Shown piece by piece: positions 1-64,000 of a stretch of DNA of 64,000 bases (position 1 is its first letter; each line of letters opens with the position of its first letter). This DNA is from an uncultured Bacteroidaceae bacterium (GTDB lineage Bacteria > Bacteroidota > Bacteroidia > Bacteroidales > Bacteroidaceae): positions 13-64,012 of the forward strand of contig CAYYEL010000004.1 in NCBI GenBank assembly GCA_964470845.1. Reading direction: 5' to 3'. The position numbers and the translations under genes are program-made. Under the pieces are notes generated by a model. That model was not told the DNA's origin, ran no database searches, and saw only the letters and a program-made list of their open reading frames with translations.

Positions 1-58
1 GAACCAACGACATTCAGAACCACAATCTGACGCTCTAACCGACTGAACTATAGTCACC
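1..58 (-). tRNA. tRNA-His (anticodon GTG), 3' part cut off by window edge
   Basis: The reverse complement reads G(-1)-GTGACTA-TA-GTTC-AGTCGGTTA-GAGC-G-TCAGA-TTGTGGT-TCTGA-ATGTC-GTTGG-TTC. This gives an acceptor, D-arm and anticodon arm with GTG in the loop, plus the extra 5' G typical of tRNA-His. The T-arm is truncated at position 1. Confidence 0.8.
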
Positions 59-95
59 ATCTAGAAAACGTCTGCTATTCTCTCGAAAAGCGATG

Positions 96-103
96 CAAAG
101 GTA
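96..103 (-). promoter_or_regulatory. Bacteroidota -7 box (TAccTTTG on minus strand) upstream of tRNA-His
   Basis: The plus strand reads caaaggta, about 38 nt upstream of the tRNA 5' end. Confidence 0.4.
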
Positions 104-226
104 TGAATACTTTTTTATATTTGCAAGCCTTAAAGCATTTTTCTTTTAAAAAAGTCGTATTTTTCAGTTTTTCCGAACAACGGGACGCTGCAACAAAAAA
201 GCACTACCCACTTTAAAGGAAAAGAG

Positions 227-262
227 AAAAGGTGAGACTTGTACTCACTGTCTCACCTTTTT
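227..262. terminator. Bidirectional intrinsic terminator hairpin
   Basis: aaaaggtgagac / gtctcacctttt arms with an 11-nt loop, A-run on the left and T-run on the right. It lies just 3' of the minus-strand hexosaminidase gene. Confidence 0.6.
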
Positions 263-284
263 GTTTAAAATTTAAAAAAAAGAA

Positions 285-1949
285 TTACCATCCTTCCTGA
301 ACACCATCCTCAAAGAAATGTTTTGCGCAATTGTATCCGAATACATAATAGTAGCGCGAGAGTTCCTTGGCGCGAGTTATAAACTCATCGACATTCTTAT
401 TCTCGGGGGCGGGATTTGTCCAGCCAATCTCGGCAAGCGCACCCAGACGCGGAAGCACTTGATACTGCAACTGCATACGTGTGGGAATATACTCTGTCCA
501 CAAATTGGCCTGAACACCTAAAATATATTTCTGCTCGTCTTTAGTGAGGCTCTCGTAGGGATTAAGAGCATAGACCTTTCTCAAGGGAACGTAGCCGCCG
601 ATACCCTCGTGCTCGTCCTTGCGGTCGGTTGTCTGATAGTAGTCGAAATAGCAGTGTCCGTTAGGGGTCATAATAGCCATATTGCCACTCTTGGCAGCCT
701 TTATTCCACCCTCGGAACCGCGCCACGACATTATGGTTGCATTCTTGCTTACACCACCTTCGAGAATCTCGTCCCAACCGATGAGCTTGCGTCCGCGCTC
801 ATTTAAGAATTTCTCGATGCGGTTGGTAACATACGATTGAAGCTCGGCCTCGTCCTTTAGATGATTGTCTTTTATGCGCTGCTGGCAGAGCTCACACACT
901 TTCCACTCGTCGCGGGGCGACTCGTCGCCACCAATATGAATGTACTCCGAGGGAAAAAGTTCGAGCACCTCCTCAAGAACATCGTACCAGAATTGGAACG
1001 ACGACTCTTTTCCTGCACATACAATCTCTGGGGCTACACCCCAATTGCTCCACGTTTTATAATTGCCTTGCTCGCCACGGCAACCGAGCCACGGATAGGC
1101 GCTGAGCGCACCAAGCGAGTGGCCGGGAATCTCAATTTCGGGGATTATGGTGATGAAACGCTCTTGAGCATATTTTACTATCTCCTTAATATCTTTCTGC
1201 GAGTAGTAGCCGCCGTAAGGAACGCCGTCCATTCCTACATTGTGGCCTGTTGTTGTCTGTTCGCGTTTGCTACCAATCTCGGTGAGCAGAGGGTATTTTT
1301 TAATTTCGATTCTCCAGCCTTGATCCTCGGTTAGATGCCAATGGAAACGATTCATCTTGTGCAGAGCCAAAATGTCAATCATCTCCTTTATTGTCTCGAC
1401 ACTCCAGAAGTGGCGCGAGCAGTCGAGCATAAAGCCACGATAGCCAAAATGAGGATTATCATCTATTTTGAGTGTAGGCAGATTGAGCGTCTTTAGGTCG
1501 ATGGGTGTCTCATAGGCCTGCACAGGCACAATCTGACGCAGCGTCTGCACTGCATAGAAAGCACCGGCTGCACTTTTGGCTGTAATAGTTATACCATCAT
1601 TTTTGTTTATTGCAAGGGTATAACCCTCGTTGCCACAATTCTTGTTTGCATCTTTCTTTATCAGTATATATTTACCACCGGGTTTTACCTTCGAGGCGCT
1701 TTTAAGCTCTTTGCCAAAGACATCGACCATAATTTTGTTCAAGGCGTTCTTGACAAATTTAATCTCTTTTTCGTCAAACTCGGTAACAATGCGTGTATCA
1801 TCGGTAAGAACAAACACATCACCTGTAACACTCATCTCTGTGGGCAGAGGCACAATGCTTGGCACAGCAGGCCCATCTTTTTTTGCTTGTGCCGACACTG
1901 TAACAAGCGCCACAAACAACATCACTAAAGTAACAAAACTCTTTCTCAT
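285..1949 (-). CDS. GH20 beta-N-acetylhexosaminidase (secreted)
   Basis: 554 aa with a signal peptide. GH20 motifs GYRGFMLDCSRHF, HWHLTEDQGWR and HIGGDE (catalytic D-E pair) are present. Confidence 0.9.
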   Translation of the reverse strand: MRKSFVTLVMLFVALVTVSAQAKKDGPAVPSIVPLPTEMSVTGDVFVLTDDTRIVTEFDEKEIKFVKNALNKIMVDVFGKELKSASKVKPGGKYILIKKDANKNCGNEGYTLAINKNDGITITAKSAAGAFYAVQTLRQIVPVQAYETPIDLKTLNLPTLKIDDNPHFGYRGFMLDCSRHFWSVETIKEMIDILALHKMNRFHWHLTEDQGWRIEIKKYPLLTEIGSKREQTTTGHNVGMDGVPYGGYYSQKDIKEIVKYAQERFITIIPEIEIPGHSLGALSAYPWLGCRGEQGNYKTWSNWGVAPEIVCAGKESSFQFWYDVLEEVLELFPSEYIHIGGDESPRDEWKVCELCQQRIKDNHLKDEAELQSYVTNRIEKFLNERGRKLIGWDEILEGGVSKNATIMSWRGSEGGIKAAKSGNMAIMTPNGHCYFDYYQTTDRKDEHEGIGGYVPLRKVYALNPYESLTKDEQKYILGVQANLWTEYIPTRMQLQYQVLPRLGALAEIGWTNPAPENKNVDEFITRAKELSRYYYVFGYNCAKHFFEDGVQEGW

Positions 1950-2232
1950 AATTCTATAATGTTTAAAATTAAATTGGTCTGTTATACAAAATTAAATCAG
2001 ACTATTCGGGAAGCGATTAACGGTTTCCACAAAAAGATTATGGACAGCAATCAGCATTCAAATACAAACTTATAATAAAATAAGCAAATAAAAAATACTT
2101 TATCGGTTTTTTACCCGAAAAGCAACAAACTCCCCGAAACTCCCCGACACTCTGATACAATGCAAGTTTACAAAAAACCTTTAAAGAATACTATTTCTTT
2201 ATTCAAACAGACGTAATAACGGTTTTTTTTTG

Positions 2233-2240
2233 TAAGTTTG
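2233..2240 (+). promoter_or_regulatory. -7 box TAagTTTG for the DUF2148-aguA-aguB operon
   Basis: Exact TAnnTTTG match 39 nt upstream of the ATG at 2279. Confidence 0.45.
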
Positions 2241-2278
2241 CCGTAAACAGCAAATTTCGCTTACAAATAAAAAGAATT

Positions 2279-2800
2279 ATGATATACAACGAACGAGAAA
2301 CGCGCCACAATCAAGTAATTGAGGCGGCCAAACAGATGATGACAGCAGCCCGCACTGCCCCAAAGGCCAAAGGCTGCGACATAATAGAAATATCAATGAT
2401 AATAGAGGACGACATATACGCCCTGTCCAATGCCCTGCAACAGATTGGCGAGGAGCGTCAACGTCCGGGAATGATACGCGATGCACAGAACATACTCTCG
2501 GCCGAGGCAATTATTATTATAGGTTCGCGCGAGCAAGCAATGGGGCTCAACTGCGCCTATTGCGGCTGCCCCACCTGCGATGTACGCCCCGAGGGTGTCC
2601 CCTGTTCAATGAACACAATAGACGTGGGAATAGCCATCGGCTCGGCCTGCGCAACAGCAGCCGACCTGCGCGTCGATACACGTGTAATGTACTCGGCCGG
2701 ATACGCAGCCCACAAGCTCGGTTGGATGCCCGATTGTAATTACATAATAGCAATACCTGTGAGCGCAGGTTCAAAAAACCCCTTCTTCGACCGAAAATAA
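2279..2800 (+). CDS. DUF2148-like ferredoxin-domain protein
   Basis: 173 aa with the Cys cluster NCAYCGCPTC. The N-terminus resembles DUF2148 family proteins (recalled from memory). There is a 1-nt gap to aguA. Confidence 0.55.
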   Translation: MIYNERETRHNQVIEAAKQMMTAARTAPKAKGCDIIEISMIIEDDIYALSNALQQIGEERQRPGMIRDAQNILSAEAIIIIGSREQAMGLNCAYCGCPTCDVRPEGVPCSMNTIDVGIAIGSACATAADLRVDTRVMYSAGYAAHKLGWMPDCNYIIAIPVSAGSKNPFFDRK

Positions 2801-2801
2801 A

Positions 2802-3842
2802 ATGGAACAGAGACGAGAATTATATCTGCCGGCCGAATGGCACAAACAGCAAATGGTGCAACTCACGTGGCCGCACGAAAATACCGATTGGGCCTATATG
2901 CTCGACGAAGCAATAAAATGTTTCGTCGATATTGCCGTTGCCATCAGCCGTCGCCAAAAGCTGCTCATAGTAACCCCCGAGCCCGACACCGTTCGCAAGC
3001 AACTGCAAATGACAGCCGCCAACATACAAAACATACGTTTTTTTCAGTGCGAGAGCAACGACACGTGGGCACGCGACCACGCCTTTATAACAATCTTGGG
3101 CGACAGCGTCCCACACTATCTCGATTTTGAGTTTAACGGTTGGGGGCGTAAATTCGCTGCCGACAAAGACAATGCCATAAACAGTAAAATGTACGACGCA
3201 GGTGTTGTAAAAGGCGAGTACGAGGATTGTCTGAGCCTTGTGCTTGAGGGAGGCTCAATAGAGAGCGATGGCAAAGGCACACTGCTCACAACCACCCACT
3301 GTCTTATGGCATCTCACCGCAACCAGCCCCTCACACGCGAACAGATAGAGAAACGCCTCGTGCAGATGCTGCACGTCAAGCGAGTATTGTGGCTCGACCA
3401 CGGCAATCTCATAGGCGACGACACCGACGGACACATCGACACAATTGCCCGCTTCGCTCCCAACGACACAATAATACACGTTCGCTGCAACGACCCCGAG
3501 GACGAACAATTTGCCGACCTTCAGGCAATGGAAGCACAATTAGCGACTTTCCGTACCGAAGAGGGCACCCCCTACCGTCTGTTGGCCCTCCCCTCGCCCG
3601 ATGCCATATACGACGAGAACAACGAGCGACTGCCGGCCACATACGCCAACTTCCTCATAATGAACAATGCAGTACTGTACCCCACATACGCACAGCCACA
3701 GAACGACCAACGAGCAGCCGAGGTTCTTGCAAAAGCCTTCCCCTCGCACGAGATAATAGGCATCGACTGCCGCGCACTTATCAAGCAGCACGGCTCGTTA
3801 CACTGCGTAACAATGCAATACCCCATAGTGCAAAAACCTTAG
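2802..3842 (+). CDS. aguA: Agmatine deiminase
   Basis: 346 aa. The LPAEWH N-terminal motif, TWARD, and a C-terminal catalytic Cys in GSLHCVTMQ are typical of Porphyromonas-type peptidyl-arginine/agmatine deiminases. Confidence 0.9.
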   Translation: MEQRRELYLPAEWHKQQMVQLTWPHENTDWAYMLDEAIKCFVDIAVAISRRQKLLIVTPEPDTVRKQLQMTAANIQNIRFFQCESNDTWARDHAFITILGDSVPHYLDFEFNGWGRKFAADKDNAINSKMYDAGVVKGEYEDCLSLVLEGGSIESDGKGTLLTTTHCLMASHRNQPLTREQIEKRLVQMLHVKRVLWLDHGNLIGDDTDGHIDTIARFAPNDTIIHVRCNDPEDEQFADLQAMEAQLATFRTEEGTPYRLLALPSPDAIYDENNERLPATYANFLIMNNAVLYPTYAQPQNDQRAAEVLAKAFPSHEIIGIDCRALIKQHGSLHCVTMQYPIVQKP

Positions 3843-3912
3843 TAATTTCCATCCAAGATACAGGCCGACGAGCAAAAAAGCCCACTACAAAGACATTAAA
3901 CAACAAAAAAGT

Positions 3913-4791
3913 ATGAAAATAGGAATAATACAGCAAAGCAACAGCGAAAATACAGAACAAAACAAACAAAAGCTGGCCGACAACATACGCAAGGTAGCAG
4001 CACATGGCGCCGAGCTTGTCGTGCTTCAAGAGCTCCACAACTCACTCTACTTTTGCCAAGTAGAAAGCACACAAAATTTTGCCCTCGCCGAGCCCATCCC
4101 CGGCCCATCGACACAATTCTACAGCGCCATTGCCGCCGAATGCAACATAGTCCTTGTTACCTCACTCTTTGAAGCACGCGCCAAAGGCCTCTACCACAAC
4201 ACCGCCGTCGTTTTTGAAAAAGACGGCAGCATCGCGGGCAAATACCGCAAGATGCACATCCCCGACGACCCCGCCTACTACGAGAAATTCTATTTCACCC
4301 CCGGCGACTTAGGCTTCCGCCCCATAAAGACCTCGGTCGGCACATTAGGCGTACAAGTATGCTGGGATCAATGGTACCCCGAGGGCGCCCGACTTATGGC
4401 ACTGCGTGGAGCCGACCTGCTCATCTACCCCACTGCCATAGGCTGGGAGAGCAGCGACACAAAAGAGGAACAAGAGCGTCAATTGGGAGCTTGGCAGACA
4501 GTACAGCGCGGCCACGCAGTAGCCAACGGCCTGCCCGTAATTGCCGTAAACCGCTGTGGCCACGAGCCCGACCCCTCGGGAATGACACGCGGCATACAAT
4601 TTTGGGGACACAGTTTCATTGCAGGCCCACAAGGCGAGTTTCTTGCCCATTTTGGCGAGGACGAACAGACAGCCGTGGTCGAGGTGAGCATCGAGCGCAG
4701 CGAATCGGTGCGCCAATGGTGGCCTTTCTTGCGCGACCGCCGCATCGAGGAGTACAGCCCCATAACCAAGCGCTATCTTGACGAGGAGTAA
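3913..4791 (+). CDS. aguB: N-carbamoylputrescine amidase (nitrilase superfamily)
   Basis: 292 aa. The Glu-Lys-Cys triad contexts are VLQEL, YRKMHIP and VCWDQWYPE. It is adjacent to aguA. Confidence 0.85.
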   Translation: MKIGIIQQSNSENTEQNKQKLADNIRKVAAHGAELVVLQELHNSLYFCQVESTQNFALAEPIPGPSTQFYSAIAAECNIVLVTSLFEARAKGLYHNTAVVFEKDGSIAGKYRKMHIPDDPAYYEKFYFTPGDLGFRPIKTSVGTLGVQVCWDQWYPEGARLMALRGADLLIYPTAIGWESSDTKEEQERQLGAWQTVQRGHAVANGLPVIAVNRCGHEPDPSGMTRGIQFWGHSFIAGPQGEFLAHFGEDEQTAVVEVSIERSESVRQWWPFLRDRRIEEYSPITKRYLDEE

Positions 4792-4877
4792 CAAATACCT
4801 CACCCATATACAGTTTCTAAAACAATCTGCTTAAAGCAGTAAAAATTTAGCTATTAAGCAGATAACAGTTATTTGAC

Positions 4878-4919
4878 AGGTAAGCGAGTATGAAACACAC
4901 TCGCTTACCTTATATTTTA
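4878..4919 (+). terminator. Intrinsic terminator after aguB
   Basis: Perfect 12-bp stem aggtaagcgagt / actcgcttacct followed by tatatttta. Confidence 0.7.
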
Positions 4920-5357
4920 GCCTATCCTTAGACAAAATAAACCTACATATTATTGGTGCTATTTGTTAACAAACCCCAAAAAAGAAGGTTGATTATTGCT
5001 GTTTTATTGACAGCGGAGTATCTCCTGCATTATATTCACCACAAAAAATTTTAATATATGTTGCAATATGTGCAGCGAGCATCTTACTACACTTGTTTGT
5101 CTGTCATACATAAACGACACAGTTAAATGTAAAAAGATTGTGAATCTTACTATTGGAATGAAAGAAACCGGGGAGCCACAAGGTACTACCAAGACTTTTT
5201 AATCGGCTATGTTTTAAGAAACGATAAATTGGTATTGGATTACCTCTCTACATTAAGAAAAGGGCATCAGATGCAATTTTGGCAATTCTGTTGGTCAACT
5301 GTAACTGAATGCTATTGGGCCGATGTTTTTCTTGAATTATAAAACCGCAACCGGTTG

Positions 5358-5525
5358 ATGTATCCCAAGCAGATGGAGATGTCGCGCATAGCTTTTGAAT
5401 ATTTCTACGATGGGATATACTACCCAAGGCTTCTGCCACACAACGAGGAGGAATACAATCGTAAATATGAGAATCGAAATTACAGAAGCGATTTTAATGA
5501 TTATAGAGACAGTTATTTAGAGTAA
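5358..5525 (+). CDS. Candidate small protein (55 aa, Tyr/Asn/Arg/Glu-rich), hypothetical
   Basis: ATG-to-TAA ORF below the 60-aa track cutoff (MYPKQMEMSRIAFEYFYDGIYYPRLLPHNEEEYNRKYENRNYRSDFNDYRDSYLE). It ends 3 nt before a strong hairpin. I recognise no homology. Confidence 0.2.
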   Translation: MYPKQMEMSRIAFEYFYDGIYYPRLLPHNEEEYNRKYENRNYRSDFNDYRDSYLE

Positions 5526-5528
5526 CAC

Positions 5529-5570
5529 ATAAACTACGAGGCGAATAATTTTGTTCGCCTCGTAGTTTAT
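5529..5570. terminator. Bidirectional terminator hairpin (perfect 17-bp stem)
   Basis: ataaactacgaggcgaa / ttcgcctcgtagtttat with an 8-nt loop, between converging transcription units. Confidence 0.7.
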
Positions 5571-5583
5571 AAGAACAATCGGA

Positions 5584-6099
5584 TTAACACTTACACTGCA
5601 TCGACTGCACCACCCACTCGACGTCGCGCAAATAATCCTGAAGGTCTTGTTCGTGCTCCTCTTCCTCGGCCATAATGCGCTTGGCAATATCGCACGTCGT
5701 ATAATCAATATTATTAGTGAGGCTTGCAATCTCCTCGTAACGGATAACGGCACAGCGCTCGGCTGCGATATTCTGCTTGAGCAAGCTTATGACATCATTA
5801 TTCAGTGGAGCGGCATATTTACAACGCGCCAAGTTGAACCACTGTGCAGGATTGAGCACCGGCGTTCCTTCGAGCTGAATAATGCGATCGGCAAGCAGCT
5901 TTGCGTGCAAATACTCCTCCTCGGCGTGCTCCTCAAATTCACGTTGAACATCGGCACGCATAGCACCCTCGACAACCAAACTGCCTATCCAATATTGATA
6001 ATAGGCCAACCACTCCTCACTAAGCGCAGCATTCAGCTGCTCCAATAACCTCGGCAGGTCGATACGCTGCCTTAAAATCAACACACTCTCCTTAGCCAT
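5584..6099 (-). CDS. Bacterioferritin-like (ferritin-like diiron) protein
   Basis: Ferritin-like helices with EE..H motifs (EFEEHAEEEYLHA, AEEEEHEQDL). The start was moved to MAKESV (6099) from the longer ORF start at 6141. Confidence 0.65.
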   Translation of the reverse strand: MAKESVLILRQRIDLPRLLEQLNAALSEEWLAYYQYWIGSLVVEGAMRADVQREFEEHAEEEYLHAKLLADRIIQLEGTPVLNPAQWFNLARCKYAAPLNNDVISLLKQNIAAERCAVIRYEEIASLTNNIDYTTCDIAKRIMAEEEEHEQDLQDYLRDVEWVVQSMQCKC

Positions 6100-6319
6100 A
6101 ATATTAACATAATAGTAAATAATAACATACCTATTAAACACTGAGGAGAGCAGTTTGTTTATATATACCGAACAATAGAATGACTATAAAAAATAATCTT
6201 CTATAATATTGCTTTAATATAATAAAAAATATTAAATTTGCAACCTATAAGAGCCATTTAATGGCCTCTCGAAAGCCGCAAGGCCTTCGACAAATGTTAA
6301 ATATAGTAAACAAATAACA

Positions 6320-6904
6320 ATGAAACTCGCCGTTGTAACAAAACCGACATTTTTCATTGAGGAGGACAAAATAATTACCCGACTGTTTGAAGAAGAGCTC
6401 GATTACCTTTTCCTCGACAAGTCTTATCCTCATCCACAATACATTGAAAGATTGTTGAACCTCATACCCAAGAAGTTCCACAAACGAATTTTCACTTGCA
6501 ACAACCGACTGATGCAAGATTATAAGTTGGCAGGACAATTGTTTCCTCCCGGCTCGCCCCACCCAACCGAAAAACAAAAAGGCAAGCTCGTGGGCTATGC
6601 AGCCAACCTCAGTGAGCTACACGAATTTAAAGGATTTTACGAAATAATGTGTTTCGGCCCGATGGGACGCACTTTCCACCAGAGTGCCGAGCTTAACGAA
6701 TATGGAAAGAAAGTAATCAACAAGCGCGTATGGGCATTTGGCGATATTGACGAGGGCAACCTTAAACGCCTTGCCTCGTATGGATTCGGTGGTGTGATAT
6801 TAGATGCACAAGTGTGGAATCGTTTCGACTCGTGCCGCTCGACCGATTATAGCGAGTTGATGGACAGCTTCAAAAAAATACAGAAAATAGCCAAGAAACT
6901 ATAA
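6320..6904 (+). CDS. Thiamine-phosphate synthase-like (TMP-TenI family) protein
   Basis: 194 aa. The call rests on weak, recalled resemblance to short Bacteroidales TenI/ThiE-like proteins and was not verified. Confidence 0.35.
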   Translation: MKLAVVTKPTFFIEEDKIITRLFEEELDYLFLDKSYPHPQYIERLLNLIPKKFHKRIFTCNNRLMQDYKLAGQLFPPGSPHPTEKQKGKLVGYAANLSELHEFKGFYEIMCFGPMGRTFHQSAELNEYGKKVINKRVWAFGDIDEGNLKRLASYGFGGVILDAQVWNRFDSCRSTDYSELMDSFKKIQKIAKKL

Positions 6905-6957
6905 AACACAAACAAGAATAATAAAACAACAAATAACCAACTAAACACTTTACCTTT

Positions 6958-7893
6958 ATGAACAATACCCCTTATATGGTATTCTCGGGAACAAAATCTC
7001 GTTACCTTGCCGAAGAAATCTGTAAAGAGTTAGGATGTCCCCTCGGACAGATGAACACAACCTATTTTGCCGATGGCGAGTTTGCAGTATCTTACGAAGA
7101 GTCTATCCGTGGAAAGAATGTATTCCTTGTACAATCGACATTCCCCAACTCGGATAATCTTATGGAGTTGTTGCTTATGGTAGATGCTGCCAAGCGTGCA
7201 TCTGCAAAAAGCATCGTAGCCGTAATGCCCTATTTTGGTTGGGCACGTCAAGACCGTAAAGACAAGCCCCGTGTATCAATAGGAGCAAAGTTGGTAGCCG
7301 ACCTTTTGAGCGTAGCCGGTGTGAGCCGTATAATAACAATGGATCTTCACGCCGACCAGATTCAGGGATTCTTTGACATCCCCGTTGACCATCTGTATGC
7401 CTCAATGGTATTTATCCCCTACATCAACTCACTGAAGCTCGATAACCTTGTAATTGCCACTCCCGACGTAGGCGGTTCAAAGCGTGCAAGCACCTACTCA
7501 AAATGTCTTGGTGTTCCCCTTGTACTATGCCACAAAACACGCGCAAAAGCCAATGTTGTTGACACAATGCAGATTATCGGTGATGTTAAAGGCAAGAATG
7601 TTATCTTGGTAGATGATATTGTCGATACAGCCGGTACAATATCAAAAGCAGCCAACCTTATGATGGAGAATGGTGCACTCTCGGTACGCGCCATTGCGTC
7701 GCACTGTATTATGTCGGGTAACGCATCCGAGCGTGTACGCGAGTCATCTATGACCGAGATTGTATTTACCAACAGTATCCCCTACGACAAGGGCTGTCCC
7801 AAGGTTAAACAGCTCTCGATAGCTAAAGGATTCGCCGAGGCAATACAATGCGTGCTGAACAACAAGTCAATTAGCAAACAATATATCTGCTGA
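6958..7893 (+). CDS. prs: Ribose-phosphate pyrophosphokinase
   Basis: 311 aa with the motifs PYFGWARQDRK and DLHADQIQGFF and the PRPP-binding loop VDDIVDTAGT. Confidence 0.95.
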   Translation: MNNTPYMVFSGTKSRYLAEEICKELGCPLGQMNTTYFADGEFAVSYEESIRGKNVFLVQSTFPNSDNLMELLLMVDAAKRASAKSIVAVMPYFGWARQDRKDKPRVSIGAKLVADLLSVAGVSRIITMDLHADQIQGFFDIPVDHLYASMVFIPYINSLKLDNLVIATPDVGGSKRASTYSKCLGVPLVLCHKTRAKANVVDTMQIIGDVKGKNVILVDDIVDTAGTISKAANLMMENGALSVRAIASHCIMSGNASERVRESSMTEIVFTNSIPYDKGCPKVKQLSIAKGFAEAIQCVLNNKSISKQYIC

Positions 7894-7906
7894 TAACAGT
7901 AAAAAA

Positions 7907-8677
7907 ATGAAAAAAATTCTTTCGATATTTGCATTATTAGTTGCACTTGCATCGTGTACAGGAGGCAGCGACTACACCATCAGCGGCATCATTGACGGTG
8001 CCATTGATGGCGATAGCGTACAATTGGGTTACTCGGTAGATGGAATAAACTTTACCACCGTACAATCGACCACAATCGAGGGTGGTAAATTCCATTTCAG
8101 CGGTAAAGTCGATGGCAGTAAAATATATTATATAGGTTACAACTACACCGACCCGCCCATATACTCGTTGCTATTCCTTGAGGGTGGCAATATTACGGCT
8201 GAAATATCACCCGCAGGGAGTGTTACACTCGGCAGTCCCTCTAACGACCTAAATGCAGAGATTGAAAAGAATCTTACACAATACGTAAATACAATTTACG
8301 ATTGCCAGATGCAGCTTTACAGCGACACACTGCTACCCGATACCACAAAGGCTGCCCTAAGCCTAAAGGCGATGGAGGCACAACGCGACGCTTCACTTTA
8401 TATAAAAGATATTATAGACAAGAACATCGGTTCAATTGTAGGATTATTCCTGCTGGTTCAATATGCCGACCTGTTCGACAAGGAGGAATTAGACAGATTA
8501 GTTGCAAGCATCCCCCAAGAGAACATCGACCGCAACAACAATTGCCTTTACGATATTCTATGCGAGATACAGAGTGAGCACAACACCCAGCCCTTGGACG
8601 AGCCAACAGAAGAGCAGATTGACCGAGCACTTGAGCAGGCCCTGCAAGGCGCTATTGATGCTGCATCCGAAGATTAA
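7907..8677 (+). CDS. Lipoprotein, DUF4369-like
   Basis: 256 aa with a lipobox (LASC). The N-terminal ISGIIDGAIDGDSVQLGY pattern resembles DUF4369. Confidence 0.5.
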   Translation: MKKILSIFALLVALASCTGGSDYTISGIIDGAIDGDSVQLGYSVDGINFTTVQSTTIEGGKFHFSGKVDGSKIYYIGYNYTDPPIYSLLFLEGGNITAEISPAGSVTLGSPSNDLNAEIEKNLTQYVNTIYDCQMQLYSDTLLPDTTKAALSLKAMEAQRDASLYIKDIIDKNIGSIVGLFLLVQYADLFDKEELDRLVASIPQENIDRNNNCLYDILCEIQSEHNTQPLDEPTEEQIDRALEQALQGAIDAASED

Positions 8678-8681
8678 AGAC

Positions 8682-8724
8682 AAAAAAAAGGATTTTTACT
8701 ACCAAGTAAAAATCCTTTTTTTTT
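8682..8724. terminator. Bidirectional terminator hairpin
   Basis: aaaaaaaaggatttttact / agtaaaaatccttttttttt, between the converging lipoprotein and panB genes. Confidence 0.7.
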
Positions 8725-8752
8725 GCTTTACACGAAAGTATAAAACAAGCTC

Positions 8753-9574
8753 TTAATACTGCTCATTCTCATTAGGAAATTCCTTAGCCTTAACATCGCT
8801 AACATAATTGCCCACTGCGTCGCTTATAACACTGTTAAGGTCGGCGTAACGACGCAAGAAGCGCGGAGTAAAATCGGCAGTCATTCCTAACATATCGGTG
8901 CACACAAGCACCTGACCATCGACACCACCACCGGCACCGATACCAATCACAGGAATTTCGAGCCCCTCGGCAACCTTTGTTCCCAAATGTGCAGGAATTT
9001 TCTCAAGCACAAGAGCAAAACATCCGGCCTCTTGCAACAACTGTGCATCGTGGCACAGCTTGGCAGCCTCGGCCTCGTCCTTGGCACGTACGCCGTATGT
9101 ACCAAATTTGTTTATACTCTGCGGTGTAAGTCCAAGATGTCCCATAATAGGTATTCCGGCATCAAGAATCTTGCGTATCGAGGGGAGAATCTCCTCGCCA
9201 CCTTCGAGCTTAAGCGCATCGGCGTGCGTCTCTTTCATTATACGAATAGCATTCTTAACAGCCTCGTCGGCGTTTACCTGATATGTTCCGAAAGGCATAT
9301 CGGCAACCACAAGAGCACGTTTAACACCGCGTACCACCGACTTTGCGTGATAAATCATTTGGTCGAGTGTGATAGGCAGCGTTGTTACGTTTCCGGCCAT
9401 TACATTTGAGGCCGAGTCGCCTACAAGAATTATATCCACGCCCGAGGCATCAATTATAGAGGCCATTGTATAATCGTATGCAGTGAGCATTGCAATTTTC
9501 TCGCCCTTACGCTTCATCTCAATTACGCGACGAGTTGTTACTTTGCGGGCATCTTCTACAATATATTTCGACAT
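8753..9574 (-). CDS. panB: 3-methyl-2-oxobutanoate hydroxymethyltransferase
   Basis: PanB-like sequence (LTAYDY, ILVGDS, KLEGG). The start was set at MSKYIV (9574) rather than the ORF-track start at 9613. Confidence 0.9.
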
Positions 9575-9774
9575 TTTTGTTAATTTTGTTAGATTATTAA
9601 ACATCGGATGCACATACTAAAAAATGTTGCATCAAAAACTGCGCAAAATTACAGTAAAAAATGCACCTCGCAAAGATATTGAGCAAAGAAACTTTTAAAA
9701 ATTTTTAGTAACAGGTGTTACAAGTTTCATTTTTCTTCGTCTTTATATTGTAAAAGCCCATAAGCAGAAGGTAA

Positions 9775-10257
9775 ATGACACAGACAGAATTTAAAAAACG
9801 ATTCCTCCCATTGCATCAAACATTGCTCGCCGAGGCATACAAAATGCTTTGCGACAAATTTGAAGCCGAGGATGCTGTACAAAATCTCTATCTGCGTTTA
9901 TGGGAGAACAGAGAAAGGCTAAAGAATCTTACTTCGCCCGAAGGCTACCTGCGCACAGCACTGCGCAACATCTGCATCGACAGATGGCGTGTGCTGAGAA
10001 TGCTCGAAGAGAAGAACAAAATCCTCGCCGAGGAGACAACGACAGAAACACCGCCCGAGATTGAAAAAGATGACATACAGCAATGTTTAGCTCATTTTCT
10101 GAGAGGCTTGCCCGACATTCAGCAGCGTATTATGAGAATGGTGATGAACGGTTACAGTTGCAGAGAGATTGAAGAGATTACAGGAGTACCCGAGGCCAAT
10201 ATAAGAGTTACAGTGTCGCGCCTGCGAAAAAGATTCAGAAATTATACTGACAAATGA
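9775..10257 (+). CDS. ECF-type RNA polymerase sigma-70 factor
   Basis: 160 aa with region 2 (AEDAVQNLYLRLWE) and the region 4 HTH (SCREIEEITGVPEANIRVTVSRLRKR). Confidence 0.85.
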   Translation: MTQTEFKKRFLPLHQTLLAEAYKMLCDKFEAEDAVQNLYLRLWENRERLKNLTSPEGYLRTALRNICIDRWRVLRMLEEKNKILAEETTTETPPEIEKDDIQQCLAHFLRGLPDIQQRIMRMVMNGYSCREIEEITGVPEANIRVTVSRLRKRFRNYTDK

Positions 10258-10420
10258 GCGAAACAATATCAAGCTCTGCTTGAATATTTTTCAAAGCGAA
10301 TACAAGATATATTCGAGGTTTACCTCAAATATTACAAAAGAATGAGCGAAACAATATCAAGCTCTGCTTGAATATTTTTCAAAGCGAATACAAGATATAT
10401 TCGAGGTTTACCTCAAATAT
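10253..10420. repeat. Perfect 80-bp tandem duplication (88-bp period) between the sigma and anti-sigma genes
   Basis: 10253-10332 is identical to 10341-10420. The first copy starts inside the last codons and stop of the sigma gene. Its core is related to the repeat units at 22.3, 27.2 and 57.2 kb. Confidence 0.9.
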
Positions 10421-10438
10421 AATATAAGGAGTTTAATT

Positions 10439-11005
10439 ATGGATGAAAAAAGATTAAAAATAATGATTGAGCGTTTTTTCGATGCACAGCTAAGCATCGA
10501 AGAGGAGCGCGAATTATATTGCTATCTACGCGAGAATGACGTCCCGGCTGAACTCCGCAAGGATAAACAAGCAATAATAGCCCTGTGCAGCGAGCCCTCG
10601 ACAATCACGTCATCCGACGAAGCACTTATGCGTCTCGAAGCGATGATTGATGCTTTGGGCAGCGAACAACAGACGCAGTCTGCAGCACCCGATATTATTT
10701 CGGCACCCAAGAAGAAGATAATAAAAATACCACGCTTCGTCTATCGAGGTGTTGCAGCAGCAGCCATCTTTGCATTGTGCCTCATTATATTCACAAACAC
10801 CCCTCAACAAAGAGACTGCGAGCTTGCCACAATGACCGAGGAAGACACTTTCGACACCCCCGAGGAGGCCTTGGAATGTGTTAAAGCCTCATTCGACCTT
10901 GTGCTTATGGCAGCAAATACAACCAACCACAGTAGTCGAGCCATAGGCAACACCCTTGAACAAGCAATCGCCATACACAGCAAAAAAGATATTTCTAACA
11001 GATAA
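10439..11005 (+). CDS. Putative anti-sigma factor (single-pass membrane protein)
   Basis: 188 aa immediately after the ECF sigma gene, with a central TM segment (AAAIFALCLIIF). Confidence 0.5.
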   Translation: MDEKRLKIMIERFFDAQLSIEEERELYCYLRENDVPAELRKDKQAIIALCSEPSTITSSDEALMRLEAMIDALGSEQQTQSAAPDIISAPKKKIIKIPRFVYRGVAAAAIFALCLIIFTNTPQQRDCELATMTEEDTFDTPEEALECVKASFDLVLMAANTTNHSSRAIGNTLEQAIAIHSKKDISNR

Positions 11006-11017
11006 AATATTATAAAT

Positions 11018-11554
11018 ATGAAACGTAATATATTACTTTCAATCATAATATTGATGTTGACATTGCTCGCCACCAACGCCAATGCCCGGCATCAACAACC
11101 CGACAAAAAAAAAAGCGAGGTTGAGAAATTCATACAAAGTGTAACGCGTATAAAATCAAACGAGATAGACTATGCCTACATCTCGACGAATATGTTCAAA
11201 CAGATGTTTGCAATGCTATCAGAATCAATCGAAGGAATTGACATAAACAAACAATTCGGTTCGATAAAGAGTGTACGACGTTTCCAGACAACAGGCGACG
11301 AAGGCTACAAAAAACTCACAACCGCCCTATCACCCTTTTTACAAGATGATGAACAGGTAATGGGAATGGAGCTTATGGCACTGAACCGAGAAGATGGAAT
11401 TGTATCGGCAATATACAGCGACAAAAAGAGCCTCCTTGTGATAAACAACGACAATGAAGAAACATTGACAGTAGTCTTTATTGTAGGCCTCTCGTACGAA
11501 ACATTTATGCAAATATCATCCGATGGTATAGACGCTTCAGAACTAATCTTTTAA
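11018..11554 (+). CDS. DUF4252-like secreted protein
   Basis: 178 aa with a signal peptide. DYAYISTNMFKQMF and the C-terminal pattern are typical of DUF4252 proteins found with ECF/anti-sigma pairs in Bacteroidota. The CDS contains an A10 run. Confidence 0.6.
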   Translation: MKRNILLSIIILMLTLLATNANARHQQPDKKKSEVEKFIQSVTRIKSNEIDYAYISTNMFKQMFAMLSESIEGIDINKQFGSIKSVRRFQTTGDEGYKKLTTALSPFLQDDEQVMGMELMALNREDGIVSAIYSDKKSLLVINNDNEETLTVVFIVGLSYETFMQISSDGIDASELIF

Positions 11555-11566
11555 TAATATTTAAAT

Positions 11567-13141
11567 ATGAAAAAATATATAACCGCACTGTTTTTACTGC
11601 TCCTATTGTCATCAAATACCACAAATGCACAGGAGGCCGACACAGTTGCCATTAAAAAGTTTTTATACGAGTTAGAAAAGCTCGATGGCCAATATGTAAC
11701 CTATGAGAAGATTACCAAAGAGAAACTATTGAATAGTATTGTGGTACAAGTAAATGAACAAACCGACAATGCGCTTGGCAATCTCGATGGAAAAGACATC
11801 TTCGAGAGAGAGTTTACAATGGTAAATATAACCTCGGAAGAGGAAGCCGGATACAATAAACTGAACACACTTTTAGAGCATTACGACGCCTACTCGACCG
11901 AGGAGCTGTTCGGCATTCCACTCACAGCCAATCAGCGCGAAGATGGCACCGAGACAATTGTTTTTATGAACGATAATCACTCCATTATGATAAACAACTT
12001 TCTCGATGAAAAAGAGATTGAAATTCTATACTGCGATTATAATTTAATGGAAATAATCCAGAATATTTTGGTCGATTTTGTCGAGAGCATAGAAGAAAAC
12101 ATTGACAATAGTTTCTGCGGGGCGCTATCGGGGATTGAGGATGTAAATTTCTCACTATCGCTTTTCGGCAAAGAGAATATTACAATAAATGGTCGAAAAG
12201 AACCCGACGCATCACAAGAGACAAAAAATATCGGATGCAGTGCCAAGGAAATTCTTTCAGCCGTCGAAAGCAGTTACGATAGTACGATAAGCCGGTTCGA
12301 GAACAGTACCAAGAGTAATAAAGATGAGATTCAAGAGAGAATAAATGAGCTTAAAGAAGAAAAAGAGGCCAAGCTCGCAGAGCTTACAAACACTCTTAAC
12401 AGCATCGACGTTCCATATTTTATACAGAATCCATTGACTAAAGATGTATATGTTGCAATTCCCACACTGACCGAAGAATTATCGGCCCTGCGCGGCCCGC
12501 ACGCCGAGAACGGCATATACGATTGGATAACATCGACAGGCTTTGGAAAAAGCGTAGCAAACAACAACACCGGCCAAGAGTGTGCAATTATCACCCCGAA
12601 GGATATTCTGCAAAAATATGCCACAGAATATTACCCCGAGACAAATTGGACATTCTGCGGCTACCCCACCTACAAAGAGACATTCGTAACAAAATATCAG
12701 GGCGGCACTCCGGCTGTGCTCTACCGTAAGTCGATAGACGAAAAAGGCTATAACCTGATGCTTGCCGACATTGGACCTCTTTTCAACCTTAAATTAGGGG
12801 AGAGCCACAAAAATATGAAGGTTACACAAAATAGCAGACGCGAGAGCAACGGCAACCGATTCGTGCGATTATATGGCGAGGACGGCACTACCCTGTATCT
12901 GCTCGACCTTCCCGGAGAGCAACAATGCCTGATGACAATTATTATCGGACACGAAGATTTTGAAAATGCTGTAAACGACTGCAAGGTAGGAGAAGAAGAA
13001 AACATTGCCGACAAATACAATATAATAATAAACGAAAATGGAATAAGATTCAGCAACGAGGAATATTACTACTATCCCAAGAAACATAAGAACGGTGTAC
13101 ACATTGATTTTGGCTTTGCAATTAAATATACAAAAGAATAA
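11567..13141 (+). CDS. Hypothetical secreted protein; N-terminal DUF4252-like region plus about 350-aa unknown extension
   Basis: 524 aa with a signal peptide. Residues about 90-165 align by eye with the preceding DUF4252 protein (GYNKLNTLL...NQREDGTETIVFMNDNHSIMINN versus GYKKLTTAL...NREDGIVSAIYSDKKSLLVINN). Confidence 0.5.
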   Translation: MKKYITALFLLLLLSSNTTNAQEADTVAIKKFLYELEKLDGQYVTYEKITKEKLLNSIVVQVNEQTDNALGNLDGKDIFEREFTMVNITSEEEAGYNKLNTLLEHYDAYSTEELFGIPLTANQREDGTETIVFMNDNHSIMINNFLDEKEIEILYCDYNLMEIIQNILVDFVESIEENIDNSFCGALSGIEDVNFSLSLFGKENITINGRKEPDASQETKNIGCSAKEILSAVESSYDSTISRFENSTKSNKDEIQERINELKEEKEAKLAELTNTLNSIDVPYFIQNPLTKDVYVAIPTLTEELSALRGPHAENGIYDWITSTGFGKSVANNNTGQECAIITPKDILQKYATEYYPETNWTFCGYPTYKETFVTKYQGGTPAVLYRKSIDEKGYNLMLADIGPLFNLKLGESHKNMKVTQNSRRESNGNRFVRLYGEDGTTLYLLDLPGEQQCLMTIIIGHEDFENAVNDCKVGEEENIADKYNIIINENGIRFSNEEYYYYPKKHKNGVHIDFGFAIKYTKE

Positions 13142-13154
13142 AAGATAAAAGACT

Positions 13155-14120
13155 ATGAAACAAAAAATCATTCTGACACTCCTTTTCACTGCAATTGCGA
13201 GTGTTGCAGCATTTGCTCAGATGAGCACACTTGTGGCCTACGATGGAGGTTATTTTGTAAAAAATGGCAAAGAGTGGAACGAATATCGTCCAGCCGACCG
13301 CGCAGGTAAATGGTCGAGCTATAAACAGTACAAAGAGAGCGAGGAATTCTTTTACCTTAAAAACAAAAAGTGTCGATTGGCAATTCCCAAGATTGCAAAA
13401 GATAAAATCTTTATCGACCGCAAAAAAGATGGTAAATGGGAGATAATTTATAATCCTCTCAACATATACCCACTTTGCACCGAACCCGAGGGACTTTTTT
13501 ACTGCTACACAACTGGTGATATTGAGGCCCGTGGTTACTTTGTGCGCGACAATAACATATGGCGCGAGTACCGTCCGTGGATGAAGCGCAGCCGATGGGC
13601 CGAATTTAAGCAATGCGACGAGAATAACGAATATTTTATTGTTGAGAGCGAGCACAACATTGTATATATTCCCCGAAACAAAAAGAACAATTTCATAATA
13701 AAAAAGAAAGATAACAAAAATTGGCAGGCAAGATACACCACAAATGCCATCTACGACCCCTCGGCCGAGTATCGCTACAATTTCTATTTTCTAGCGTCTC
13801 TTACCGAGAAGAGAAAAAATAATTTTGAACAAACAGGTGAAAATGCACGTGTGAGCTTCGACAACAACTGCAACATTCAAATTGCTGTCGATGGTAAATG
13901 TTACAACTTTATATACACTTCAATTGAAAATACCGAGTATAAAGAACAGGAGGCTGTTCTTTTAACAGTAGATGAGAAGAACAAAATATATCTGACAAAC
14001 AACGGTACGTGCTACGTCGATTGTAAAAAGATTGGTAAAAAGATGTTGCTTATTGGGTGCAAAATTCAAAACTATAAGGAGATTGTAAACTATTTAAAGA
14101 GTGGTACTTTTAAATTGTAA
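13155..14120 (+). CDS. Hypothetical secreted protein with internal repeats
   Basis: 321 aa with a signal peptide. Two modules, GGYFVKNGKEWNEYRPADRAGKWSSYKQYKESEEFFYL and RGYFVRDNNIWREYRPWMKRSRWAEFKQCDENNEYFIV, repeat internally. Confidence 0.5.
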   Translation: MKQKIILTLLFTAIASVAAFAQMSTLVAYDGGYFVKNGKEWNEYRPADRAGKWSSYKQYKESEEFFYLKNKKCRLAIPKIAKDKIFIDRKKDGKWEIIYNPLNIYPLCTEPEGLFYCYTTGDIEARGYFVRDNNIWREYRPWMKRSRWAEFKQCDENNEYFIVESEHNIVYIPRNKKNNFIIKKKDNKNWQARYTTNAIYDPSAEYRYNFYFLASLTEKRKNNFEQTGENARVSFDNNCNIQIAVDGKCYNFIYTSIENTEYKEQEAVLLTVDEKNKIYLTNNGTCYVDCKKIGKKMLLIGCKIQNYKEIVNYLKSGTFKL

Positions 14121-14134
14121 GCGACATCCTAATA

Positions 14135-14170
14135 AAAATGGAGTATCAAAAAAACGATACTCCATTTTTA
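14135..14170 (+). terminator. Intrinsic terminator
   Basis: aaaatggagtatc / gatactccatttt stem followed by a T-run. Confidence 0.65.
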
Positions 14171-14370
14171 TTGTAGCTATATAACATCCGTTAAACTCCC
14201 AAAAAATATTTTCTATAAGCTGGATATTAGACAAATAAATTGTTATTTTTGCAAGCAAGAAACTAAAACTTCACCTCACTTACCATTAGGTAATAAAATA
14301 ATATTTAAGTTACTTTACCCAACAACATATTATTTCATTTTTATATCACAAGGTTATAATTTTTTGTTTA

Positions 14371-16110
14371 ATGGTATCTATAAGCAAAGCGACAGAATAT
14401 AATTGGAAAAGATTAAATAGTAATTTTCAGAACAAACTGACTAAAAGAGCAAATAAAACCCAGTCAGTTAAAAGAGTTGTAGCCTCTAATTATATTGATT
14501 ACAATCCCGCAAATCAGTTATTAGAAGTATTATCAACAAGTATTTTCTCTATAGAAGATATAATGTATTCTCTATGCATTGCATATCTTAAACACAATAA
14601 AATTCTTCAGAAAAAGAATGTAGAAAAGTTTATATCCACATACTCTGAATATTCTAATATCGAGTTTAAATTACCATACAAAATATGGGATAGTAAGGAA
14701 GATGTACTTGGATTTATTTATCAATCATTGCTTTCAGAAGGAGAACGTAACCTAACAGGACAATATTATACCAACAAAAAAGTAGTCGAATATATATTAG
14801 AAGAAAAAACACTTGCAGACGGAGAAACATTTCTCGATCCTTGTTGTGGTAGTGGTGCTTTTTTAATGTCGATAAAGACTAACACACCGCAACACCTATA
14901 TGGATTCGATTTAAATCCTGTTGCTGTTATGATTGCAGGTACGAATCTTCTTGTCAAATATAAAGACTATGACTTTACACCTAATATATATTGTTTAGAT
15001 TTTTTACTAATCAATAATCTATTTTCATCTGATATACACAATTTCCCACTTGCTTTTGATAATATATATACTAATCCGCCTTGGGGTGCAGATAAACAAG
15101 AATTATACACGCCTTTCTTTTCTATATTAAAGAGCAAAGAGCGCAGTTCACTCATATTATTAAAATCTATTGAGTTACTAAAGAATAATGGAGAATTAGG
15201 TTTTTTGCTTCCAACGTCATTACTCAAGATTAAGGCACATTGTGGTATTAGAAAATACATTTTATCTAACACTACAATTAGCAGTATTGATCTATTTACA
15301 AATAGATTTGACGGAGTATATACCGACTTTTTCAACTTAAAATTAAAAAAATCAAGACCAAACATACAAGAATATTATGTAAATAACGGAAAGAGTATTT
15401 CAAAAATAAGATTATCAAATCATAATAAATCCAATGATAACATCTTAATAGACCAACTCTCTGACATAGATTATTCCATAATAAATAAAATGGAGGCACT
15501 GCGTAATGATGATTTAAAAAACAGTCAATGGGCATTAGGAATTGTTACAGGTGATAATAAGACTAAAATAAAAAAAGTAAAAGGTGAGGGTTACGAGCCA
15601 ATATATACAGGAAAAGATGTTTCACCATTTACACTTAAAGATGAAACATCGTACATTTTATTTAATATAGGCTCATTTCAACAATGCGCAAAAGAGGAGT
15701 ACTATAGAGCAGCCGAGAAATTGATCTATAGATTTATCGCCAAATATCCAATAGTAGCATATGACAACAAACAATGCTTATGTTTAAATAGTGCAAATAT
15801 CGTTATCCCTAAAATAGATAGTATTTCAATTAAAAGTACAGCAGCTTTATTAAATTCCCAATTGTACCGTTACTATTATATTGTCAAGTTTTCGGATATT
15901 AAAGTACTCAAAGGTAACCTTCAAGAATTACCATTCCCCAAACTCTCTACCGAAGTAAACAATAAATTAGAGAATTTAGTAGATTTAATATCAAAAGACG
16001 GTTATTCAGACGAATATCAAAATCAACTTGATGGCATAGTATATTCTATCTTTGAAATCACTACAAGAGAACAAGAACAAATAGAACAAAGACTGAAAAA
16101 TAAATTATAA
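14371..16110 (+). CDS. N6-adenine DNA methyltransferase (gamma-class, Eco57I/TaqI-like) of a Type II R-M pair
   Basis: 579 aa. Motif I (FLDPCCGSGAFL) precedes motif IV (IYTNPPWG). A long C-terminal region is consistent with a target-recognition domain. Confidence 0.85.
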   Translation: MVSISKATEYNWKRLNSNFQNKLTKRANKTQSVKRVVASNYIDYNPANQLLEVLSTSIFSIEDIMYSLCIAYLKHNKILQKKNVEKFISTYSEYSNIEFKLPYKIWDSKEDVLGFIYQSLLSEGERNLTGQYYTNKKVVEYILEEKTLADGETFLDPCCGSGAFLMSIKTNTPQHLYGFDLNPVAVMIAGTNLLVKYKDYDFTPNIYCLDFLLINNLFSSDIHNFPLAFDNIYTNPPWGADKQELYTPFFSILKSKERSSLILLKSIELLKNNGELGFLLPTSLLKIKAHCGIRKYILSNTTISSIDLFTNRFDGVYTDFFNLKLKKSRPNIQEYYVNNGKSISKIRLSNHNKSNDNILIDQLSDIDYSIINKMEALRNDDLKNSQWALGIVTGDNKTKIKKVKGEGYEPIYTGKDVSPFTLKDETSYILFNIGSFQQCAKEEYYRAAEKLIYRFIAKYPIVAYDNKQCLCLNSANIVIPKIDSISIKSTAALLNSQLYRYYYIVKFSDIKVLKGNLQELPFPKLSTEVNNKLENLVDLISKDGYSDEYQNQLDGIVYSIFEITTREQEQIEQRLKNKL

Positions 16111-16114
16111 AACT

Positions 16115-16849
16115 ATGGAAACACTTATTAAGAGGCTTGAAACATATAAGAAAAAACTATCAATTGAGGAAAGAGAACAATTTAAAGACAATGTATTAGA
16201 CAAATTATATACAGTATATCCATTCAATAAATTCGAATATACTATTTCTCATTTAATCTCAAAAGGAATTATTTCAATAGATGAGTATATAAACATTCGT
16301 GCTGAATATTTGCAACGAAATAGGTATCTGCATCTGTTTGAACTTGCTCCACGTACATTTGGAGAAACTTGGGGACAACAGCATTTAATGGAGCTTGTTC
16401 CTGAATTCCAAATACCAACAAAGGAACTCGACCCCACTTTTAAAGGCGAGTATGACTTACTCTTAAATAATATTCACGTTGAAGTTAAAGCATCAAGAGC
16501 TGTTAAGAAAGTTGGTGGAAGTACACTCGCAAACAAGGCACTTTCGAGCAGTAGCAAGTTTAAGTTTGATATGAATTATCAACAGTTAAAGCCCGGGTGT
16601 TGCGATGTTTTTGTTTGGATTGCTGTATGGCGAGACAAGATAGATTATTGGGTTATATCAAGTAAAGACGTTCAAAGCAACCCACTGCTCAGTAATCAGC
16701 ATCGCGCTTCACAATTATCTGAGACTGGCGAAGTTATTGAAGGACAAATTCATATCAACGACGGTAATTATTCTGATTTTGAAAAATACCGCGTTCCTGT
16801 CAGAGATATTTACAATAAAATTATTGAGATTGGGAGAAAAAACAGATAA
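16115..16849 (+). CDS. Putative Type II restriction endonuclease (PD-(D/E)XK)
   Basis: 244 aa, starting 4 nt after the methyltransferase stop. The candidate catalytic motif is EYDLLLNNIHVEVKAS (D-X9-E-X-K). I recognise no other family. Confidence 0.55.
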   Translation: METLIKRLETYKKKLSIEEREQFKDNVLDKLYTVYPFNKFEYTISHLISKGIISIDEYINIRAEYLQRNRYLHLFELAPRTFGETWGQQHLMELVPEFQIPTKELDPTFKGEYDLLLNNIHVEVKASRAVKKVGGSTLANKALSSSSKFKFDMNYQQLKPGCCDVFVWIAVWRDKIDYWVISSKDVQSNPLLSNQHRASQLSETGEVIEGQIHINDGNYSDFEKYRVPVRDIYNKIIEIGRKNR

Positions 16850-16862
16850 TTCTCCCAATCTC
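16826..16862. terminator. Hairpin overlapping the 3' end of the endonuclease gene
   Basis: gagattgggaga / tctcccaatctc, a 12-bp perfect stem. Confidence 0.5.
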
Positions 16863-16891
16863 AATAATATAATATATGCTGCCGACCGTCC

Positions 16892-18178
16892 TTACTCGCT
16901 ATATTTATAATACCACCAGTAGGTGTGTCCAAACTCTTTTCGTGCATAGTTCGAGCGCACTTGCAGGTCGGGATATTGGCGTTCGAGCTCAATCATACGC
17001 GCCAGCTCTACCCCGGTAGTATCAAGGCTCATCAGTGTGCCGAGCCTCTCAGACGACACATTGAAGCCTCTTAAAGCCGCGGCATATTGCGCTGAAAACT
17101 CGTTGCCACGAGTGTTATTCTTGAGCCCTAAATCAGTGAGCTCTGCACGCAGTGTATCGGCACTTGAGGCAGGATTAAAATCGGATAGTGCCGCTACATA
17201 ATACATCAGCGCCTCTTTATAATGCTGTGGCAGCGTGTCGCTCCCAAGATTGTAGTATTTTGGCAGATTATCGACAAAATCAGTGAGTCGCTTATCGAGC
17301 AATAATCCACACAGGAAATAGTCGGCTGCTGTACGCGACACACTATCGGCCTGTACTATGCGATAAAGATATTCCATAGCATCCTCACCATTATTTCGCT
17401 TAGTACCGATAGCTGTATAAATTGTATCGGGCGACAATGGAGTACGTTGCTGCATAGGTGGCAGCAATCCCTCGACACCATAATATTGCGGGTAGGTAAA
17501 AAGTTTATCACCCATCTGTCGGCACTGCGACAAATAAAATGCCCGAGCGGCTGTAAATTCGTGCGAGGCATTGAGCGAGCGGTGTGCAACATTAAGTGCT
17601 CCCTGAATATCGCCACTTTTGTAGCGGCTGTAAGCAGTTGCTTCCTGCTTAAAGTGTTCGTTTCCGTTGGAAAGACGTCCCGTGAGGCCGAAAAGCAGAA
17701 CAAACAGCATAAGATTGCGCCAAACTATTCTGTTGCCCTCCATCTTAAGATTCTTTATTTTTGCAAATAGTATTCTCTGCAAGAAGAAGGCAATTGATGC
17801 GTATAGGAAAAGACCTATAAGCAGAATTATTATCCAAGATAGGTATTTGGTGTCTCCTGTGTATATGGTTGTGTCAATGTCGGTGATAAAGGCAAGCAGT
17901 AGCGATGCAGGCAGATAGGCCATTGCAGTCCACTCACGCTGAAAGCGTGCTATCTTATTCATCCACCACGACAACAACAATAGGATTGTGGTGGCCGTAA
18001 AAGCCACCACATATCCATTATAGTTCAGCTTTCCTGTTGCTACTTTATCGTATAGTGCCTCAAGCAGTGGCGATTGATATATTGCTATAAATGTAAAGCT
18101 ATATATCGCAAACACACAGGCACACAACAGATTTACGCTACGTTGTAATTTTTTTTCGCCTCGTAGTTCTCTCATCAT
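16892..18178 (-). CDS. Hypothetical polytopic membrane protein, translationally coupled to glgB
   Basis: 428 aa. The N-terminal half has about 6 hydrophobic segments. Its start overlaps the glgB stop by 4 nt (ATGA). Confidence 0.55.
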   Translation of the reverse strand: MMRELRGEKKLQRSVNLLCACVFAIYSFTFIAIYQSPLLEALYDKVATGKLNYNGYVVAFTATTILLLLSWWMNKIARFQREWTAMAYLPASLLLAFITDIDTTIYTGDTKYLSWIIILLIGLFLYASIAFFLQRILFAKIKNLKMEGNRIVWRNLMLFVLLFGLTGRLSNGNEHFKQEATAYSRYKSGDIQGALNVAHRSLNASHEFTAARAFYLSQCRQMGDKLFTYPQYYGVEGLLPPMQQRTPLSPDTIYTAIGTKRNNGEDAMEYLYRIVQADSVSRTAADYFLCGLLLDKRLTDFVDNLPKYYNLGSDTLPQHYKEALMYYVAALSDFNPASSADTLRAELTDLGLKNNTRGNEFSAQYAAALRGFNVSSERLGTLMSLDTTGVELARMIELERQYPDLQVRSNYARKEFGHTYWWYYKYSE

Positions 18179-20190
18179 TTATTACTCTTACGGTTCTTTT
18201 TCAGCACAAGCGCTGTGCGAGCGGGCAAATATAGTTGCAACCAGCCTTTTTTGCGACGTGCGTGCAGTTTATCGTACTGTGTAAAGTGTGTCTGGCTTTC
18301 ATCGACCAATCCGTAGCCTCCGAATCGCTCATTGTCGCTGCTCATCAGTATTGAGTAGTCGCCCTCGGGGACAAGCAGACCATAGTCGGTGAACGAGCGT
18401 GTAGGATGGAAGTTAAAGACAAAAATAAGGTCGCGGCGCGAGAAGGCAAGCACTTGGTCGCCGTCGTTGTGCCAAATTTCTTTTACGGGGCGCTCTTGGA
18501 AATTCTTCGCACCACCTATAATCTTTGTCATTTCTTTATCAAACTCGCCAAGCACGGTGTAGAAATAGTCGGGATTATCGACAAGGCTCCATTGACGGCG
18601 GGCATATTTGTGGCTCCATCCGTTACCCTCACGCGGGAAGTCTATCCACTCGGGATGACCAAATTCGTTACCCATAAAGTTAAGATAGCCACCGTTAATT
18701 GTAGCAAGGGTAATAAGGCGTATCATCTTGTGCAACGCAATTCCGCGTGTTACAGTACCTGTCTCGTCGCCACGTTTGAAGTGCCAGTACATATCGGCAT
18801 CTATCAGACGGAAGATGATTGTCTTGTCGCCAACGAGTGCTTTGAAGCAGAAGACGGCATACGAGATTGTCTTTTCGTCCTTGCGGCGATTGGTGAGTTC
18901 CCAGAATATTGATGAGGGCTTCCAATCCTCGTCGCGACACTCTTTGATAACCTTTATCCAATAGTCGGGTACGTTCATTGCCATACGATAGTCGAAGCCG
19001 TAGCCTCCATCCTCGATGGGCGCTGCAAGACCGGGCATTCCCGATACTTCCTCGGCAATGGTTATTGCCTTGGGGTTAACCATATGGATGAGACGGTTGG
19101 CGAGTGTCAGATAACATATTGCATCACCATCCTGATGGCCGTTAAAGTAGTCGCCATAGCTACAGAAAGCCTCGCCAAGGCCGTGGCTGTAATATATCAT
19201 TGATGTTACGCCGTCGAATCGGAATCCGTCGAATTTGTACTCTTCGAGCCAATATTTGCAGTTAGAAAGCAAGAAGTGTACTACCTCGTTCTTGCCATAG
19301 TCGAAGCACAGCGAATCCCACGCCGAGTGCACGCGGCGCTCGCCCGAGTGGAAATATTGCGCAGGGTCGCCATCGAGCAGCCCAAGACCTTCGAGCTCGT
19401 TCTTAACTGCGTGTGAGTGGACAAGATCCATAATTACGGCAAGTCCCATACCGTGTGCAGTATCGATGAGTTCTTTCAACTCCTCGGGTGTTCCAAAGCG
19501 CGATGAGGGCGCAAAGAAATTAGATACGTGATAACCGAAGCTACCGTAGTAGGGGTGCTCTTGTATGGCCATAATCTGTATGCAGTTGTAGCCATCGGCT
19601 GCTACGCGAGGCAGAATCTTCTCTTGGAATTCTTTGTATGTACCCACTTTTTCCTCTTCTTGTGCCATTCCAATGTGGCACTCGTAGATGAGCAGTGGTG
19701 ATGTTTTTGGGGTAAATTTTGTGTGTTTGAATTTATATTCCTCCTCGGGACACCACACTTGTGCACTGAATATTTTTGTTGCCTCGTCTTGCACCACGCG
19801 ACGTGTCCAAGCGGGGATACGCTCGCCGCAACCGCCATCCCAATAGACCTTCATCTTGTAGTGCTGTCCGTGCTGTAACGCTTTACGTGGCATACGACGC
19901 TCCCAAACACCGCCGGGCAAGGCTTTCAGCTCATATTCGGGACGTTCTTCCCAATTGGAGAAGTCTCCTACAAGCACTATCCTTTTAGCATTTGGTGCCC
20001 ACTCGCGGAAGCACCAGCCTGTCGATGTACGATGCAATCCGAAATAAAGATAACCCGATGCAAAGTCGGACAATGTCTGGCGTCCGTTCTTTGTCAATTC
20101 TTTCTCCCTTTGCAGAAAATAACGGTAGCGTCCGTCAATTTCAAGTGTGTAGGGCTCAAGGTAGCTGTCTCGTGCAATTAGGTTCAGCAT
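18175..20190 (-). CDS. glgB: 1,4-alpha-glucan branching enzyme (GH13, eukaryote-like subfamily) with atypical region IV
   Basis: 671 aa. GH13 regions I (DLVHSH), II (GFRFDGVTS) and III (IAEEVSG) are present. The expected [13 protein letters not shown] reads YAVFCFKALVGDK. Confidence 0.85.
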   Translation of the reverse strand: MLNLIARDSYLEPYTLEIDGRYRYFLQREKELTKNGRQTLSDFASGYLYFGLHRTSTGWCFREWAPNAKRIVLVGDFSNWEERPEYELKALPGGVWERRMPRKALQHGQHYKMKVYWDGGCGERIPAWTRRVVQDEATKIFSAQVWCPEEEYKFKHTKFTPKTSPLLIYECHIGMAQEEEKVGTYKEFQEKILPRVAADGYNCIQIMAIQEHPYYGSFGYHVSNFFAPSSRFGTPEELKELIDTAHGMGLAVIMDLVHSHAVKNELEGLGLLDGDPAQYFHSGERRVHSAWDSLCFDYGKNEVVHFLLSNCKYWLEEYKFDGFRFDGVTSMIYYSHGLGEAFCSYGDYFNGHQDGDAICYLTLANRLIHMVNPKAITIAEEVSGMPGLAAPIEDGGYGFDYRMAMNVPDYWIKVIKECRDEDWKPSSIFWELTNRRKDEKTISYAVFCFKALVGDKTIIFRLIDADMYWHFKRGDETGTVTRGIALHKMIRLITLATINGGYLNFMGNEFGHPEWIDFPREGNGWSHKYARRQWSLVDNPDYFYTVLGEFDKEMTKIIGGAKNFQERPVKEIWHNDGDQVLAFSRRDLIFVFNFHPTRSFTDYGLLVPEGDYSILMSSDNERFGGYGLVDESQTHFTQYDKLHARRKKGWLQLYLPARTALVLKKNRKSNK

Positions 20191-20256
20191 AGGAATAAAG
20201 GTTTTTGTTAATATTATTTTATTTCTTGTATTGTGCAGCTCAATGTGTTGCGCCTC

Positions 20257-20703
20257 TTACAGAGCGACTTTCAGAATCACTTTGCGCAGTTTCACCGGGG
20301 TTACTGCCGGAGCGTGGCCATCTTGCGGGAAGAATATTGTAAACATTCCTTTCTTTACGTTTACATAGTCGGTTGCCAACATTCCAACGGGATAGAGCGA
20401 TGCGTCGCCGGCTTCGTCATATTCACGTTCGGGCAACTCATTCTTAGCAATGTAGCCCATTACTTCGTCGGCTGTAAGGGGTATCTGTATGTCGATGTAT
20501 TTGCGGTGTATTTCAATGGGGGCTTCCTCTTTAGAGCGGGGCCCAACTTCCATTACGTTGGCAAAGACAAGGTCGCCACACACCTCGTTACGTCCAAGTG
20601 GAAGTGCTTCGAGATTGGTTGTCTGAATAAATTCTATTGCTTTTGCAAAATTGGGGTTCATTGCCTCGTAAGCCTTGATGTTGTCTAATGAATCGAGTAT
20701 CAT
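20257..20703 (-). CDS. YhcH/YjgK/YiaL family (DUF386) protein
   Basis: 148 aa. The N-terminus MILDSLDNIKAYEAMNPNFAKAIEFI is typical of the family. Confidence 0.7.
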   Translation of the reverse strand: MILDSLDNIKAYEAMNPNFAKAIEFIQTTNLEALPLGRNEVCGDLVFANVMEVGPRSKEEAPIEIHRKYIDIQIPLTADEVMGYIAKNELPEREYDEAGDASLYPVGMLATDYVNVKKGMFTIFFPQDGHAPAVTPVKLRKVILKVAL

Positions 20704-20723
20704 AGAAGTTAAATTTTAGGTTA

Positions 20724-22280
20724 TTACTTTTTATCTTTTTTGGTGTTTACTTGTTGTCCAAGATTATATTCGCACTCGCGCACTACGTTTCCGGTGCTGT
20801 CTTTCACAATAAAGTATCCGTGGCGCTGTCCCTCGACAAATGTTCCTTCGTAGCGATAGCCATTCTCATCGACTGCTACCCCTGCACCGTGCTCGTTACC
20901 ATCTTCGTAACCGCCGTTATATTTTAGGCCGTTCGAGAGGCGCAACACCCCTGCTCCATTCATTTTATCGTTCTTCCAGTCGCCTTCGTAAATATCGCCG
21001 TTGGCCCACGTATATTTTCCTTTACCGTGGCGCAGATCGTCTTTCCAATCGCCTACGTATATTGCTCCATTCTCGAATATCATTGTTCCTTTACCGTGGC
21101 GGCGTCCTTTTTCAAATGTTCCGTTGTACGACGCTCCCGATTTACTCTTGTACTCGCCTTGTCCTTGCCACTCGCCATCTACGTAGCCTCCTTCGTATGT
21201 GTCGCCGCTTGCAAAAATATATTTTCCGTGCCCGTGGCGAATGTCATTTTTCCAATCACCCTCATAGACGTCGCCGCCAACGAATGTGTATGTACCTTTG
21301 CCGTCGCGCACATTATTTTTCCACTCGCCGATATATTTGCTATTGTCGCTCCAAATAAATGTTCCGAGGCCCTCGTGAATATCGTTTTTCCACTCGCCTA
21401 CGTATGATGAGCCGTCGGCATAAAAGTAACTGCCCGAGCCCTCGCGCCTATCCTCGAACCAAGAGCCAACATAAATATCGCCATTGGGATAGGTCATTTT
21501 ACCGTAGCCGTGCTGATAATCGGCACACCAATCGCCATCGTAACATTTTCCATCTGCAAAATGGTAAATTCCTTTACCGTGCTGACGTCCATCGAGAAAA
21601 TCGCCCTCATAGGTCTCACCATCTTGGAAGCGATATTTGCCCTTGCCCTGCATTTTTCCTTTCACAAAACTCCCCTCATAGGTGTCACCATTAGGGAAAG
21701 TTATTTTTCCTGTTCCGTGCGGACGTTTGCCTTTCAGCTCGCCTATGTAAGATGAGCCATCCTTAAGGCGTATGGAGCGAATAGGATTTTTGGCACTTGC
21801 AGATTGCGCAGTTCGTGCAGCAGGCTTCAATGATTGGCCATCGGATACAAGCTTGTATATTTTACGGTTAGTGAGCGAATCGGTATCGGCGATTATTTTA
21901 GGCAGCCCTTCGGCCGATTGGCGCTCGTCGCAGAAGTCGCCCTCATAGACATTACCGTCCAAACTGCGATATTTGCCGGCACCCTCTATTCTGCCTTTTA
22001 CGAATGTTCCTTCAAAAATATCGCCATTGGTTAATATCAATTTCCCTTTTCCGTGTGGGAGTTTACCTTTAACCTCGCCTATATACGACGAACCATCCTT
22101 TAGGCGCATTGCTTTTTGATTTGTCTTGTTATCGTCGTCGCTATTTTCAAGAATCTCGGCCTGTTGAAGTAAGGGGGATAGAAAATGCCACGATGCAGCA
22201 CGATAATCGACGTACACAGTAGCCGATGCAAGCTCTGCAAAGAGAGAAAAAATAAGGAATGTAAATATATTCAGTTTCAT
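20724..22280 (-). CDS. Secreted MORN-repeat protein
   Basis: 518 aa with a signal peptide and many Y-x-G-(D/E)-W/F-x-x-G-x-x-x-G-x-G repeats (e.g. GDIYEGDWKNDKMNGAG). Confidence 0.85.
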   Translation of the reverse strand: MKLNIFTFLIFSLFAELASATVYVDYRAASWHFLSPLLQQAEILENSDDDNKTNQKAMRLKDGSSYIGEVKGKLPHGKGKLILTNGDIFEGTFVKGRIEGAGKYRSLDGNVYEGDFCDERQSAEGLPKIIADTDSLTNRKIYKLVSDGQSLKPAARTAQSASAKNPIRSIRLKDGSSYIGELKGKRPHGTGKITFPNGDTYEGSFVKGKMQGKGKYRFQDGETYEGDFLDGRQHGKGIYHFADGKCYDGDWCADYQHGYGKMTYPNGDIYVGSWFEDRREGSGSYFYADGSSYVGEWKNDIHEGLGTFIWSDNSKYIGEWKNNVRDGKGTYTFVGGDVYEGDWKNDIRHGHGKYIFASGDTYEGGYVDGEWQGQGEYKSKSGASYNGTFEKGRRHGKGTMIFENGAIYVGDWKDDLRHGKGKYTWANGDIYEGDWKNDKMNGAGVLRLSNGLKYNGGYEDGNEHGAGVAVDENGYRYEGTFVEGQRHGYFIVKDSTGNVVRECEYNLGQQVNTKKDKK

Positions 22281-22313
22281 TATTATCTTTTTATAATCTG
22301 TTTATGCCGGCTG

Positions 22314-22434
22314 TTTTACAGCGAGCGCAGGGCGTGTTCGCGTTAGCAAAGACGTCGGCAAGCGAGCAAGATATATAAAGCAACGCTTTAATATATTTTA
22401 CAGCGAGCGCAGGGCGTGTTCGCGTTAGCAAAGA
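22314..22434 (-). repeat. Two tandem units (82-bp period) of the promoter-box/hairpin repeat family
   Basis: The 39-bp segment ttttacagcgagcgcagggcgtgttcgcgttagcaaaga occurs at 22314-22352 and 22396-22434. The distal copy ends in caaagata (TAtcTTTG on the minus strand). Confidence 0.85.
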
Positions 22435-22476
22435 TAATAAGATTACCTTATAAAAGGCAAAAAAAACCGAATAAAT

Positions 22477-22508
22477 TAAGAAGCTGTTTAAATTTCTTTC
22501 AAAAGAAC
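22477..22508. repeat. Dispersed short repeat AGAAGCTGTTTAAATTTCTTTCAAA
   Basis: ttaagaagctgtttaaatttctttcaaaagaa. Related copies lie at 34921-34955 (opposite strand) and 45025-45124. Confidence 0.6.
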
Positions 22509-22588
22509 ATTTACATTACCGCCGTATGTAGTTATATTTTTATATTCTTTTTAGCTCCACTCCCCTTTTTCACAGCCACTTGAGACCG

Positions 22589-23851
22589 CTATGCGCCTAC
22601 AATAATTTGCGACATTGCCTCGGGTCGCAGATACTCGCGTGCCAACGAGCGCAACTCGGCAGCTGTTACAGAGCATACTGTATCGAGATACTCATTTACC
22701 GCCTCAAAAGATTGTCCCGAGAGCCATTGACTTATAAAAACTTCGGCTTTTGGGAGCACCCCCTCATATTCGCGGCACAACTCTCCCAACGTGTAATTTC
22801 TAACAAGCTCAAGCTCGTCATTCGAGATATACTCGTTCCTTAGAAGCGCCAACTCTTTGTCAACCTCGACAAGCAGAGGCTTCACATATTCATTATCCGT
22901 CTCGGTACTTATCATAAAAGCATTGCGGCTGCCATACGCGTCAACCTCGGCCTCAATATGATAAGTGTAACCGTTGCGTTCGCGTATATTGCTCATCAGC
23001 CGACTGCCAAAATACCCACCCAATATTACAGTCAGAAAGCGGAAACGATGAAAATCGGGATGCGACGCGTCCATCGTCATACACCCTACTCTTATTCCAC
23101 TCTGCAACACTCCGGCGAGTTCAATTTTCCTACTACCGAGAATCGGCCTCGGAGCATCAATCTGCACCCGAGGGGCACTCTTACAGCCCCACTCCTCCGA
23201 AAATCGACCTTCTATTGCAGCTATGCTCGCATCATTGACATTTCCCGAGAGGAAAAAAGCCATTGTCGCCGAGCCATACATCTTGCTGTGATATTGTTGC
23301 AACGCCTCACGGGTTATTGCATCATAATCCTCGGCCGAAACAATATGCCCCAAAGGATGCCCATCGCCCCACAGCGACTGCTCGAAATATCGCTGTGCGA
23401 CAACATCTACTTTGTGGCTGTTTATATGATAAAAAGCCTTATTATTTGCCCTTATTGTCTCTAAATTCTGTTGTGGAAATGTCGGACGTTTAAGCATAGA
23501 CTCCAACACATCCAACAAAGGGTTCAAATGACGCCCAAGCGTGTACAGAGTTATTCTGTTGCAATTCTGAAGCGAGTACATCTCAATCCACGCACCATAA
23601 TAATCGAGCATACGCGAAATTTCTTCGGTACTATAATCGTCCGTGCCCTCGCGCAACATTCTGTTTGTAAAAAGTGCCTGCAAAGGCAACGCTTGCACAC
23701 CGTATCCACCGCTTATAAGAATATCGATGCGTAGTACATCCTGCCTGCCACCTTTTATTACAAAGATGGGTATCCCGTTCGATAACACCGTCTTTTGCGG
23801 CATTATCAAACAGGGTTTTTCCATTTGTTTTATTCGAGGTGGGACGGGCAT
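22589..23851 (-). CDS. M16 (pitrilysin) family protein, non-catalytic type
   Basis: 420 aa with an M16-like fold. The HxxEH zinc site is absent (ALFTNRMLREGT stands where HFLEHMxFKGT is expected). The true start may be an internal Met (MEKPCL). Confidence 0.7.
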   Translation of the reverse strand: MPVPPRIKQMEKPCLIMPQKTVLSNGIPIFVIKGGRQDVLRIDILISGGYGVQALPLQALFTNRMLREGTDDYSTEEISRMLDYYGAWIEMYSLQNCNRITLYTLGRHLNPLLDVLESMLKRPTFPQQNLETIRANNKAFYHINSHKVDVVAQRYFEQSLWGDGHPLGHIVSAEDYDAITREALQQYHSKMYGSATMAFFLSGNVNDASIAAIEGRFSEEWGCKSAPRVQIDAPRPILGSRKIELAGVLQSGIRVGCMTMDASHPDFHRFRFLTVILGGYFGSRLMSNIRERNGYTYHIEAEVDAYGSRNAFMISTETDNEYVKPLLVEVDKELALLRNEYISNDELELVRNYTLGELCREYEGVLPKAEVFISQWLSGQSFEAVNEYLDTVCSVTAAELRSLAREYLRPEAMSQIIVGA

Positions 23852-23870
23852 AATTCAAGCAAAAAGCCTC

Positions 23871-24638
23871 TTAATCGTTCCAATCAAGACCTATCGACGC
23901 TGCAAACTCTTTGGCACGCTCAAGATCCTCGGGAGTATCAATGCCCACTGTTTCAATATCGGTTTTTCCCACTCTTATACGATAGCCGTTCTCAAGCCAA
24001 CGGAGCTGTTCGAGCGACTCGGCTTTTTCGAGTGGCGACTGTGGCAATGTGGTTATGCGCTCAAGAACATCTGTTCGATAGGCATATATTCCAAGATGCT
24101 TGTAGAATGTCTCGACGTTGAGCCACTGCGACTTATCGACACCACGCAGATAAGGGATAACCGAGCGGCTGAAATACATTGCAAAGCCGTTTAAATCCAT
24201 CACCACCTTGGGCGAGTTGGGACACTCAAGACGCTCAATGCCATCGCTCTTCTCAAAAGGTTTTACGAGCGTTGCAATATCTGTTTGAGGCGAATCGAAG
24301 CAAGCCATAAGTGCCTCGACCTGCTTGCGCTGTATAAAAGGTTCGTCGCCCTGTATATTTACAATTACGTCGCAATCGAGATTGAGGTTGCGATAAGCAT
24401 CCAGACAGCGCTCAGTACCATTCTTACACTGCTCGGAGGTCATAACAACATTTCCACCAAAGCCTCTGACACACTCGGCTATACGCTCGTCATCTGTTGC
24501 AACATAAAGAGTATCGAAACAATCCTGTACCTGTTCATAGACACGCTGTATCACTGTCTTTCCACCAAGCATAGCCAAAGGCTTGCCCGGAAAGCGCGTC
24601 GAGGCGTATCGAGCCGGGATAATTCCTGCAAATTTCAT
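23871..24638 (-). CDS. kdsB: 3-deoxy-manno-octulosonate cytidylyltransferase
   Basis: 255 aa with the motifs IIPARYASTRFPGKPL and IQGDEP. Confidence 0.9.
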   Translation of the reverse strand: MKFAGIIPARYASTRFPGKPLAMLGGKTVIQRVYEQVQDCFDTLYVATDDERIAECVRGFGGNVVMTSEQCKNGTERCLDAYRNLNLDCDVIVNIQGDEPFIQRKQVEALMACFDSPQTDIATLVKPFEKSDGIERLECPNSPKVVMDLNGFAMYFSRSVIPYLRGVDKSQWLNVETFYKHLGIYAYRTDVLERITTLPQSPLEKAESLEQLRWLENGYRIRVGKTDIETVGIDTPEDLERAKEFAASIGLDWND

Positions 24639-24674
24639 AGTATTCTTTTATTTATTGAATGATTATTTTCGTTT

Positions 24675-27056
24675 TTATTGGAAAAGGTCGTCGAAGCCAC
24701 CCGATGCGGTTGACGGGGCAGCCACAGAGGTATTGTCTTTTTTGAGCATTATCGTATCGCCCTCCTCGGTCATTGTAAAAATCTGTCCCAAGCAAGGGTC
24801 CCAACCTTTGGGAATATCGAATCGTTCCTCTTGCGAGTAAGGCAATGTCTTATCGGCATATACCTTATTCATATATATACCCCATATAGGCAGTGCCATT
24901 GATGCACCTTGTCCGTCGCTCATACGGTCGAAGTGAATATCGCGTTCCTCGCCTCCTACCCAACATCCGGTTACCAATGAGGGAGTAAATCCCATAAACC
25001 AACCATCTGAGTTATTCTGTGTGGTTCCGGTTTTTCCACCAATATCGGCAGTGAATTTATATATTCTGCGCAGACGTCCGCCTGTTCCTTCGTTGATTAC
25101 GGCACGTAACATCTCAATCATTCTATACGAGCTCTCTTCGCTTATCACCTCATTTTTTTGTGCAGTAAATGTTGCGACAGTGTTTCCTACATTATCCTCG
25201 ATACGTGTAACAAACAGAGGCGCAGTGCGTATTCCTTTACCCACAAATGCAGTGTAGGCACTAACCATCTCGCCCACCGAAGCGTCGCACACACCCAGAC
25301 AGAGCGAGGGTGTCGGCTCAATTTCCTTATTACGCAATCCGTATTGATGCAATAGTTTCTTGAATGAATAGGGATTGAGTTTACTCATAATATAAGCCGA
25401 AATCCAGTTGTTCGAGTTGGCAAGACCCCAACGCAGTGTTACCACCTCGCCGTATCGTGCCTTGGAGGTATTCTTGGGACTCCATATTTTTCCATCCTCG
25501 GTGAGCAGTGTCTGTTCTACGTTGCGTGTCTCATCACAAGGCGTAAAGCCATTCTCCATTGCCAACGAGTAAAGATAGGGCTTTATGGTCGAGCCAACCT
25601 GACGGCGGCCCATAAATGCCATATCATATTTGAAATTATAGTAGTTTGTTCCACCAACGTAGGCCTTAACCTCGCCCGTATGAGGGTCCATTGACACTAC
25701 TCCCGTTCTGAGGAAATATTTGTAATATTTTAGTGAATCCATTGGGGTCATCACAGTGTCTATGCTGCCATTGTAGCTAAAGACCTGCATATTTTCTTTA
25801 GTATTAAACGCCTCAATAATTTCGTCGTCGGTGGCACCATTTTTTTTCATTATACGGTAGCGGTCGCTCTGACGCATTGCACGCTCCATAATTTTGTTAA
25901 CTTCTTCGACTGTAAGTTCATCGGTAAAGGGCGCTGTTTTTTGTCCCTTCTTGGCCTTGAAGAAACGTGGTTGCAGATAATCGGCAACGTGTTCTTTTAC
26001 AGCCTCTTCGAGATACTGTTGCATACGCGAGTCAATGGTGGTGTATATTTTCAGTCCATCGGTATAAAGATTGTAGTTTGTGCCATCGGACTTTTTATTC
26101 TTGTTACACCAACCAAAGAGAGGGTTATTCTCCCAGTCGAGCGAATCTTCGTAGAATTTTTGCATCTCCCAACCGCGATAATTCTTTTTATCGGGTTTTT
26201 TGGCTGTCATCATAAGGCGCAGATACTCGCGGAAATAGGGCGCCGGGCCTGCTTTATGGTCGGCCGAGTGAAAATTGAGCTGAAGTTCAATCTGTTTCAG
26301 ACTGTCAGCCTCGGCCTCGGTAATATATCCGGCCTTGGCCATCTGTCCAAAAACCACGTTACGACGCTGTTTTGTTTTTTCGGGACGGCGACGGGGATTG
26401 TAAAGTGATGAATTCTTACACATACCCACCAGCATTGCAGCCTCTTGTACATTGAGGTCTTTAGGTGATTTCCCAAAGTATATCTGTGCTGCACTGCGTA
26501 TTCCCACTGCGTTGTATCCAAAGTCATATTTATTCAGATACATTGTTATAATCTCCTCCTTTGTGTAACGGCGCTCCAATTGTACGGCAATCACCCACTC
26601 GATAGGTTTTTGCATCATACGTTCCATTTCGTCCTCGGCCGTAACCTGTGTGTAGAGCAATTTTGCAAGCTGTTGAGTGATTGTACTGCCACCGCCGGCA
26701 CTCTCTTGACGCAATATTCCACGCTTGATAATTGCACGCAGCAATGCTCGTGCATCAATTCCCGAGTGCTCGGTAAAGCGTACATCCTCGGTTGCAATGA
26801 GCGCCTTTATAAGATTAGGAGAAATTTCATTATACTCGACAAGAGTGCGATTCTCTTTGCTATACGACCAAGTACCCATTACCTTTCCATCGGCCGAAAG
26901 CACCTGTGCAGCATATTTATACGAAGGATTTTCAAGCTCGGACATATCGGGCATATAACCTATCCACCCTTGTGCAATAGCAAAGAAAGTAAGAATCACT
27001 GCCATAATTCCGCCCAAGAGCAGCACCCATAGTGCTATCAATATCTTTTTTATCAT
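24675..27056 (-). CDS. mrcA: Penicillin-binding protein 1A (bifunctional transglycosylase/transpeptidase)
   Basis: 793 aa. GT51 motifs EDVRFTEHSGID and GGSTITQQL are present, along with transpeptidase motifs STIKP and KTGTT. Confidence 0.9.
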   Translation of the reverse strand: MIKKILIALWVLLLGGIMAVILTFFAIAQGWIGYMPDMSELENPSYKYAAQVLSADGKVMGTWSYSKENRTLVEYNEISPNLIKALIATEDVRFTEHSGIDARALLRAIIKRGILRQESAGGGSTITQQLAKLLYTQVTAEDEMERMMQKPIEWVIAVQLERRYTKEEIITMYLNKYDFGYNAVGIRSAAQIYFGKSPKDLNVQEAAMLVGMCKNSSLYNPRRRPEKTKQRRNVVFGQMAKAGYITEAEADSLKQIELQLNFHSADHKAGPAPYFREYLRLMMTAKKPDKKNYRGWEMQKFYEDSLDWENNPLFGWCNKNKKSDGTNYNLYTDGLKIYTTIDSRMQQYLEEAVKEHVADYLQPRFFKAKKGQKTAPFTDELTVEEVNKIMERAMRQSDRYRIMKKNGATDDEIIEAFNTKENMQVFSYNGSIDTVMTPMDSLKYYKYFLRTGVVSMDPHTGEVKAYVGGTNYYNFKYDMAFMGRRQVGSTIKPYLYSLAMENGFTPCDETRNVEQTLLTEDGKIWSPKNTSKARYGEVVTLRWGLANSNNWISAYIMSKLNPYSFKKLLHQYGLRNKEIEPTPSLCLGVCDASVGEMVSAYTAFVGKGIRTAPLFVTRIEDNVGNTVATFTAQKNEVISEESSYRMIEMLRAVINEGTGGRLRRIYKFTADIGGKTGTTQNNSDGWFMGFTPSLVTGCWVGGEERDIHFDRMSDGQGASMALPIWGIYMNKVYADKTLPYSQEERFDIPKGWDPCLGQIFTMTEEGDTIMLKKDNTSVAAPSTASGGFDDLFQ

Positions 27057-27140
27057 AATTATTGTCGCGAATTATCTATATTAAAACACATAAAAGCAAA
27101 TAACGCCGAATAGCGCAAATTACCACATAATATCATAGCG

Positions 27141-27403
27141 CAAAGATAATAACAAACGAGCGGAAAATATGAAGTTTACTTCAATATTTTACACAGCGAG
27201 TGCAGAATATCTTCGATATTTTTATCAAAGATACGAACAAACGAGCAAAAAACACAAAGTTCACTTTAGTGTTTTTTAAAGCGAGTGCAGAATATCTTCG
27301 ATATTTTTATCAAAGATAAGTACAAACGAGCGGAAAATATGAAGTTTACTTCAATATTTTACACAGCGAGTGCAGTATATCTTCGCTGTAAACAGCAAAG
27401 ATA
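27141..27403 (-). repeat. Three tandem 85-bp units plus a terminal box of the promoter-box/hairpin repeat family
   Basis: caaagata boxes (TAtcTTTG on the minus strand) sit at 27141, 27226, 27311 and 27396, exactly 85 bp apart. Units 1 and 3 are near-identical. Unit 2 differs in the hairpin arms but keeps the pairing. Confidence 0.9.
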
Positions 27404-27618
27404 CAAAAAATCCAATTACTATAATACCCTATTAACTAAAAACTGCTAACTGCAAGAAAAACTTATAGACGAGGACGATGTTTTTTGCCGCAGCCACAAA
27501 CAACTAAAAATAAAATTGACACATTGATGCAAATAAGCCAATTTATTCATTCGATATTTCGATATTTTATATACCTTTACGGGGAAATATTCTGTTACAC
27601 AAATGTAAACCACTCAAT

Positions 27619-28533
27619 ATGGAAAAGAGAAGTTTAGTATCAATCAACGACTTGTCGCGCGAGAAGATTCTTCAGTTGCTTCAGATGGCCGAGAAATTTG
27701 AAGAAAATCCCAATCGCGATATTCTTTCGGGTAAGGTTATTGGTTCGTTGTTTTTTGAGCCCTCGACCCGCACCCGCCTCAGTTTCGAGACAGCAGCAAT
27801 GCGTCTGGGTGCTCGTGTCATTGGATTCAGCGATGCGGCCACAAGCTCGGCAAGCAAAGGCGAGACATTAAAAGACACCATTATGATGGTATCGAATTAT
27901 GCCGACCTTATAGTAATGCGCCACCGTCTCGAAGGTGCGGCACGATATGCAAGTGAGATTTCACCCGTACCCATAATAAATGCAGGCGACGGTGCCAATC
28001 AGCACCCCTCGCAAACGATGCTCGACCTCTACTCCATTCTAAAGACACAGGGCAGGCTCGAAAATCTGCACATACACCTTGTGGGCGACCTAAAATACGG
28101 CCGTACGGTTCACTCGCTTCTACACGCGATGCGACACTTTAAACCGACATTCCATTTTATTGCACCTCAGGAGCTTCAGATGCCCGAGGAGTATCGTCTG
28201 TTCTGTCGCGAGAACAACATCCCCTTTACCGAGACAACCGAATTTAACGAGGATGTCATTGCAAGCGCCGACATTATATATATGACACGCGTTCAACGCG
28301 AGCGCTTCAGCGACCTTATGGAGTACGAGAAAGTAAAGAATTGCTACCGTCTGACAAATGCAATGCTTGCCGGAAGCAAAGAGAATCTGCGCATCCTGCA
28401 CCCACTGCCACGAGTAACCGAAATTGCCTACGACGTAGATGACAACCCCAAAGCCTACTATTTCAGACAGGCACAAAACGGACTATACGTGCGCGAAGCG
28501 CTCATTTGCGATGTATTAGGAATTAACATCTAA
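27619..28533 (+). CDS. pyrB: Aspartate carbamoyltransferase catalytic subunit
   Basis: 304 aa with the motifs FFEPSTRTR and HPLPR. Confidence 0.95.
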
Positions 28534-28545
28534 AAAGCAGCAACA

Positions 28546-29007
28546 ATGAAAGACAATATGACAGCAATGCAGGTAACAGCATTGTGCAATGGAACAGTAA
28601 TCGACCACATTCCGGCCGACAAGCTATTTGCCGTAGTAAGCCTTTTGAACATTCCGGCAATGGAGAGCAACGTAACAATTGGTTACAATCTTAACAGCAA
28701 AAAGTTAGGCAAAAAAGGCCTTATAAAAGTTGCCGATAAATTCTTTACCGACGACGAGGTGAACCGAATTTCTTTAGTTGCCCCCAACGTAGTACTGAAC
28801 ATTATCCACGACTATAAGGTTGTAGAGAAACGCGAGGTTCATATGCCCGACAAGCTACACAACATTGTCAAGTGCAGTAACCCCAACTGCATAACCAACA
28901 ACGAACCTATGCCCACACTTTTCCATCTTGTCAACCGCAATGAGGGCACACTAAAATGCCACTACTGCGAAAAAGAGAAGAACGTAAAAGAGATTGAATT
29001 ACTATAA
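28546..29007 (+). CDS. pyrI: Aspartate carbamoyltransferase regulatory subunit
   Basis: 153 aa with the C-terminal Zn cluster CSNPNC...CHYC. It follows pyrB. Confidence 0.9.
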
Positions 29008-29022
29008 AAGAATTCTATAAGA

Positions 29023-29598
29023 ATGAAACTGAACTGGAAGCCGGGAACAATGATATACCCCCTGCCCGCAGTACTTATAAGCTGTGGTAACAGCCCCGAA
29101 AATTACAATATGCTCACAGTATCGTGGGTGGGTACGGTGTGCACCAACCCTGCAATGTGCTATATATCGGTGCGTCCCGAACGCCACTCCTACCCCATCA
29201 TACGCGAAACAGGCGAATTTGTCATAAACCTCACAACAGCCGAGATGGCGCGTGCCACCGACTGGTGCGGCGTCCGCTCGGGCAAGGATTATGACAAAGC
29301 CAAGGAGACAGGGCTCACCTATGGCCCATCCACAGTAATTAAAGCTCCGATAATTGTAGAATCGCCATTGAGTATTGAGTGCCGCGTTAAGCAGATTATC
29401 CCTTTGGGCTCGCACGATATGTTTTTGGCCGAGGTTGTAAACGTACAAGCCGACGACCGTCTGCTCAACCCCGAAACAGGCGAATGGGACCTATCGGCTG
29501 CCGACCCATTAGTTTATACCCACGGAAAATATTTCCATCTGGGCGAGTTTATTGGTAAATTCGGCTGGAGCGTCAAAAAAGAGACAAAAAAGAGATAA
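29023..29598 (+). CDS. Flavin reductase family protein
   Basis: 191 aa. YPLPAVLISCG and later segments are typical of flavin reductase-like FMN-binding proteins. Confidence 0.7.
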   Translation: MKLNWKPGTMIYPLPAVLISCGNSPENYNMLTVSWVGTVCTNPAMCYISVRPERHSYPIIRETGEFVINLTTAEMARATDWCGVRSGKDYDKAKETGLTYGPSTVIKAPIIVESPLSIECRVKQIIPLGSHDMFLAEVVNVQADDRLLNPETGEWDLSAADPLVYTHGKYFHLGEFIGKFGWSVKKETKKR

Positions 29599-29599
29599 T

Positions 29600-30307
29600 A
29601 TGTCCATTCGTCATATAGTAACCGGTATAATTATTTTTCTGCTTGCGTTGCAGTCGATACAAGCGCAGGAGCAGAGTAAAAAAGTACGTTTCAACGCAGG
29701 TCTGAAAGTAGGATTCCACGCAGCCACGTACAACAGCACCAATTTCAAAATTGACGGCTACGAATATGACGACCGTGTGATACAGAGCAACAAAATAGGT
29801 TACTCGGTGAGTCCTTTCGTGCGCATAAGCAAGAATCGCCTATATGTGCAGACCGAGGGCACGTTGAGCCTCTCGCGTCATAATTTCGAATTTAAAGAGA
29901 TTCTGCCCGATAATGCACCCGCACTCGAAGATGCCACAAAGCCCCAATACAAACTGACTACCTACTGCATTCAAGTGCCACTGCTCGTAGGCTACGAATT
30001 TGTGAACAGCGGCCCTTATGGAATGAGCGTTTTTACAGGCCCAAAAGCAAAATTCATATTTACGGCGCACGACAAGCAAGAGTTTAAACACTTTAAGCAC
30101 ACACACCTCGAAGAGCAGTTACAACCCATAGTATATTATTGGGAGGTTGGATTAGGAGTAAAAATCTCAAATTTCTGTTTCGATTTTATTTACGACTTTG
30201 GATTAAATAAGAATTCCAATGGTATTATATCGAAAAAGAGTGGCGAAAAATTCTATTCACGACGCAGCGACAATCTTCTGAGTTTCTCGGTAGGTATATT
30301 TTTTTAA
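29600..30307 (+). CDS. Outer-membrane beta-barrel protein (PorT/OMP_b-brl-like)
   Basis: Signal peptide, alternating beta-strand pattern and a C-terminal aromatic residue (GIFF). The start was set at MSIRHIV (29600) rather than the overlapping 29552. Confidence 0.55.
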   Translation: MSIRHIVTGIIIFLLALQSIQAQEQSKKVRFNAGLKVGFHAATYNSTNFKIDGYEYDDRVIQSNKIGYSVSPFVRISKNRLYVQTEGTLSLSRHNFEFKEILPDNAPALEDATKPQYKLTTYCIQVPLLVGYEFVNSGPYGMSVFTGPKAKFIFTAHDKQEFKHFKHTHLEEQLQPIVYYWEVGLGVKISNFCFDFIYDFGLNKNSNGIISKKSGEKFYSRRSDNLLSFSVGIFF

Positions 30308-30358
30308 AAGATTCCAATCAAAGACACGCACAGAAGTGCGCGACTAACAAAACAAAAA

Positions 30359-30386
30359 TCGAGTGCACCCCGTGGGGTGCACTCGA
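30359..30386. terminator. Bidirectional terminator hairpin
   Basis: tcgagtgcacccc / ggggtgcactcga, flanked by an A-run and a T-run, between the converging OMP and glyA genes. Confidence 0.75.
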
Positions 30387-30411
30387 TTTTATCACATTAG
30401 ATAATAGTCTC

Positions 30412-31692
30412 TTAGTAAGCATATAAAGGATACTCGGCCATTGTCTCATTTACTTGACGACGAACGGCAGCTATAACCTTTTCGTCCTCGGGAGCATTAA
30501 GCACTGTCTCAATCATCTCGGCAATAAAAGGCATAAGCGTCTCTTTTACACCGCGAGTTGTGATTGCAGGAGTTCCTAAACGAATGCCCGATGTCTGGAA
30601 AGCGCTGCGCGAGTCAAAAGGAACCATATTCTTGTTGGCAGTAATATCGGCTGCAACAAGAGCTCTCTCGGCCACCTTACCGGTGAGGTCGGGATATTTG
30701 CTACGCAGGTCAACAAGCATCGAGTGGTTATCTGTTCCGCCCGAAACAATACCGAATCCGCGATTCATAAGCTCGGCTGCAAGTGTAGCTGCATTCAGCT
30801 TAACCTGCGCTTGATACTCTTTAAACTCGGGTTGCAAAGCCTCGCCAAAGGCAACAGCCTTGGCTGCAATTACATGTTCGAGCGGGCCACCCTGAATACC
30901 GGGGAACACTGCACTATCGAGCAGAGCCGACATCATCTTAACCTCGCCCTTGGGAGTAGTTTTTCCCCAAGGATTGGGAAAATCCTTACCCATAAGAATA
31001 ATACCGCCACGTGGGCCACGCAGTGTCTTATGAGTGGTAGATGTTACAATGTGAGCATATTTCAAGGGGTTATCGAGCAGTCCTGCGGCAATAAGACCGG
31101 CAGGGTGTGCCATATCAACCATAAGCAGTGCGCCTACACTGTCGGCAATTTCGCGCATACGCTTATAATCCCACTCGCGCGAGTAGGCCGAACCACCACC
31201 GATAATCAGTTTAGGCTGCTCGCGATGAGCAATTTCTTCCATTTGGTCGTAATCGACGCGACCGGTCTCGGGGTTCAGGTTATACTCTACGGGAGTATAG
31301 ATAAGACCCGATGTATTTACAGCCGAACCGTGCGAAAGGTGTCCGCCGTGTGCAAGGTTAAGACCCATAAATTTATCACCGGGGTTGAGCACAGCAAGAA
31401 ATACTGCGGCATTGGCCTGTGCACCCGAATGAGGCTGAACATTTACCCACTCGGCACCATAAAGTTCTTTCAGACGTGTGCGTGCAAGTTCCTCGACCAT
31501 GTCAACGACCTCACAACCACCATAATAGCGCTTGCCGGGATAACCCTCGGCATATTTGTTTGTGAGGAACGAGCCCATAGCCTGCATAACCTCATTACTT
31601 ACAAAATTCTCCGACGCAATAAGCTCAATGCCTTTGAGTTGTCGGCGTTGCTCCATCTCAATCAGTTGAAAAACGGAATTGTCTCTTTTCAT
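30412..31692 (-). CDS. glyA: Serine hydroxymethyltransferase
   Basis: 426 aa. The PLP-lysine motif is in [14 protein letters not shown]. Confidence 0.95.
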
Positions 31693-31751
31693 AGTATTAT
31701 TTTATAATTTACTCTTTTACTCAAAAAAACGGTCTTTTTGCTAACGAATTG

Positions 31752-31759
31752 CAAAGATA
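31752..31759 (-). promoter_or_regulatory. -7 box TAtcTTTG (minus strand) for glyA
   Basis: The plus strand reads caaagata, about 60 nt upstream of the glyA start. Confidence 0.45.
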
Positions 31760-32017
31760 GTGCTTTTTACTCTAATAATTATAAAGTAAAGGCATAAAAG
31801 GAGAACAAATTTTAATTTGCCCTCCTTTTACCGCCTTTTTAACTACTTATTTATTATTTACTTAAAGTCCAAAAAACATAGTATCTATGCAACGACAAGA
31901 GTTATATTTTTCATTTCAAAAGAAACGTTATTCTACTTTTTAAACGGGGGAATGAGTAAAATGTAACAATATCTACCGATAAATAGCCGGATATTTTTTA
32001 GGCCACACACATACTAA

Positions 32018-34858
32018 TTATTCTGCCCCCACATTGAAACGGTAGATAGCCGACAGCATCAGATAGCTGTGAAACGTAGCTGTACGGCTGAAATTCCTTG
32101 AATTGGCCGAAAGATAACTCCACTCCGATGTTCTCTGGTGCAGAATATCTACCGCTTCGAGTTGCAGCGTCAACGCCTTACTCTTAAGCAACGACTGCGA
32201 CACTGTTGCATTCCACAGCCATTGACTGTGGTTCAGAATCTCGGAGTCGTAGCCCTTACGGTCGAAAAGGCCGAAGCTGGTGTTGATTTTCAAGCCAAAG
32301 GGCAGCTCGACCTGCGGCTGAAAAGTAAACTCAAAGATACGTCCTGCCTGATTGCGTCCCTTTTCGTGCTCGTATCGGGTAATCTCGCTACTGAACGACG
32401 AGTTCAGACTGATACTCCAAATATCCTTTCTCCAACGCAACGACATTCGTGCCGACGGGGCATAAAAATTGACCACCGACAGGCCGAGAGCATCGCCCAT
32501 TGAACCAACAAAATTCTTATTGTGCCAATGATTAAGGTGGGTCGTCAGCCTCAATGTCCAATGACGGGCCGTGTCTAAAGGTTGCTCGGTCGATAGTAAC
32601 ACAAAAGCTCGATAATTTCCGTTAATGCTTTTTGTCGTCAATGTCCGCTTGCCCGTAACCTCATCTATTTGAGATATTGAGGTGGGAGTGTTACTGTTCC
32701 AACTGAAATATCCAATCATATTATAATTATCACCACGCTTTTTATTGAAATAGTTACCCTGCAAATTTATTGAGTTGTACCACTCGGTCTTAAGATGAGG
32801 GTTGTTTATCGACACCACCATTTCATTTGACGTATCGGTAAGAGGCAACAGGCTCACAAGTGCTTGACGGCTCGTCGAGCCGTGGTAATTAACATATAGC
32901 TCGGCATTTTCGATGGGACGCCACGTAAGGTTGCTTCCCACTGTCCAATCGATATATTTGCGCGAGGGTGCATAATTGTTATTATCGCGGCTATAATAAA
33001 GATGCTCGTTTTTATGTGCGGCAGCAACGCTTAATTGCGCCTCGAATTTTTCCCATCTACCCGACAATGCAGTATTTAATGTATGCTCATTAGCATACTC
33101 TACCGAGTTATATGAGTTTGCAATATCAATTACTGCACGCAACGAGTCGGCTGTCGATGGGTGCATACCCACAGGCAGATACGGCGTGTTATAATGCGTG
33201 TAGTGGTGGAGATTGTATATATTATTTGCCCCATTATCTTTATTGTGGGCATAGGAATAAGTCAGATGGTGCTGTATCTTGTCGGTAAGGCGGAACGAGA
33301 ATCCTAACGAAGCCCCGTATGAGCTATTATCGTTTGGCGAGAGATTATATCGACGCAACAGATAATCGGCTTTGGGAGCATCGGGGCTGAAATAACGATA
33401 ATAGGTTAGATTATCACTATTGTTCCTGCCCGAGTATATACGATAATTTGCATTGATGAACATTGAATTTCCCGAATTGCCGAAGCGATGAGTATAGGAT
33501 GCCCGCACCGAGGCATTTATACTGCGTGAATTGCTCCCACTGATATTTTCCGAAGAGTTTACTCCTTGTGAGCGCAGCGTGCTGTCAATATCGCCACTAA
33601 TCAACCCCAAATGTGCATTCTCCATTATCTGTTCACTGTTATATACCGAGCCTTTGGAGTTGTAACTATTACGGTGGTCATTATAAAAATAGTCCAATCC
33701 AAAATTCATTCGGTTCAGTGTGTCGATGTTCCACACAAGCGACGCGTTTACATCAACACCTCTTTCGCGTCCGTTGTTTATGCTTGTATTGTAGCCAAAA
33801 TGCGAGCCCTGCGACAAAAATGTCTCATTGTTCGATATTGTGCTGTGGTTACTGTTGTTGTGCGTAGCCGTAACATTCAGATTGCTTTTTATATATCCGG
33901 CTTCGTTATTCTTGCGACCATTGTCCCACGAAAGAACCGTTCCCGCCTTACGATAGGTATAAAAACCGTTTCCAACACCCCAATGATACCAATTGCCATT
34001 TTCATCGACCTGTTCATTTTGACTGATGTTATTAACCTGCGCAAACACCGCAGCACGATACTTATCGCTGAAATTCAGCGCAAAGACCTTGCCCATATAA
34101 CGCTCTTTTGTTCCGTAACCCAAATTGGCATTTACGTTCCACGAGCTCATATACTCCTTTTTTATTTTAAGGTCGATAACCGTTGCCTTGTCGGTGTCGT
34201 GTGTGCCCGAAAAATCACGATCATCGTCGCTTTTCTTATATATCTGTACATTTTCCACAGCCTCGGTTGTCATATTCGAGATTGCCGTATTTACATCGCC
34301 GAAGAATGGCTTGCCATTAACCAATATATTATCGACCTTCTTTCCTTGAAAGGTAAGATTGCCGTCGCTATCCATTGACAATCCGGGCAGTTGTTTTATG
34401 AGCGCTGCCACCGAAGCCCCTTCGGGTACCCGGTAGGCTGCACTGTTATAGACGAATGTATCGGCTTTAATCGTAAGTTCGTTGGCAAGGCCGGTAACAA
34501 GAGCCTCGCCAAGCATTTTGCTATCAGGTGCAAGGTGTATCTTGCCCATACGCTGCTTGGGGCTTTTCTTTGTCAACTCAAAATATTTAGTAAGCGTCTC
34601 GTATCCAATATACGAGACTACAAGTTTGTATTTTCCCGCAGCCTTCAGAGCCACCGAAAAGTTGCCATCCTCGTTGGTGGCAGCCATCGTTACTTGCGTC
34701 GTGTCGTTCACTAATACTCGCAAGCGTGCAAAAGGCAACGCCTCTTTATTATTCTCGGCATCTACCACCCTACCCGTAATTTCATAATTCTGAGCCGAGA
34801 GTGTGGTACTCGCAAATATCAATAATATAATAAGAAATCTTTTCATCACTCCATTCAT
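32018..34858 (-). CDS. Outer-membrane beta-barrel receptor-like protein with N-terminal carboxypeptidase-regulatory-like domain
   Basis: 946 aa with a signal peptide, a CarboxypepD_reg-like N-terminus (ITGRVVDAENN...GKYKLVVSYIGYETL), a plug-like segment and a long beta-barrel ending in an aromatic-rich C-terminus. Confidence 0.7.
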   Translation of the reverse strand: MNGVMKRFLIILLIFASTTLSAQNYEITGRVVDAENNKEALPFARLRVLVNDTTQVTMAATNEDGNFSVALKAAGKYKLVVSYIGYETLTKYFELTKKSPKQRMGKIHLAPDSKMLGEALVTGLANELTIKADTFVYNSAAYRVPEGASVAALIKQLPGLSMDSDGNLTFQGKKVDNILVNGKPFFGDVNTAISNMTTEAVENVQIYKKSDDDRDFSGTHDTDKATVIDLKIKKEYMSSWNVNANLGYGTKERYMGKVFALNFSDKYRAAVFAQVNNISQNEQVDENGNWYHWGVGNGFYTYRKAGTVLSWDNGRKNNEAGYIKSNLNVTATHNNSNHSTISNNETFLSQGSHFGYNTSINNGRERGVDVNASLVWNIDTLNRMNFGLDYFYNDHRNSYNSKGSVYNSEQIMENAHLGLISGDIDSTLRSQGVNSSENISGSNSRSINASVRASYTHRFGNSGNSMFINANYRIYSGRNNSDNLTYYRYFSPDAPKADYLLRRYNLSPNDNSSYGASLGFSFRLTDKIQHHLTYSYAHNKDNGANNIYNLHHYTHYNTPYLPVGMHPSTADSLRAVIDIANSYNSVEYANEHTLNTALSGRWEKFEAQLSVAAAHKNEHLYYSRDNNNYAPSRKYIDWTVGSNLTWRPIENAELYVNYHGSTSRQALVSLLPLTDTSNEMVVSINNPHLKTEWYNSINLQGNYFNKKRGDNYNMIGYFSWNSNTPTSISQIDEVTGKRTLTTKSINGNYRAFVLLSTEQPLDTARHWTLRLTTHLNHWHNKNFVGSMGDALGLSVVNFYAPSARMSLRWRKDIWSISLNSSFSSEITRYEHEKGRNQAGRIFEFTFQPQVELPFGLKINTSFGLFDRKGYDSEILNHSQWLWNATVSQSLLKSKALTLQLEAVDILHQRTSEWSYLSANSRNFSRTATFHSYLMLSAIYRFNVGAE

Positions 34859-34920
34859 TCTTTAATACATTGGACTGTAACAATCCTTAAACATACTGAC
34901 TATTTTCAGATATTACAAAT

Positions 34921-34955
34921 ATTTCTTTGAAAGAAATTTAAACAGCTTCTAAATT
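34921..34955. repeat. Dispersed short repeat (inverted copy) with palindromic core ATTTCTTTgAAAGAAAT
   Basis: The reverse complement reads aatttagaagctgtttaaatttctttcaaagaaat. It lies between the anti-sigma-like gene and the OM receptor gene. Confidence 0.6.
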
Positions 34956-34962
34956 GATTGAA

Positions 34963-35697
34963 TTACCAGTCGAACGTGATTATTTCATTAAATTGAGGCC
35001 ACGTATGAATTGGTGTCGAGAAATTCTCAAACGGTGTAAATTTTGTCGGCAGAAATAATTCTGTATCTATTGTGTAGGGTTCAAAATTGTCGAAATTGTC
35101 GAAACAACCAAACAATTGCTCAATTGTCTGTTGCGAGAGGCTGATGACCCTTGCGCCTCGTTTATAAAAGTCATACTTGCCAAACAGGTTCAAACTATTG
35201 TCTATACGTCTGTGTGCAGCCCTATAATAGGGATTATGTACAATACAACGATTATAACCGATTGTATCAACTTTTTTATCACCGATGCACAAGTTTGTTA
35301 GTTCGGTCTCTTGCACTGCACCGGGTGCTGCCACAGGGTCGTTTGTAGAACCTGCAAGAAAAGGTGAAATTATGAAAAGTACAAAAATAAGTACAGCTGC
35401 AATAGAAACAAAGGCCGGCCAGTTGTTCACTCGTCGCCGATGGACACCACGACGCATAATGCGATTTTTGCGTCTCCAGCGTGCAAAATTGCTCCACTCG
35501 ACCTCGACATCCGGAAGCCGTGCGTTGTCAACCTCGATTATTGTTTCAATATTACTAAGCAACGAATACAATTCCTGTGTTTCTTCGTTGTTCATAATAT
35601 CCGCGAGTTGCTCGTCATTAAACCTCTCGGGCGTTTCCACTGCTTGTAACAGACGCTCTATATTACTATTTTTATCATTTTTCTCCATAGTCATCAT
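34963..35697 (-). CDS. Putative anti-sigma factor / membrane-anchored hypothetical protein
   Basis: 244 aa with one TM (AFVSIAAVLIFVLFIISPFL). Its start overlaps the stop of the upstream ECF sigma gene by 4 nt. Confidence 0.4.
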   Translation of the reverse strand: MMTMEKNDKNSNIERLLQAVETPERFNDEQLADIMNNEETQELYSLLSNIETIIEVDNARLPDVEVEWSNFARWRRKNRIMRRGVHRRRVNNWPAFVSIAAVLIFVLFIISPFLAGSTNDPVAAPGAVQETELTNLCIGDKKVDTIGYNRCIVHNPYYRAAHRRIDNSLNLFGKYDFYKRGARVISLSQQTIEQLFGCFDNFDNFEPYTIDTELFLPTKFTPFENFSTPIHTWPQFNEIITFDW

Positions 35698-36194
35698 ATT
35701 TCGCAGTTTGTGATATAACTTTTAAGTTTGAGTATCAACGAAGCAAAATGACGCCTCGCGGTGGCGTAACTGCATCCAAGCAGCACGGCAGCATCTTTCA
35801 GGGTTTTCTTCTCGAATATTACAAGGTTTATAAGAGCCTGTTCCTCTTTGTCTAATGTCGATATATAAAGACGCAATAGCTCGATACGTTTCTCGTGGAA
35901 AAAATCGCTCTTACTATTTAGTTGAGTGTCCGAAATTATTCGTTTTTTAAATCGCTCGTGCACTTCCATATGTCTTAAACGGCTGACACAGGCATTACGC
36001 AATATCGACCTTGAGAGAGAATCGGGATTATCGGTCTTTTCCCACACCTGCCACAGTCGCTTGAATGTCTCGGCTACAATATCGCGGCTCTCTTCCTTGT
36101 CGTGCAGTATGCCTAATGCTAAACGATACAGTGTTGTATAATTTGTTTTATAAAACTCTTCAAAATCCATTACTCTGCTGCTACAAATGCTCAA
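35694..36194 (-). CDS. ECF-type RNA polymerase sigma-70 factor
   Basis: 166 aa with region 2 (SRDIVAETFKRLWQ) and the region 4 HTH (LKDAAVLLGCSYATARRHF). The start could be the internal MDFEEF. Confidence 0.75.
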   Translation of the reverse strand: MSICSSRVMDFEEFYKTNYTTLYRLALGILHDKEESRDIVAETFKRLWQVWEKTDNPDSLSRSILRNACVSRLRHMEVHERFKKRIISDTQLNSKSDFFHEKRIELLRLYISTLDKEEQALINLVIFEKKTLKDAAVLLGCSYATARRHFASLILKLKSYITNCEI

Positions 36195-36250
36195 TTATTT
36201 TGACGTGTTATATATATAAGACGTAAATAATGGCAAAAATGAACACAAAA

Positions 36251-36294
36251 AGAGAAAAAATCTTCAGAAAAATTTTTCTGAAGATTTTTTCTCT
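36251..36294. terminator. 44-nt perfect palindrome (bidirectional terminator)
   Basis: agagaaaaaatcttcagaaaaa / tttttctgaagattttttctct, between the 3' end of acyl-CoA ligase copy 1 and the sigma gene. Confidence 0.8.
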
Positions 36295-36322
36295 TTTTGT
36301 CAAATACCGAATTATGGTTCTT

Positions 36323-37996
36323 TTATGAGTACATAAAACGACGAATACTCTGCTTAGGAGTTTTTTCAAAGGGCTCTTCACGCATTTCGCAGGTTGCAAT
36401 CTGGCTATATGCGGGCAGTTCTTTGTTAAGTGCCAGAATATTCTCGGCTATGATTTTATTAACCTCCTCGGTGTTAAGATTATCTTTCCTACCGGACTCA
36501 TAGTCGGCAACTACAAGTGCCACAAGAGCATTTTTACGACCAACCACCAACGACTCCACTATATAAGGAAGATTGTTTATCTTATCCTCAATCTCCTCGG
36601 GATATATATTCTGTCCGCTGGCCGAGAGAATCATATTCTTGCAACGGCCCTTGATAAAGATATTGCCCTTTTTGTCGATAATACCCATATCTCCCGTCTT
36701 TAGCCAACCGTCTTTTGTAAATGACGCCTTTGTGGCCTCTTCGTTTCTGTAGTAGCCGAGCATCACGGCATCGCCCTTACACTGAATCTCGCCGAGAATG
36801 CGACGGGGGTCTTTCGAGTCGATGCGTACCTCAAGAGGCTCGGCTGTGCGTCCGCAAGAGTACTTCTCAAATTTCGAGCGGTCGCAATACGAGATTAGCG
36901 GGCCACACTCGGTCATTCCGTAACCAACACAATAGGGGAAATTCATCTTTTGCATAAGGTCTTCGACCTCGCGGTTAAGCGCTGCACCGCCGATAATAAC
37001 ACCGGTTGTGAGGCCACCGCCAAAGGCTGTCACCAACTTCTTGCGGATGGCGTTGAGGATAATTTTGTTCACTCCGGGGATGGCCATAAGCACTCGCATA
37101 TGAGGCTTACGCAGTGTGGGGAATACCTTTGACTTGAAAATTTTCTCTACCACAAGGGGCACGGTGAGAAACATAAAGGGTTTAACGGCGGCTAATCCTC
37201 CCAAAAGACGTGCGGGGACGGGCTTTCCGTTAAGGATTGTTATGTGGCATCCGCCTGAGAGGGGGAAGAGAAAATCGAATGTCTGTCCGAACATATGTGC
37301 CATAGGAAGAACCGAGAATATTGTATTACCCTCGCACATTGGAATCTCGCGGCGGGCAAACTCGAGGTTGGCCGAGAGGCTGCGTGCCGGAAGCACCACT
37401 CCCTTTGAGGTTGCACTTGTGGTACCCGATGTAAAACTGATTACGGCAACGGGTTCCATTTCGGTCTTTGAGTAATCGACAGCCTCGGGCTTTACTCCTG
37501 CGGGGAATTTTGCCGCGAACTTTGCATCGAGGTCGGCTGCCGCCTCTTCGTATTTTTTATCCGACGCGTTAAACAATGAAATATCCTTTACATTAACCGT
37601 GCAGGTAAAGTCATCTATAGCGTTCAAGCCATCAAGCAACGATTTATCGGCTTTCAAAAGGTCGAATGCCACATTGTCGCATATCATCATACGGCACTCC
37701 GAGAAGGTGCTTAGCTCTACCACGGCGCTCGCAAGAAAATCGGGCAGGAAAGGCACAACTACTGCATCGTATGCCACTACCGCAAGATAAGCAATGCCCC
37801 ACTCGGCCGAATTACGTGCATACAAGGCTACTTTATCTCCTTTTTTCAGTCCGCAAGCATCGAACAGTATGTGGTATTTCTCAATGCCTTCGGCTACCTG
37901 ACCGTAGGTATATGTCTCGCCACCAAAATTGCTGAAAGCGGGTCTGTCCCAATGCTTCTTAATGGACTTATCCAAATAGGTTAAATAGTGCTGCAT
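36323..37996 (-). CDS. AMP-dependent acyl-CoA synthetase/ligase (long-chain-fatty-acid-CoA ligase-like), paralog 1
   Basis: 557 aa with the AMP-binding motifs FTSGTTSATSKG, GYGMTE, KTGDMG and GRCKNMI. Confidence 0.85.
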   Translation of the reverse strand: MQHYLTYLDKSIKKHWDRPAFSNFGGETYTYGQVAEGIEKYHILFDACGLKKGDKVALYARNSAEWGIAYLAVVAYDAVVVPFLPDFLASAVVELSTFSECRMMICDNVAFDLLKADKSLLDGLNAIDDFTCTVNVKDISLFNASDKKYEEAAADLDAKFAAKFPAGVKPEAVDYSKTEMEPVAVISFTSGTTSATSKGVVLPARSLSANLEFARREIPMCEGNTIFSVLPMAHMFGQTFDFLFPLSGGCHITILNGKPVPARLLGGLAAVKPFMFLTVPLVVEKIFKSKVFPTLRKPHMRVLMAIPGVNKIILNAIRKKLVTAFGGGLTTGVIIGGAALNREVEDLMQKMNFPYCVGYGMTECGPLISYCDRSKFEKYSCGRTAEPLEVRIDSKDPRRILGEIQCKGDAVMLGYYRNEEATKASFTKDGWLKTGDMGIIDKKGNIFIKGRCKNMILSASGQNIYPEEIEDKINNLPYIVESLVVGRKNALVALVVADYESGRKDNLNTEEVNKIIAENILALNKELPAYSQIATCEMREEPFEKTPKQSIRRFMYS

Positions 37997-38206
37997 AGTA
38001 TCTATATTTAATGTTGTTTATATTCTTTTTCTTGTTCGTTGCTTACTTTCCGCAGTAAGCCAAAATATCTTTTGCAAATATCTTTAATTATTTTGTTTTT
38101 AGGAATATTTAAGCCGAAAATTAACACTGTTTTCATTCCTTTTTGAACAGTATAGGGTTATTTTATCACTTCTGTTAACACTATTTTACAAAAAAACTTA
38201 AAAATT

Positions 38207-38246
38207 GATTCCCTTTACAGACAATCAAAAAACTGTAAAGGGAATC
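38207..38246 (-). terminator. Intrinsic terminator after ligase paralog 2
   Basis: 14-bp perfect stem gattccctttacag / ctgtaaagggaatc, with a T-run downstream on the minus strand. Confidence 0.7.
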
Positions 38247-38271
38247 GGGGTCTAACAATCTACAATCAAAT

Positions 38272-39945
38272 TTATTTGTACATAAATCTTTTTATACTCA
38301 GTTTGGGAGTCTTTTCAAAGGGCTCTTTCATTATTTCGCAGGCTGTAATTTTGCTGTATGCGGGTAGTTTGCTGTTGAGCGAGAATACATTTTTCTCTAT
38401 CTCTTCTTTTAGCTCGTCGGCGCTTATGTTGGCTTCGGCTGCGGCGTCGTTGTTGGGAACCACAAGCGCCACAATGCCGTGCTTGCGCCCCACAATTAGA
38501 GACTCTTGGACGTAGGGCAGCTGATTTACAAGTTCTTCAATCTCCTCGGGGTAGATATTCTGTCCGTTGGCGGTGAGAATCATATTCTTGCAACGTCCGC
38601 GAATGACAACATTCTCTTTGACGTCCATTGTACCCATATCTCCGGTTCTGAACCAACCATCTTGGGTAAAGGCAGCCCTTGTTGCCTCTTCGTTCTTATA
38701 ATAGCCGGTTGTAACAGCGTCACCCTTAAGCAATATCTCGCCGGGAACGTCGGCCGGATTCTCCGAGTCGATGCGCACGTCAACCGACGGATGGGCAACA
38801 GCGCCGCAAGTGTGTGGTATAAAATCTTGCCAACGTGTATATGTTACCAATGGGGCGCACTCTGTCATTCCGTAACCCACGACATAAGGGAATTTTATCT
38901 GCTGCATCACACTCTCGACCTCTTTATTTATGGCTGCACCTCCAATGAGCAATCCTCCCTGCTCGATATTCCCTCCAAAAACATCAAGTAGTTTGCTTCG
39001 TACCTTATTTAATATATATCCTCGCACTCCGGGAATTGCAAGCATTATGCGCATTGATGTTTTTGCAAGCACCGGCATAACCTTAAGACGGAAAATTTTC
39101 TCTACTAACAGAGGTACTGTGAGGAACATAAAAGGCTTAACCTCGGAAAGTGCCTTGAGAAGGCGTGCCGGAATAGGCTTTTCGGTATAAATGTATATGT
39201 GGCAACCTTTTGAGAATGGGAATATAAAGTCGAAGGCTTGTCCGAAGATGTGAGCCAAAGGCAATATTGACAATATTGTATATCCCTGACGGGCATACAT
39301 ATGCGAACGAGCATATTCAAGGTTGGCCGATATTGCGCGTGCCGGCAGAATCACTCCCTTGGGCGAGCTGCTTGTTCCCGATGTATAGCTTATTACCGAG
39401 ACTGCATCCAAATTACTCTTTGAATAATCTATATGCTTGGGGGTTACTCCATTGGGATAACGTGTCTTAAAAGCCTTGTTGGCAAGCTCGACTGCATCTG
39501 TTACGACACCTTTGCACTCGGCAAAGGGCTCGATTCTTGCAATATTTATAAGTCCGCAAAAACCCTCAATATTCTCGAATCCCGAAAGTACTTTACAACG
39601 TTTCAATCCGTTAAATATCGAATTATCCGACAGCAACATACGGCTGTCCGATAATTTTGTGAGGTCTAAAATATTTTGTGGCAGAAAATCGGGTAACAAA
39701 GGCACTGCAACGGCATCGTACGTTACAATGGCAAAATAGGCCACACACCACTCGGCCGAGTTGCGTGCGCACAAAGCTATCTTTTCGCCCTTGGCAATAC
39801 CGCATTTTTCGAATAATATGTGGTATCTCTCGATATACGATGCTACATCGCCGTATGTCAAAGTATTTGCACCGTAATTTGTAAGTGCCGGTGCGCTCCA
39901 ATTTTCTTTTATAGACTCGCTTATATACGATAAAAAGTGTTTCAT
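38272..39945 (-). CDS. AMP-dependent acyl-CoA synthetase/ligase, paralog 2
   Basis: 557 aa with the motifs YTSGTSSSPKG, GYGMTE, RTGDMG and GRCKNMI. Confidence 0.85.
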   Translation of the reverse strand: MKHFLSYISESIKENWSAPALTNYGANTLTYGDVASYIERYHILFEKCGIAKGEKIALCARNSAEWCVAYFAIVTYDAVAVPLLPDFLPQNILDLTKLSDSRMLLSDNSIFNGLKRCKVLSGFENIEGFCGLINIARIEPFAECKGVVTDAVELANKAFKTRYPNGVTPKHIDYSKSNLDAVSVISYTSGTSSSPKGVILPARAISANLEYARSHMYARQGYTILSILPLAHIFGQAFDFIFPFSKGCHIYIYTEKPIPARLLKALSEVKPFMFLTVPLLVEKIFRLKVMPVLAKTSMRIMLAIPGVRGYILNKVRSKLLDVFGGNIEQGGLLIGGAAINKEVESVMQQIKFPYVVGYGMTECAPLVTYTRWQDFIPHTCGAVAHPSVDVRIDSENPADVPGEILLKGDAVTTGYYKNEEATRAAFTQDGWFRTGDMGTMDVKENVVIRGRCKNMILTANGQNIYPEEIEELVNQLPYVQESLIVGRKHGIVALVVPNNDAAAEANISADELKEEIEKNVFSLNSKLPAYSKITACEIMKEPFEKTPKLSIKRFMYK

Positions 39946-39955
39946 TATTATAGTG

Positions 39956-41635
39956 TTATTGATACATAAATCTTTTTATACTCAGTTTGGGTGTCTTTTC
40001 AAAAGGCTCGTCGCGTAACTCGCACTTTGCAATGCGACTGTACAGAGGGAGCTGCTCGTTAATTGCAAAGATGGCATCTTCGATACTTTTCTTAAGCTCA
40101 TCACCTGCGAGCGATTGTTCCTTGGCTGCATCCTGATTGACAACCACAAGCGCCACAAGGCCGTGTTTACGCCCGACAACCAATGATTCAAGCACCAAAG
40201 GCAGACTGTTGATAATCTCTTCAATCTCCTCGGGGTAGATATTCTGACCGTTGGCGGTGAGAATCATATTCTTGCAACGTCCGCGAATTATTACATACTC
40301 GTTAGCGTCCATTGTGCCCATATCTCCGGTCTTGAACCAACCATCATCGGTGTAAGCAGCCTTTGTAGCTTCGGGATTTTTGTAATATCCGGCTGTTACG
40401 TGTGTACCGCGTACCTGTATCTCACCCGGAATCTCGGCAGGACTTGACGAGTCGATGCGCACCTCAATATCGGGGCGTATAATTCCTGCGTCGTTCTTCA
40501 GTGCAGGGTGATTCCATCCTTTGTAGCTTATGAGAGGGCCACACTCGGTCATTCCGTAGCCAACAGCATAAGGTATCTTAACTTTACGCATAATATCGTC
40601 AACATCTTTGCTTATTGCAGCTCCACCGATAAAAAAACCCGATATGTGCAGATTGCTACCAAAAGCATCAAGCACTGTTTTTCTAATCTTCTTATATATA
40701 AGGTTACGTACACCGGGAATTGCTGTCAGGAAACGCATTGCGGGCTTACGCAATACGGGTATAACCTTTGCACGAAAGATTTTTTCAATGAGCAACGGTA
40801 CAGTGAGGAAAAGGAAAGGCTTAACCTCGCCGAGCGCTTTCAGTAATAGTGCCGGTACAGGCTTTGCGCTGAAAATATGTATGTGGCAACCTTTTGAGAA
40901 CATAAACAAAAAGTCGAGCGACAGACCGAAAATATGTGCTAAAGGCAGTATCGAGAACGTATTTCCGTTGGGTACTGTGGGCACATAATCGCGTGCAAAT
41001 CGTATGTTTCCCGAGAGCGACTTTGACTGAAGCATTACACCTTTAGGGGCACTGCTTGTACCCGAAGTATAGCTTATGAGTGCAAGGTCGTCGAGCGCTT
41101 CGCTGCCCTTGCTGTAATCGACATCCTCGGCTTTCAATCCATTGGGGTAACGAGTCGAGAATGTATCCTCGACATATTTCCCAACACCTTTCAGATTTCC
41201 GCCATCAAGCTCAATTTTACCATTTATAAAGTTTATTATTCCGCAAAAGTCCTTAACATCTTTAAATTGTTCGAAAATACCGTTACGGGCAAAGCTGCCG
41301 GCAACACCTTTATCAAGCAATAGCAGACGACTATCCGACAATTTTGTAAGGTCGGCAAGATTTTGCGGTAAAAAATCGGCCAACAGAGGTACTGCCACGG
41401 CATCGTACGTTACAATTCCCAAAAATACGATACACCACTCAGCAGAGTTTTTTGCACTGATAGCTATCTTATCACCCTTCTTAATACCACATTTCTCAAA
41501 AAGTATGTGCATTTTTTCGACTCCTTCGGCTATCTGCCCATAAGTATAGGTATTTGCGCCATAGTTTGTTATCGCCGGACTATTCCAATTAGATTTTATA
41601 GCCTCGCTGATGTGGGTCAAATAATGTATCAACAT
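39956..41635 (-). CDS. AMP-dependent acyl-CoA synthetase/ligase, paralog 3
   Basis: 559 aa with the motifs YTSGTSSAPKG, GYGMTE, KTGDMG and GRCKNMI. It lies 10 bp upstream of paralog 2. Confidence 0.85.
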   Translation of the reverse strand: MLIHYLTHISEAIKSNWNSPAITNYGANTYTYGQIAEGVEKMHILFEKCGIKKGDKIAISAKNSAEWCIVFLGIVTYDAVAVPLLADFLPQNLADLTKLSDSRLLLLDKGVAGSFARNGIFEQFKDVKDFCGIINFINGKIELDGGNLKGVGKYVEDTFSTRYPNGLKAEDVDYSKGSEALDDLALISYTSGTSSAPKGVMLQSKSLSGNIRFARDYVPTVPNGNTFSILPLAHIFGLSLDFLFMFSKGCHIHIFSAKPVPALLLKALGEVKPFLFLTVPLLIEKIFRAKVIPVLRKPAMRFLTAIPGVRNLIYKKIRKTVLDAFGSNLHISGFFIGGAAISKDVDDIMRKVKIPYAVGYGMTECGPLISYKGWNHPALKNDAGIIRPDIEVRIDSSSPAEIPGEIQVRGTHVTAGYYKNPEATKAAYTDDGWFKTGDMGTMDANEYVIIRGRCKNMILTANGQNIYPEEIEEIINSLPLVLESLVVGRKHGLVALVVVNQDAAKEQSLAGDELKKSIEDAIFAINEQLPLYSRIAKCELRDEPFEKTPKLSIKRFMYQ

Positions 41636-42013
41636 AATAATAGTTTTTTTGGGATTATTGATTGTTTTGATTGTTAGATTCTCGTAGTAAATTCACGTCT
41701 TTTATTGTGCTTGTCATTATAAATTATGTACAAAAATGAGGTTTATTTTTCAATTTTCCGATTTTAGGCGATATTAACCCTTTTGCAGTGGTAAAAATAG
41801 ATATACAGTGGCTAAATCCTGTATATTGTGGCGAATTTTAGATTGCAAAAATCGAAATTCCCCTGTTTTAATCGATAAAATGAGTGCCATTTTAAAATCT
41901 GCAGAGCACAGGAAGGCTACAGCAAAAAAGAGGTCGAACAAGGCTCCAAGAAGCGAATTCCGAGGGAAAAATAAAAAAAACCTTGAAAAGTTATGAAAAT
42001 TAAATAATACGTG

Positions 42014-42021
42014 TAACTTTG
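42014..42021 (+). promoter_or_regulatory. -7 box TAacTTTG for the carboxyltransferase gene
   Basis: Exact TAnnTTTG match 71 nt upstream of the ATG at 42092. Confidence 0.4.
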
Positions 42022-42091
42022 CCACAAAGAAAATAAATAATTTGAGGCACAGATGGTACACTACTCTGTGTTAAACTAAAATTTTCAGACT

Positions 42092-43867
42092 ATGGAAAGA
42101 GAGATAAAATTCAGTTTGGTTTATCGTGATATGTTTCAGTCGTCGGGTAAATTCCAACCGTTGGCCGAGCAGTTAGAAAAAATTGCCCCTGTCATTGTCG
42201 AGATGGGCTGCTTTGCTCGTGTCGAGACCAATGGTGGTGCTTTCGAGCAAGTTAATCTTATGGCCGGCGAGAATCCCAACAAGGCAGTACGCAGCTTTAC
42301 CAAGACTTTCAACGAGGCGGGTATTCAGACACATATGCTCGACCGTGCGCTTAACGCGCTTAGAATGTTCCCCGTTCCGGCCGACGTGCGCCGCCTTATG
42401 TATAAAGTAAAAAAGGCACAAGGAACCGATATTACGCGAATTTTCTGCGGACTTAATGATGTTCGCAACATAATACCGTCAATAAAATATGCACTCGAAG
42501 CCGGTATGATTCCGCAGGCTACATTGTGTATAACATCCTCGCCCGTACACACTGTCGAGTATTACAGCAATATGGCCGACGAGTTAATAGCAGCAGGTGC
42601 AGCCGAAATTTGTTTAAAAGATATGGCGGGAATCGGTCGCCCCGACTTTTTGGGACGCCTCACTAAGAGTATAAAAGAGAAACACCCCTCCATTATTATA
42701 CAGTACCACGGACACAGCGGCCCCGGCCTCTCAATGGCCTCGATTATCGAGGTGTGCAAGAATGGTTGCGACATAATTGACACAGCCATAGAGCCACTGT
42801 CTTGGGGAAAGGTTCACCCCGATATTATAAGTGTCCAAGCGATGCTCAAGGACGCCGGATTCAAAGTACCCGAGATAAATATGAACGCCTATATGAAGGC
42901 CCGCAGCTTGACACAGCAATTCATTGACGAATGGATGGGACACTTTATGGACAACAACAACAAATTGATGAGTTCGTTGTTGCTCACAAGCGGCCTTCCC
43001 GGTGGAATGATGGGTTCTATGATGTCCGACCTTGCCGGTGTACACAAAGGAATCAACGGTATTCTCGCAAGCAAAGGCAAGCCCACATACACACTCGACG
43101 AGCTAATGGTCGAGCTATTCAACGAGGTTGCTTACGTGTGGCCGCGCGTGGGCTATCCCCCACTCGTTACCCCATTCAGTCAATATGTAAAGAACATTGC
43201 ACTGATGAACCTGCTGAGTAACGCACAGGACGAGCCACGCTTCAGCCGTATGGACGAGAGTATGTGGGGAATGATATTAGGTAAGAGCGGTAAACTGCCC
43301 GGCGAGCTTGCCCCCGAAATCATAGCTCTTGCCAAGGAAAAAGGTTACGAATTTACAACCGAAGACCCGCAAAGTTTCTACCCCGATGCCCTTGACAAAT
43401 ACCGTAAGGAGATGCAAGAACTTGGTTGGGACACAGGAGAGGACGACGAAGAGCTTTTCGAGTTTGCAATGCACGACCGTCAGTACCGCGACTTTAGAAG
43501 CGGTGTTGCCAAGGAACGCTTCCTTGCCGACATAGAAAAGGCCAAAGAGGCTCAGCTTGCCAAGCAAGGTGTCAGTGCCGAAGAGATTCTTGCCATCAAA
43601 CACGCAAAGGCCGACCCGATTGTCGCACCCGTCAAAGGCCAGCTATTGTGGGAAGTTGCAGCCGAGGGCGAGTCGCTGCCACCCACAATAGGCAAACGCT
43701 TCGCAGCCGACGAAGAATTTTGTACCATCATCACCTCGTGGGGCGAGCTTCAGCCCGTTGCGACAGGCCTCGGTGGCCGCGTTGTCGAGGTGTGCGCAAA
43801 GCAGGGAGCACAAGTAAACCGCGGTGATATTATTGCCTACGTTCAGCGCGACGAGTTGTTTAACTAA
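42092..43867 (+). CDS. Carboxyltransferase (oxaloacetate decarboxylase alpha / pyruvate carboxylase subunit B-like) with a C-terminal biotinyl/lipoyl-like domain lacking the MKM lysine
   Basis: 591 aa with HMGL-like/5S carboxyltransferase motifs (CLKDMAGI, QYHGHSGPG). The C-terminal about 70 aa fold-like domain ends in GDIIAYV but has no (A/V)MKM motif. Confidence 0.75.
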   Translation: MEREIKFSLVYRDMFQSSGKFQPLAEQLEKIAPVIVEMGCFARVETNGGAFEQVNLMAGENPNKAVRSFTKTFNEAGIQTHMLDRALNALRMFPVPADVRRLMYKVKKAQGTDITRIFCGLNDVRNIIPSIKYALEAGMIPQATLCITSSPVHTVEYYSNMADELIAAGAAEICLKDMAGIGRPDFLGRLTKSIKEKHPSIIIQYHGHSGPGLSMASIIEVCKNGCDIIDTAIEPLSWGKVHPDIISVQAMLKDAGFKVPEINMNAYMKARSLTQQFIDEWMGHFMDNNNKLMSSLLLTSGLPGGMMGSMMSDLAGVHKGINGILASKGKPTYTLDELMVELFNEVAYVWPRVGYPPLVTPFSQYVKNIALMNLLSNAQDEPRFSRMDESMWGMILGKSGKLPGELAPEIIALAKEKGYEFTTEDPQSFYPDALDKYRKEMQELGWDTGEDDEELFEFAMHDRQYRDFRSGVAKERFLADIEKAKEAQLAKQGVSAEEILAIKHAKADPIVAPVKGQLLWEVAAEGESLPPTIGKRFAADEEFCTIITSWGELQPVATGLGGRVVEVCAKQGAQVNRGDIIAYVQRDELFN

Positions 43868-44064
43868 ACAGAGGGAATAAAAAGTAGAATTAAGGCCGAT
43901 TCATAGGTAATATTCACAACATCCCCCCGTTAGAAAATACACTCTATCGGGGGGATGCTATCTAAAAATAGAGTTTTATAGTTGTACTCATTTTATTATC
44001 CAAAATTTCAAAAGGCGACTTCAAAAAAAGAGAAAGAAAGCATCGTACTTATTAGGCATTACAC

Positions 44065-44940
44065 TCACTCTTTAGGAAAAGTGCGAGCCGTAATGTGGAA
44101 ACAAGCCTGTTTCTTCTCGTGCTTAATATAGCAGCAGCCTTGCAATTTAAGGTCGCGCAAAACCTCGGCAAGCACATTTTTCAGCACACCTGTTTTATCA
44201 ATCTCCTCGCCATACTCCGAAAAGAAGCGTTTGTAAGTAATATCTATTGTTGTTCCGAAGCAATGAGCCGAGTTTTTTGACGAATTTACATTGTTACGCC
44301 CCAATCGCTTAACATCACTCTGCGTACGCAATACCGATGTAGCGATTATTTTGTGGGGTGAGAGATGTTTCATCACCAAAGAGTCCTGAAAATTCTCGCC
44401 GATGCGTTTAAGGAGTGCTGCCGCCTCGGGGACAAGGAAAGGAATCGAATGAGTAAGTTCATCTACAATGTAAGCATTAGTATCGTTTATCTCGACCAAC
44501 TCGCGTGTAGCCTTATGCACTGCCTCGCGATTATCCAGCGGCCCGATACCTATTTTGCGTGCTGCGGCAAGATGCGTATCATTAAGGTCGTTAAAGTATT
44601 TTCTTATACTTGCACCGCGCACCTTATGTTTAACCTCGGGGCGCTGCACGCGAGGAACATAGTTAAACACGTATGGTGGACGCTCCTCAACAACCTCAGA
44701 CTGCGTCTCTGCCTCACTATCGCAGCTGCGAAGCGTAAAAAACAGTGCTATAGGCACTATAATAGTTGCTGACACTGCCCACATTGTTCGAGCCGACACA
44801 CCGGCTACGCGTGGCAATGGGAGGCATTTTGCAAGCCTCACAATATCGCGCAACAGACGCTGCACGGCTATCCACAGAAGTTTAAAATCGTCTTTTAGGT
44901 CGCGCAGTGCATCCTCTCTCCTATTATCCGAATTGTTCAT
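44065..44940 (-). CDS. Membrane-anchored hypothetical protein, possibly LAS/M15 (VanY-like) peptidase fold (DUF5715-like)
   Basis: 291 aa with one N-terminal TM. SVLRTQSDVKRL ... SAHCFGTTIDI ... CYIKHE resembles the SxxR / HxxGxAxD / H zinc-ligand pattern. Confidence 0.4.
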   Translation of the reverse strand: MNNSDNRREDALRDLKDDFKLLWIAVQRLLRDIVRLAKCLPLPRVAGVSARTMWAVSATIIVPIALFFTLRSCDSEAETQSEVVEERPPYVFNYVPRVQRPEVKHKVRGASIRKYFNDLNDTHLAAARKIGIGPLDNREAVHKATRELVEINDTNAYIVDELTHSIPFLVPEAAALLKRIGENFQDSLVMKHLSPHKIIATSVLRTQSDVKRLGRNNVNSSKNSAHCFGTTIDITYKRFFSEYGEEIDKTGVLKNVLAEVLRDLKLQGCCYIKHEKKQACFHITARTFPKE

Positions 44941-45024
44941 TATTTATTTTGTGATTTGGTAGTTGTTTAAATTTCTAAAGAATATCTTTCTTGTGCGAAG
45001 ATACAAAAAAAATTCTGACATTTT

Positions 45025-45124
45025 AGAAGCTGTTTGAATTTATATTGCCTATTTTATATATTCAAAAATGGCGGAACATACGGCTTTTATAAGATAACAT
45101 ATTTTATAAATTCAAACAGTTTCT
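45025..45124. repeat. 20-bp inverted repeat (19/20) flanking 60 bp; both arms belong to the AGAAGCTGTTT(A/G)AATTT repeat family
   Basis: agaagctgtttgaatttata (45025-45044) and tataaattcaaacagtttct (45105-45124). The right arm abuts the hydF stop codon. Confidence 0.65.
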
Positions 45125-46314
45125 CAATAAACCACCCTATCCAATATGCCGGTAAGTGCCGCAATTGCAATTCCGTAATTTGTTATTGGGACATTTTGCG
45201 CCTTAGCCTGACGCACACGTAAAAGCACGTGCCGACGGGTGAACATACAAGCGCCACAATGTATAATTATGTCATACGATGATAAATCCTCGGGAAAATC
45301 GTTACCCGATACTATATCTATTGTGAGTGCATCGCCCAGACGTTTACGCAGCAGGCGCGGCAGTTTCACACGTCCTATATCCTCGTTCTGTGGAATATGC
45401 GAGCAGGCCTCGACGATAAGAATTTTTGCATCGTGGGGAAGGTTTATAAGAATATCGGCTGCTGCACGGAACGTCTCAATATCGCCTTTGTGGCGTGCCA
45501 TAAGCACCGAAAAAGAGGTTAAACGCGTCTCGGGCGGGGTGAGTGCACGTACCTGCGCAAAAACCTGTGAGTCGGTTATTATAAGCGATGGCGGTGCATT
45601 CAGCCCTGCAAGCATTTGTGGCAATTCTTCGGGAGCACAACAGAGTGCAAGACAATGTTTGTCGAGCAGATTACGCAGTGTCTGCACCTGTGGCTGTATC
45701 AATCGGCCTTTGGGCGCTTGTGCATCTTGTGGCATTACAAGCACCACTGTATCGCCTGCCTTGACAAGCGTATGTGTTATATCTTCGACATTATCGTCGA
45801 GTTTATATATTTGCGCAATGTGTTCGAGAAGTGCCTCAATGCCACTACCCTCGCGCGACGACACGGGCAACACCTCGCAGCCGAGAGTTTTGCTCCACAA
45901 GGGCAAAAGATTTTTATCGCAGTTGTCGTATTTTCCTAAAAGAAAAATTACAGGAATCCCCGATTTTTCAAATCGCTGCTTCCACTGTAACTCGAATCTT
46001 GTATCATCAATATTGTCCGATAGCAGCATTATGGCAAGGTCGATGCGACGGGCTGCCGCTTCGGTGCGTCCGACACGAAGCGATCCAAGCTCGCCGGCAT
46101 CGTCGTATCCGGCAGTGTCGCCAATGACGGCAGCCCCCACTCCCGGCAACTCGATATTTTTCCACACGGTATCGGTTGTTGTTCCTGCATAGTCGCTCAC
46201 GATTGAGACATCCTGACGGGCTATCGCATTTACAAGGCTCGACTTTCCGGCGTTTCGACGACCGAAAATTGCAATATGATAGCGTTGGGCACGAGGTGTG
46301 TTGCTCATAGTCAT
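45124..46314 (-). CDS. hydF: [FeFe]-hydrogenase maturation GTPase HydF
   Basis: 396 aa with the G1 motif GRRNAGKSS, DTAG, and C-terminal cluster ligands EACSH ... HCGAC. Confidence 0.85.
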   Translation of the reverse strand: MTMSNTPRAQRYHIAIFGRRNAGKSSLVNAIARQDVSIVSDYAGTTTDTVWKNIELPGVGAAVIGDTAGYDDAGELGSLRVGRTEAAARRIDLAIMLLSDNIDDTRFELQWKQRFEKSGIPVIFLLGKYDNCDKNLLPLWSKTLGCEVLPVSSREGSGIEALLEHIAQIYKLDDNVEDITHTLVKAGDTVVLVMPQDAQAPKGRLIQPQVQTLRNLLDKHCLALCCAPEELPQMLAGLNAPPSLIITDSQVFAQVRALTPPETRLTSFSVLMARHKGDIETFRAAADILINLPHDAKILIVEACSHIPQNEDIGRVKLPRLLRKRLGDALTIDIVSGNDFPEDLSSYDIIIHCGACMFTRRHVLLRVRQAKAQNVPITNYGIAIAALTGILDRVVY

Positions 46315-46341
46315 CTTAATAATTTAAAAATGCCGTAATAT

Positions 46342-47760
46342 TCAGAATCGAAAATCACGCTCGCCATTCTCTATTGCGTCGAGATATTTCGAGGCTGTGG
46401 CACGTGCACGTTCATTGGGAATATCGTCCAAAAGACGCTTTATCATAGCCTCGCACTTTTCGCGTACAGAGGGTGATGCGTAGTCGTGCATATACTCTTT
46501 GAGTGTCAACAGAGCGTTGGGCAGACAACAATTGGCTATCTGTCCGCTCTTGAGCAACGACATAAAGCGGTCGCCTGTGCGTCCCTCGCGGTAGCAGGCC
46601 GTACAGAAACTGGGGATATGGTCGAGGTCGAGCAGCCAGCCGACAACCTCGTCAAGGGAGCGGTGGTCGGCAACATCGAATTGTGCTGAATTTTCCTCGA
46701 TGCTCTCCTCGTGAACATATCCGCCGACACTTGTGCGCGAACCGCCGCTTATCTGCGAAATTCCAAGTTCGAGCAATCTTGCGCGACACTTTTCGCTCTC
46801 GCGTGTCGATATTATCATTCCTGTGTAAGGAACAGCAATGCGTGTTATTGCAACTATACGGAAGAATATATCATCGGGCACCGCATTTTTAAAATCGGCT
46901 GTATCAATATCATCGGCCATACACAGACGCGGCACACTTATTGTGTGCGGGCCTACACCGTATGTAGCCTCCAAGTGCTCGGCGTGCATAAGCAGGCCTA
47001 CAAAATCGTAACGATAGGTCTCAAGACCGAAAAGCACTCCAATACCCACGTCGTCTATTCCACCCTGCATTGCGCGATCCATTGCCTCGGTGTGATAAGC
47101 ATAGTCGCTTTTCGGGCCGGTTGGGTGCAAAGCCTCGTAATTGGCCTTATTGTATGTCTCTTGAAACAATATGTATGTGCCGATGCCCGCATCGCGCAAA
47201 CGACGATAATTCTCGACCGTTGTCGCAGCAATATTCACATTCACACGACGTATAGCGCCATTTTTGTGTTTTATGCTGTAAATAGTCTTAATGCTTTCCA
47301 AAATATACTCTATTGGATTCTGAAGCGGATGTTCGCCGGCTTCAAGGGCCAAGCGTTTGTGTCCCATATTTTGCAAAGCAACGACCTCGGCGCGTATCTC
47401 CTCTTGCGAGAGTTTCTTGCGACGTATGGTTTTATTTTTGGCGTGATAAGGGCAATAGACGCAACCATTGACACAATAATTCGACAGGTACAGTGGTGCA
47501 AACATTACTATTCTGTTGCCATAAAAGCGATGCTTTATATCGCGTGCAAGGGCGAACATTTCCTCTATCAGGTCGCTTTGATTGCATTCGAGAAGCACGG
47601 CAGCCTCGCGGTGGTTGATGCCTTTACACTCCCGCGCTTTGTCGAGTATCGATTTTATCAGTTCGCGATTATCTTTATTTTGTGCGGCATACTGCATTGT
47701 ATCGCGTATCTCGCTGTCGCAAATAAATTCTTGAGCTATTGTCGATTTTACGTTATACAT
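46342..47760 (-). CDS. hydG: [FeFe]-hydrogenase maturase HydG (radical SAM)
   Basis: 472 aa with the radical-SAM motif CVNGCVYC and the C-terminal CTAC...C cluster motif. Confidence 0.9.
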   Translation of the reverse strand: MYNVKSTIAQEFICDSEIRDTMQYAAQNKDNRELIKSILDKARECKGINHREAAVLLECNQSDLIEEMFALARDIKHRFYGNRIVMFAPLYLSNYCVNGCVYCPYHAKNKTIRRKKLSQEEIRAEVVALQNMGHKRLALEAGEHPLQNPIEYILESIKTIYSIKHKNGAIRRVNVNIAATTVENYRRLRDAGIGTYILFQETYNKANYEALHPTGPKSDYAYHTEAMDRAMQGGIDDVGIGVLFGLETYRYDFVGLLMHAEHLEATYGVGPHTISVPRLCMADDIDTADFKNAVPDDIFFRIVAITRIAVPYTGMIISTRESEKCRARLLELGISQISGGSRTSVGGYVHEESIEENSAQFDVADHRSLDEVVGWLLDLDHIPSFCTACYREGRTGDRFMSLLKSGQIANCCLPNALLTLKEYMHDYASPSVREKCEAMIKRLLDDIPNERARATASKYLDAIENGERDFRF

Positions 47761-47776
47761 ATTTTTCTTTTGTTAT

Positions 47777-48853
47777 TCATTTATAGTCGCCACGGGCAAA
47801 GTTAATGTGGTAGCCTATGGCTGCGAGCTGTTTTTCGAGTGTATCAAGTTCTTGGGCCGACTCGCACCCCCAACTTTTTTTTCCATCGTAGATACTATAT
47901 TTGTTCCGGACGTTACCGGGCGAGAGATTGGGCATAACAACATTAGCACCTGCAAGAATTGCTCGTTCCCTGCCCTTATCGTCTATCGTTGCAAGAGCCG
48001 TTGTAGCCGGAATAAGAGCTTTCGGAAAGCGCAATCGCAACAAAGATACGACAAGAATCGTAAAATCGACCACCCCCCGCGGAAAATGTTCAAACGGAGT
48101 GTTCTTGGCCGGAATAAACGGCCCTACCCCAATCATCTGCGGCTGTAAGTCGTCGAGATACAGAAAATCGTCTATTATATGTTCAATTGTCTGATGCGGC
48201 GAGCCTATCATCATTCCACTACCCGTCTGGAAACCAAGTTCTTTAAGCGTGCGCAGGCACTCTCGGCGATTTTCGGCACTCATATTGCCGGGATGCAGGA
48301 AGGCATAATGCTCGTCGTTGCGCGTCTCGTGTCTGAGCAGATAGCGGTCGGCGCCTGCCTCGCGCATTGCACGATAGCCGTCGGCACTGCGCTCACCCAC
48401 CGACAATGTTACAGCCTTGTCGGGGTAACGCTCTTTTATCGAGCGCACGACATCTGCAATCCAAGCATCATCCTGCCGAGCATCCTCGCCTCCTTGTAAT
48501 ACAAAAGTATTGAATCCCAATGAGTCGCCCACACAGCAACAGTCAAGAATCTCCTCTTTTGTCAAACGATAGCGCAGCGCCTTGCGGTTACTGCATCTGA
48601 GGCCACAATACAGACAGTTGTTGCGGCAAAATGAGCTTATCTCGATAAGGCCTCGAATAAAAACACCCCGTCCGAAGTTCTCGACAGCCACGCTTGCAGC
48701 CCGACATCTGATAAAATCAGAAGCATCTTTATTATCGGCCGAAGCAAGCAACAAATGCCACTCGGAACGCTCCATAGGCTCTCCGGAAAGCAGTTTTTCT
48801 ATTATACTATATAGTTTTTTCAAAATAGTGCTACATAAAAAAGGAGTGAGCAA
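47777..48853 (-). CDS. hydE: [FeFe]-hydrogenase maturase HydE (radical SAM)
   Basis: 358 aa with the radical-SAM motif CRNNCLYC and a BioB-like fold. The start codon is uncertain. Confidence 0.85.
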   Translation of the reverse strand: MLTPFLCSTILKKLYSIIEKLLSGEPMERSEWHLLLASADNKDASDFIRCRAASVAVENFGRGVFIRGLIEISSFCRNNCLYCGLRCSNRKALRYRLTKEEILDCCCVGDSLGFNTFVLQGGEDARQDDAWIADVVRSIKERYPDKAVTLSVGERSADGYRAMREAGADRYLLRHETRNDEHYAFLHPGNMSAENRRECLRTLKELGFQTGSGMMIGSPHQTIEHIIDDFLYLDDLQPQMIGVGPFIPAKNTPFEHFPRGVVDFTILVVSLLRLRFPKALIPATTALATIDDKGRERAILAGANVVMPNLSPGNVRNKYSIYDGKKSWGCESAQELDTLEKQLAAIGYHINFARGDYK

Positions 48854-49043
48854 TACTCACACCTTGCAAAAGTACAAAATTGCAATCAACGCACAAAGAA
48901 GCAACCCGAAAAAAACCTCACACAACTTTGTGTCGGACACATTATCTCACAAACTGAATCACAAAAACAGCCCATAGAGCAATATTATAATGTAGAAACG
49001 ATAAAATAAACATTCTTTTAATATATTTTATATATTTTTTCAT

Positions 49044-49051
49044 TATCTTTG
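49044..49051 (+). promoter_or_regulatory. -7 box TAtcTTTG for the hydrogenase gene
   Basis: Exact match 59 nt upstream of the ATG at 49110. Confidence 0.5.
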
Positions 49052-49109
49052 CCCTATCGCGAAAAAAAATTAGAACCGACACCAATAAAAACCAAAGAAG
49101 AACAAAACT

Positions 49110-50549
49110 ATGGCATACAACAACAATGTTATGTTTGTAAGATACCAACTTCTTGCAAGATTGGTAAAAATGTGGAAAAAGGATGAGCTTTTGGGTAACA
49201 TCGACAAAATGCTTATGGAGATGTACCCCCGCAAGCGCAGTCCCAAAGGCCGTTGCTGCATCTACAAAGAGCGTGCAGTAATGAAATACAAGACAATGGC
49301 AATGCTGGGCTTTGATATGAGCGACGAGGTTGACGAGGGCGAGCGTCTGAGCAGCTACGTACAACGTATGCTCGACCGTGATATGCCCGACAACGAGCGC
49401 GGAATACTCAGTGTAATGGACGAGGCCTGCTCGTCGTGTGTAAAAATAAACTACGAGATTACCCATCTGTGTCGCGGTTGCGTTGCACGTCCCTGTTACA
49501 CCAACTGCCCCAAGGATGCTATCACATACGACCGCGAGGGCAAGGCGCACATCGACCACGAGAAATGTATCAGCTGCGGAAAGTGCCATCAAGCCTGCCC
49601 CTATCACGCAATTGTATATATGCCTGTTCCCTGCGAAGAGGCCTGCCCCGTAAAGGCAATCTCGAAAGACGAATATGGCATTGAGCACATCGACCCCGAC
49701 AAATGTATCTACTGCGGTAAGTGCCTAAACGCCTGCCCCTTTGGAGCAATTTTCGACCAATGCACTGTATTCGACGTACTCAAGCGCATAAAAGCCGGTA
49801 AGAAAGTCATTGCAATGGTAGCCCCCGCCGTGCTTGCACAGTTTGGCAAGCCCATTGAGCAAGTATATGGTGCGTTCAAGGCGCTTGGTTTTACCGACGT
49901 AATTGAGGTTGCCGTTGGTGCCGAGGAGACCACACGTCGCGAGTCGGCCGAGTTTGTCGAGCGTATGGAAGAGGGTGAGCCCTTTATGACAACAAGCTGT
50001 TGCCCTGCATACGTCAACCTTGCACGCAAACACATACCCGACCTTATCAAATACGTATCGACAACCGCATCACCTATGGTATATACCTCGCAATACGCAC
50101 GCGAGAAACACCCCAACGGCATAAATGTATTTATTGCCCCCTGCGCATCTAAAAAAGCCGAGTGCCGCGAGTATGACACAGTTGACTTTGTACTGACCTT
50201 CCGCGAGGTAGAGGCCGTGCTCGAAGGAATGGATATAAGCATCGACAATTGTCAGCCCTACACACCCGACGAGACTGCGGGCAAAGATGCTCACGGATTC
50301 GCAAAGACCGGTGGTGTGTTCACAGCCGTACAGAACCATCTGGATGCAAAAGACCTTCAAGGCCTTGTAATTGCCGACATTAACAAAAAGAACATCGCCC
50401 TGCTGAAAGCCTACGCCAAGACAGGCAAATGCCCCGGCAAGATGGTCGAAGTAATGTCGTGCCCCGGCGGCTGTATAACAGGCCCGTGCGCCTGCTCCGA
50501 GAACGGCGAGGCCAACCGCCGCTTCGACGCCGAGATTAAGAAAAAATAA
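49110..50549 (+). CDS. hydA: [FeFe]-hydrogenase catalytic subunit with N-terminal extension and two ferredoxin-type 4Fe-4S motifs
   Basis: 479 aa. The Cys motifs are CRGCVARPCYTNCP, CISCGKCHQACP and CIYCGKCLNACP. The H-cluster motifs are TSCCPAY (L1), APCASKKAE (L2) and EVMSCPGGCITGP (L3). Confidence 0.85.
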   Translation: MAYNNNVMFVRYQLLARLVKMWKKDELLGNIDKMLMEMYPRKRSPKGRCCIYKERAVMKYKTMAMLGFDMSDEVDEGERLSSYVQRMLDRDMPDNERGILSVMDEACSSCVKINYEITHLCRGCVARPCYTNCPKDAITYDREGKAHIDHEKCISCGKCHQACPYHAIVYMPVPCEEACPVKAISKDEYGIEHIDPDKCIYCGKCLNACPFGAIFDQCTVFDVLKRIKAGKKVIAMVAPAVLAQFGKPIEQVYGAFKALGFTDVIEVAVGAEETTRRESAEFVERMEEGEPFMTTSCCPAYVNLARKHIPDLIKYVSTTASPMVYTSQYAREKHPNGINVFIAPCASKKAECREYDTVDFVLTFREVEAVLEGMDISIDNCQPYTPDETAGKDAHGFAKTGGVFTAVQNHLDAKDLQGLVIADINKKNIALLKAYAKTGKCPGKMVEVMSCPGGCITGPCACSENGEANRRFDAEIKKK

Positions 50550-50570
50550 ATATTTACATAAAAAACAGCA

Positions 50571-50605
50571 AAATAGGATGTGCCATATAACAGCACATCC
50601 TATTT
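50571..50605 (+). terminator. Intrinsic terminator after hydA
   Basis: aaataggatgtgc / gcacatcctattt, a 13-bp stem. Confidence 0.7.
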
Positions 50606-50757
50606 ACATTTAAACGCCCAATAACATAATAATAATGCCATTATAATATATAATCCACCAACAAAGGGCTAATATTTGGACAAAAAAAAATATTTGACTA
50701 TCTTCGCACAAATAAACCAACACCTAAACGTCTCGACACATAAAGCATATACTTTAA

Positions 50758-51714
50758 ATGATTGAACGACACATAATTCTCGAAGGCATAGACCCCGCAT
50801 CGTTCTATGGGGCAAACAACGTACATCTTCAGATGCTGAAAAAACTGCATCCGAAACTGCGTATAGTGGCACGCGACAACATAATAAAAGTAATGGGCGA
50901 CGACGAAGAGATTGAGCGTTTCAACAAAGTAGTCGAGCTATTGAGCCTGCACTGTACAAAATACAACAGCATAAACGAAGAGGCCATAATAGACGCAGTC
51001 AACGGCAAGCGTACAGACAAGGGCACCGACAGCAATGTAATTGTATATAATGTAAACGGACGTCCAATATACCCACGCAGCGAGAATCAGTGTCGCTTGG
51101 TACAGGAATTCTCAAAAAACGATATGCTGTTTGCCGTGGGCCCCGCCGGTTCGGGAAAGACCTACACTGCAATTGCGCTTGCAGTGCGTGCACTGAAGAA
51201 CCGCGAGGTAAGAAAAATAATCCTTAGTCGTCCGGCCGTCGAAGCAGGCGAAAAGCTCGGCTTTCTGCCCGGAGATATGCGCGAAAAGATAGACCCCTAT
51301 CTGCAACCACTGTACGACGCCCTCGAAGATATGATTCCTATGGCCAAGCTCAAAGAGTATATGGACACAAATGTAATTCAGATAGCCCCGTTGGCCTTTA
51401 TGCGCGGTCGCACACTGAACGACGCAATCGTAATCCTCGACGAGGCACAGAACACGACCCCTCAGCAGATAAAAATGTTCCTCACCCGAATGGGCAGTAA
51501 CACAAAAATGATAATCACGGGCGACCTTACACAAATTGACCTTCCGCAGCGTCAGGCATCGGGACTTATTCAAGCGTTACACATTCTTAAAGATGTACCG
51601 GGAATAGGATTCATCACACTTGGCAAAAAAGACATTGTACGCCACAAATTAGTAACAAGAATAGTCGAGGCCTATGATGCCTATGACAAAGAGAAAGAAA
51701 ATAATAATAATTAA
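50758..51714 (+). CDS. phoH: PhoH family ATPase
   Basis: 318 aa with Walker [10 protein letters not shown] and the ILDEAQN box. Confidence 0.9.
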
Positions 51715-51727
51715 AATAGATACAACA

Positions 51728-52669
51728 ATGGCAAAAGCATTAACAAACACCGAGTTTAAATTCGAGAAACAAAAGAGCGTATATCACGGCAAAGTGCGCG
51801 ACGTATATGACATTGACGACGACAAGCTGGTAATGGTTGCAACCGACCGTATCTCGGCATTTGACGTTGTACTGCCCAAAGGAATTCCCTTCAAGGGTCA
51901 GGTGCTCAACCAGATAGCAGCAACATTCCTTGATGCAACAGCCGACATTGTCCCCAACTGGAAGCTGGCAACTCCCGACCCTATGGTAACAGTGGGCCTT
52001 AAATGCGAAGGATTCCGCGTCGAGATGATTATCCGCGGTTATCTCACCGGCAGCGCTTGGCGCGAATATAAGAACGGTTGCCGCAACCTATGCGGAGTAA
52101 CACTGCCCGAGGGAATGCGCGAGAACGAGAAATTCCCCACCCCCATCATCACCCCCACAACAAAAGCCGATACAGGGCACGACGAGAATATCTCAAAAGA
52201 GGAGATTATTGCACAAGGCATCGTAAGCCGCGAGGACTACGAGCAGTTAGAGAAATACACCTATGCACTCTTTGAGCGCGGCAGCAAGATGGCAGCCGAG
52301 AAAGGGCTCATTCTTGTTGACACAAAATATGAATTTGGAAAAAGAGACGGAAAAATCTACCTTATCGACGAGATTCACACACCCGACTCATCACGTTATT
52401 TCTATGCCGAGGGCTACAACGAGAAATTCGAGAAGGGCGAGCCTCAGAAACAGTTGTCAAAGGAATTTGTTCGTCAGTGGCTCATAGAGAATGGCTTTAT
52501 GGGACGCGAGGGCGAGCAAGTACCCCAAATGAGCGACGAGTATGTCAACAGCGTATCGGAGCGATACATCGAGCTCTACGAGCACATTGTAGGACAACCC
52601 TTCGTAAAGGCAGACACCGAGAATCTGCACGAGCGCATCGAGAAAAACATTGCAGCCTATCTGGGATAA
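51728..52669 (+). CDS. purC: Phosphoribosylaminoimidazole-succinocarboxamide synthase
   Basis: SAICAR synthetase long form ([27 protein letters not shown]). The start was set at MAKALT (51728). Confidence 0.9.
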
Positions 52670-52676
52670 AAAACCA

Positions 52677-53426
52677 ATGAAAAAAGAGTTTGGAATAATA
52701 GGCTACCCCTTGCATCAATCGGCCTCACCTGCATTCTTCAACAAGAAGTTTGCAGATGAGGGCATTGACGCCCGTTACCTCCCATTTGAGATTGCCGACA
52801 TTAACGAGCTTCCACGAATTTTAGACGAGCACAAACAGTTGTGCGGATTCAACGTAACAATACCCTACAAATTAGAGGTAATGAAATTCTTAGAAGCAAT
52901 GAGCGACGAAGCAAAGGGGATTATGGCCGTAAATGTGGTAAAAGTAACACACGACAACGAGGGAAAGGCCCATCTGACAGGATACAATAGCGACGTAATA
53001 GGCTTTACTCGCTCCCTTGAACCGCTGACAAGAGGCAAGCACACAAAGGCCCTTATATTGGGCACAGGAGGCGTTTCAAAAGCCGTAGCCTACTCGTTAC
53101 ACTCGTTGGGCATCGACTATCTCCTTGTATCGCGCACACGAAGCGACAGCACAATCTCGTACAGCGATATAAGCCCCGAGATTATGCACACGCACACACT
53201 TATTATCAATTGCACCCCATTGGGAATGGTGGGCCACGGGATTGACCAATGCCCCGACATCCCCTACACACTATTAACAGACAGACACCTTCTATACGAC
53301 GTTGTCTATAACCCCGAAGAGACACTTTTCCTGAAAAAAGGCGTCGAGCGCGGAGCAGCCACAAAAAGCGGATACGAGATGTGGTATCTGCAAGCGCTTG
53401 CATCGTGGGAAATTTGGAACAGTTAA
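52677..53426 (+). CDS. aroE: Shikimate dehydrogenase
   Basis: FGIIGYPLHQSASP, GFNVTIPYK and NSDVIG motifs. The start was set at MKKEFG (52677). Confidence 0.85.
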   Translation: MKKEFGIIGYPLHQSASPAFFNKKFADEGIDARYLPFEIADINELPRILDEHKQLCGFNVTIPYKLEVMKFLEAMSDEAKGIMAVNVVKVTHDNEGKAHLTGYNSDVIGFTRSLEPLTRGKHTKALILGTGGVSKAVAYSLHSLGIDYLLVSRTRSDSTISYSDISPEIMHTHTLIINCTPLGMVGHGIDQCPDIPYTLLTDRHLLYDVVYNPEETLFLKKGVERGAATKSGYEMWYLQALASWEIWNS

Positions 53427-53432
53427 GAGTAT

Positions 53433-55417
53433 ATGAGCAACAAAAAGAGAGAATCGACAGCGACAATCCTTGGCCTATATGCACAAATATGGCTTTATCA
53501 GTTTTTAGGGCTCATAATTTTTGCCGTGTCACGCACCATCCATCTTTTTTATGGTGGTGCGACAGAAAGCATCGCTGCACACAGCGACAGCCTTCCAATG
53601 TTCCTGTGGAACGCTTGGCGATTCGACACACAGGCGCTCACCTACATATCCCTGCCCGCAATATCAGCCGCGCTCGCAGCTGCGTGGATAGGCAGCAAGG
53701 CCGCGTCGCGGTGCAGCCTCATTATGCGCCGATACTACGCAGTAATGTTAGCGGCATTAGGCGCTCTTGTAACAGCAGAATTTTTCTTTTTCGACAATTT
53801 CGGCAGCCGTTACAACGTGGTGTTTTTCGACTTTTTCGACGAAGGGCCGTGGGGATTGCTTCAGACAATGTGGCAAGATTATCCTTTCCTAAGGATAGTG
53901 CTCTCGATTCTTGCGCTCGGAATTTTCATTTACTTTATCGGCAAATATATATCGCGCATAAGCATAGGCACAAAGCGTTATTTTGGCACTGCAGCAACAA
54001 TTGTCGCCACCGTGGCCATTGCCGGAGTAACATTTATATTTATGCGTGGCTCGGTTACACGCTACACTCTTCAGGTAGAGGCTTTTATGGTGTCAACCGA
54101 CGAGAGAATAAACAACGCTGTGCCCAATGCCATCTATCTATTGAAAAAGGCCTACAAGGAGCGGGCCAATAGTTTTAAATTATACAGCGACGAAAAACTT
54201 CTTGCACGCGAAGGATTCAAAAGCATCGACGAGGCAATAAAAGCAGCGGCACTCCCCATACCAATGGAACAAACGTCGAAAAATGTGAAGCTGCACTCTT
54301 TGCCACAGTACAAAAGAGCGACACTCTGCCCCGCCCCAACGTACTACTCATACTAAGCGAAAGCTGGAGCAATTTCCTCACAACAATGGACAAAGGCGAG
54401 CGTCTCGACCTTTTGTGCTCGCTGCGCCAACATCTGCAACAAGATATTCTTTTGCAGAATTTTCAATCGGTGCGCAACGGCACAATATACTCACTCGAAA
54501 CGGTAACGCTGACTATGCCCTATATGCGATTCTTCAACTCGCGTTACCGCTTCGAGAATTTTCCAAGCTCCATAGCCCATCCCTTTGCACAAGAGGGTTA
54601 CAGCACCACATTCATCACAGGAATGGACCCCACGTGGGAGAATGTTTCAGAGGGATTGCGCTATCAGAATTTCGACACCATAATCGGGCGACAGGATATT
54701 CTGCACAGTATCGAGGGCAGCACCACAAGCGCCATAGGCGTTTATGACGAGTTTCTTATGCAATATCTTTTTGAGCATTTGAGCAACAACGGCAGTGCCC
54801 CGCAATTTATAATTACGCTTACAACAACCAATCACCCGCCTTTCACCTACCCCGAGAATATGCAGCTGCCTCCGCTCACCGACGAGTGGTACAACTCGCC
54901 CTACCTTACAGGCGACAAAGATGTGCTGCGTAAATATGGGCTCGGGGCACAATATGCCAATAAATGCATCGGCGACTTTCTGACACAACTTAAAGCATCG
55001 CCGCTTGCCCAAAATACAATTGTAGTAATCACCGGCGACCATAATGTACGCAGCATACTCGACTACGAGAAAGTACCTGCCGAGCAGCGTTTCGCAGTAC
55101 CCTTGTACATATATCTGCCACCGGCCTACACACCATCGGATAGTTTAAAAGAGAGTATCAGCAAGCGCTACGGCTCGCACTACGACCTACTCTCGACCAT
55201 CGCCCCATTGGCGCTTAGCAGCGGTACACGCTATTTAAATGTGGGACAGAATCTGTTGGATACAACCGCTGTCGATAGCAGTTTTTTCAGTTACAGCGAG
55301 AAGCAATTGTTGACACCGACGGGCGCAGACACCGACTCACTGATGAAAGTGATGAAAGCACGCGAATTACTAATGGAGATTTACTACCAGCTACATTTTC
55401 GCAAGCAAGATAAATAA
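53433..55417 (+). pseudogene. LtaS/sulfatase-family (phosphoglycerol-transferase-like) membrane enzyme split by a 1-nt frameshift in an A5 run
   Basis: ORF 53433-54356 is the polytopic N-terminal domain. ORF 54386-55417 is the sulfatase domain. The second frame is open back to 54179 and there encodes PNVLLILSESWSNF. Adding one A to the run at 54279-54283 joins both parts into an ORF of about 660 aa. Confidence 0.75.
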
Positions 55418-55419
55418 TA

Positions 55420-57114
55420 TCAACTCATTGCGTCGATAAACAATTGCTTGTGCGGTGCATCGGAGCGCGAAATTACACTCTTAAGGCGAGATTTTTTAGT
55501 ATATACGTTACCCACGCTATCCTGCATAAAAATGCTGATGGCCTTGGACGAAAAGCCCGCATAGACAAATACCAAGAAGCGAAGCTCGGGCGTCCCTAAT
55601 TGCGGAAGCTCGGCACGCAGAAGCGACATAATATTGCCCCGATAGTCGTTTACAATAGCTTCGAGACGCTCTACCGAGCGTTTATCTTTCATAAACGCAT
55701 CTATATTCTGACGCACCTGACGGTAGATGGCATCTTTGTCTTTTTTAATCTCGTGTGTCTCGTAGAAAGTACCGCTCAACTCGTCAAGCATTGCAAACTG
55801 CTTCTTGAACAGCGTACCCACCTGTTTGTCCATCTCGGCCAAACGTCGGGTGTGCGCCTCAAGCTGCGACGAAATATCGGCAACCTCGGCATTTTTGGCA
55901 TAGAGCGTTTTTCCAATCTCGTCGGCAAGCTCCATATAACGCTCAATTTCGGCATTTTGAGCAGCCATACGATTCCTTATAAAAAGCAATATTACCACTA
56001 ATAATAGTACAGCTGCAACAAAAATGGCAACTGCCAGACGTTTGGTAGCTGTCAGACGATAAGCGCTAAGCTCGGCCTGCGAACGGTAAAAATCGCGTTG
56101 CGCCAACATTACCGGCTGCTGCAATGCACTACGCATTATTGTGTCGTGTATGTAATGTACATTCTCAAGAACATCGAGCGCCTCGGAGTAGCGGCCGCGC
56201 ATACGGCTGATGTCGTACATCTGTACAAGATTGGCGAGTGTGTCGCTTATGCAGTTTGATTTTTCCCACGCACGGCGTATGAATCTATCGGATGCCTTAT
56301 AATCGCCGGCCAGTGCGTGCATATAAGCAATGGCTCTATCGACCACTAAAGTGCTATCGCAGAGAGCAAAATATTCACTTCCAAGCAACCAATCGGACTT
56401 CGAGGGATAATTGGTTCTGTGATAGAGTATCAACAGATTCTCGATGGTACTTTGGCAAATATCCTTTTGAGCATTGTCGTAGCCCCACTGAAGCTCGTCG
56501 AGCAGATAACGCTCGGCCTCGTTGTATTTTTTCTGCTCCATCAGTGTCTGTGCGACGTTCACAAGTGCTTTGTGCTGCAATTGTCCGGCCTCGGCTACAC
56601 GAAAATAGAGGTGAGCCTTACGATAAGCATCAAGTGCACGTGTGTAGTCGAAAGAGTCGGCAAAAATATCGGCTATTGCCATATACAACAAGCCCGCGCT
56701 TGTGGGGTTTTCTATCTTGTCAATAATATTATCGGCACTCACATAGTTGAGCATAGCCTTTGCATTATACCCGCTACGCTGATATATTCGTCCAAGGGTG
56801 TAGAGCGAAAGAAAATGCAACTCGGCTTTGTCGGATGCAGCATAATGCTGCACCACACGATGCATTGCCGAGTCGCTTGCCGGCGTTGCATCAATGCCGT
56901 CAAGTGCCATTGTGCGCAATAATGTATAGCGTAAATGTTCCTCGCCTGTGAGCTCCGAAGCATTGGGAATACTCGACAAGAGAGTAAGTGCACTATCGGG
57001 TGAGACAGCCACCATTGTCTGTGCTTTTTCGAGCGCTTCGTCGCTCTCTTGGGTGATGCAAGAGACTGTAAAAAGAAGCAACAAGCAGAGTATAATATTT
57101 TTTATGCGTTTCAT
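55420..57114 (-). CDS. TPR-repeat / single-TM / C-terminal HTH regulator (DUF6377-like)
   Basis: 564 aa with a lipoprotein-like signal (FTVSC), TPR-like repeats, a TM (VAIFVAAVLLLVVILLFI), a coiled coil, and a C-terminal LuxR-like HTH (ELRFLVFVYAGFSSKAISIFMQDSVGNVYTKKSRLK). Confidence 0.55.
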   Translation of the reverse strand: MKRIKNIILCLLLLFTVSCITQESDEALEKAQTMVAVSPDSALTLLSSIPNASELTGEEHLRYTLLRTMALDGIDATPASDSAMHRVVQHYAASDKAELHFLSLYTLGRIYQRSGYNAKAMLNYVSADNIIDKIENPTSAGLLYMAIADIFADSFDYTRALDAYRKAHLYFRVAEAGQLQHKALVNVAQTLMEQKKYNEAERYLLDELQWGYDNAQKDICQSTIENLLILYHRTNYPSKSDWLLGSEYFALCDSTLVVDRAIAYMHALAGDYKASDRFIRRAWEKSNCISDTLANLVQMYDISRMRGRYSEALDVLENVHYIHDTIMRSALQQPVMLAQRDFYRSQAELSAYRLTATKRLAVAIFVAAVLLLVVILLFIRNRMAAQNAEIERYMELADEIGKTLYAKNAEVADISSQLEAHTRRLAEMDKQVGTLFKKQFAMLDELSGTFYETHEIKKDKDAIYRQVRQNIDAFMKDKRSVERLEAIVNDYRGNIMSLLRAELPQLGTPELRFLVFVYAGFSSKAISIFMQDSVGNVYTKKSRLKSVISRSDAPHKQLFIDAMS

Positions 57115-57133
57115 TCTTTTTGTTTTTTATCTT

Positions 57134-57225
57134 CAAAAATAGTAACAACGAGCAGGAAACACAATGCTTGCTTTGGTGTTTATCAAAGCGAGTGCAGTGT
57201 ATTTTCGCTGGTTACAGCAAAAATA
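57134..57225 (-). repeat. Single 84-bp unit of the promoter-box/hairpin repeat family bounded by two TAttTTTG boxes
   Basis: caaaaata occurs at 57134-57141 and 57218-57225. The core aaagcgagtgcagtgtattttcgctg lies between them, upstream of the minus-strand regulator gene. Confidence 0.7.
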
Positions 57226-57307
57226 ATCAATTTTGCGAGAATGAGAAAATTATAATCACAAAATAGCAGTTTGCAGCATTCTTATGCAACTTAGCATAGT
57301 GCATATA

Positions 57308-57315
57308 TAATTATT
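57308..57315. repeat. Target-site duplication TAATTATT (left)
   Basis: Identical octamer at 60428-60435, directly outside the transposon inverted repeats. Confidence 0.8.
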
Positions 57316-57341
57316 GGGGGTTATACGTTTCCAAACCTAAA
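57316..57341 (+). repeat. Left terminal inverted repeat GGGGGTTATACGTTTCCAAACCTAAA
   Basis: Matches the reverse complement of 60402-60427 at 24/26 positions. Confidence 0.85.
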
Positions 57342-57383
57342 TAATCTTGCGGGATAAATCAGTTGATTGTCTCGCAAGATTAT
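57341..57383 (+). other. Subterminal hairpin between IRL and the transposase start
   Basis: ataatcttgcggg / ctcgcaagattat (12/13) with a 17-nt loop. Confidence 0.5.
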
Positions 57384-57442
57384 TATTTTGCCAAGCAATT
57401 ATTCTCACCAAAGTTATTAACACCAAATAATCGTTTGGTGTT

Positions 57443-58360
57443 ATGTTTGATTTTATCAATTTGACTCTACAAGAGTTTATCCGTAAATTCAATTGTGAGG
57501 ATGTTTGCTTGAGTTATCTTGAGAAGAGATTTTGGAACAATATCCCAGTATCTCCTTTTGACCCATCCTCAAAAGTATATAACTATGGCAATCATAAGTA
57601 CCGATGTCGAAACACGGGCAAAAACTTTAATGTCAAGACAAATACTTTGTTCCACGGAACGAAAGTACCACTTGACAAATGGTTTTATGCTATCTGGAAG
57701 ATTGCTAATAGCACTAATGGAATATCCTCAGTACAGCTGAGCAAGGAAATAGGTATTAGACAGGCTACAGCTTGGTCTATGCTTCATCGTATTCGTATGT
57801 GTATGAGTACTGAGAATGTCGCTAAAATGAGTGGCGAAGTTGAACTTGACGAAACGTATGTTGGCGGAAAGGAAAAGAGCAAGCATTCAAACAAGAGAAT
57901 TCCACATAATCAAGGCAGAAGTACAAAGACAAGAACGGCTGTATTAGGTATGCTTGAAAGAAACGGCAAAGTCGTATGCCGTGTAATCAAAGGTAGAGTT
58001 ACCAAAAAGAAACTTACCGTACCAATTCTTACTACAATCAAACGCACCGCCACTCTATATACAGACGAATATAGTGGCTATAATCTCGTTGGCAAAGTTT
58101 ATAAGCGTGAGAAAGTAAACCATAGCAAGAAACTATATGTTAAAGGCAAAGCACATACGAATGGTATCGAAGGCTTTTGGTCAACAGTCAAAAGAAGTTT
58201 TGTCGGTGTTTACTACAAGATGAGCCGTAAGTATTTGCATTTGTATATGAACGAATATGTATTCCGTCACAATGTAGCAAAAGAGAATGGATTGAATAGA
58301 TTTAACCATTTCCTTACTCTTGCCAATAGATACGTTCCACTCAAAGAATTAGTTGCATAA
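57443..58360 (+). CDS. IS1595-family (ISXO2-like) transposase
   Basis: 305 aa with an N-terminal zinc-ribbon-like region, VELDETYVGGKEK, YTDEYSGY and HTNGIEGFWSTVKR (the DDE-type ISXO2-like domain pattern). Confidence 0.85.
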   Translation: MFDFINLTLQEFIRKFNCEDVCLSYLEKRFWNNIPVSPFDPSSKVYNYGNHKYRCRNTGKNFNVKTNTLFHGTKVPLDKWFYAIWKIANSTNGISSVQLSKEIGIRQATAWSMLHRIRMCMSTENVAKMSGEVELDETYVGGKEKSKHSNKRIPHNQGRSTKTRTAVLGMLERNGKVVCRVIKGRVTKKKLTVPILTTIKRTATLYTDEYSGYNLVGKVYKREKVNHSKKLYVKGKAHTNGIEGFWSTVKRSFVGVYYKMSRKYLHLYMNEYVFRHNVAKENGLNRFNHFLTLANRYVPLKELVA

Positions 58361-58512
58361 TGAAGACAAACAGAAACAAAAAGTACATTGTACTCACGCC
58401 AGAAGAGGTAGCACAATTTAGAGCATTAGGATGGGAAGGGATTATGAACAAAGCAAAATCCTATAATCCTAATGCAAAGAAAAACATCAAGAAGAATGGC
58501 AGGAAGAAATAA
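58360..58512 (+). CDS. Small basic ORF (50 aa) overlapping the transposase stop (ATAATG)
   Basis: MKTNRNKKYIVLTPEEVAQFRALGWEGIMNKAKSYNPNAKKNIKKNGRKK. It is below the track cutoff and I recognise no homology. Confidence 0.3.
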   Translation: MKTNRNKKYIVLTPEEVAQFRALGWEGIMNKAKSYNPNAKKNIKKNGRKK

Positions 58513-58758
58513 TTCTATTCCAATTGGATATCAGCCTGTTCCTTTTCTGTATATACCATACCCTCTACTTCAAAGTTATAAAGAGCAGTTATAATAGAAT
58601 TGAGAAAGGAAAGATGCTCAGCATCTGACTTAATAAGACATTCGCTATATTCCATAAACAAATTGTTTTAAGAAGGTTTGACAATGATGAACAATTTGAT
58701 TTACAGTCGCACTCGTAATGCACTGCAAATATACAACAATTTTATGGAATATACGAAG

Positions 58759-58795
58759 AATGGGAGCCATCTGTGAAGACTGCTCCCATTTTTTG
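58759..58795. terminator. Terminator hairpin inside the transposon between converging units
   Basis: aatgggagc / gctcccatt stem followed by ttttt. Confidence 0.6.
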
Positions 58796-58811
58796 TTTAT
58801 TAGTTCTTATT

Positions 58812-58988
58812 CTATTTCTTGCGTTCTATCTCTTTTTTACGCAACCAAGCAATAAATGGAGTAAAGAGTAAAACAAAAGCAAGATAGTACCATATTGGTA
58901 AATTTATCCCTTGCGTATCTGCTACAATAAATATTCCAATTGTGCTTATTAATGACCACAAAAAGCCATAGCCTAAATATTTCCCCAT
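58812..58988 (-). CDS. Small membrane protein (58 aa, 2 predicted TM), hypothetical
   Basis: MGKYLGYGFLWSLISTIGIFIVADTQGINLPIWYYLAFVLLFTPFIAWLRKKEIERKK. It starts 7 nt after the stop of the 115-aa ORF and is below the track cutoff. Confidence 0.4.
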   Translation of the reverse strand: MGKYLGYGFLWSLISTIGIFIVADTQGINLPIWYYLAFVLLFTPFIAWLRKKEIERKK

Positions 58989-58994
58989 AACATA

Positions 58995-59342
58995 TTATCT
59001 CATTATAGAGTTATATAAATCCCAAAACATTTGGTCTTTTGCTCTTTCGTAACCATACCAAATTTGAAGTGCAAATACTACCAATCCAATGATTAGTACA
59101 ATCCAGCCTAACACATCGGTTTCGGTAATTGTTTCATCCTCGTGGTAAGGCAATGTAATAGTTTCCGTATTTAAGTGCTTTGAAACTGCAAGAATAATAA
59201 TACCCACTAACCCAGTTAGCCAACAATTGATAAACCACAGCCAACCTCTTCGATTGCGTTTCTTTGCCATACTATAACCAGCTATGGCGAGAAAAATTGG
59301 AAGAATGAGTCCAATTAAAACTCCAATGTCATTTACATTCAT
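58995..59342 (-). CDS. Small membrane protein (115 aa, 3 predicted TM), hypothetical
   Basis: Hydrophobic segments are IGVLIGLILPIFLAIAGY, LWFINCWLTGLVGIIILAV and VLGWIVLIIGLVVFALQIW. I recognise no family. Confidence 0.55.
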   Translation of the reverse strand: MNVNDIGVLIGLILPIFLAIAGYSMAKKRNRRGWLWFINCWLTGLVGIIILAVSKHLNTETITLPYHEDETITETDVLGWIVLIIGLVVFALQIWYGYERAKDQMFWDLYNSIMR

Positions 59343-59604
59343 AATGGCGAATTTTACAAGGCTCTCCGTGGGCAGACAATTGGAGAATTTCTACAATGTT
59401 TATTAGTGAAAAGAACGTGGACTGCCACCTTGCATCCTTGTAGGTATCGCCAAACACCTGAATACACGCACGGTAGGCAGCCCACGTATATGAGCTGCTC
59501 CGTGCCTCGTGTATTCTTTGTTTTTGATTTGGCGAATTTTTACAAGGAATGAGGCACATTCTCTATTATTTCCAAACATTGTCCCGAAAGACGATGCAAA
59601 GGTA
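59343..59604 (-). promoter_or_regulatory. Promoter box plus about 250-nt structured leader of the 115-aa membrane-protein gene
   Basis: A TAccTTTG box lies on the minus strand at 59597-59604. The direct repeats ccttgtaaaa(a)ttcgcc lie at 59531-59547 and 59346-59361, the latter 4 nt from the AUG. A partly complementary ggcgatacctacaagg lies at 59436-59451. A 16-bp interrupted hairpin lies at 59464-59512. Confidence 0.45.
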
Positions 59605-59658
59605 CGGATTTTCTTCGATATTCTGCTTACCTCACTTCGCTTTATGATAAAAATTAGG

Positions 59659-60072
59659 TTATTTACGTTGGGATTCAAACCATTTAGCAAAATACTCTTG
59701 AAACTCTTTAAGGTTATTGAATTTGCTATGGTCAAACCTCAAGCCAGTGATTTGTTCAAACCTTTCAATGGCTATTAAGTCCACAAATGGGAATTTTAGG
59801 TTCAATTCTTTCTCTGTGAATATATGCCCTTTCGTTTTTACTCCGTTACCGATAATGTTCAGAAGATGTTTCAGAAGTGTGATTGTCGCTGAATTACAAG
59901 CAACCTCGCCACTGATACTGCTGTCGCTAACAGAAAGTACTGACATCGGTCTTTCAATTGAGTAGAATGCTTCAGAGAAATGTTGCTTGAAATTTCTGTA
60001 TCCTACAACCCTTATGTTATATGAGCCATCTCCTTGCTCATTCCAATCTATGATTATTCTTGATTCGTCCAT
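59659..60072 (-). CDS. Hypothetical cytoplasmic protein (137 aa)
   Basis: Clean ORF with no TM segment and no recognisable motif, inside the transposon. Confidence 0.5.
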   Translation of the reverse strand: MDESRIIIDWNEQGDGSYNIRVVGYRNFKQHFSEAFYSIERPMSVLSVSDSSISGEVACNSATITLLKHLLNIIGNGVKTKGHIFTEKELNLKFPFVDLIAIERFEQITGLRFDHSKFNNLKEFQEYFAKWFESQRK

Positions 60073-60140
60073 TATGTTAAATTTATGTTAAATATCCAAT
60101 TTGGGAAAAATTTCGTATGCTTACCTGTTATAAGTACGAA

Positions 60141-60297
60141 AAAACAAGAAGGCTATGACAAATCTATGTAACACATCTTGAAGTTCCGAATAGAGTTTAT
60201 GTACAGTTACTTTGACTATTCTTTTGAGCATGGATGGTCAGTAGTGGCTGTATATCGTAAAGTGTTTGAATAGATAAAATCATAGCCTTCTTGTTTT
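60141..60297. repeat. 18-bp perfect inverted repeat separated by 121 nt
   Basis: aaaacaagaaggctatga (60141-60158) and tcatagccttcttgtttt (60280-60297). Confidence 0.8.
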
Positions 60298-60310
60298 AAT
60301 AACTCTGTAA

Positions 60311-60355
60311 AGAAAAGTGGCGTACCCTTTGTTCATTTAGGGTGCGCCACTTTCT
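60311..60355 (-). terminator. Hairpin with a U-tail on the minus strand, directly downstream of a minus-strand TAacTTTG box (60364-60371)
   Basis: agaaagtggcgcaccc / gggtacgccacttttct (one mismatch) followed by ttt on the minus strand. Confidence 0.45.
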
Positions 60356-60401
60356 CTTGTGCTCAAAGTTATTCTAAATGCAACTGAATTTGTAAATTTA
60401 G

Positions 60402-60427
60402 TTTAGGTTTGGAAACGTATAAGTCCC
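60402..60427 (-). repeat. Right terminal inverted repeat
   Basis: The reverse complement is GGGACTTATACGTTTCCAAACCTAAA. Confidence 0.85.
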
Positions 60428-60435
60428 TAATTATT
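60428..60435. repeat. Target-site duplication TAATTATT (right)
   Basis: Identical to 57308-57315. Confidence 0.8.
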
Positions 60436-60777
60436 TAACAATGGAACAAACTATTATAAAACTGAAACTTCTTTTTAAGTACTTAAAACTTTATTAAAAA
60501 TTTCTCAGTAACTTTTTTAAAGGCTTTCACACATTTCATCTAAATTAGATTATCTTTGCATAATGTACAGATATAATATACCTACCACGAAATATTATGA
60601 CCACATTTTATTTTACGTAGTTGTTAATATTTTTGTACACGATATATACCAATTTTATATTACACACGTTATGAATTATTTTACAGAACAAAGCATAAAC
60701 TTGCCAATCAGCGCAATTACTTAGATCAATTATTTTCAGTATATCCATTAAGCCCGGATAGCATCCGAGAAATAGAT

Positions 60778-61449
60778 ATGACCATATGGAACAGAATCGA
60801 GACAAATTTCAACAATTCAAATAATATCGAACTATTTAAAGCGCTTTTGGATTTAAAGCTTTTTCCTATAAAAGACGGATATGTGCCATATTTCAGAAGA
60901 GACAGAAGTGCTATTGAAAGGAATCCGAACACAGTAAACAGAATTTGTGGACGAGTTAGAGAATTAGGATTAGACGGCATATACGAAAAGTGCACTCAAC
61001 CCAAAGAGACAAATAGACAAATGGGACCATTATTCAGGCGTTGGATAGAATCGGGAACATTAGGTTTATTTCCATTACAAGAAAATGAATTTATTGCGAA
61101 TAACAATAATGCGATATTAGCCGGAAGCGATGCATCACTAATGAATTTTGCCCAAGAACATTTGGGGTACACTCGTAATAAAGGTATTGACTTTATAGCA
61201 AGATTCAATAACACGTATGTTATAGGGGAGGCTAAATTTATTTCAGATGAAGGTGGACACCAAAATGATCAATTTCTTGATGCAATGACCACGCTTGAGG
61301 AGCCAACTGCTCCACACGTAAGAAATATTGCAATCCTCGATGGTGTGCTATATATAAAGAGCAAAAAGAAAATGTACACAGAAATAACAAGCAAAAATGT
61401 ACCTGTTATGAGTGCCCTTCTTTTAAGGGACTATTTATATAGTTTATAA
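60778..61449 (+). CDS. Putative Type II restriction endonuclease (PD-(D/E)XK)
   Basis: 223 aa. The candidate motif is GIDFIARFNNTYVIGEAKF (D-X13-E-A-K). Its stop overlaps the methyltransferase start (TAATG). Confidence 0.55.
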   Translation: MTIWNRIETNFNNSNNIELFKALLDLKLFPIKDGYVPYFRRDRSAIERNPNTVNRICGRVRELGLDGIYEKCTQPKETNRQMGPLFRRWIESGTLGLFPLQENEFIANNNNAILAGSDASLMNFAQEHLGYTRNKGIDFIARFNNTYVIGEAKFISDEGGHQNDQFLDAMTTLEEPTAPHVRNIAILDGVLYIKSKKKMYTEITSKNVPVMSALLLRDYLYSL

Positions 61450-62477
61450 TGGAAAATAATTTACTGATTAAGGCAGACAACATAGAAGCATTGCAGTGGC
61501 TTCTTAACAATGGCTACAAGGGTAAAATTGATTTAGTATATATTGACCCACCTTTTGCCACAGGTGGTACATTTGCTATTGATAATAATGGTAGAGTTGC
61601 CACTATAAGTAAATCGACAGATTCTGTAATCGCATATTCCGATAATATTAAAGGAGAAGAATTCATTGTCTTTTTAAAGAAGAGAATTGAATTGATATAT
61701 GAATTACTCTCAGAAAAAGGCTCATTTTATATCCATATAGATTACAAAATTGGGCACTACGTAAAAGTAATGTTAGATACAATTTTTGGATTTGATAATT
61801 TTAGAAATGACATTACTAGAATAAAATGCAATCCTAAGAACTTTGAAAGAACGGGATATGGTAATATTAAAGACTTGATTTTATTTTACACAAAAGGTGG
61901 AAGTCCTATTTGGAATCATCCAAAAGTAAAATGTGATCCCAAGGACGTTGCAACTTTATACAATAAGATTGATAAAAAAGGAAGAAGATATACAACCGTC
62001 CCCATACATGCACCCGGTGAAACTAAAGGAGACACAAATAATACATTCAGGGGAATTCATCCCCCAAAAGGGAGACATTGGCGCTGTTCGGTTGAAGAAT
62101 TAGAAAGATTGGACGCAGCCGGCCTAATTGAATGGTCGAAGAACGGCAATCCAAGAAAAATAAATTATGCCGACGAACATATGAGTAAGAAGGCACAAGA
62201 TATTTGGGAATTTAAAGACCCGACAAGACCCGTCTATCCAACCGAGAAAAATTTAGATATGCTTAAATTTATTATTGAGGCATCATCTGATAAAGAATCT
62301 ATTGTAATGGACTGTTTCTGTGGCTCGGGCACTACACTATTGGCCGCTGAAATGTGTGGTAGAAAATGGATAGGAATAGATCAATCTGACATTGCTATTA
62401 AAACAACGGAAAAAAAGATTAACCCAACCTCGCTTTTTAATGAAAAGAAATATATTTTTATAGATTTATCATCATAA
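61449..62477 (+). CDS. DNA methyltransferase, beta-class N6A/N4C (N-4/N-6 methylase domain)
   Basis: 342 aa. Motif IV (VYIDPPF) precedes motif I (DCFCGSGTTLLAA). Confidence 0.85.
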   Translation: MENNLLIKADNIEALQWLLNNGYKGKIDLVYIDPPFATGGTFAIDNNGRVATISKSTDSVIAYSDNIKGEEFIVFLKKRIELIYELLSEKGSFYIHIDYKIGHYVKVMLDTIFGFDNFRNDITRIKCNPKNFERTGYGNIKDLILFYTKGGSPIWNHPKVKCDPKDVATLYNKIDKKGRRYTTVPIHAPGETKGDTNNTFRGIHPPKGRHWRCSVEELERLDAAGLIEWSKNGNPRKINYADEHMSKKAQDIWEFKDPTRPVYPTEKNLDMLKFIIEASSDKESIVMDCFCGSGTTLLAAEMCGRKWIGIDQSDIAIKTTEKKINPTSLFNEKKYIFIDLSS

Positions 62478-62491
62478 TATTTTTACAAACT

Positions 62492-62528
62492 AAAAATACA
62501 AATAAGTAAAAAAATCTATTTTGTATTT
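62492..62528 (+). terminator. Terminator-like hairpin after the methyltransferase
   Basis: aaaaatacaaata / tattttgtattt arms. It overlaps the TTG start proposed by the ORF track for the next gene. Confidence 0.45.
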
Positions 62529-62547
62529 ACTAAAAACTATCGACCCA

Positions 62548-63300
62548 ATGAGCAGCCCCAATATAATGCAATTTATGACATTCCCAATGAATGTCATCTT
62601 TGCTACTGCGTGGCTGTCGGTACTTTTTTTTCTCTATCGCTATAAAAGAAATTATAAGTTTGTGCAGTTTATGCTCTCGATGCGGGCAACCATAATCTCA
62701 ATTGTTGCTATTATCATTGGAGCAATTGGCGTTGCCTTTATTCCGAATTTCAGTGCTTCGATTGCTTTTATTGCAATTCTGCTGTTTGTTCAGAGCCATC
62801 TTGCACTTGTGATTATTCGTGGTTACAGAGGCGAGGCAGGCCCGCGCTGGAGTTTCATTTTTAATCACGTCGGATTGTGGCTGGCACTGTTTGCAGGCTT
62901 TTGGGGTGCTCCCGACACTCGGAGCTACAGCGTGCAGGCATTCAAAGATGCGCCCACGCGCGAGGCATTCGACAAGAGAGGCAGCACTTTTTATCTCGAT
63001 TACAGTATAAGGTTACTCAGTTTCGACGTTGACTATTTTGCCAACGGCACTCCTGCACATTACAAAGCAGTAGTAACATTGGGAAGCGACACAGCCACAC
63101 TACGTGTGAACCACCCCTACCCCCTTAATGCTTTTGAAGATATTTATCTCACAGACTATGACACCAACCGTGGGAGCGACACACAATATTGCACAATACA
63201 AATTGTCCGCGAGCCGTGGAAAGCAGTACTCTTTATAGGTATTCTGCTTATGATAATTGGTGCGGCAATGTTATTTATTAAAGGAGCAAAAATAGAATGA
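62548..63300 (+). CDS. ccsB: ResB/CcsB-like cytochrome c biogenesis protein (short form)
   Basis: About 250 aa with 4 N-terminal TM segments, a periplasmic segment (LRVNHPYPLNAFEDIYLTDY), a final TM, and an ATGA overlap with ccsA. The start was set at ATG 62548. Confidence 0.5.
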   Translation: MSSPNIMQFMTFPMNVIFATAWLSVLFFLYRYKRNYKFVQFMLSMRATIISIVAIIIGAIGVAFIPNFSASIAFIAILLFVQSHLALVIIRGYRGEAGPRWSFIFNHVGLWLALFAGFWGAPDTRSYSVQAFKDAPTREAFDKRGSTFYLDYSIRLLSFDVDYFANGTPAHYKAVVTLGSDTATLRVNHPYPLNAFEDIYLTDYDTNRGSDTQYCTIQIVREPWKAVLFIGILLMIIGAAMLFIKGAKIE

Positions 63301-64000
63301 CAATGATTAGCTGGAACAGTTTTTTAATATTTGCTCTACCATCGGCACTGATGTCAGCCACCGCAGCAGCATTTGCTTGGCGCTCAAGAAAAAGAAGCAC
63401 AATTGCCATCATTCTCAATGCGCTTGCCATATTGACACTTGCAGCGTTCATTGTCGGAATGTGGCACTCGCTTCAACGACCGCCTCTGCGCACTATGGGC
63501 GAGACACGCCTGTGGTACTCACTGTTTATGCTTGCAGCAGGACTGTTTACATACATCCGATGGAAATTCCGCTGGATACTATCCTTCTCGTCTCTTATGG
63601 CAATAGTGTTTATCACAATAAATTGGTTGCGTCCCGAAATTCACGACCGCTCACTGATGCCCGCCCTTCAGAGCGTGTGGTTCGTCCCACACGTAACAGT
63701 TTATATGTTCTCTTATGCACTATTAGGTGTGTCATTCATAATGGCTGTATATGGAATTATCGCAAAGAAACAAACCGATTTTGCAGCCATCGACAGCGTG
63801 GTCTATGCTGGAGTGTCATTCTTCACAATAGGAATGCTCACAGGCTCAATATGGGCAAAGGAGGCGTGGGGACACTATTGGAGCTGGGATCCAAAAGAGA
63901 CGTGGGCGCTCATCACGTGGATGCTCTACATCCTTTATATACATATAAGATTAACAACCAAGCATAAGGCAAAATTTCTATATACAATCCTTATTCTATC
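63297..64000 (+). CDS. ccsA: Cytochrome c biogenesis protein CcsA (heme handling), 3' end beyond the window
   Basis: The frame is open from ATG 63297 to the window end and is absent from the ORF track. It is polytopic and has the tryptophan-rich WAKEAWGHYWSWDPKETWALITW motif. Confidence 0.8.
   Translation, partial: MTMISWNSFLIFALPSALMSATAAAFAWRSRKRSTIAIILNALAILTLAAFIVGMWHSLQRPPLRTMGETRLWYSLFMLAAGLFTYIRWKFRWILSFSSLMAIVFITINWLRPEIHDRSLMPALQSVWFVPHVTVYMFSYALLGVSFIMAVYGIIAKKQTDFAAIDSVVYAGVSFFTIGMLTGSIWAKEAWGHYWSWDPKETWALITWMLYILYIHIRLTTKHKAKFLYTILIL

Follow-up and report, generated by a model that had tools for sequence, protein, structure and literature searches.

Passenger-carrying subgroups of the IS1595 family, namely ISNwi1+, ISPna2+ and ISNha5, were reportedly described by Siguier, Gagnevin and Chandler in 2009. 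The concept of the "transporter IS" (tIS), an element with travelling non-transposition genes, was defined on this family (PMC3129680). MTnSag1 of Streptococcus agalactiae and tISCpe8 of Clostridium perfringens are mobilizable elements with an IS1595-family transposase, 25-bp inverted repeats (IRs) and 8-bp direct repeats (PMC5704250). These Firmicutes elements carry lincosamide-resistance genes and an oriT. Here we analysed a 64,000-nt stretch of a Bacteroidales contig (the window; all coordinates are window positions), which contains an element of similar build. Like MTnSag1 and tISCpe8, it is a small cargo-carrying element with an IS1595-family transposase, terminal repeats and an 8-bp duplication, and it shares with tIS members a DDE transposase of the IS1595 type, IRs of ~25-30 bp starting with G's, the 8-bp duplication and internal non-transposition genes. 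In contrast to the two Firmicutes elements, it resides in Bacteroidales and carries an RNA-led cassette; no resistance gene, relaxase or known oriT signature was recognised in the window element. Unlike in tIS members, p137, the leader RNA, orf50 and orf48 are conserved across the transposase lineage (40-100% identity), and the cargo lies in defined slots (Table 1). The element end GGnnnTTAT presumably resembles the ISNwi1 consensus, which we take as a lead only. We consider it probable that the locus is an intact IS1595-family tIS with a fixed accessory operon and an RNA-led, cis-acting cargo switch.

Table 1. Features of the element and its flanks, in window coordinates.
Feature	Position	Strand	Basis
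Left target-site duplication copy, 8 bp, TAATTATT	57308-57315		sequence read directly
IRL, left terminal inverted repeat, 26 nt, GGGGGTTATACGTTTCCAAACCTAAA	57316-57341	+	repeat search
Hairpin with 18-nt arms, just inside IRL, upstream of the transposase gene	57340-57384	+	repeat search
IS1595-family DDE transposase, 305 aa, intact	57443-58360	+	PF12762, NF033547, invariant residues
orf50, basic 50-aa ORF	58360-58512	+	start overlaps transposase stop (TAATG)
orf48, small ORF, 46-48 aa	58515-58661	-	comparison of copies
GC-rich hairpin (GGGAGC...GCTCCC) followed by T6	58748-58801		repeat search and sequence
Variable cargo slot A	58812-59342	-	ORF calls and comparison of copies
Copy of RNA 5' arm (CCUUGUAAAAUUCGCCAUU) directly on the cargo start codon; possible partner for RNA 3' arm	59343-59363	-	sequence comparison
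Structured leader RNA core; predicted six-helix rod (P1-P6) and mutually exclusive alternative fold	59409-59566	-	covariance model, covariation
Predicted promoter -7 box TACCTTTG (59604-59597) and leader 5' stem-loop	59567-59604	-	consensus prediction; between-copy conservation starts here
p137, 137-aa protein, unannotated family	59659-60072	-	comparison of copies and cluster search
Variable slot B, non-coding here	60073-60401		repeat and promoter searches
IRR, right terminal inverted repeat, 26 nt	60402-60427	-	repeat search
Right target-site duplication copy, 8 bp, TAATTATT	60428-60435		sequence read directly

The first-pass annotation had proposed an intact 3.1-kb IS1595-family element, and the ends, flanks and transposase bear this out. 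The element spans 57316-60427 (3112 bp) and is inserted between two divergent host genes. IRL matches the reverse complement of IRR at 24 of 26 positions, and the two flanking octamers are identical, a coincidence whose chance rate for two fixed positions in this sequence is 3e-5 to 8e-5. With up to three mismatches the IR sequence has only two matches in the window, 0 being expected from 100 shuffles; repeats and duplication are real and non-random. As the count stays at two even with up to five mismatches, no closer, inner pair bounds the transposase alone. Consensus prediction places an outward-facing Bacteroidetes -7 box (TAGGTTTG) in each repeat, on the minus strand in IRL (57339-57332) and on the plus strand in IRR (60404-60411). 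The hairpin just inside IRL is conserved in other copies, one of which (L006) matches it in both orientations. The GC content of the element is 36% versus 43.6% for the window. To the right lies the restriction-modification pair noted earlier, a Tsp45I-type restriction enzyme (PF06300, E 7e-101) and an N4/N6 methyltransferase (PF01555). The empty-site allele had 0 matches in the metagenome contigs searched and none in the plasmid collection, and the only other contigs of the same strain break inside the element; the missing matches are an absence of data, not a refutation of the insertion.

The transposase matches Pfam PF12762 (DDE_Tnp_IS1595) over the full-length domain (E 1.3e-38, profile positions 2-153 of 153) and scores 190.4 bits against NCBIfam NF033547, for which the cutoff is 75. 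It keeps every residue that is invariant among 12 relatives (44-100% identity). D136 (ELDETYVGG), D208 (LYTDEY), N240/E243 and K250 (HTNGIEGFWSTVKR) all lie in invariant columns; from family knowledge, we take D136, D208 and N240/E243 to be the catalytic acidic residues and K250 the downstream basic residue. The only invariant cysteines are C22 and C55, and the zinc-ribbon PF12760, which some relatives carry, partly as weak matches, was not reported for this transposase at E<=0.01. The closest protein cluster (99% identity; 539 members, many from gut metagenomes) is unnamed, and more distant relatives are named only "IS1595 family transposase" in their sources. At 918 of 3112 bp, the single transposase gene fills less than a third of the element, as first described, and the remainder consists of small ORFs and strongly structured non-coding DNA. 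By analogy with its family, the DDE transposase would carry out the transposition chemistry, recognising the 26-nt terminal repeats, inserting the element and duplicating 8 bp.

Five further insertions were found, each with its own 8-bp duplication, making six with the window copy, at different sites and in different genera. Three of these are the same element with the same ends in other Bacteroidales genera (MAGs of Muribaculaceae, Phocaeicola and Alloprevotella); they measure 3669-4027 bp, encode transposases 95-98% identical and are flanked by ATCTCGCA (L001), TAAAAAAG (L002) and AAACCTAA (L004). The other two belong to a related 2698-bp element (transposase 59% identical) flanked by AAAAGTAA (L151) and TTTTATTT (L152), and loci L149-L153 have related ends, GGGATTTATACGC. 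Several copies sit on IMG/VR viral contigs. In blastn comparisons between copies, 57316-58510 is kept at ~94-95%, 59338-59617 at 97-98% and the right repeat also, and the ORFs between the conserved blocks differ. Relatives found via the transposase alone, at 65% and 59% identity, are laid out alike and have the RNA at 122-162 bits; the RNA is also present at loci with 40-50% identical transposases, some of which have p137 homologues. The ends, the duplication and multiple independent insertions are all observed, and the further duplications show that the TAATTATT flanks are not an AT-rich coincidence. Since copies of 2.7-4.0 kb carry different cargo between ends of the same type, with duplications of their own, the element belongs among tIS as defined by travelling non-transposition genes. 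All of the tests suggested by the first-pass annotation that were run support an intact, recently mobile, cargo-carrying element. As judged by sequence comparison, near-identical copies in four genera show horizontal spread.

The ~2 kb beside the transposase had been regarded as passenger DNA, and this holds for part of it: the cargo in two slots (A and B) is variable, and only these slots vary between copies, but about half of the 2 kb belongs to a core that the transposon lineage conserves, made up of p137, the leader RNA, orf50 and orf48. The orf50 reading frame is conserved in all copies, has 54/55-aa counterparts in relatives with 59-65% identical transposases and gave no family match in profile searches. 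That of orf48 is 96% identical in L001, has its own predicted -7 box (58733-58726) and, on visual inspection, has similar small ORFs in the corresponding place in L018 and L025. The p137 family comprises 594 clusters and is a conserved accessory gene of the transposon lineage, for which structure and homology searches gave nothing informative. The start codon (AUG) of the first cargo gene marks the exact beginning of slot A. Here the slot encodes two proteins, one multi-TM of 115 aa (58995-59342) and a 58-aa membrane protein (58812-58988), neither with a significant family match in profile searches, and in other copies it holds different genes for other multi-TM or signal-peptide proteins. Slot B, which carries ORFs in other copies, contains a ~157-nt near-perfect hairpin (60141-60297), a 15-bp GC-rich hairpin (60314-60353) and a candidate p137 promoter (-7 box 60166-60159, minus strand). 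The GC-rich hairpin followed by T6 looks like a terminator between the convergent transposase and cargo operons. Homologous recombination between copies is the probable route of cargo exchange, with the leader and the transposase-proximal end, both conserved, serving as flanks.

The best-conserved part of the element (97-98%) is the RNA block, and between transposon copies the conserved stretch begins at the -7 box and ends at the cargo ATG. The block is non-coding, because it has frame-shifting indels in L003 and L004. Its core, ~160 nt within a ~250-nt leader, scores 165.6 bits with the covariance model. The 94 matches collected represent 78 distinct copies, and in most of these the -7 box lies 33-44 nt upstream of the core, and a same-strand ORF for a membrane or exported product starts within ~75 nt downstream. 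The downstream genes do not belong to one pathway; their membrane or secreted products are heterogeneous and give no clear metabolite clue. Bacteroides phages such as BS-TP1 carry this RNA too, ahead of small membrane proteins; these copies have no IS1595 transposase nearby, and a copy on a Segatella replicon is also without one. Nothing in Rfam 15 (4227 families) overlaps 59340-59600 at E<=1, and the phage, Segatella and other versions of the RNA likewise had no Rfam match.

Two mutually exclusive folds are predicted for this RNA, whose strand is fixed by many conserved G.U pairs. In the first, a long rod (P1-P6), the 5' half would pair with the 3' half. Among the 78 distinct sequences, aligned with a covariance model that is biased towards the rod on which it was built, 95.5% of cells are paired in this fold and 29 of 45 pairs show compensatory changes; the covariation score is 0.366 versus 0.160 in shuffles (0/500), and slid controls of the pairing are only 31-47% paired. 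The otherwise invariant helix P3 has compensatory changes in one distant homologue. In the second fold, two hairpins would form, in which GUGCCUY pairs with RAGGCAC and GUGGGCUGCC with GGCAGYCCAC, the latter beside a U-run in a terminator-like arrangement. In its three helices 98.6-99.8% of cells are paired, and the first hairpin and a small hairpin "h" show compensatory changes; the second helix has one-sided (C to U) changes only, and its proposed extension is without covariation support. Most copies were retrieved by a pattern fixing GTTTGGCGAT and GGCAGNCCAC, and these segments therefore cannot vary in the set. The two folds are predicted to be close in energy in most copies tested.

These features suggest a model in which the accessory operon, on the strand opposite to the transposase, would consist of p137, a Bacteroidetes promoter, the ~250-nt leader and a variable slot at the AUG; the promoter, the transcription start and the terminator are consensus or energy predictions. 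In the transposon copies the cargo initiation region is a copy of the RNA 5' arm, so that the 3' arm has two possible partners: by closing the rod it would leave the start codon free, and by pairing with the initiation region it would mask it. In these copies, the pre-AUG sequence co-varies with the 3' arm of its own locus (-10.0 versus -5.2 kcal/mol, 0/10000 permutations). As no start-codon mimic is present in the phage and Segatella copies, the model extends to translation only in the transposon copies; those in phages could be small RNAs in their own right. We infer that the leader is a cis-acting switch, setting both transcription read-through and translation of any cargo placed behind it; its input might be a ligand, a protein, temperature or folding kinetics.

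In silico, the leader combines a covarying structured domain with exclusive pairing linked to a terminator or initiation region, as riboswitch-type RNAs do. Riboswitch or attenuator leaders join an aptamer to an expression platform, which is either a terminator/anti-terminator or one that masks the start codon. The present RNA resembles them in being a structured 5' leader supported by covariation, with invariant internal loops, exclusive helices, one of them beside a U-run, and a segment that could mask the initiation region, and differs from them in that the downstream genes are heterogeneous, Rfam has no match and the RNA travels with its own promoter on mobile elements. As a functional analogy only, phage "morons" and the integron Pc/attI platform are likewise portable units of promoter and regulation for interchangeable accessory genes; unlike the integron platform, the present element has no integrase or attC-type recombination site, and homologous recombination would be the simplest means of cargo exchange. 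We tentatively put forward a new bistable RNA class, a riboswitch or a protein- or kinetics-controlled attenuator, which would serve gut Bacteroidales phages and the IS1595 lineage as a portable plug-in switch for membrane or secreted accessory proteins, with p137 as a possible partner in transposons.

Less probable, and in our view unlikely, is that the conserved RNA works in trans as an independent small RNA, such as a decoy, a 6S-like or an anti-defence RNA, that has a promoter and a terminator of its own. It would then be carried as phage or transposon cargo, its proximity to membrane-protein genes being secondary. The -7 box at a fixed distance, the U-rich 3' end after a GC-rich helix, the rod shape of ~160-190 nt with invariant internal loops, the mimic-free phage copies between unrelated genes and one copy near an RtcB RNA ligase gene would all suit such an RNA. 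However, the closely spaced same-strand ORF in most distinct copies and the conservation that reaches the cargo ATG in transposon copies speak against it, and the co-variation of the initiation region with the RNA's own arm would be needless for a purely trans-acting RNA.

It is very improbable that the conserved block acts as DNA, whether as a site inside the element to which the transposase binds, as a recombination hotspot at which cassettes are exchanged, or as an oriT like that of MTnSag1 and tISCpe8. The block is a long imperfect palindrome whose edges coincide with the cargo boundaries, and known IS1595-family cargo elements are mobilizable (PMC5704250). Yet compensatory changes preserve pairing rather than sequence, the opposite strand or a cruciform would have A.C mismatches where the RNA has conserved G.U pairs, and the minus strand folds better (z-score -5.5 versus -3.7 for the plus strand). 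The promoter box at a fixed distance upstream and the presence of the block in phages without a nearby IS1595 transposase also disfavour this explanation. Least credible of all is an RNA that regulates or guides transposition, as an antisense on the convergent transposase mRNA or a guide as in IS110 or IS200/605: the leader operon does converge on the transposase gene, and no part of the element is better conserved than the RNA, which spans the transposase lineage of 40-100% identity, but phages and a Segatella replicon have the RNA and lack the transposase, the cargo and transposase operons are set apart by a terminator-like hairpin, no complementarity of the RNA to the repeats or target sites was seen, and no guide RNA is known for DDE transposases of the IS1595 family.

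The transposon is thus of a known kind and, as cargo-carrying IS1595 elements have been described, would by itself add only a new member, whereas the RNA-led cargo cassette appears to be new. What the analysis adds is a widespread IS1595 lineage with a conserved internal architecture centred on a covariation-supported, putatively shape-switching RNA that has no counterpart in Rfam and is also found in Bacteroides phages. If the RNA is a switch, it would show that small mobile elements can regulate interchangeable genes without a dedicated regulator for each, and would give Bacteroides genetics a control element that is compact and portable. Testable questions would then follow on its signal, on what p137 does and on how the small membrane or secreted cargo proteins serve the host or the element.

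The element is a genuine, intact and recently mobile "transporter IS" of the IS1595 family. Its 26-nt terminal inverted repeats, proposed in the first-pass annotation, match at 24 of 26 positions, and the proposed target duplication TAATTATT is found at both outer edges, the chance of identical 8-mers at two fixed positions being 3e-5 to 8e-5 in the window sequence. No inner repeat pair bounds the transposase alone, because the end sequence occurs just twice in the 64-kb window when 3-5 mismatches are allowed (chance expectation, none). The transposase is of the IS1595 type as claimed: the full-length DDE ORF matches PF12762 (E 1.3e-38) and NCBIfam NF033547 (190 bits, cutoff 75), and it retains all residues invariant across 12 relatives with identities down to 44%, including D136, D208, N240/E243 and K250. 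The exact transposase sequence has no record in an exact-sequence look-up. The GC content of the element is 36%, compared with 43.6% for the window. The restriction-modification pair reported beside the element consists of a Tsp45I-like restriction enzyme and an N4/N6 methyltransferase to its right, and the interpretation of the first-pass annotation as a whole is supported.

Features of the IS1595-family element and its flanks in the window
Feature	Positions	Strand	Remarks
TPR protein gene	57114-55420		host gene facing away from element
Element	57316-60427		
Left inverted repeat	57316-57341		
Left predicted -7 box, TAGGTTTG	57332-57339	minus	outward-facing
Left end and transposase	57316-58510		about 94-95% nucleotide identity between copies
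Transposase ORF	57443-58360		
Basic ~50-aa ORF	58360-58512	plus	start overlaps transposase stop
orf48	58515-58661	minus	46-48 aa
Slot A	58812-59342	minus	directly downstream of RNA block; here 115-aa and 58-aa membrane proteins
Recurrent slot A family member	58995-59342		
ATG of first slot A gene	59342		
Non-coding block	59338-59617		97-98% nucleotide identity between copies
RNA core	59409-59566	minus	single covariance-model match in window
Leader -7 box, TACCTTTG	59604-59597	minus	
p137 ORF	59659-60072	minus	137 aa
Slot B	60073-60401		between p137 and right end; here non-coding
Folded part of slot B	60125-60365		
Near-perfect G.U-rich hairpin	60141-60297		~157 nt, plus-strand fold
GC-rich hairpin	60314-60353		15 bp, after 157-nt hairpin
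Right inverted repeat	60402-60427		
Right predicted -7 box, TAGGTTTG	60404-60411	plus	outward-facing
Restriction enzyme gene	from 60778		host gene facing away from element

An outward-facing Bacteroidetes -7 box is predicted in each terminal repeat, and the host genes on either side point away from the element; insertion could therefore drive or replace the promoters of these genes.

Scanning one genome per species, we found six loci with 95-98% identical transposases in Muribaculaceae, Phocaeicola, Alloprevotella and Bacteroidaceae MAGs. L001, L002 and L004 keep both ends (3845, 3669 and 4027 bp, respectively) and have their own 8-bp duplications, ATCTCGCA, TAAAAAAG and AAACCTAA, and the ORFs between the shared ends differ. 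The further cargo-carrying copies sought by the first-pass annotation do exist. A related element of 2698 bp, whose transposase is 59% identical and which was found via the protein alone, occupies two separate sites, with the duplications AAAAGTAA and TTTTATTT. Including the window, six independent insertions thus have 8-bp duplications, which rules out that the TAATTATT flanks are an AT-rich coincidence. For the window insertion, the empty-site sequence is GCATATATAATTATTTAACAATGGAAC; the 35-mer TAGTGCATATATAATTATTTAACAATGGAACAAAC across it had 0 matches in metagenome contigs, as did an 881-nt reconstruction of the site in the plasmid collection. The sole other contigs from the window strain, L007-L009, were rejected as empty sites because each breaks inside the element. 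A 1477-bp copy in L005 (5874-7350) is internally deleted, its transposase being cut at residue 227 and then joined near the RNA block; as it is devoid of a target duplication, this suggests an origin by deletion or by recombination between copies.

Comparison of the copies divides the element into a conserved core and two variable slots. All copies share the basic ~50-aa ORF, the p137 ORF and the non-coding block, whose conservation exceeds that of the transposase gene; the right end, too, is conserved, and the intervening ORFs vary among the copies. The p137 ORF occurs in two types that are 42-44% identical to each other. The small ORF orf48 was confirmed in L001 only (96% identity), and L018 and L025 have look-alike small ORFs in its place. 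In searches of Pfam, NCBIfam, PHROGs and PADLOC, the proteins of the cargo and of the accessory genes gave only sub-threshold membrane-protein noise. The recurrent slot A families, all unannotated, are multi-TM proteins with an A-(K/R)-(K/R)-G-R...W-F motif, ~160-aa signal-peptide proteins, 93-99-aa two-TM proteins and 365-aa signal-peptide proteins; besides the window, they are found, for example, in L029, L031, L040, L044, L052, L058, L064, L117, L119, L121 and L145. Slot B elsewhere contains small ORFs or a two-gene unit. In the Alloprevotella copy (L004, 8737-9767, plus strand), the two-gene unit consists of overlapping genes for proteins of 100 aa and 243 aa; PADLOC and Pfam yielded just a weak CARF-related hint (E 0.044), and the pair may represent a small cargo of defence-like type. 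In the window, part of slot B folds at -94.2 kcal/mol (z -9.7) on the plus strand and -68.8 kcal/mol (z -6.6) on the minus strand and shares only fragments with L004 and L045; from these predicted folds, the cargo may include a second RNA gene here. Rfam matches in the element outside the RNA block, to tsr25 for this part of slot B and to MicC and ceN80, fell far below the gathering scores and were set aside as chance.

The same layout recurs in more distant relatives. Elements with 65% and 59% transposase identity, found via the transposase only, carry the transposase and a 54/55-aa ORF on one strand and the cargo, the RNA (122-162 bits) and one or two unannotated small ORFs on the other. The RNA is also present at loci with 40-50% identical transposases, some of which have p137 homologues (34-52% identity). 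Both the RNA and p137 are parts of this transposon lineage. When 5.8 billion proteins were searched with a profile, p137 fell into a family of 594 clusters of about 134-137 aa, all of them unnamed, unannotated and devoid of a Pfam domain. Its AlphaFold models were poor (pLDDT 55 and 65 in two runs), the best Foldseek match in the PDB had an E of 0.32, and a profile search of PDB sequences gave nothing meaningful.

The conserved block is a minus-strand RNA gene or leader, conserved from a Bacteroidetes -7 box to the ATG of the first slot A gene. It is non-coding, because indels in L003 and L004 shift the frame of the ORFs crossing it; a leader peptide was likewise rejected, as the 58-aa and 76-aa ORFs change frame in L003/L004 and are absent in phages. 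Rfam had no match for the block, a full-text literature search with the invariant words of the RNA matched solely NDM PCR primers, and a literature search on IS1595 and an RNA motif turned up no relevant paper. When the complete element was compared by sensitive blastn, two further records matched through the RNA block alone. In Bacteroides phage BS-TP1 (80% identity), the block lies between gp101 and gp102, on the strand of these genes; in a 317-kb replicon of Segatella hominis (72% identity), it precedes an HTH gene and has an RtcB gene close by. Many additional loci came from pattern scans of IMG/VR and metagenome contigs. In ~100-140-kb Bacteroides phages, the RNA lies between a conserved gene for a 78-aa Cys-rich protein and two small multi-TM genes (L010, BS-TP1 PQ571274, 3002-3158; IMG/VR L013-L017, L020, L024, L026 and L028).

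The RNA folds into a long rod of -84 kcal/mol (z -5.5; z -3.7 for the opposite strand). A covariance model built from 15 sequences gave 94 full-length matches at 86-169 bits, 78 of them distinct. In the rod (helices P1-P6), 95.5% of cells are standard pairs, and compensatory changes occur in 29 of 45 pairs (422 cells); the covariation score was 0.366 versus 0.160 in shuffles, none of 500 shuffles reached it, and control structures with 3′ partners slid by 1-3 columns were just 31-47% paired. The model-fitted alignment is biased towards the rod, and a MAFFT alignment not fitted to the model gave the same covariation picture. Most sequences came from a pattern fixing GTTTGGCGAT and GGCAGNCCAC, and copies found via transposase or blastn fit the rod equally well. 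A distant homologue of 207 nt (L155-L158, 2763-2969, plus strand; 32.5 bits), situated 2 kb upstream of an IS1595 transposase of the Odoribacter type (49% identity), retains P1-P4, its apical part being replaced by a 63-nt insertion. P3, invariant elsewhere, is changed there from UCGCCAA/UUGGCGA to CGACCAA/UUGGUCG with pairing kept. In the metagenome contigs L031 and L097, an additional, partial RNA-like match was detected by nhmmer on the strand of the full copy, ~170 nt and ~900 nt away from it, respectively, and these may be tandem or decayed copies.

A second set of conserved helices competes with the rod. The helix formed by GUGCCUY and RAGGCAC is paired in 99.8% of cells, has three compensatory pairs and excludes P1 and P5. 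A small AGGY/RCCU hairpin with the loop GUUUGGCGAU is 98.7% paired and compensatory in 3 of 4 pairs. The helix of GUGGGCUGCC with GGCAGYCCAC, 98.6% paired, excludes P6 and P1; its changes are nearly all one-sided C to U that keep G.U pairing, and a U-run directly after it resembles an intrinsic terminator. Its energy-predicted extension (AUCCGUG with CAYGGAU) was dropped because covariation does not support it, the 72.8% pairing being the same as in shuffles. In constrained folding, the two folds lie within a few kcal/mol in most copies tested.

The RNA is associated with genes for exported proteins. In most of the 78 distinct copies, the core is preceded by a -7 box at a distance of 33-44 nt and followed within about 75 nt by the start of a same-strand ORF, which nearly always encodes a multi-TM or signal-peptide protein. 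A Segatella-type minority has a Cro/C1-like HTH gene 107-182 nt downstream and no membrane-protein gene; this divergent subgroup comprises L011 (NZ_CP137560, 2971-3128), L027, L074, L102, L103 and L115. L011 also has a gene for an RtcB RNA ligase at a distance of about 500 bp, on the opposite strand. In the copies carried by transposons, the segment immediately before the cargo AUG (CCUUGUAAAAUUCGCCAUUAUG in the window) is a copy of the 5′ arm of the RNA and is complementary to the 3′ arm of its own locus. Among 37 distinct combinations of arm and initiation region, the mean duplex was -10.0 kcal/mol with the own 3′ arm versus -5.2 with those of loci carrying a different arm, and none of 10000 permutations reached this value. 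The 3′ arm can therefore pair with either the 5′ arm or the initiation region. Pairing with the 5′ arm would close the rod, and a choice of this kind follows the logic of a translational switch.

From these sequence patterns we infer that the leader would be a cis-acting switch governing read-through and translation of whatever cargo follows, with the -7 box as putative promoter, the U-run helix as putative terminator, and a presumed input signal and direction of regulation. The cargo itself would be swapped by recombination between the conserved flanks. The phage copies have no start-codon mimic, and for them a stand-alone small RNA is plausible. Two further rival readings, both unlikely, take the conserved block for a DNA-level site and the RNA for a regulator of transposition.

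The transporter IS kind was defined on the IS1595 family (PMC3129680), and its examples MTnSag1 and tISCpe8 have 25-bp repeats and 8-bp duplications (PMC5704250). In contrast to these, the window element has a conserved RNA-led cargo cassette. The transposon by itself adds one more member to an already known kind; what appears new is the uncatalogued bistable RNA and the conserved architecture, which merit experimental follow-up.
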